Assembly (NCBI GenBank): GCA_964590575.1
Contig: CAZPWM010000049.1
Coordinates: forward strand, 1 to 21,914
DNA length: 21,914 nt
DNA from: an uncultured archaeon
GTDB taxonomy: Archaea; Asgardarchaeota; Thorarchaeia; Thorarchaeales; Thorarchaeaceae
Direction of reading: 5' to 3'
Shown here: piece after piece, positions 1-21,914 of the stretch
How the letters are laid out: the number at the start of each line of letters is the position of its first letter
Position numbering within the stretch: the stretch's first letter is position 1
Translations under genes and position numbers: made by a program
The notes under the pieces: model-generated
Told to the model about the DNA's origin: nothing
What the model saw: only the letters and a program-made list of their open reading frames with translations
Databases searched by the model: none

Positions 1-36
1 AATGCTAAACTTAGCAAGAGCATCGTCTGTCATCAT
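1..36 (-). CDS. 5' fragment of a gene running off the window (MMTDDALAKFSI...)
   Basis: ATG at 36 or 33 overlaps the TGA of the 33..329 ORF (ATGATG coupling); frame is open to position 1. Confidence 0.4.
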   Translation of the reverse strand, partial: MMTDDALAKFSI

Positions 37-329
37 CGGGATGGGATCCCTCCTGAAGACCTGGCCTCCTTCTCCTGTTTTACTGTTGGAGCATCACTTC
101 CAACCACAGAGAGCTTTTCCACAGTACTTACCACGGCGGGGTCATCATCACTCTCGTTAGTCATATCACTGAAACTAACAAGGTCCGTATGGACAAAGTG
201 AACAGCCGCGGACTCTCGGGAACTTGATGATAGTTCCAGAATCGAGAGTAAGGACTTCCCTTGAGAAGGCTTCTTCTTACGGGATTTCAGTTGCGCACGT
301 CGGGCTTTGTCCAAGATCCTAGTCCACAT
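33..329 (-). CDS. hypothetical protein, low complexity (basic N-terminus, Ser/Asp-rich)
   Basis: 98-aa ORF with GAGG upstream; its stop overlaps the next start; no recognisable motif. Confidence 0.45.
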   Translation of the reverse strand: MWTRILDKARRAQLKSRKKKPSQGKSLLSILELSSSSRESAAVHFVHTDLVSFSDMTNESDDDPAVVSTVEKLSVVGSDAPTVKQEKEARSSGGIPSR

Positions 330-457
330 ACCTAGTCCTCTCTTAATACTCTATTTTTTGCTAAGTATATGAACTCGTACAGTAGTACTGACTCAAAGAT
401 ATATCCTATTCACCTGCACATTTTTCGCGTGACAGGTAATGACAGAGTTGATTTTTC

Positions 458-880
458 TCAGGTTTTTGTCTTCGGTTCTTTCTTCTCCGTTTCTTTCAAG
501 TCATCCACAATTTGAACACGTCTAGCATGAAGTGCCGCTTTGCTCGCCCGAAAATTGGCTGCATGTATGATGTCATCTATGGTTTTGTGCCATTCTGCAG
601 GAGAGAGAGCGCTATGTATTTCTTTGAAAGAGTCGCTCAAGCGTTCTACTCTAGCGAGGCATTCAACTCTATCTTCAGACAATCGTTTTTCGTCAAAGTA
701 TAGCAAGGCATGACCTTTGAGGGCTTCCCAATCAATATCGCCATTTGCTTGAAGTAATAACTTCACTTTGTCAAGAGGCTCTTTCCAAGAGCTTGGTATG
801 AACATTGTCAGATATTCTGTAAGTGCTTTCCTGGCTTTTTCTCGCACTTCTTGCTTTGTACCAATCTGATGGGTCATCAT
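458..880 (-). CDS. hypothetical helical protein
   Basis: 140-aa ORF with protein-like amphipathic composition, co-oriented with the S2P gene. Confidence 0.8.
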   Translation of the reverse strand: MMTHQIGTKQEVREKARKALTEYLTMFIPSSWKEPLDKVKLLLQANGDIDWEALKGHALLYFDEKRLSEDRVECLARVERLSDSFKEIHSALSPAEWHKTIDDIIHAANFRASKAALHARRVQIVDDLKETEKKEPKTKT

Positions 881-944
881 CTTTCATCGAACTATCATGC
901 AAGTTCATGCCTTTTTAGGTCCCACAGAACCGAAAAAGTGCTTT

Positions 945-2111
945 TCAGAACAGTCCTTTACCCATGATGAAACTCAGAACAATACTCAACAAGACAATTC
1001 CAAGCGCAGCGATTCGTACTGGCCACATGATGTACTTGATCTTCTTCTCGTCTTTTATGACCAAACTAAGACCATTAGAAAGTAATTTGTCGCCATCGAA
1101 CACTGGGATTGGTAGGAGGTTGAAGAGTGCTATCGATATCAGAATCAAGTAACACCAGAAGATTATCTGTTGAAGGTGGAACACAAACATGGGTGATAGA
1201 ATAATATCCCAACCTGGTCTAGGTTCCCAGTAGTCAGATCCGTATATTCCCATGTACCCTTTACTTGCATTTTGTTCGTTTGGCGCCAGTAATATAGTAA
1301 CTTGACCATCAAGAGTATGTATAGTCAATTGAGCGCTTGCTGGAGCATCAACCATGAAATTACTGACTGCGGTCCAGTTTGCAATCTCTGTATCATTCAG
1401 CCCAATGATAACATCACCGATATCAAGAGCCGCGGCAGCTGGGCTTCCAGCCTGTAAATCGTAGATATATGCCCCACTCGGTGGGTAGTATCCAATTGAC
1501 ATCAATGGATAGAAGTTTGCAAGAATTATCAGGAATACAAAAGCCCATGCAAAATTGGCGAACGAACCAGCAGCTAGCATGCGCATTCGTGATTGAGGTG
1601 TGGCTTCTTTCTCGAACTGCTCTTCATCGGGTTCAACAAAGCCACCAAACAGTACCAAGAAAGCGAGCAGTCCTGAACTTTTGATTGTTATATCATCCTT
1701 TGAGGCTGCTAGACCGTGGGCAAATTCATGTGTAAGTAGAGTGACAGCAAGACCAATCAACATGTAAACCAAAGGAAGACCGGTGATAGTCACACCAGGT
1801 ATTATAGGTACAACGCCCCCTGCAGCTTCAGGTTGTACAAAGAACTTGATTAGGTTGTCACCAAATATCAAGAAACTGAATATCATACCGCCAAAACCTA
1901 CGACAATACCGACATTGAAGAAGACACGAGGGAATTTCTTGCCCATCCTAGTAAGAAAAGCATTCAGCCGTTCTGTACGATACATGATGAAGAATGGAAA
2001 ACCCGCATCAATACCCTTCTCGCTAAGTTTCTCAACACCTATCCATTGGGCTGCGATGTATATCGCAAGCCAAATGATACATATGATTACAAATATGGTC
2101 AGCGGATCCAT
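945..2111 (-). CDS. site-2 protease (M50 intramembrane zinc metalloprotease) with PDZ-like domain
   Basis: HEFAH zinc motif, AAGSFAN, C-terminal NLLPIPVFDG, several TM segments, PDZ-like GSPAAAALDIGDVIIGLND. Confidence 0.93.
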   Translation of the reverse strand: MDPLTIFVIICIIWLAIYIAAQWIGVEKLSEKGIDAGFPFFIMYRTERLNAFLTRMGKKFPRVFFNVGIVVGFGGMIFSFLIFGDNLIKFFVQPEAAGGVVPIIPGVTITGLPLVYMLIGLAVTLLTHEFAHGLAASKDDITIKSSGLLAFLVLFGGFVEPDEEQFEKEATPQSRMRMLAAGSFANFAWAFVFLIILANFYPLMSIGYYPPSGAYIYDLQAGSPAAAALDIGDVIIGLNDTEIANWTAVSNFMVDAPASAQLTIHTLDGQVTILLAPNEQNASKGYMGIYGSDYWEPRPGWDIILSPMFVFHLQQIIFWCYLILISIALFNLLPIPVFDGDKLLSNGLSLVIKDEKKIKYIMWPVRIAALGIVLLSIVLSFIMGKGLF

Positions 2112-2310
2112 TGGTAGTCAGTCCTCAACGTGAGTGCGGGCAATAATGGATACGTGTTATAATGCTTATGTACGCGGTACAAGTTCTTGGAGTGTCGTTT
2201 AGATATTTCAAGAGGAGGTCCAACCACAATCCTCATAAAGTGAGTCAATTTGGCTACCGCTGGTGTCCTTAAGGACCCATTACCACTAATCTAGGTAGGC
2301 GAAGCGATAA

Positions 2311-2694
2311 TTGCCGTTCAAACTTGTGATTTCAGATCCGGAAACTGGGAAAGCCATCCAGTATGAATTAGATGACGCCAAAACAAATGCCCTTGTTGGG
2401 AGGACTGTCGGAGAGCTTGTAGAGGGTGATGTCTTGGGACTGCCGGGCTACAAACTGAAGATCACAGGTGGAAGCGATTCATCTGGGTTCCCAATTCGAC
2501 CCGACGTTCATGGTAGTGGTAAGAAACGTGTTCTAATTCATGGTACCCCTGGGTTCAAACCAGATCGAAAGGGAATTGCCAAAAGAAAGACAGTCCGAGG
2601 GAGAGAGCTGAGCTCTGACATATCCCAGGTAAATATGAGGATTGAAGAGAAAGGTGGTACACCTCTCGAAGAACTCGTATTGAAGCCCGCATAG
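2311..2694 (+). CDS. rps6e: 30S ribosomal protein eS6
   Basis: FKLVISDP, LPGYKLKITGGSDSSGFP, RKTVRG; TTG start; canonical position before eIF2 gamma. Confidence 0.97.
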   Translation: MPFKLVISDPETGKAIQYELDDAKTNALVGRTVGELVEGDVLGLPGYKLKITGGSDSSGFPIRPDVHGSGKKRVLIHGTPGFKPDRKGIAKRKTVRGRELSSDISQVNMRIEEKGGTPLEELVLKPA

Positions 2695-2807
2695 TGATTA
2701 TCCTCAGTCATTCATGATTTATTCTATAGTTCGAACCATATACTTCATATGGGCAACGGGAAGACAGAGACTAACGCCCATAATGAATAGTCGGAAGTGA
2801 AGATTAG

Positions 2808-4049
2808 GTGACTAGGAAATACGAGGGACAATCAGAGATTAGCATTGGTACATTGGGCCATGTCGATCATGGAAAGACAACACTTGTTTCATATCTAACA
2901 GGAGAATGGACAGATCGTCACTCAGATGAAATCAGACGTGGCATTTCAATTAGGCTCGGGTATGCAGCAACCACTCTGATGAAGTGTAAGAGTTGTCCTG
3001 AACCTGAAGCATTCACTACTTCACATCTGGCAAAAGAGGGTAAGTGCAAGAAATGTGGGGGAGAGCTTGAAGTCTTGAGAGAAATCTCATTCGTTGATAG
3101 TCCTGGTCACGAATCACTCATGGCAACCTGTCTTAGTGGAGCTAGTCTTATGGATGGGGCTATTCTTGTGATTGCAGCTAACGAACCGTGTCCAATGCCT
3201 CAGACTTCTGAACACCTTCATGCCCTCGAGATTGTCGGAGTAAAGAACATCATAATAATTCAGAACAAGATAGAGCTCGTAACCAAAGAACAGGCGAGCA
3301 AGCATTATCAGCAGATAAAGGGTTTTGTAAAAGGGACAACTGCAGAAAACGCCCCAATAATACCAGTTTCGGCCATTTTTGGAGCTAATACTGACCTACT
3401 CATTCAATTTATTGAGGAGATTATTCCAACACCAAATCGTAATGGTGAAGCTGTGCCCAAGATGTTTGTTGCGCGTTCCTTTGACATAAATAGACCTGGA
3501 ACATTACCAATGCAGATGCATGGCGGTGTAGTTGGCGGGTCGATTGTACAGGGAAAACTGAGTATAGGTGACGAGATTGAGATAGCTCCGGGTGCCAAAG
3601 GGGAGAAAGGATTCACACCAATCAAAGCTAAAGTTGTGAGTCTTCTGTCTGGTAGCGGAAATTCGCTTCAAGAGGCATATCCTGGAGGGTTGATTGGTGT
3701 AGGCACGGGATTGGACCCAGCCTCAACTCGTGCTGACCGATTAGTTGGGAATGTAGTTGGGAGAGTCGGAAAGATGCCCAAAATCTTCGAGAAACTCATG
3801 ATAACACCTATCCTCATGCAAAGAGTTGTCGGAATGGAATCTAAGAAAGAAGTGGAGAATCTCAGATTAAACGAATCGATGATGTTGGTTGTTGGAACCG
3901 CACCCACTGTGGGTGTAATCACTCGGTTGCATGGAGATGAAATCGAACTAACGCTTAAACGTCCAGTAGTTGCTGAAAAGGGCCAGAGAATTGCGATTGG
4001 GCGCAGAGTTGAAAACAAGTGGCGATTGATTGGATATGCTGAGATTTAA
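2808..4049 (+). CDS. eif2g: translation initiation factor aIF2/eIF2 gamma subunit
   Basis: GHVDHGKTT, RGISIRLGY, zinc knuckle, DSPGHE, QNKIE, RSFDINRPG, WRLIGY; GTG start. Confidence 0.98.
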   Translation: MTRKYEGQSEISIGTLGHVDHGKTTLVSYLTGEWTDRHSDEIRRGISIRLGYAATTLMKCKSCPEPEAFTTSHLAKEGKCKKCGGELEVLREISFVDSPGHESLMATCLSGASLMDGAILVIAANEPCPMPQTSEHLHALEIVGVKNIIIIQNKIELVTKEQASKHYQQIKGFVKGTTAENAPIIPVSAIFGANTDLLIQFIEEIIPTPNRNGEAVPKMFVARSFDINRPGTLPMQMHGGVVGGSIVQGKLSIGDEIEIAPGAKGEKGFTPIKAKVVSLLSGSGNSLQEAYPGGLIGVGTGLDPASTRADRLVGNVVGRVGKMPKIFEKLMITPILMQRVVGMESKKEVENLRLNESMMLVVGTAPTVGVITRLHGDEIELTLKRPVVAEKGQRIAIGRRVENKWRLIGYAEI

Positions 4050-4081
4050 AGCACAATCCGTCTATAAACCAGCACCTCATC

Positions 4082-4498
4082 TTGGTGAGAACTTTGCCAC
4101 TTTATGTAATAATTGATACGAACTTCCTGACTATACCAGCACAATTTGGAATCGATGTGTTTTCTGAAGCAGAGAGAGTGCTTGAAAGGAGGGTTGAATT
4201 CATCCTTTTGGAATCTGTAGTTAACGAGATAAAGACGAAACTTGAAAGGTCTGGTAAAACTGAGAGCCGAATGTTCAAAGTTGCATTAGATTTGATTGAA
4301 AGATGCAGAGTTGTGGAGATAGACCAATCAATGAGGGGTTTTTTAGTTGATGATCAACTTCTGGAGTACACGATATCGGTAAACGGTGTGCTTGCCACTA
4401 ATGATAAGGAACTTAGACAACGAGCAGCAAAACGAGGGGTACCTGTTCTTTTACTTCGAGGTCGGAAACATCTAGAACTCAAAGGGTCGATTTTTTGA
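4082..4498 (+). CDS. PIN-domain ribonuclease (Utp24/Fcf1-like)
   Basis: IIDTNFL, VDDQLL, LATNDKELR motifs; conserved position after eIF2 gamma. Confidence 0.92.
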   Translation: MVRTLPLYVIIDTNFLTIPAQFGIDVFSEAERVLERRVEFILLESVVNEIKTKLERSGKTESRMFKVALDLIERCRVVEIDQSMRGFLVDDQLLEYTISVNGVLATNDKELRQRAAKRGVPVLLLRGRKHLELKGSIF

Positions 4499-4521
4499 GG
4501 ACGGGTCACAACGTTTTTATG

Positions 4522-4530
4522 TTTTATAAA
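4522..4530 (+). promoter_or_regulatory. probable archaeal TATA box for rpo7-spt4
   Basis: TTTTATAAA in the 130-bp gap upstream of rpo7. Confidence 0.5.
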
Positions 4531-4628
4531 GCGAAGCTGCGCTGAGCCGTCGGGTTCAGACCTCGTGTTAGTTCTCGAGTCTGATTGTTCTGATTAGAAA
4601 CTTCCTGCTAGGCAAGGAGCGTCAATAG

Positions 4629-5219
4629 TTGTATAGCATAGTGACAGTAAAAGACGTGGTACGTATTCCGCCATCGCAATTTGGTTCTCCCATGGAAGAA
4701 GCAGCCATGCTTCATCTTCGTAAACAGCACGAGAATGTTCTCGATCGAGATGTCGGTCTGATGATTGCAGTCATCGGGATAGATGCAATTGGTCAAGGTC
4801 GTCTCATGCCAGGAGACGGTGCAACCTACCATTCCGTGACCTATCGTGTGCTTGTATTCAAACCTCTTCGGCATGAATTGGTGGAGGGTAACGTAGTGGA
4901 GCTTATGGACTTTGGTGCATTCATCCGAATGGGACCACTCGATGGGCTTTGTCATGTCAGTCAAATCTGTGATGATTTCATCACACAGGACTCAAAGGGT
5001 AATGCCCTCCTGGGTAAGGAAACTGGCAGGACTCTCGCAGAAGGAGACATGGTAAGAGCCAGAGTCACTTCGATAAGTTTTGAATCAGGTAATAAATCTG
5101 GAAAACTTGGTCTCACAATGAGACAGCCATTTCTTGGAAAAATAGGTCCTGACCGATCTTGGGTAGAGGATGATGTAAAGGCTGCTCGTGGTGAAACTAA
5201 GAAAGAGAAGAAAAAATAG
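4629..5219 (+). CDS. rpo7: DNA-directed RNA polymerase subunit Rpo7 (E')
   Basis: DVVRIPP, PGDGATYH, S1 domain FGAFIRMGPLDGLCHVSQI, LTMRQPFLGK; TTG start with AGGAG upstream. Confidence 0.97.
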   Translation: MYSIVTVKDVVRIPPSQFGSPMEEAAMLHLRKQHENVLDRDVGLMIAVIGIDAIGQGRLMPGDGATYHSVTYRVLVFKPLRHELVEGNVVELMDFGAFIRMGPLDGLCHVSQICDDFITQDSKGNALLGKETGRTLAEGDMVRARVTSISFESGNKSGKLGLTMRQPFLGKIGPDRSWVEDDVKAARGETKKEKKK

Positions 5220-5244
5220 CTAGGAGGGGACAACAATAGTCAAA

Positions 5245-5448
5245 ATGAAAGCATGCAAAGCGTGTCATTTCCTCACAGCTGAGAGTATGTGCCCCAACTG
5301 TAAAGGAACTAACCTCTCTACCTCATATACTGGAATTGTGGTTATTTTACCTGGACGAAAGAAACGTGAAGACCCTAGACTGAGTTCTTATGTTGCCTCC
5401 AGACTCAACATTGACAAACCAGGTAAGTACGCACTGAAGGTGCGATAG
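5245..5448 (+). CDS. spt4: transcription elongation factor Spt4 (RpoE'')
   Basis: ACKACH...CPNC zinc ribbon, C-terminal PGKYALKVR, directly after rpo7. Confidence 0.95.
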   Translation: MKACKACHFLTAESMCPNCKGTNLSTSYTGIVVILPGRKKREDPRLSSYVASRLNIDKPGKYALKVR

Positions 5449-5481
5449 TATTCATGTCATTGGAGCTTTATTAGACACCGG

Positions 5482-6855
5482 TCATTGTGAAGTGGACATT
5501 GTCCTTCCAGGAACGGTACTGGAATCTTGAACATGAATTATGTTCCTTGCCGCATTGATGTCAGCATGGAAGTGCTCTTCACACTTCCCACAGTAAAAGT
5601 ACTCCCCACCCTTTCTCTCGGTAGTGGAGGTTTCATCCTCTACTCTCTTCCCTCTCGCTCCACATACATGACATGTCTGAGAGGTGTATCTCGGGTTCAC
5701 TGTCCAAACACTATACTTGCTGTGCCCAAGTGACTCACGCATATAGCGTACTGTGTCGATTATTTTCCCCCACAGGTTTGAAGTTAAGTTGTAGGACAAG
5801 TCCTTTGATCCAGCATGTCCTTGAAAGCTTCTAAGGTCCTCGAAGAACAATTTCTTCACTCTGTGTTCTTCACAAAACCAGACAGTTTTAGCTGCTACCT
5901 GTCGGGCAATCTCACGGTCAAGACGACGAATTTTTCTCCACAGCGCTTCAATGTGTCTATCACGTTTCAAGATAGGCGCTGGATATGACTGTCCTGATCG
6001 TTTCCTGTCCCAGTTGCTCTTCTTTCTTGTCAACTCTGAGGTGAGGGAATATGCATGTTTTCTGAGACTCTCACGTTTTTCAACAAGAAGGCCAACTGTT
6101 ATGAGGAGGTCCTCAAAAGACTGTTCCTTCTCCACTGACAGAGCCACCGGAGCTCTGAGACCCCTATCAGCCCCAGCCTTGGTTGTGTACTCCCTATTTC
6201 CAAACACCGTTGAACTCACTGGACCATTAGGAGAGAGAAAGGGAATCTGGAGGGTAACTCTATGTCCTCTCAAAAGAAGTCTCGGTGGTGCACTCCTCCG
6301 TGATGCCTTCAAGTCTTTGACCCTTTTTTGAAGTTCAATAATCTCCTCAGTGTCTGTGTCCTTTCGCAGTTTTAGTCTAGATAGCCTGTGGGCTGTATGT
6401 TGAAACTGGATTGTGTTCATGAACTGCTGATGCATGTCCTCAAACTTTGCAGCCCGAAAGGTCAGGCTCTCAGTCCGAAGTGTATTACCTTCGGCGCTGG
6501 CAAGCTCCGCCTTCTTTCTATCGCTAAGAGCTGCACGTAGTAGCCAGTCAAGAAACCGAAAGGTGAGGGTTATTGATTTGTAGGGAGAGTCATCATGTGG
6601 TCTTCCATCAATACCGGGCGGGAGTTTGAGATGCAGCAGGACCTCGTTCTCTCGTTCATCATCGAGAGTGAACCAGTACCCCTGTCCAGTGGAGTTCTCG
6701 GTACTTGCAGAGAAGTCAAGACTGTAGCTTCTGAGTTGAGGGACTGTGAAGGGATAGCCCATCTTCACCCACTCCCTTAGTTGAACCTCCACCATGTTTG
6801 AAATACTAAGAAGGTCTTTAGTCTTTACATCACCTGACGGGGAACGGATTGACAT
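5482..6855 (-). CDS. tnpB: TnpB/Cas12f-like RNA-guided endonuclease, possibly N-terminally truncated
   Basis: RuvC-I AGADRGL, RuvC-II LFFEDL, VNPRYTSQTCHVCG...YFYCGKC zinc ribbon, RuvC-III HADINAARNI. An in-frame TGA sits immediately upstream of the ATG; alternative start at 6795. Confidence 0.88.
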   Translation of the reverse strand: MSIRSPSGDVKTKDLLSISNMVEVQLREWVKMGYPFTVPQLRSYSLDFSASTENSTGQGYWFTLDDERENEVLLHLKLPPGIDGRPHDDSPYKSITLTFRFLDWLLRAALSDRKKAELASAEGNTLRTESLTFRAAKFEDMHQQFMNTIQFQHTAHRLSRLKLRKDTDTEEIIELQKRVKDLKASRRSAPPRLLLRGHRVTLQIPFLSPNGPVSSTVFGNREYTTKAGADRGLRAPVALSVEKEQSFEDLLITVGLLVEKRESLRKHAYSLTSELTRKKSNWDRKRSGQSYPAPILKRDRHIEALWRKIRRLDREIARQVAAKTVWFCEEHRVKKLFFEDLRSFQGHAGSKDLSYNLTSNLWGKIIDTVRYMRESLGHSKYSVWTVNPRYTSQTCHVCGARGKRVEDETSTTERKGGEYFYCGKCEEHFHADINAARNIIHVQDSSTVPGRTMSTSQ

Positions 6856-7051
6856 TCAGGTGACTCAAGGAATCCATTTCTACATGAATTGGGTGGAGTT
6901 CTCAGGTGGGGTCGATCGTGATATTGTGAGTGATGATGTGAGTACCATTCTTGCAGAGTATGGTATCGAAGAGGAGGTCAGAGATGAGGTGACAGAATAT
7001 ATCTTGACAGAACTTGAAAAGGAGGGGATTGTTTTCAAGGGGGAAGGTTGA
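6794..7051 (+). CDS. small acidic hypothetical protein or gene remnant (possible start ATG 6884)
   Basis: C-terminal 55-65 aa are protein-like (DVSTILAEYGIEEEVRDEVTEYILTELEKEG). All three minus frames over this stretch contain stops, and the TnpB frame reads as a Ser-rich antisense shadow. Confidence 0.5.
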   Translation: MFEILRRSLVFTSPDGERIDIQVTQGIHFYMNWVEFSGGVDRDIVSDDVSTILAEYGIEEEVRDEVTEYILTELEKEGIVFKGEG

Positions 7052-7086
7052 GTCCTTCATCCTTTTTTCAAGCCCACACCCAGCAT

Positions 7087-7112
7087 TTGATAGTCTTGAT
7101 GCAGACTATCAA
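7087..7112. repeat. perfect 10-bp inverted repeat
   Basis: TTGATAGTCT-tgatgc-AGACTATCAA. Confidence 0.8.
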
Positions 7113-7245
7113 TCGAAGCGCAGTCTGTGGTTTGTAGATTATAATCTTGACTTAGACATATGTTTATTAAGTGTACAATTTTTCCAAGCCTATCTAAACA
7201 GCTGACCCACCCCTGATGTGGTCTGACTTTCGGTAAGTGATGCCA

Positions 7246-7548
7246 ATGAAAATCGAAATCCTAAGTGAACGAGAGAACAAACCTCTGGCAAGAAAGGAAG
7301 TTGATTTCAGGGTCGATCATGCTGGAGTAAGCACTCCAAGTCGAGCAGATATCCGTGCAAAGATTGTTGCGCAATTTGATGCAGATTCATCAGCAGTTAT
7401 AATCAAGAAGCTCGACACCAAGTTTGGTGCGGGCATAACTGATGGAACAGCCAGAATCTATTCAAACTCAGATCAGATGAATCGAATTGAACTCAATCAT
7501 ATTGTCAAGAGACACGAGTCGAAGAAACAAAAAGAGGATGAGTCCTAG
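7246..7548 (+). CDS. rps24e: 30S ribosomal protein eS24
   Basis: MKIEILSERENKPLARKEVDF, TPSRADIR, TKFGAG, ARIY; alternative starts at 7237 and 7240. Confidence 0.95.
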   Translation: MKIEILSERENKPLARKEVDFRVDHAGVSTPSRADIRAKIVAQFDADSSAVIIKKLDTKFGAGITDGTARIYSNSDQMNRIELNHIVKRHESKKQKEDES

Positions 7549-7713
7549 ATGCCAAAGGCACACGAAATGTACAAGGTTGACAAGTCAGGTAAAATCACTT
7601 ATTCCAAGAGATCTTGTCCACGTTGCGAGAAAGGCACGTTCATGGCCGAGCACTTTGACCGTTTTGCTTGCGGTCGTTGTGGATATACTGAGTTCAAACG
7701 AAAAGGTAACTAG
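7549..7713 (+). CDS. rps27ae: 30S ribosomal protein eS31 (S27ae), 54 aa, not in the ORF track
   Basis: Manual translation: [58 protein letters not shown]...MAEH.DR..CGRCGYT zinc finger; abuts the rps24e stop. Confidence 0.96.
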
Positions 7714-7716
7714 GTT

Positions 7717-7974
7717 TTACTCACCCACTATTGCCATCACCCATCTCACGAAGATGAGGACCCCAATCACCATTGTGAGTACTATATCAACAATGAATGC
7801 GCCCGGAATTTGAATCTCTATCAATGCTGCTAGAATCAATGCTATTGGGAAGGTCACAATGAAGGGTAATGTGGCCACTGTCAATGATATCTCCTCACTC
7901 GAAACCATGGTATTGACAAGGAGGAGGAGCCAGATAGCATAGATTCCCACAAGGAGGGCAACTTCCAGTATCAT
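7717..7974 (-). CDS. small membrane protein (about 3 TM)
   Basis: 85-aa hydrophobic ORF with GGAG upstream. Confidence 0.75.
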   Translation of the reverse strand: MILEVALLVGIYAIWLLLLVNTMVSSEEISLTVATLPFIVTFPIALILAALIEIQIPGAFIVDIVLTMVIGVLIFVRWVMAIVGE

Positions 7975-8088
7975 TATATTCTTGCTCCGGTTAGGGGTTA
8001 ACGTAGGCCACAGAACAATGTGTGTATCACCTACTTGTATTAGTCTTCTCCATTTTATCTCCTATTAATTTCAGAAAACAACAAACTT

Positions 8089-8128
8089 AAATGTAAAGTT
8101 TACTTTACGTATAATGAACTTTACATTT
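8089..8128. promoter_or_regulatory. tandem palindromic operator upstream of the XRE regulator
   Basis: GTAAAG-ttta-CTTTAC (8093-8108) and GTATAA-tgaa-CTTTAC (8109-8124); outer perfect 12-bp IR AAATGTAAAGTT/AACTTTACATTT. Confidence 0.8.
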
Positions 8129-8143
8129 GATTGGGTGAGCAGC

Positions 8144-8380
8144 ATGATTATGAACAAACTGCGAGAACTCCGTGAAGTCAAAATGAAGAGTTCAGATACA
8201 CCTGAACTTTGGACTCAGGAGGGGCTCGCCATACGCCTTGGAGTGACTAGGCAGACCATCATTTCAATGGAGAAAGGTTCCTACAACCCGTCTCTCACAC
8301 TCGCGTTTAAGCTTGCACACCTTTTCGAGGTAAAGATTGAGGACATCTTCGAATTTAGAGGTGACAAGAATGAATCGTAG
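8144..8380 (+). CDS. XRE/Cro-C1 helix-turn-helix transcriptional regulator
   Basis: TQEGLAIRLGVTRQTIISMEKGSYNPSLTLAFKLAHLF; GGGTGA upstream of ATG 8144. Confidence 0.92.
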   Translation: MIMNKLRELREVKMKSSDTPELWTQEGLAIRLGVTRQTIISMEKGSYNPSLTLAFKLAHLFEVKIEDIFEFRGDKNES

Positions 8381-8732
8381 TATAATGGCAGCTCTCAGTG
8401 CTGTCATAATGGTTATGATAGTGTTCGTAATATTTTGGGCTTTGGATTTATCATCTATGAGTAGCATTTTTGGGGCCATCGGGGGTATGGTTGGCGGAGG
8501 TCTTGGTGCTACCTATCTTCGACGTTTCCAAGACGAGCGCTTCACTCAGATTATGAATCTCGCAGCACGCAATGCCTTTGTCTTTCTTGTGATAATTCTT
8601 CCCTTGAGTTCCATCGTACTCATTCGGGTTGAAGAGATTACACTTCAGATTACTGCAGGTCTGATATTTGTGCCATGGATATCGTCACTTGTAATACTCT
8701 ATCTGTCTTTATTCTATTATTATCGAAGGTAG
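8370..8732 (+). CDS. 4-TM membrane protein, DUF2178-like
   Basis: GAGGTGA before ATG 8370; QDERFTQIMNLAARNAF motif; C-terminal FYYYRR. Confidence 0.8.
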   Translation: MNRSIMAALSAVIMVMIVFVIFWALDLSSMSSIFGAIGGMVGGGLGATYLRRFQDERFTQIMNLAARNAFVFLVIILPLSSIVLIRVEEITLQITAGLIFVPWISSLVILYLSLFYYYRR

Positions 8733-8745
8733 AGGTGAATCTGAC

Positions 8746-9135
8746 GTGAGTTTAAAATTGTCAAATAAGACTCTAGTTATAATGGGGGTCCTCTTGGTCT
8801 TTGGATGGCTCATCGCACAGATCATTACTAGTTTTCTTTTCCCAACTTCAGAGATACCATTTTCCATCCCCTCATTCGGGGCAGAAGTTGTTTTTATTTC
8901 AGTGTTAATAGGATTCACTGTTTATGCTCAGAGATTCCGTGACGAACGCGCAATACAGATTTCTGACAAATCAACTCGTAATGGGTTTGCTTTCGTTCTC
9001 TTTGTAGTTCCAGTTGCACTCATTGGTCTTTCTGGCACTGACGTGTCTTCTGATGCTCTTCTTGCCCTAGCAATAATATGGATTAGTGCTGTTGTCTTCG
9101 CGGGTATATCTGCCTTCTATTACTACCACAGGTAA
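8746..9135 (+). CDS. 4-TM membrane protein, DUF2178-like, paralog of the upstream gene
   Basis: GAGGTGA before the GTG start; RDERAIQISDKSTRNGF; C-terminal FYYYHR. Confidence 0.8.
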   Translation: MSLKLSNKTLVIMGVLLVFGWLIAQIITSFLFPTSEIPFSIPSFGAEVVFISVLIGFTVYAQRFRDERAIQISDKSTRNGFAFVLFVVPVALIGLSGTDVSSDALLALAIIWISAVVFAGISAFYYYHR

Positions 9136-9153
9136 ATCAAGTTGTGAAGAAAA

Positions 9154-9171
9154 AGTGATGATAGCGGGTGG
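9154..9171 (-). repeat. distal copy of the tRNA-iMet 3' end (att-like direct repeat)
   Basis: AGTGATGATAGCGGGTGG versus AGTGATGGTAGCGGGTGG at 10628-10645; 17/18 identical. Confidence 0.75.
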
Positions 9172-9173
9172 TG

Positions 9174-10553
9174 TCAACTGGCAAGGTGTTTCATACAGTG
9201 TAGTGCGCTCCCCACCTGAACTCTAACAAGCTTCTGAATCGGAATTACTGTGAAATTTGTACCACTGAGAGTATTTTGTATGCCTGATGCAACATATTCA
9301 TCCATTTCCTGTTTGATATCCATCAGTTCCTTATCTTTACTAGGATGAATGATAGAGGCTTCATCACATAGTCTTGCCACCATTGCAGATCTTAGATATC
9401 CATAGTATCTAGAGGCTACCTTCAAGTCAAAGGCTTGAGCCACTGTGGCTTTCCCCTCATACATAGGAGAGTTCCTTGCATGTATGAATTCAGGCAATAC
9501 ACGATCCTCGAAGTTATCAGCCATGTCAGCTACTGAACTGAAGAGTTTGGAGCTAGTATCACAGTACTCCTGAATGCTGTCAAACTTCTCCTTGCTGTAT
9601 TGATACAGTTCAACTGTGAAATCTAGAGATTCGAAGACAAGTGAGCGTCGATCTTCGTCTGTGAACGAGCTGTCATCCAACGCATTGTCATAGAAATAGG
9701 GCATCTCACAGAGTAGTGTGAATCCACGATTTTTGGTGACTGTCTTTAAGTAGTCTGCAGATGATGTACCCCATTTTATGAGCTCCTGAGGATTCTCAAC
9801 TCCATTTGATTCATAGAAATCGTACATCTCTTGAATCCCAAACATCTCATAGATTCCTGGACTTAACTCCTTGATGTAGGGAGCTTCTGGTTCACCCTGA
9901 TGTAACGGTAGATTCTCTTTCCTCACAAGATTGACCAGATGTGGGTAGCTCTCCTCAATCTCTTGAGTGAGATAGAAATAGACTCCACAGAATCCTGCAT
10001 TATGAAGACTGAACATGAAATCCGGTTTGATTTCATCTATGAGGGACATCAACGCCTGCGTTTCAGGAGGTGTTTCAGTGAATGAGAGTTTCTTGTAGGC
10101 TACTGGAAAGGTCCACTCCATCTGTTCGTGTCCCGGAGGTCTGTAGTAATTCCTTGCGTATTTCACAGGATCAAATTTACCTTTGAACCAGCCTTCATTG
10201 AGAGCTGCACCATCTGGATCAATTGCCTTAATCAAATACCATGTGAAACCTGTTTGTTTGACCATGTCAGGATTCTCTGCGAGGTACTTGGACAGAAACT
10301 CAACAGTCATACTACCAATTGGTTCGTTTGGATGGGGAAAAGCAAAAAGAAGTGCATTACGATCTCCTTCACCTATTTTCATGCAGGATATTGGTCTTCC
10401 TTCTCTGGACTCTCCGATTTTCCTTAAGGTCATCTCAGAGAACTCATCCGCAAGTTCCGTACTGGATACATCAAGCTCCTTGACTGTCAGAAACTCTTTG
10501 TATTTAGGAACCGCATCTAGAACTTCGTCAATGTTCAACTCTTGCTCCTCCAC
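9174..10553 (-). CDS. M14-family zinc carboxypeptidase-like protein
   Basis: IGESREGRPI, HPNE (HxxE), DPDG, PETQALM, FSLHN motifs; GTG start. Confidence 0.88.
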   Translation of the reverse strand: MEEQELNIDEVLDAVPKYKEFLTVKELDVSSTELADEFSEMTLRKIGESREGRPISCMKIGEGDRNALLFAFPHPNEPIGSMTVEFLSKYLAENPDMVKQTGFTWYLIKAIDPDGAALNEGWFKGKFDPVKYARNYYRPPGHEQMEWTFPVAYKKLSFTETPPETQALMSLIDEIKPDFMFSLHNAGFCGVYFYLTQEIEESYPHLVNLVRKENLPLHQGEPEAPYIKELSPGIYEMFGIQEMYDFYESNGVENPQELIKWGTSSADYLKTVTKNRGFTLLCEMPYFYDNALDDSSFTDEDRRSLVFESLDFTVELYQYSKEKFDSIQEYCDTSSKLFSSVADMADNFEDRVLPEFIHARNSPMYEGKATVAQAFDLKVASRYYGYLRSAMVARLCDEASIIHPSKDKELMDIKQEMDEYVASGIQNTLSGTNFTVIPIQKLVRVQVGSALHCMKHLAS

Positions 10554-10627
10554 AGAGATTCACACAGTTCTTTGTGATACGAATCATCCTTATATCTTCG
10601 GATTATTAGTTAACAATAGTAAAGAAG

Positions 10628-10645
10628 AGTGATGGTAGCGGGTGG
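10628..10645 (-). repeat. tRNA-proximal copy of the att-like repeat (tRNA positions 64-76 plus 5-nt trailer)
   Basis: Matches 9154-9171 at 17/18. Confidence 0.75.
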
Positions 10646-10649
10646 ATGA

Positions 10650-10682
10650 TATTCCAGCCGACAGGATGACCCTGCACAGCTT
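10650..10682 (-). other. tRNA intron 3, T-loop, position 59/60, 33 nt
   Basis: Central helix TTCA/GGAA (3 of 4 pairs), bulges AA^A and TA^T, inner helix AGCTG/CGGCT, outer helix is the T-stem. Confidence 0.85.
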
Positions 10683-10704
10683 TTTGAACATCCGATCTCG
10701 GGGT

Positions 10705-10737
10705 TTCCCGAAGGCGGAACTCAAGCGTTGCCGCTTT
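10705..10737 (-). other. tRNA intron 2, canonical position 37/38, 33 nt
   Basis: Central helix CTCA/CGGG (one wobble, one mismatch), bulges TA^A and AA^A, inner helix AAG/CTT, outer helix is the anticodon stem. Confidence 0.85.
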
Positions 10738-10758
10738 TATGAGCCCCGCGGGATAGGC

Positions 10759-10789
10759 GTCGCCCGCACCCGGACGAGTCCGAGCAGGA
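10759..10789 (-). other. tRNA intron 1, D-loop, position 18/19, 31 nt
   Basis: Removal restores G18-G19; helix AGCC/GGCG (3 of 4 pairs), bulge AG^T, inner hairpin CTCGGA-ctcg-TCCGGG; relaxed motif without an outer helix. Confidence 0.75.
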
Positions 10790-10837
10790 CTGGCTTCCCC
10801 AACCCGCTATGTGTAGATTGAGTTTTGCTGATGTGAG

Positions 10838-10844
10838 TTTTAAA
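10838..10844 (-). promoter_or_regulatory. TATA box of the tRNA gene
   Basis: TTTAAAA 30-36 nt upstream of tRNA position 1. Confidence 0.6.
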
Positions 10845-10913
10845 GTTATTCGTAGAGCGCGAGGAATTGTCGGTTCATTTATCTGGCAAAATTGTATAGC
10901 AAGCAGGAAAGAG

Positions 10914-11519
10914 ATGGGTGATTCGAAGCTACTTGCAAAGTTCCATCGCTTATGCGATGACTACAAGGCTGAGTATGCCATAGAGGGAGTGGTTGAGGAT
11001 TTTGACACCATATATCCGGTGCCCCCAGAACGACTGACTCGAGGAATGACCCTTAACCTTGGAAACGAAACAAAACTTGTTGACTTTCACCTTACGAAAA
11101 GACCACCAGTGAATGTTGGAGACAAGGTGGTCGTCGTGGGAAGGAACTATTCAATTAGAGAGAGAAGTTTCTTGCCAGCTGTCATCCTGAGTCCAGAAGA
11201 GAAGTGGGTGTTGTTTTCGAAAGAGAATCTAGTGAAGAAACCAAACAAACTAGAACTTGTGATTATTCTGATAGGAGCAGTAGTTCTTATTGTTGAATGG
11301 TTGATTGCCAGTGTATTTGGCAGCTTTGGCATCGTCGCATATGGCAGCTTAGTACTCTTTCTCTTATTCTGCCCCCCTCCATATGTATTGAGCTATATAC
11401 AGAGACCTCGAATGTACAATTGCAGCGAACAAGAGTGTCGGTTACTCCTAGAGGAGATAGGAGGTAGATTTGCTCCCAGAGTGAAAGCAACTGAAAAACA
11501 AACTCGCAGGACCTTCTAG
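10914..11519 (+). CDS. hypothetical membrane protein (soluble beta-rich N-terminal domain plus 2 TM)
   Basis: Start moved to ATG 10914 because 10809 abuts the divergent tRNA and the extension covers its promoter; PVNVGDKVVVVG suggests a beta-barrel. Confidence 0.7.
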   Translation: MGDSKLLAKFHRLCDDYKAEYAIEGVVEDFDTIYPVPPERLTRGMTLNLGNETKLVDFHLTKRPPVNVGDKVVVVGRNYSIRERSFLPAVILSPEEKWVLFSKENLVKKPNKLELVIILIGAVVLIVEWLIASVFGSFGIVAYGSLVLFLLFCPPPYVLSYIQRPRMYNCSEQECRLLLEEIGGRFAPRVKATEKQTRRTF

Positions 11520-11905
11520 GATAGGTGCTCCTCATCAGCCAATTTGCTCTTCCTCTGTTTCTCTAGTCCTTCATTGCGTTCCTTGAACCATCTTGTCCAG
11601 ACATCATCTTGATCCCTTTTCTTATCAACAGGAGCTAGAAAACCTATGCAAAAAGACACGCCAAAAGCGAGAAGTAACATCCCCAATACAGACCCAATGA
11701 GGTAGGGCATGTTGACGAGGTAGAATGTTATCAAGTATAATGAAGCACCAGTATCAGTTGCTAAGATTGATAGAAATGCAAGTCGAAGCAGTGTTGATGT
11801 TTCAGAAAATCTATCCGAGTAAAGACGAAGAAGAATTACAATAAAGATAGTCATTAGTATAATTATCTCAATCATGACAACGATTGGACTGATGATAGAC
11901 GTCAT
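11516..11905 (-). CDS. hypothetical membrane protein (about 3 TM, charged tail)
   Basis: 129-aa ORF; convergent stops overlap at CTAG. Confidence 0.7.
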   Translation of the reverse strand: MTSIISPIVVMIEIIILMTIFIVILLRLYSDRFSETSTLLRLAFLSILATDTGASLYLITFYLVNMPYLIGSVLGMLLLAFGVSFCIGFLAPVDKKRDQDDVWTRWFKERNEGLEKQRKSKLADEEHLS

Positions 11906-11988
11906 TGAGAATCATCCTACTAACAGGGTGACTGTTACCTTATGTGAGGGATGAACAATCGTCCTAATACTTCGATATTAGATAGTGC

Positions 11989-13179
11989 TTACTTTACCTT
12001 TCGGGCGAACTCCTTTCCGAAGTTGAAAGCCTGGTCGAGTTCATCCTTATCTGGCACCCACTTCACTGTGAATGGCTCCATGACTATGTCCATCTTTCCT
12101 TTCTCCATGGACTCCTGAATCTTTTTCACAGCACCTCCACCCCAACCATAAGAGCCGAACGCGGCGCACTTCTTGCCAGCTGGTTTCAGCACTTCCAAGT
12201 CAGAGAGAACAGGAGCAGCAGTGGGCAGGATATCATTGTGCACAGTCGAACATCCTACGAGAATGCCTCTTGCTTCCAACATGTCAGCTATGATGTCACT
12301 GCGGTCACTTTGGGGAATTAGTTTCAAGATAGGTTCCAGACCTTCGCTGTGAACACCTTCAGCGATGGCACGTGCGAGTTTCGTGGTACTATTCCACATG
12401 GTGTCCCAAGTGATGACCACCTTGTCCTGCAACCTCTCACCCTTTGCCCATTCAAGATATCTAGTGACAATTTGAAGTGGGTCTTTGCGCCAAATCAGTC
12501 CATGTGAAGGGGCTATCATCTTGATTGGCAAGCCAAGTTCAACAACCTCCTCGATCTTTCTTTGGACCATCCTACTTAATGGCCAGAGAATGTTTGCATA
12601 GTATTTCTCAGCCTCTCGCCAGAGGACGTGTTGGTCCACCTCATCTGCGAACCGCTGCGCTGTAGCGTAATGCTGGCCAAAGGCGTCATTTGGCAACAAG
12701 AGTTGTTCTTCTACATAGTAGGTGAACATAGACTCCGGCCAGTGAAGCATCGGTGCCTCATAGAATCGGAGTGTTTTTCCTCCCAGGTCTAGTTCATCAC
12801 CTGTCTTGACTGTTTGAATATTCCAGCCATCTTCATAGTGTTTTTTGAGTTGGTCAACAGCTTTTGATGTACAGATTAGTTTGGCATCTGGAGCCATCTT
12901 GAGAATATTAGGCGTTGCTCCGGAATGGTCCATCTCGGTGTGGTTAGATATCATGAAATCTATTTTCTGAGGGTCAATCACTTTGGAGATTCTGGTAAGC
13001 ATCTCATCAGTAAAAGGACCCATTACTGAGTCAACAAGTGCGATTTTCTTGCCGACTATCAGATATGCATTGTATGTAGTACCATGATGTGTTGAATAGC
13101 TATAACCATGGAAGTATCGGATGTTGTAATCTAATGCTCCAACCCAGTATACACCTTTCATAATTTCAAATGGTTCCAT
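11989..13179 (-). CDS. fprA: flavodiiron protein (FprA / A-type flavoprotein)
   Basis: GTTYNAYL, HTEMDH, PMLHWPES, DAFGQH, APSHG, flavodoxin TMWNST and FGSYGWGGGA; start MEPFEI at 13179 with GAGGCGG upstream. Confidence 0.95.
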   Translation of the reverse strand: MEPFEIMKGVYWVGALDYNIRYFHGYSYSTHHGTTYNAYLIVGKKIALVDSVMGPFTDEMLTRISKVIDPQKIDFMISNHTEMDHSGATPNILKMAPDAKLICTSKAVDQLKKHYEDGWNIQTVKTGDELDLGGKTLRFYEAPMLHWPESMFTYYVEEQLLLPNDAFGQHYATAQRFADEVDQHVLWREAEKYYANILWPLSRMVQRKIEEVVELGLPIKMIAPSHGLIWRKDPLQIVTRYLEWAKGERLQDKVVITWDTMWNSTTKLARAIAEGVHSEGLEPILKLIPQSDRSDIIADMLEARGILVGCSTVHNDILPTAAPVLSDLEVLKPAGKKCAAFGSYGWGGGAVKKIQESMEKGKMDIVMEPFTVKWVPDKDELDQAFNFGKEFARKVK

Positions 13180-13290
13180 AAAATCCGCCTCAAGATGAGG
13201 AATGTAGTTGGCAGATATAAAGAAAAGCATCTGTCCAAAGAAAGTAGAGAATTCTAAATGTGTGATTTGAGGAGCATGCAAAATCTCTCA

Positions 13291-13710
13291 CTAAGCCAGC
13301 ATATAGCTGTTCGGATCAAGTGAACTGTCAACACGGTAATTCCAGTCAGACGAGTCGGTTTCAAAGCTCTGGAGACCATGGCTGCGGTTTATCCAACGCC
13401 AACAGGCCACAGCCCCCACCATCTCAAGTTGATACAGATTGGCCTTGGTGGCATTATATCTTATTTCAAGGAGAGTACCTTCTGGAAGCCTGTCAATATC
13501 GCCTACGTCAAGAAACGTACGTCCTTTGTTGTCCTTCTCTCCACGTCGAGAGAGAAAATACCTGATTGCTCCACCGTTAGCGGGGTTCTTCATGATCACC
13601 GCAACATGCGGTCGAGCCACAGGGTCCCACCATCGGGGGATACCAGGACGTCTGATCACATAGTCAGCGACTGGTTCAATCCGGTTGGGTATGTTCATCT
13701 GAATAGTCAT
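13291..13710 (-). CDS. hypothetical protein
   Basis: 139-aa ORF with GGAGAGG directly upstream and CTTATATA about 30 nt upstream. Confidence 0.7.
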   Translation of the reverse strand: MTIQMNIPNRIEPVADYVIRRPGIPRWWDPVARPHVAVIMKNPANGGAIRYFLSRRGEKDNKGRTFLDVGDIDRLPEGTLLEIRYNATKANLYQLEMVGAVACWRWINRSHGLQSFETDSSDWNYRVDSSLDPNSYMLA

Positions 13711-13941
13711 CCTCTCCAGTGATAGAGTTGCAGTTTCTCTATATAAGGGGGCATCGCGTATTACGACACCTCTGGGGCCTCATTCTGATGCACTCTGAGG
13801 TCACTCTAAACTGTTAGTAATACCTAGGACTGGAAGTCACTGCAGTGGAAAGTAAGGGAAGTAAATGTAAGAAATTGGCTACTTAACAAATGGCCACAAT
13901 TGAGACTCTGGCCGAGTGTAAACTCAGCGACTAATCATCTG

Positions 13942-14253
13942 TCATGTGTCCTCTTCTAATGGAAAACCCACCACTAACGGTCTTCCTTCATAGATTGACC
14001 GTGTTACCTTCTCCCTTGCGCTGGCAAGGAGTCTCCAGATGGTACCTCGTGAAACGCCCATCTGTTTACCAGCCTGTTCTTGGTACAATCCCTCCAAGTC
14101 AACAAGACGAAGTACTTCTACCTCTGCCAGATCGATGTGAATTGGTACTTCGGTGCCTGAAGGTTCGGGGGTCATTTTTTCTGCTCTAGGCTTACGTCCT
14201 ATTCTGGGTTGTATCGGGAACCTACCGCGGCCACCTTTTCTTCGCCTTTGCAT
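13942..14253 (-). CDS. DUF134 (UPF0251) HTH protein
   Basis: EVEVLRLVDLEGLYQEQAGKQMGVSRGTIWRLLASAREKV...EGRPL. Confidence 0.88.
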   Translation of the reverse strand: MQRRRKGGRGRFPIQPRIGRKPRAEKMTPEPSGTEVPIHIDLAEVEVLRLVDLEGLYQEQAGKQMGVSRGTIWRLLASAREKVTRSIYEGRPLVVGFPLEEDT

Positions 14254-14464
14254 TTCAATCCCCTGATATATATGACAGAGGTTTCTTATTACCGTTTGTA
14301 GACATTATAGATGGCATATTTTGATTGCTCAAATGCACATTTTAATGACTAACTAACTCCTTAATTTTTGACTCTGTATAGACCTTAATGACTATATTCG
14401 CACCAAAGTGAAGTGTTTATCTCTTGGTAGGGGAATGGAATTAATATCAATGGAGACGCCTCTC

Positions 14465-15682
14465 ATGGGATTCAGTGTTGGAATAGTTGGAAAACCCTCA
14501 AGCGGCAAGACGTCATTCACGAATGCCGCCTGCATGACTGATTTCAAGGTGGGAAGTTATCCTTTCACAACAATAGAGGCCAATGTTGGTGTGGCTCATG
14601 TTCGTACCAGATGTGCTTGTGCAGATTTTGATGTGAAAGATGATCCTCAGAACTCGTTATGTGTTGATAGAGTTAGACTAGTCCCTATCAAACTGATCGA
14701 TGTTGCAGGATTGGTCCCTAGAGCACATGAAGGTCGAGGGATGGGAAATCAGTTTCTTGATGATCTCAGACAAGCAGATGTTCTCATTCATATTGTAGAC
14801 ATAAGCGGGGGTCTTGATTCAGAAGGACAAGAAGTTGCTGCGGGGAGTTACGACCCAGTCGATGATGTGAAATTTTTAGAAGAGGAATTAGTAGAGTGGA
14901 TGTTGAGTATAATTCAGAAAGATTGGCGACGGATTACTGGTCGCGTTAGATCTGAAGGAGCCAAGCTTGAAGAACTACTTCTGGAAAAATTGTCAGGACT
15001 GAAGATAACAAGAGGACACATTCTCAAAGCAATGAGAAATTTGGACCTCAAGGGAGAAACTGTAGACAAATGGACGGATGAGGAGACACGAGAGTTCGTG
15101 CTTACGTTACGGAAAATTGCAAAACCGATTATTATAGCTGCAAACAAGATTGATCGACCAAATGCCGAAGATAACTTCAAACGCATGAAAGAAACATTTC
15201 CCGACTATCTAGTGGTGCCTGTAAGCGCCCTTACAGAGAAAGTACTGAAAGATTTAGAAAAGAAGGGCATAATCAAGTACATACCTGGTGATGATGACTT
15301 TGAAATTCTGAAGCCAGAAAGCTTGAAGGAGTCTGAGCTTGACCAGTTAGCGAAGATTAAGGAGCATATCCTAAAGAAGTATGGAGGGGCTGGAGTACAA
15401 AACCTGTTAAACAGTGCTGTGTTTGATTACTTACACATGATGACTATATACCCAGTCCATGACGTCAATTCGCTCACCGATAGTGATGGAAATGTGCTTC
15501 CTGATGTGTTTCTTGTTCCAGAAGGTACAACTGCTAAGGAGTTTGCAGGACATATACACACGGACCTCATGGAGTCCTTCATCCATGGCATAGATGCTCG
15601 GACAAAGATGAGAATTAGTGATAAACATGTGCTAAAAGACCGAGATGTCATCAAAATTGTAAGCGCCAAAGGGTCGAAATGA
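14465..15682 (+). CDS. ychF: OBG-family YchF-like ATPase/GTPase, archaeal type, with TGS domain
   Basis: GKPSSGKT, YPFTTIEAN, DVAGLV, GMGNQFLDDLRQAD, NKID, LPD...HIHTDL; start at MGFSVG. Confidence 0.93.
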   Translation: MGFSVGIVGKPSSGKTSFTNAACMTDFKVGSYPFTTIEANVGVAHVRTRCACADFDVKDDPQNSLCVDRVRLVPIKLIDVAGLVPRAHEGRGMGNQFLDDLRQADVLIHIVDISGGLDSEGQEVAAGSYDPVDDVKFLEEELVEWMLSIIQKDWRRITGRVRSEGAKLEELLLEKLSGLKITRGHILKAMRNLDLKGETVDKWTDEETREFVLTLRKIAKPIIIAANKIDRPNAEDNFKRMKETFPDYLVVPVSALTEKVLKDLEKKGIIKYIPGDDDFEILKPESLKESELDQLAKIKEHILKKYGGAGVQNLLNSAVFDYLHMMTIYPVHDVNSLTDSDGNVLPDVFLVPEGTTAKEFAGHIHTDLMESFIHGIDARTKMRISDKHVLKDRDVIKIVSAKGSK

Positions 15683-15885
15683 CTTACAAGAAACCATCTA
15701 AAATAGAGTGTATCTGTTCTTCTCTATCCAATTTATGCTCACCAATTTTCTATGATTTCTTATGGATGTATTGATACCGATTCGTCACGTTGCATATTCA
15801 ATCCAAGCTTTACAATCACAGTGTGCGCTCTCAGATGTCAGCATGATTCAGTACTAGAAAGAAAAACTGTGATGGGTGATTAACA

Positions 15886-16308
15886 TTGGAGATTTTCGCA
15901 ACCCTTGATGACGCTAAAGATACTGGCGGTTTCCTAGCCAGATGTGGCCACTTCCCCACAATATACAAACGCCTCGATCATGAATATATTCTCGTTAGCA
16001 AGGGGGAGTGGCCTCCAAAAAAGTCTTGGCCGTTTCTAAAATGGGATGGAGAGGATTGGGTGCCTGTACTAGCACGATTAGATACCTTACAAATGGCTCA
16101 GGAAGCTACAGGATTATTTGTTCTACTTGGGCATGATCCGGTAGTTGTCGAGTTCCCTGGAATAACCTTTGACATCTTCTTGAAAGAATCACATGTACCT
16201 ACAGGTGCTTGGATTATCACAGAATCTAATCTCTATTATTCAGTGAAACACATCAAACCTCCAAATCAATACGAGGATGAAGAGCCTGTCGATATTCTAA
16301 CTCAATAG
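15886..16308 (+). CDS. hypothetical protein with an internal two-fold repeat
   Basis: GGGTGA before the TTG start; 61-residue periodicity. Confidence 0.75.
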   Translation: MEIFATLDDAKDTGGFLARCGHFPTIYKRLDHEYILVSKGEWPPKKSWPFLKWDGEDWVPVLARLDTLQMAQEATGLFVLLGHDPVVVEFPGITFDIFLKESHVPTGAWIITESNLYYSVKHIKPPNQYEDEEPVDILTQ

Positions 16309-16325
16309 CAGGTCTTCTATTGACA

Positions 16326-16862
16326 CTATGGAATCTGTTTTCCCAGCGTCCAGTATTGTCCATTCAATGGCAAATACGTGAACAAAGATGTCTTTGACGC
16401 GTCAAAGCGTCCCTTTTCATTGAGCGTTGACTCATTCACATGTACTGCGACAACTTCTGCCACAAAGAGGTCGTGTGAGCCCAAGGGGATAATCTGAGTG
16501 GTTTTGCACTCGATATTTATTGGACACTCCTTGACCATTGGAGCATTAACCTTTGCAGCAGGTTCAGAAGTAAACCCACCCTCTGTAAACTTGTCATAGT
16601 CACGACCGGATTTAGTCCCTGCAAATTCGGTTCCTTCAATCTGATCGGACGAGGGAATGTTCAGTACAAACTCTCCTGCGTCCTTAACAAGATTATAGCT
16701 GTGACGTTCAGGTCTAATACCAACAACAATCATGGGAGGTTTACTGCAGACATTAGCCGCCCAAGATAGTGTAATGATGTTAGGTCTGTCTTCTCCTGCC
16801 ACGCTCAGTAGCACAACTGGACAGGGCACTAGTACCGTTCCGGGATTCATCTGTCGTTTCAT
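16326..16862 (-). CDS. flavin reductase-like FMN-binding protein
   Basis: PCPVVLLS, NIITLSW, GEFVLNIP, SGRDYDKF, ECPINIEC, GSHDLFVAEV. Confidence 0.92.
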   Translation of the reverse strand: MKRQMNPGTVLVPCPVVLLSVAGEDRPNIITLSWAANVCSKPPMIVVGIRPERHSYNLVKDAGEFVLNIPSSDQIEGTEFAGTKSGRDYDKFTEGGFTSEPAAKVNAPMVKECPINIECKTTQIIPLGSHDLFVAEVVAVHVNESTLNEKGRFDASKTSLFTYLPLNGQYWTLGKQIP

Positions 16863-16961
16863 ATGGAAATAGTATTTCAACCGGGTTAAGAAAATGTCGG
16901 GCCGTTGGATTTAAGAACTACTTGGACTCGCACAGCTCAGAACACCTAGAAGGTTGTAATA

Positions 16962-17873
16962 ATGAAACGTGTACTTGTGGCTGATGCAATCGAGGAGTCC
17001 GCTATGGCGAAGCTAAAAGCTGCCGGACTCGAAGTAGTGGTAAGAAACAAAGATACAGATGGACCAATTGAAAAACAGATCAAAGGGTTTGATTGTGTCG
17101 TCGTCAGAAGTGCCACAAAAATAACAAGAGAGGTCATTGAAGCTGCAGATAACCTAAAGCTCATTGTCAGAGCTGGTGTTGGACTTGATAATGTGGACAA
17201 GGTAGCAGCCGATGAGAAAGGAATTGAAGTTCAGAACACTCCAGAAGCCCCAACTGTTTCTGTAGCTGAAATGGTTTTCGCAATGATGTTTGCAATGGCC
17301 CGGAACATCACTCAAGCTGATAGCTCCATGAAGAACGAGCGTTGGGAGAAGAAGAAGTTCACAGGTAGTGAACTGTGGAAGAAGACCATTGGAATTATTG
17401 GCTTTGGTAGGATTGGGTGTGAAGTCGCGAGGAGAGCAAAGGCATTTGATATGAATGTCTTGGCATATGATGTACTAAACATAGACAAACTTTGCATGGA
17501 AATGGGCGTAAAGAAGACCGATTTTATTGATTTGGTTAAGAATTCAGATTATATCTCAGTCCATGTGCCATTAGTACCGCAGACAAAAGGGATGCTTGGG
17601 GAGAAAGAGTTCGCTCTGATGAAGAAGACCACATTTCTAGTGAATACTGCACGTGGTGGTGTAATAGATGAGAAAGCCCTCCTAAAAGCACTCAATGATA
17701 ATGAGATAGCAGGTGCTGCTTTGGATGTTTTCGAGAACGAACCACCTCTCGATTGGGAACTTGTCAAGCATCCACGTCTTGTCGCAACTCCACACCTTGC
17801 TTCCTCTACAGAAGAGGCTCAGGTACGAGTCGGTGAATTAACAGCTGACAAGGTCATAGCGGGACTGAAATAG
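16962..17873 (+). CDS. serA: D-3-phosphoglycerate dehydrogenase-like D-2-hydroxyacid dehydrogenase (no ACT domain)
   Basis: VRSATK, RAGVGLDNVD, GFGRIG, NTARGG, LDVFENEP, TPHLASSTEEAQ. Confidence 0.85.
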   Translation: MKRVLVADAIEESAMAKLKAAGLEVVVRNKDTDGPIEKQIKGFDCVVVRSATKITREVIEAADNLKLIVRAGVGLDNVDKVAADEKGIEVQNTPEAPTVSVAEMVFAMMFAMARNITQADSSMKNERWEKKKFTGSELWKKTIGIIGFGRIGCEVARRAKAFDMNVLAYDVLNIDKLCMEMGVKKTDFIDLVKNSDYISVHVPLVPQTKGMLGEKEFALMKKTTFLVNTARGGVIDEKALLKALNDNEIAGAALDVFENEPPLDWELVKHPRLVATPHLASSTEEAQVRVGELTADKVIAGLK

Positions 17874-17960
17874 TCACGAAGAGCCAGAGCGTTACATCTT
17901 TAAGCGAATAACTTGCGTGACGACTTGGTTCTGGACATTAATCCGGAGTCATACCATTTC

Positions 17961-18022
17961 CTTTGTGTTGGCGGATACGTCCGCACGGGATGTGGCCCCT
18001 AGAGGCTGAACCACAAACAAAG
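17961..18022 (+). promoter_or_regulatory. structured 5' leader of rpl15e (candidate ribosomal leader)
   Basis: CTTTGT/ACAAAG closing stem; GCGGA-tacg-TCCGC hairpin; GGGATGTGGCC...GGCTGAACC stem with an internal loop. Confidence 0.55.
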
Positions 18023-18056
18023 TGAATATAGTTACAACAAAGGATGGAATTACACA

Positions 18057-18641
18057 ATGCCAACGGCATACCAGCATATGAATGAAACTTGGTTGAAGGA
18101 ACAGAAGGAACGTTCTGATTTAATCAGAAGCAGAATGATTGTCTGGAGAAAACAAGGCAGTATCGTGAAACTTGACCGTCCCACACGTCTTGGAAGAGCA
18201 CGATCCTTGGGTTATAAGGCTAAACAGGGATATATGGTGGTTCGAATCATGACAGGTCGAGGCCCTCGTGAGAAACCCAGACCTAAAATGGGACGTAAAC
18301 CCAGAAGCCTAGGTGTTGTGAAGTATACACCTCAAAAATCACGACGTTGGATTGCTGAGGAGCGTGTTGGTAGAAAATTCCCGAATCTTAGGGTTCTAAA
18401 CTCCTACTGGGTGGGATCAGACCATAGATGGGTCTGGCATGAAGTAATTCTAGTCGATCCTAATCATCCAGTGATATTCAATGATCCAAATATCAACTGG
18501 ATCTGTGACTCTGTTCAGAAGGGCAGAGAGAACAGAGGACTCACATCTGCAGGTAAGAGGAGTAGAGGTCTACGTAACAAGGGAAGAGGTGCTGAGAAGA
18601 TGCGACCATCTCTTGGTGCCAACCGCAATCTCGGCAAGTAG
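18057..18641 (+). CDS. rpl15e: 50S ribosomal protein eL15
   Basis: RPTRLGRARSLGYKAKQG, AEERVGRKFPNLRVLNSYWV, EVILVDP, RGLTSAG. Confidence 0.98.
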   Translation: MPTAYQHMNETWLKEQKERSDLIRSRMIVWRKQGSIVKLDRPTRLGRARSLGYKAKQGYMVVRIMTGRGPREKPRPKMGRKPRSLGVVKYTPQKSRRWIAEERVGRKFPNLRVLNSYWVGSDHRWVWHEVILVDPNHPVIFNDPNINWICDSVQKGRENRGLTSAGKRSRGLRNKGRGAEKMRPSLGANRNLGK

Positions 18642-18670
18642 ACTGGACTCCCTAATCTGGGGGGTGTATC

Positions 18671-19135
18671 ATGTCTTTCGTGGCCAAAGTTGAGGCTCGA
18701 GCATACTCCCGAGCAACGGAGGAGTGCGATAGGGTAGTTACGGCAATTCTCAATCTATATCCTGAGAAATTTCGCAAGCTTGTAGAATTGAAATCAACAA
18801 AGGTAGAGGGCCAATCAGGTGATGTTATCCTAATTGTTGAGTCTAAGTTGTTGGACAAAATAGGAACTGAAACAACGCTGGACTACATCTTTGGAAGGTT
18901 GAACGAGAATGACCGTAGACGTCTTGGTAACTCATTGAAAGACAGATTAGATAGGAATTGTCTTTTCTTTGTCAGGATTGATAAGCAGGCAGCATTCTTG
19001 GATGATATTGTATTAGCGAAAGGACCGGATGTTATTAGTATCCAGATACATGTTCGACAATATCCAAAATGTAGGCAGGAAGATGCAAAAATAATGCTGG
19101 AAGAGCGTTTGCGTGCAGCGGATGGTGATGTCTAG
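18671..19135 (+). CDS. DUF54/UPF0201 RNA-binding protein
   Basis: ATEECDRVVTAILNL, EGQSG, FVRIDKQAA; conserved position between rpl15e and Rpp30. Confidence 0.85.
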   Translation: MSFVAKVEARAYSRATEECDRVVTAILNLYPEKFRKLVELKSTKVEGQSGDVILIVESKLLDKIGTETTLDYIFGRLNENDRRRLGNSLKDRLDRNCLFFVRIDKQAAFLDDIVLAKGPDVISIQIHVRQYPKCRQEDAKIMLEERLRAADGDV

Positions 19136-19824
19136 TGGTTATTGATATTGGAGTGTGTCCATCAACCCCCACGGACTTGGGGTCATTTGTCCAGATAGCA
19201 CGAAAGTTAGGTTTCACAGGAATTGCGACTCATAACATAGAAGGTGAACCAGACCAGCTTCTCAAAAATGAGTTCACCATACTGAAAAGGTCGGATGTGT
19301 TTGGACGAGGTTTGAAATCTATAAGGAAACAAGTTGACAATGTTAGAAAACATTCAATGATTGTGTCCGTGAAGCTAGCCTCAGTTGAAACAGCTAATTG
19401 GGCAGCTGAAGACCAACGGGTTGATCTACTCACTATCGACCATTCTCAGGCATATCGACTTCGTGACTCTACAGCGCGTCTTGCAGCTACATCTGATACA
19501 GCTCTGGAGATTAGAATCGAACCTCTTTTGCACTTAGTTGGCTTGAATCGGTCCAAAGTCATCAAGGTCTATCGGGAGTCGATACGGACTGCTATTGACT
19601 CAGAAATGCAAGTCATTCTCTCAAGTGGTGCCTTGCACCCATTGCATATGCGTTCGGCAATGGCAATTCGATATCTTGGTGAATTACTGGGCATGGGATT
19701 AAAATATGCAGGAAATGCTATCAATCAAGCACCATTAAATCTAGTTGAAAGAAATCGTAGAAGATTCAGTTCTGATTATGTAGCAGAGGGAGTGGAAATC
19801 CTTCAGAGAGGGACTAAAAAATGA
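19135..19824 (+). CDS. rnp3: ribonuclease P protein component 3 (Rpp30)
   Basis: ARKLGF, AAEDQRVDLL, ARLAA...ALEI, ILSSGA...MRS; operon context. Confidence 0.88.
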   Translation: MVIDIGVCPSTPTDLGSFVQIARKLGFTGIATHNIEGEPDQLLKNEFTILKRSDVFGRGLKSIRKQVDNVRKHSMIVSVKLASVETANWAAEDQRVDLLTIDHSQAYRLRDSTARLAATSDTALEIRIEPLLHLVGLNRSKVIKVYRESIRTAIDSEMQVILSSGALHPLHMRSAMAIRYLGELLGMGLKYAGNAINQAPLNLVERNRRRFSSDYVAEGVEILQRGTKK

Positions 19825-20129
19825 AGAAGACGCGCAGACGTTATCTTTCATTTTTCCTTCATTCAGATGATTCCAAATTAGATGACAAACAGATTGGTAC
19901 GGCAATTTGGAAGAATTTATTGTCCCTCTATGGCGAGGTGTCTGCTGCTGATTCGAAACTGTATCTTGTTGAGTTCGATGAAAAGAGTGGAGCAGGAATT
20001 CTACAATGTACAGCTTCTTCACTGGACGACGTGATTACTTCAGCAGTTCTGATTGGCTCTATTGGAAAAAGCCTTGTTTCATTCGAACCAAAGAAGACCT
20101 CTGGAACTATCAAGGGTCTCAAACGATAG
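19821..20129 (+). CDS. rnp2: ribonuclease P protein component 2 (Pop5/Rpp14)
   Basis: RRRYLSF, LYGE, GILQC, TSGTIKGL; ATGA overlap with rnp3. Confidence 0.9.
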   Translation: MKKTRRRYLSFFLHSDDSKLDDKQIGTAIWKNLLSLYGEVSAADSKLYLVEFDEKSGAGILQCTASSLDDVITSAVLIGSIGKSLVSFEPKKTSGTIKGLKR

Positions 20130-20133
20130 TGTT

Positions 20134-20553
20134 CTATCTGATCAAATACAGGTCTACTTCTTTAATGTGATTATTCTCCATCAGAAAAGCTTTGCTCACC
20201 CATTTTCCACTTTCTTTTGATGCAATAAGCCAAACGACAGGATTGAGTTTCATATTTTGTTGATCTCTGTTTGAGGGGAATGGAGGCGCAGGATGTGAAT
20301 GAAAGATTCCTACGAAATCTTCATCCTGTTCCTCCGCTTCAATTATGAGGCGATATTGTTCCTCAGGGTTCACCATGAATGATGTAGTACTGGAGGATGC
20401 CTCATTATAAACTAGTTCAATGCGATTGACTATTACTGAAAATTCTGATACCTTTCCGAAAAGAAGTGCAGCGGCTTCCAATGGAAGATTGGTTTCAGCA
20501 TGATTATGGAGAGCTTCTAAATCCAAGATAGAGAGATGCAGTGAAAGCTGCAT
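20134..20553 (-). CDS. JAMM/MPN+ (M67) metalloprotease
   Basis: PLEAAALLFG and GIFHSHPAPPFPSNRD (E...HxH-x7-S-x2-D pattern). Confidence 0.92.
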   Translation of the reverse strand: MQLSLHLSILDLEALHNHAETNLPLEAAALLFGKVSEFSVIVNRIELVYNEASSSTTSFMVNPEEQYRLIIEAEEQDEDFVGIFHSHPAPPFPSNRDQQNMKLNPVVWLIASKESGKWVSKAFLMENNHIKEVDLYLIR

Positions 20554-20571
20554 CAGAAAACCTCCAAATGT

Positions 20572-21009
20572 CTAGAAAGCAGATTTGATTTCCTCGAGTA
20601 CGATACAGGTTTCAGCATCGCCGACTCCAGGAATCCGTCCAAGACGTGTTTCTAGGAATACCTTCAGTTCAGTGAGATCATCCACTGTCACCATGATCAT
20701 CAGACCACATGCTCCATCAAGGAAATAAGCCTCATCGACTTCTTGGAAATCTCTGAGTTTCTTAGAGATCACCGCGGCTTCCTTCATTGCTGCCTTGACC
20801 CGAATGACTGCACGTATTTTCCGCCCAATCTTCAAGGGATCTAGTATTACTGTAAACCGTTTGATGTATCCCTCATCCATGAGCCTTTTCACGCGTCGTC
20901 GAATGGTGACTTCAGTTCTACCTACAGTGTCCGCAATCTCACTATAGGACCGTCTGCCATCATTCTGTAGCATCGAAATAATCTGAGAGTCAATGGGATC
21001 TAGTCGCAT
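20572..21009 (-). CDS. Lrp/AsnC-family transcriptional regulator
   Basis: LDPIDSQIISMLQNDGRRSYSEIA...RRRVKRL...GYIKRFT plus a RAM domain; start at MRLD. Confidence 0.93.
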   Translation of the reverse strand: MRLDPIDSQIISMLQNDGRRSYSEIADTVGRTEVTIRRRVKRLMDEGYIKRFTVILDPLKIGRKIRAVIRVKAAMKEAAVISKKLRDFQEVDEAYFLDGACGLMIMVTVDDLTELKVFLETRLGRIPGVGDAETCIVLEEIKSAF

Positions 21010-21143
21010 GGTCTTCGCCTCATTTTCATGGGCCAGCATGAAACGCAACTAAGTGTTCGATATCGTACATATATATTAGCTGTTGTGTGTGAATTCGTTA
21101 GATAGCTGTTTAAGAAAGTACAAAATAATCATATGAGTGAAGT

Positions 21144-21914
21144 TTAGAGTATTCTTAGCTCTTCCTTAATTATCGCATCTTCTCGTGGTGACATGATAGC
21201 ATACAGTTCTATATGGTCAATCAGGGATTTAGCGTTGCGGATCTTTTCTTCGAGGAGTTCCTGTATCTGGAAGATTCCTGATGCGTTGTTCATGGTCACC
21301 TCGATTCTGACTGTTTTTGATTCGCCTTTTCGAATTCTCACGTTTTCGATTGCACGTGCACTAGTACTGTGAATGTTGACGCTTCCAGCCTCAAAGGGAA
21401 TTCTTGCTCGACCCTTTGTCATATCTAAAGCATCAGCAACACCTACTACACCAGCCTCTACTGTCAGAGGTTTTGCCACCCTATCATGACAGTATATCGC
21501 ATGCAGAATATGGTCTCTGATGTGAACTTGTTTGTGCTTATCGTTTGGATAAACTTTAGCTAGAACTCGATCAATTATTGGTAAAGCTAACACAACTGAG
21601 AACTCATCATGATTCGTACGGGCAACTACCATACCTATGTCGTGAAGATAGCACCCCATCATGACCACGAGTTCTGAATCGCTGACATCGCCAGTCTCTT
21701 CTTGGACAATTGTTGGTTGAAGTCCAACGACCAGCTGTCTAAGGAGTCGTATTCCATTCAGGGTTACAATCAGAGAGTGTGTATGACCATGGTCTGAATA
21801 GTGCATTCGGTCTATGGCCATGCGATTACTATCTTCAAGCATGGTCTGGACTTCGATATCATTCTCAAGTTCTTCAAACGCAACTTCACAGAGTTTGTTC
21901 GTCTTGAATATTCT
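21144..21914 (-). CDS. HD-domain metal-dependent phosphohydrolase, 5'-partial
   Basis: SDHGHTH, YLHDIGM, HD, VADALDM; frame is open from 21842 to the window edge. Confidence 0.88.
   Translation of the reverse strand, partial: RIFKTNKLCEVAFEELENDIEVQTMLEDSNRMAIDRMHYSDHGHTHSLIVTLNGIRLLRQLVVGLQPTIVQEETGDVSDSELVVMMGCYLHDIGMVVARTNHDEFSVVLALPIIDRVLAKVYPNDKHKQVHIRDHILHAIYCHDRVAKPLTVEAGVVGVADALDMTKGRARIPFEAGSVNIHSTSARAIENVRIRKGESKTVRIEVTMNNASGIFQIQELLEEKIRNAKSLIDHIELYAIMSPREDAIIKEELRIL

What the first reader, a model, noticed from the sequence alone, without database searches (positions are those of the whole stretch)
10633..10808. Initiator tRNA-Met interrupted by three introns, one in each loop
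Seen: 97 of the 176 nt are intron (31 nt at 18/19, 33 nt at 37/38, 33 nt at 59/60). Excision gives fully paired acceptor, D, anticodon and T stems, G18G19, G15:C48, TTCAAAT, A1:U72, three anticodon-stem G:C pairs and CCA. Established: archaeal EndA cuts bulge-helix-bulge motifs, and multi-intron tRNAs at non-canonical sites are best known from Thermoproteales. Inference: a triple-intron initiator tRNA in a probable Asgard archaeon is unusual and likely to be missed by standard annotation. It would make translation initiation depend on three splicing events. I cannot confirm novelty.
Basis: partly seen in the sequence, partly recalled or inferred. Interest (0 to 1): 0.88.

Follow-up and report, generated by a model that had tools for sequence, protein, structure and literature searches.

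The report
Initiator tRNA gene with three introns
This is a real initiator methionine tRNA gene of an Asgard (Thor-type) archaeon, split by three short introns that the cell's tRNA-splicing enzyme must remove; it is a clear example of a phenomenon already known in archaea, not a new kind of element.

Summary
On the minus strand (10808-10633) lie four exons (19, 21, 22, 17 nt) and three introns (31, 33, 33 nt) at 18/19, 37/38 and 59/60. Joining the exons in silico gives a perfect tRNA-Met(CAU) cloverleaf with initiator marks. ARAGORN and Rfam's tRNA model miss the unspliced gene.

The main evidence is comparative. In 26 related genomes the same gene carries 0, 1, 2 or 3 introns at the same sites. 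The intronless copies match the predicted spliced product except for one compensated anticodon-stem pair. Intron helices covary, and the junctions sit in bulge-helix-bulge register.

The genome encodes an alpha/beta-type splicing endonuclease pair and an RtcB ligase. No second initiator tRNA was found in this 91%-complete assembly. Spliced RNA was not observed.

It is not a new kind. Archaeal tRNA genes with up to three introns are published, as are intron-rich Asgard tRNAs. A scan of species-representative genomes found 40 initiator tRNA genes with three or four called insertions. Verdict: new member of a known kind, moderate interest.

The parts
10835..10855 (-). Putative archaeal promoter (BRE/TATA-like CTACGAATAACTTTAAAACTC; TATA-like CTTTAAAA at 10845-10838, about 30-37 nt upstream of the mature 5' end)
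   Evidence: Read from the sequence. The same motif stands at the same distance upstream of the gene in relatives with 0, 1, 2 and 3 introns, e.g. L002, L007, L010, L011, L021, L026, L027, L029. The promoter role is inferred and not tested; the sigma-70 scan does not apply to archaea.
10790..10808 (-). Exon 1: tRNA positions 1-18 (5' acceptor strand, U8 G9, 5' D-stem strand, D-loop up to G18)
   Evidence: E1 is identical in 22 of the 27 gene rows.
10759..10789 (-). Intron 1, 31 nt, D-loop 18/19. Relaxed BHB (HBh'-like): central helix A14.G + G15:C, C16:G, C17:G; 5' bulge A17a-G18-u; long inner hairpin; no contiguous outer helix
   Evidence: Covariation over 12 homologous introns: 96.4% of cells paired, 6 pairs changed on both sides, 0 of 500 shuffles as high, slid controls 26.9-55.6% paired. 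Absent at exactly this site in L012, L014, L021, L025-L027, L029, L030.
10738..10758 (-). Exon 2: positions 19-37 (rest of D-loop, 3' D-stem strand, G26, 5' anticodon-stem strand CGGGG, C32 U33, anticodon CAU, A37)
10705..10737 (-). Intron 2, 33 nt, canonical site 37/38. BHB register: anticodon stem 5/5 as outer helix, central helix C32:G, U33:G, C34:G, A35.C, bulges U36-A37-a and a-a-A38. A more stable alternative fold also exists
   Evidence: Relatives carry long (29-35 nt) or short (20-22 nt) forms at the same site, or none (L015, L016, L022, L024, L027, L029, L030). Placement is ambiguous by -1/+1.
10683..10704 (-). Exon 3: positions 38-59 (3' anticodon-stem strand, variable loop AGAUC, 5' T-stem strand GGAUG, T-loop up to A59)
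10650..10682 (-). Intron 3, 33 nt, T-loop 59/60. Near-canonical hBHBh': T stem 5/5, central helix U54:A, U55:A, C56:G, A57.G, bulges A58-A59-a and u-a-U60, inner helix 5 bp + 5 bp
   Evidence: On 4 sequences: 95.8% paired, 6 pairs changed on both sides, 0 of 500 shuffles as high. Homologous 33-nt intron in L002 and L003. DNA contigs of two metagenome runs join 10649 to 10683, that is, they lack exactly this intron.
10633..10649 (-). Exon 4: positions 60-73 plus the encoded CCA (U60, 3' T-stem strand, 3' acceptor strand, discriminator A73, CCA)
   Evidence: CCA follows the gene in all 31 rows.
10619..10632 (-). T-rich 3' trailer (TCACTCTTCTTTAC), possible termination signal
   Evidence: Read from the sequence. 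T-rich trailers are also seen in relatives. Inference only; the terminator scan found none of the bacterial hairpin type.

Best explanation
This is the functional, probably single-copy initiator tRNA-Met gene of a Thorarchaeota-type Asgard archaeon. It would be transcribed as a precursor of about 180 nt or more from a BRE/TATA-type promoter about 33 nt upstream. The precursor keeps its acceptor, D and T stems, and each loop carries an intron that folds into its own hairpin. A heterotetramer-type (alpha-beta)2 splicing endonuclease (EndA) would cut each intron at two 3-nt bulges that flank a 4-bp helix. This motif is near-canonical at 37/38 and 59/60 and relaxed at 18/19. RtcB would then ligate the exons to give a 76-nt tRNA ending in an encoded CCA. 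The three motifs sit in different arms, so the cuts need not follow a fixed order. Shown here: gene anatomy, exact junctions, conservation and covariation, and the presence of the enzymes. Inferred: transcription, actual cleavage and ligation, and that the gene is the only initiator tRNA.
For: (1) Splicing in silico gives a perfect tRNA-Met(CAU) cloverleaf with A1:U72 and three G:C pairs in the anticodon stem.
(2) Of 26 related genomes with a parsable gene, 2 have no intron, 7 have one, 13 have two and 4 (own included) have three. Introns appear or vanish at exact sites while the exons stay nearly identical. The intronless L027 scores 57.4 bits on RF00005.
(3) Intron helices covary. Intron 1: 6 pairs changed on both sides, 0 of 500 shuffles as high. 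Intron 3: 6 pairs, 0 of 500.
(4) Junctions derived from exon homology fall in BHB register in 47 of 51 distinct intron instances. Slid registers give 0-20 of 51; shuffled introns give a mean of 9.1, maximum 16. For the own introns the central helix is 3 of 4 pairs in each, and the outer helix is 5 of 5 for introns 2 and 3.
(5) The own genome has two EndA homologues. The 187-aa one aligns end to end with the Aeropyrum pernix catalytic subunit (3p1z_B, E 1.3e-44), including the N-terminal loop region and the His mutated in 3ajv. The 230-aa one has Ser where M. kandleri H303 aligns, as expected of a structural subunit. RtcB scores 593 bits. Asgard (alpha-beta)2 EndA with the L1 loop is published (PMC5829648 passages).
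(6) No other initiator-like tRNA is in the assembly.
(7) A conserved promoter-like motif is shared with intronless orthologues.
(8) The same DNA stands in independent metagenome assemblies.
Against: No spliced RNA was seen. The only RNA-library contig on the locus (run X24, 151 nt, 10656-10806) is unspliced and may be DNA or precursor.

Intron 1 has no contiguous outer helix, and each central helix has one non-standard pair (A.G, A.C, A.G).

The lowest-energy fold of the intron 2 region does not show the BHB. It pairs the 5' anticodon-stem strand with the intron: -22.4 against -18.4 kcal/mol with the anticodon stem enforced.

The assembly is 91% complete in 194 contigs, so a second, intronless copy cannot be excluded. 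Relatives G009 and G004 have more than one copy.

Synteny around the gene is poorly conserved: of 32 other loci searched, the M14 neighbour was found in 1 and ORF236-like genes in 4.

The rule that cleavage falls after the second bulge nucleotide is recalled, not taken from a paper read here.
Confidence: 0.9

Rival explanations
1. The locus is a decaying or redundant paralogue, and the working initiator tRNA is an intronless or less interrupted copy in the unassembled part of the genome.
For: The assembly is 91.45% complete in 194 contigs. Some relatives hold two or three copies with different intron loads: G009 has a second match about 2 kb away, and G004 has matches on two contigs.
Against: The exons have no mismatch against the conserved mature sequence and all stems pair. 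The introns keep compensatory changes. A near-identical three-intron gene (95% identity) stands in another species of the genus (L002). The promoter motif is intact. No second copy was found by three searches.
Confidence: 0.05
2. Only some of the insertions are EndA introns. The D-loop insertion, whose motif is relaxed, would be removed by another route or not at all, leaving an aberrant or regulatory RNA.
For: Intron 1 lacks a contiguous outer helix, and its 3' site lies in a larger loop.
Against: The intron 1 central helix (G15:C, C16:G, C17:G) is paired in 12 of 12 homologues, and its inner helix covaries. Relaxed HBh' motifs are known substrates of (alpha-beta)2 EndA with the specific loop (PMC5829648, PMC4090602 passages). 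The own alpha subunit aligns through that loop. The intron is precisely absent in 8 relatives.
Confidence: 0.04
3. The arrangement is an assembly or binning artefact, for example a chimeric contig.
For: The genome is a metagenome-assembled draft (194 contigs).
Against: Contigs of independent runs cover the locus without breaks at the exon-intron borders (table 8). The same architecture occurs in separately assembled genomes (L002, L003, L007).
Confidence: 0.01

Closest known systems
Multiple-intron tRNA genes of Thermoproteales (Pyrobaculum, Thermofilum), detected with SPLITS/SPLITSX and tRNAscan-SE
   Same: Up to three BHB-type introns per tRNA gene, at canonical and non-canonical sites, in organisms with (alpha-beta)2 EndA (PMC4033280 and PMC8450103, passages read).
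   Different: A different phylum (Asgard / Thorarchaeota rather than Thermoproteota) and a sediment rather than thermophile setting (one search run labels). The case here is the initiator tRNA, with one intron in each loop. I could not check whether a three-intron initiator tRNA is listed for Thermoproteales: Sugahara 2007 (PMC1852824) is not held, Sugahara 2008 was not looked up, and GtRNAdb and SPLITSdb are not available.
Intron-rich tRNA genes of Atabeyarchaeia and Freyarchaeia (Asgard), Nat Commun 2024, PMC11291895
   Same: The same superphylum. 92-95% of tRNA genes carry an intron, over half carry several, and many sites are non-canonical (passages read).
   Different: Other Asgard classes. 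The paper's per-gene data are in supplements that I could not see, so I cannot say whether a three-intron initiator tRNA is listed there. Thorarchaeota are not covered in the passages read.
Disrupted initiator tRNA genes: permuted iMet of Thermofilum pendens (joined at 59/60, plus a 37/38 intron) and split iMet of Nanoarchaeum equitans (37/38), PMC3218864
   Same: An essential initiator tRNA depends on BHB processing, and the same two positions, 37/38 and 59/60, are used (passages read).
   Different: Here the gene is collinear, neither permuted nor split, and has a third intron in the D-loop.
[quoted passage not shown]
   Same: One intron in each of the three arms of a single tRNA gene.
   Different: A eukaryotic nuclear gene, another isotype and another endonuclease complex.

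Membership tests
Archaeal initiator tRNA-Met | CAU anticodon in a standard cloverleaf | tested here: met
   ARAGORN calls the spliced 79-mer tRNA-Met(cat); all stems pair.
Archaeal initiator tRNA-Met | A1:U72 terminal pair and three consecutive G:C pairs (29-31:39-41) in the anticodon stem (identity elements recalled; A1:U72 is mentioned for iMet in PMC8450103) | tested here: met
   Read from the spliced sequence. The other CAU tRNA of the genome (C10:39206-39312) has G1:C72 and a CCAGG/CCTGG anticodon stem, so it is an elongator.
Archaeal initiator tRNA-Met | Best score on tRNAscan-SE's iMet isotype model | not testable with these tools
   tRNAscan-SE is not available. As a proxy, the natural intronless orthologue L027 scores 57.4 bits on the general Rfam tRNA model.
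BHB (EndA-spliced) archaeal tRNA introns | Two 3-nt bulges on opposite strands, separated by a 4-bp helix, with the cuts after the second bulge nucleotide (rule recalled) | tested here: met
   In that register the central helix has 3 of 4 standard pairs plus one A.G or A.C for each own intron. Across relatives 47 of 51 instances have at least 3 of 4, against 0-20 of 51 in slid registers and a mean of 9.1 in shuffles. All three own motifs are therefore slightly relaxed.
BHB (EndA-spliced) archaeal tRNA introns | Flanking outer (h) and inner (h') helices | tested here: inconclusive
   Introns 2 and 3: outer helix 5 of 5 (anticodon and T stems), and the first 3 and first 5 inner-helix pairs form. 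Intron 1: inner helix present, outer helix not contiguous, so HBh' type. The intron 2 region has a more stable competing fold.
BHB (EndA-spliced) archaeal tRNA introns | Exact excision restores the mature tRNA; intronless alleles exist | tested here: met
BHB (EndA-spliced) archaeal tRNA introns | Host encodes a splicing endonuclease with broad specificity, and a ligase | tested here: met
   Two PF01974 proteins, alpha-like with Tyr/His/Lys and beta-like without the His. RtcB is present. Broad specificity itself is inferred from likeness to the A. pernix alpha subunit.
BHB (EndA-spliced) archaeal tRNA introns | Spliced product observed in RNA | tested here: inconclusive
   Only assembled contigs could be laid. 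One RNA-library contig covers the locus unspliced; no joint was seen in RNA.

The most novel reading that the evidence does not exclude
The single initiator tRNA gene of this Thorarchaeota family is a hot spot of ongoing, precise intron gain and loss. Across 26 related genomes it shows every state from 0 to 3 introns, at about six called sites: around 17/17a, 18/19 and 19/20 in the D-loop, 37/38, and 56/57 and 59/60 in the T-loop (placements good to 1-2 nt). Intron sequences are shared between species, and gene neighbourhoods differ. If the introns are mobile in the present, as proposed for Thermoproteales, this gene family would be a natural series from which the mechanism of archaeal tRNA-intron insertion and exact deletion could be worked out in the closest prokaryotic relatives of eukaryotes.
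Probability: 0.35. Interest if true: 0.6.

Novelty: new member of a known kind. Interest (0 to 1): 0.35.

Why it matters
Practical point: the only recognisable initiator tRNA of this genome is invisible to ARAGORN and to the Rfam tRNA model. Annotations of Asgard draft genomes made with such tools will wrongly report it missing, and completeness or translation inferences based on tRNA sets will be biased. In this genome 33 tRNAs were detected. By my reading of the list, many expected anticodons are unaccounted for: all Ser, Tyr, Asn, and several Pro, Gly, Ala, Arg and Leu.

Biological point: it ties translation initiation to EndA and RtcB activity in an Asgard archaeon. Together with the 0-3 intron series in relatives, it gives a compact comparative data set on tRNA intron turnover.

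It does not reveal a new mechanism.

Tried and rejected
RNA evidence. One search for runs and one laying of four runs gave only assembled contigs. The RNA-library run X24 gave two contigs, one unspliced over 10656-10806, and no joint. This neither shows nor excludes splicing. The joint 10649->10683 seen in DNA runs X5 and X9 is a DNA variant without intron 3, not RNA splicing.

Intron mobility within the genome. blastn-short of the three introns against the genome found only themselves plus 10-15-nt chance hits. The three introns are no more alike than shuffles: 284, 205 and 74 of 500 shuffles score as high. A weak hit on C83 lies in what reads as coding-like sequence and was dropped.

Other initiator-like loci. 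Pairs of AGCGGG...CCCGCTA on C8, C41, C47 and C107 lack the anticodon arm and T-loop motifs and were rejected. The 15 other GGGCTCATA sites have no tRNA context.

Rfam at E<=10 on 10500-10950 gave four weak non-tRNA matches (Phage_DGR 17.5 bits, two snoRNA families, RAGATH-8), all far below gathering scores; I treat them as chance.

C/D-box guide RNAs inside the introns were considered. I rejected this on size (31-33 nt) and because no C and D boxes are visible by eye; it was not formally searched.

Long-form intron 2 alignment (A4). MAFFT misaligned the internal motifs, so I did not count pairs on it. A3 (short forms) was also not counted. Which conformer of intron 2 EndA uses remains open.

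Synteny as proof of orthology failed.

A whole-genome census of multi-intron tRNAs was not attempted, because no BHB-aware tRNA finder is available.

In one search the observed and slid counts took the best of the equivalent junction placements, and the shuffled control did not. This slightly favours the observed value.

In one search, 4 of the 30 relative loci (L013, L018, L023, L028) gave no complete gene and are left out of the 26.

Supplements of PMC11291895 and PMC5829648, which may list per-gene intron data for Asgard tRNAs, could not be seen. GtRNAdb and SPLITSdb could not be consulted.

Not in print, as far as searched. (terms: three introns/tRNA/archaea/bulge-helix-bulge; tRNA introns/Asgard/non-canonical; Thorarchae/tRNA/introns/endonuclease; initiator tRNA/multiple introns/archaea) listed no paper whose title or abstract describes a three-intron initiator tRNA in Asgard archaea. 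This covers the held library only.

Full report
**What is there**

On the minus strand, window 10808->10633 (176 nt) reads as a tRNA gene in four pieces:
- exon 1, 10808-10790 (19 nt)
- intron 1, 10789-10759 (31 nt)
- exon 2, 10758-10738 (21 nt)
- intron 2, 10737-10705 (33 nt)
- exon 3, 10704-10683 (22 nt)
- intron 3, 10682-10650 (33 nt)
- exon 4, 10649-10633 (17 nt, with CCA)

I joined the exons by coordinates in a script. The result is a 79-nt sequence that ARAGORN calls tRNA-Met(cat), with all stems paired. It has A1:U72, G18G19, G15/C48, G29-31:C39-41, a TTCAAAT T-loop, A73 and an encoded CCA.

Standard finders do not see the gene:
- ARAGORN finds nothing in the window, nor in the unspliced 176-mer with its intron option on.
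- Rfam at gathering thresholds finds only an eL15 leader at 17971-18017.
- Rfam at E<=10 on 10500-10950 gives four weak non-tRNA matches.
- The genome-wide RF00005 search lists 33 tRNAs, none on this contig.

**Is it more than chance? Comparative evidence**

I searched 60 relatives with the 176-nt DNA. The top 30 loci were parsed by exon matching and by a splice-aware alignment to the mature sequence. A complete gene was recovered in 26 loci; L013, L018, L023 and L028 were not parsable.

| Introns | Genomes |
|---|---|
| 0 | G021, G006 |
| 1 | G032, G028, G027, G031, G005, G002, G035 |
| 2 | G014, G026, G011, G024, G022, G025, G015, G013, G001, G007, G034, G033, G017 |
| 3 | G000 (own), G012, G009, G010 |

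The exons are almost invariant. Introns are present or absent at exact positions. The intronless genes differ from the predicted spliced product only by a compensated G:C->A:U pair in the anticodon stem. The natural intronless orthologue L027 scores 57.4 bits on Rfam tRNA (gathering score 29), and ARAGORN finds it. ARAGORN finds no gene in the interrupted L002, L003, L004, L007 and L022, and miscalls L021.

G012 has the same three introns at 95% identity. G009 has introns 1 and 3 plus a 21-nt form of intron 2. G010 has introns 1 and 2 plus a different 30-nt intron at about 56/57.

About six insertion sites are called in this one gene across the family: around 17/17a, 18/19, 19/20, 37/38, 56/57 and 59/60. 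Placements by my alignment may be off by 1-2 nt.

**Structure of the introns**

I used the recalled rule for the archaeal bulge-helix-bulge motif: two 3-nt bulges on opposite strands, separated by 4 bp, with cleavage after the second bulge nucleotide. The junctions fixed by exon homology fall in that register.

For the own gene:

| Intron | Outer helix | Central helix | Bulges | Inner helix |
|---|---|---|---|---|
| 3 | T stem, 5/5 | U54:A, U55:A, C56:G, A57.G | AAa / uaU | 5 bp, then 5 more |
| 2 | Anticodon stem, 5/5 | C32:G, U33:G, C34:G, A35.C | UAa / aaA | 3 bp |
| 1 | None contiguous | A14.G, G15:C, C16:G, C17:G | AGu (5') | Long, with one C.C mismatch |

Intron 1 is therefore a relaxed, HBh'-like motif.

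Over all distinct introns of the family, 47 of 51 have at least 3 of 4 central-helix pairs in register. Slid registers give 0-20 of 51, and shuffled introns give a mean of 9.1 (maximum 16). One caveat applies: only the observed and slid counts took the best of equivalent junction placements.

Covariation supports the helices:
- Intron 1, 12 sequences: 96.4% of cells paired, 6 pairs changed on both sides, 0 of 500 shuffles as high, slid controls 26.9-55.6%.
- Intron 3, 4 sequences: 95.8% paired, 6 pairs changed on both sides, 0 of 500 shuffles as high.

The whole precursor folds to -86.5 kcal/mol (z = -5.43). The acceptor, D and T stems stay intact, and introns 1 and 3 form their own hairpins.

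One point remains open. In the lowest-energy fold, the long form of intron 2 pairs with the 5' strand of the anticodon stem and loop, and also forms a GNRA-capped hairpin. This fold recurs in 9 of the 13 long-form sequences (29-35 nt) folded, the own one included. It is more stable than the fold with the anticodon stem enforced, -22.4 against -18.4 kcal/mol in the own sequence. Which conformer the enzyme sees is not known.

**The machinery is present**

The genome encodes two PF01974 proteins.
- The 187-aa one (contig C17) aligns over its full length with the catalytic alpha subunit of Aeropyrum pernix EndA (3p1z_B, E 1.3e-44). The alignment has no gap through the N-terminal loop region. By my count, a Lys aligns with APE K44. 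The His that is Ala in the mutant structure 3ajv is kept.
- The 230-aa one (contig C6) keeps the Tyr and Lys but has Ser where M. kandleri H303 aligns. That fits a structural beta subunit.

This is the (alpha-beta)2 architecture reported for Asgard and TACK archaea. That architecture is linked experimentally to cleavage of relaxed motifs at non-canonical sites (PMC5829648, abstract and passages; PMC4090602, passages). RtcB is present at 593 bits.

**Expression signals and copy number**

A motif CTACGAATAACTTTAAAACTC lies at 10855-10835, with its TATA-like part about 33 nt upstream of the mature 5' end. The same motif stands at the same distance in relatives with 0 to 3 introns. I take it as the promoter; this is an inference.

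No second initiator tRNA was found by three searches:
- blastn-short with the spliced sequence
- a search for the gene's end motifs
- inspection of all 16 GGGCTCATA sites

The other CAU tRNA, at C10:39206-39312, is an elongator with a non-canonical intron. The assembly is 91% complete, so single copy is likely but not proven.

RNA evidence is lacking. Only contigs could be laid, and the one RNA-library contig on the locus is unspliced. DNA contigs of two other metagenome runs lack exactly intron 3 (joint 10649->10683). This shows the presence/absence polymorphism in natural populations.

**Who is it**

Named records hold initiator-tRNA segments identical to those of two same-genus handles (L063 with L002, L046 with L003). 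Those records are titled Candidatus Thorarchaeota archaeon and Promethearchaeota archaeon. NCBI places Thorarchaeota in the kingdom Promethearchaeati. The holders of the DNA are salt-marsh and marine-sediment metagenomes. 'Probable Asgard' is therefore supported.

**How new is it**

- Archaeal tRNA genes with up to three introns are established for Thermoproteales (PMC4033280, PMC8450103, PMC3218864; passages).
- Asgard genomes with 92-95% intron-bearing tRNA genes, over half of them with several introns, were published in 2024 (PMC11291895, passages).
- Undetected disrupted tRNAs in Asgard drafts, a Thorarchaeota among them, were predicted in 2018 (PMC5829648, passages).
- Initiator tRNAs that depend on BHB processing are known: the permuted iMet of T. 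pendens, joined at 59/60 with a 37/38 intron, and the split iMet of N. equitans (PMC3218864, passages).

My scan of one genome per species used AGCGGGNNGGGG, a gap of 35-65, GGGCTCATA, a gap of 68-98, then CCCGCTA. It found 52 loci. After splice-aware alignment, ARAGORN confirmed a tRNA-Met in 47. Of these, 7 had two called insertions, 29 had three and 11 had four. By record title the three- and four-insertion genes are mostly Bathyarchaeia, with others in Thorarchaeota, Promethearchaeota, Heimdallarchaeota, Thaumarchaeota, Thermoplasmata/Methanomassiliicoccales and one Woesearchaeota record. In the 40 genes with three or four insertions, 108 of 131 called introns are in BHB register. Calls in distant lineages are approximate.

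The case is therefore a new member of a known kind. I found no paper in the held library that describes a three-intron initiator tRNA in Asgard archaea. I could not see supplements or tRNA databases.

**Verdict**

The finding is real and well supported at about 0.9. Mechanistically it is ordinary for an archaeon with a broad-specificity EndA. Its value lies in annotation and in the 0-3-intron series as material for studying intron turnover. Interest: 0.35.

Noticed in passing
L037:2381-2525(+), L050 (minus strand, 138-nt gene), also L048, L068, L079, L083 (L041 nearly); all outside the window: Initiator tRNA-Met genes in several records titled Bathyarchaeota/Bathyarchaeia carry four short insertions (11-22 nt). 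Each has at least 3 of 4 central-helix pairs in BHB register, and removing all four gives a perfect iMet cloverleaf. Papers read here state a maximum of three introns per archaeal tRNA gene (PMC4033280, PMC8450103), and a search for 'four introns'/tRNA/archaea listed no archaeal case. Four other four-insertion calls (L038, L058, L061, L064) look doubtful.
   Followed up: partly
window 10705-10737 with 10738-10758 (minus strand): The long form of intron 2 has a conserved GNRA-capped hairpin and a stretch complementary to the 5' strand of the anticodon stem-loop. The most stable fold therefore hides the anticodon stem (own: -22.4 against -18.4 kcal/mol). The same fold appears in 9 of the 13 long-form sequences folded, the own one included. 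It could be a folding trap, an ordering device for splicing, or two relaxed half-motifs; this is undecided.
   Followed up: partly
L003, L004, L009, L015, L024, L025: the 60 nt upstream and 30 nt downstream of the iMet gene: In L003, L004 and L009 the upstream region starts with a copy of the first ~11 nt of exon 1 (AGCGGGTTGGG). In L003, L009, L015, L024 and L025 the leader (e.g. GTTTAAGT) is complementary to the trailer (e.g. ACTTAAAC), and the own-type promoter motif is missing in all six. This may be a leader-trailer processing helix or a remnant of duplication.
   Followed up: no
own genome, contig C10:39206-39312 (minus strand): The elongator tRNA-Met has an intron of about 30 nt after the anticodon stem, in the variable-loop region, a non-canonical site. 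ARAGORN and Rfam each detect only 33 tRNAs in the genome. By my reading of the list, all Ser, Tyr and Asn tRNAs and several others are missing, which suggests more hidden multi-intron tRNA genes.
   Followed up: partly
window 17971-18017 (+): An Rfam eL15-Euryarchaeota ribosomal-protein leader matches at 52.4 bits (gathering score 33.7) in an Asgard genome.
   Followed up: no
window 9174-10553 (-), 11989-13281 (-), 10809-11519 (+): The neighbours are an M14 carboxypeptidase-like protein, a flavodiiron-type protein (ODP + flavodoxin) and ORFs without a Pfam family. The neighbourhood of the tRNA gene is not conserved even in the relative with 95% identical tRNA DNA.
   Followed up: partly
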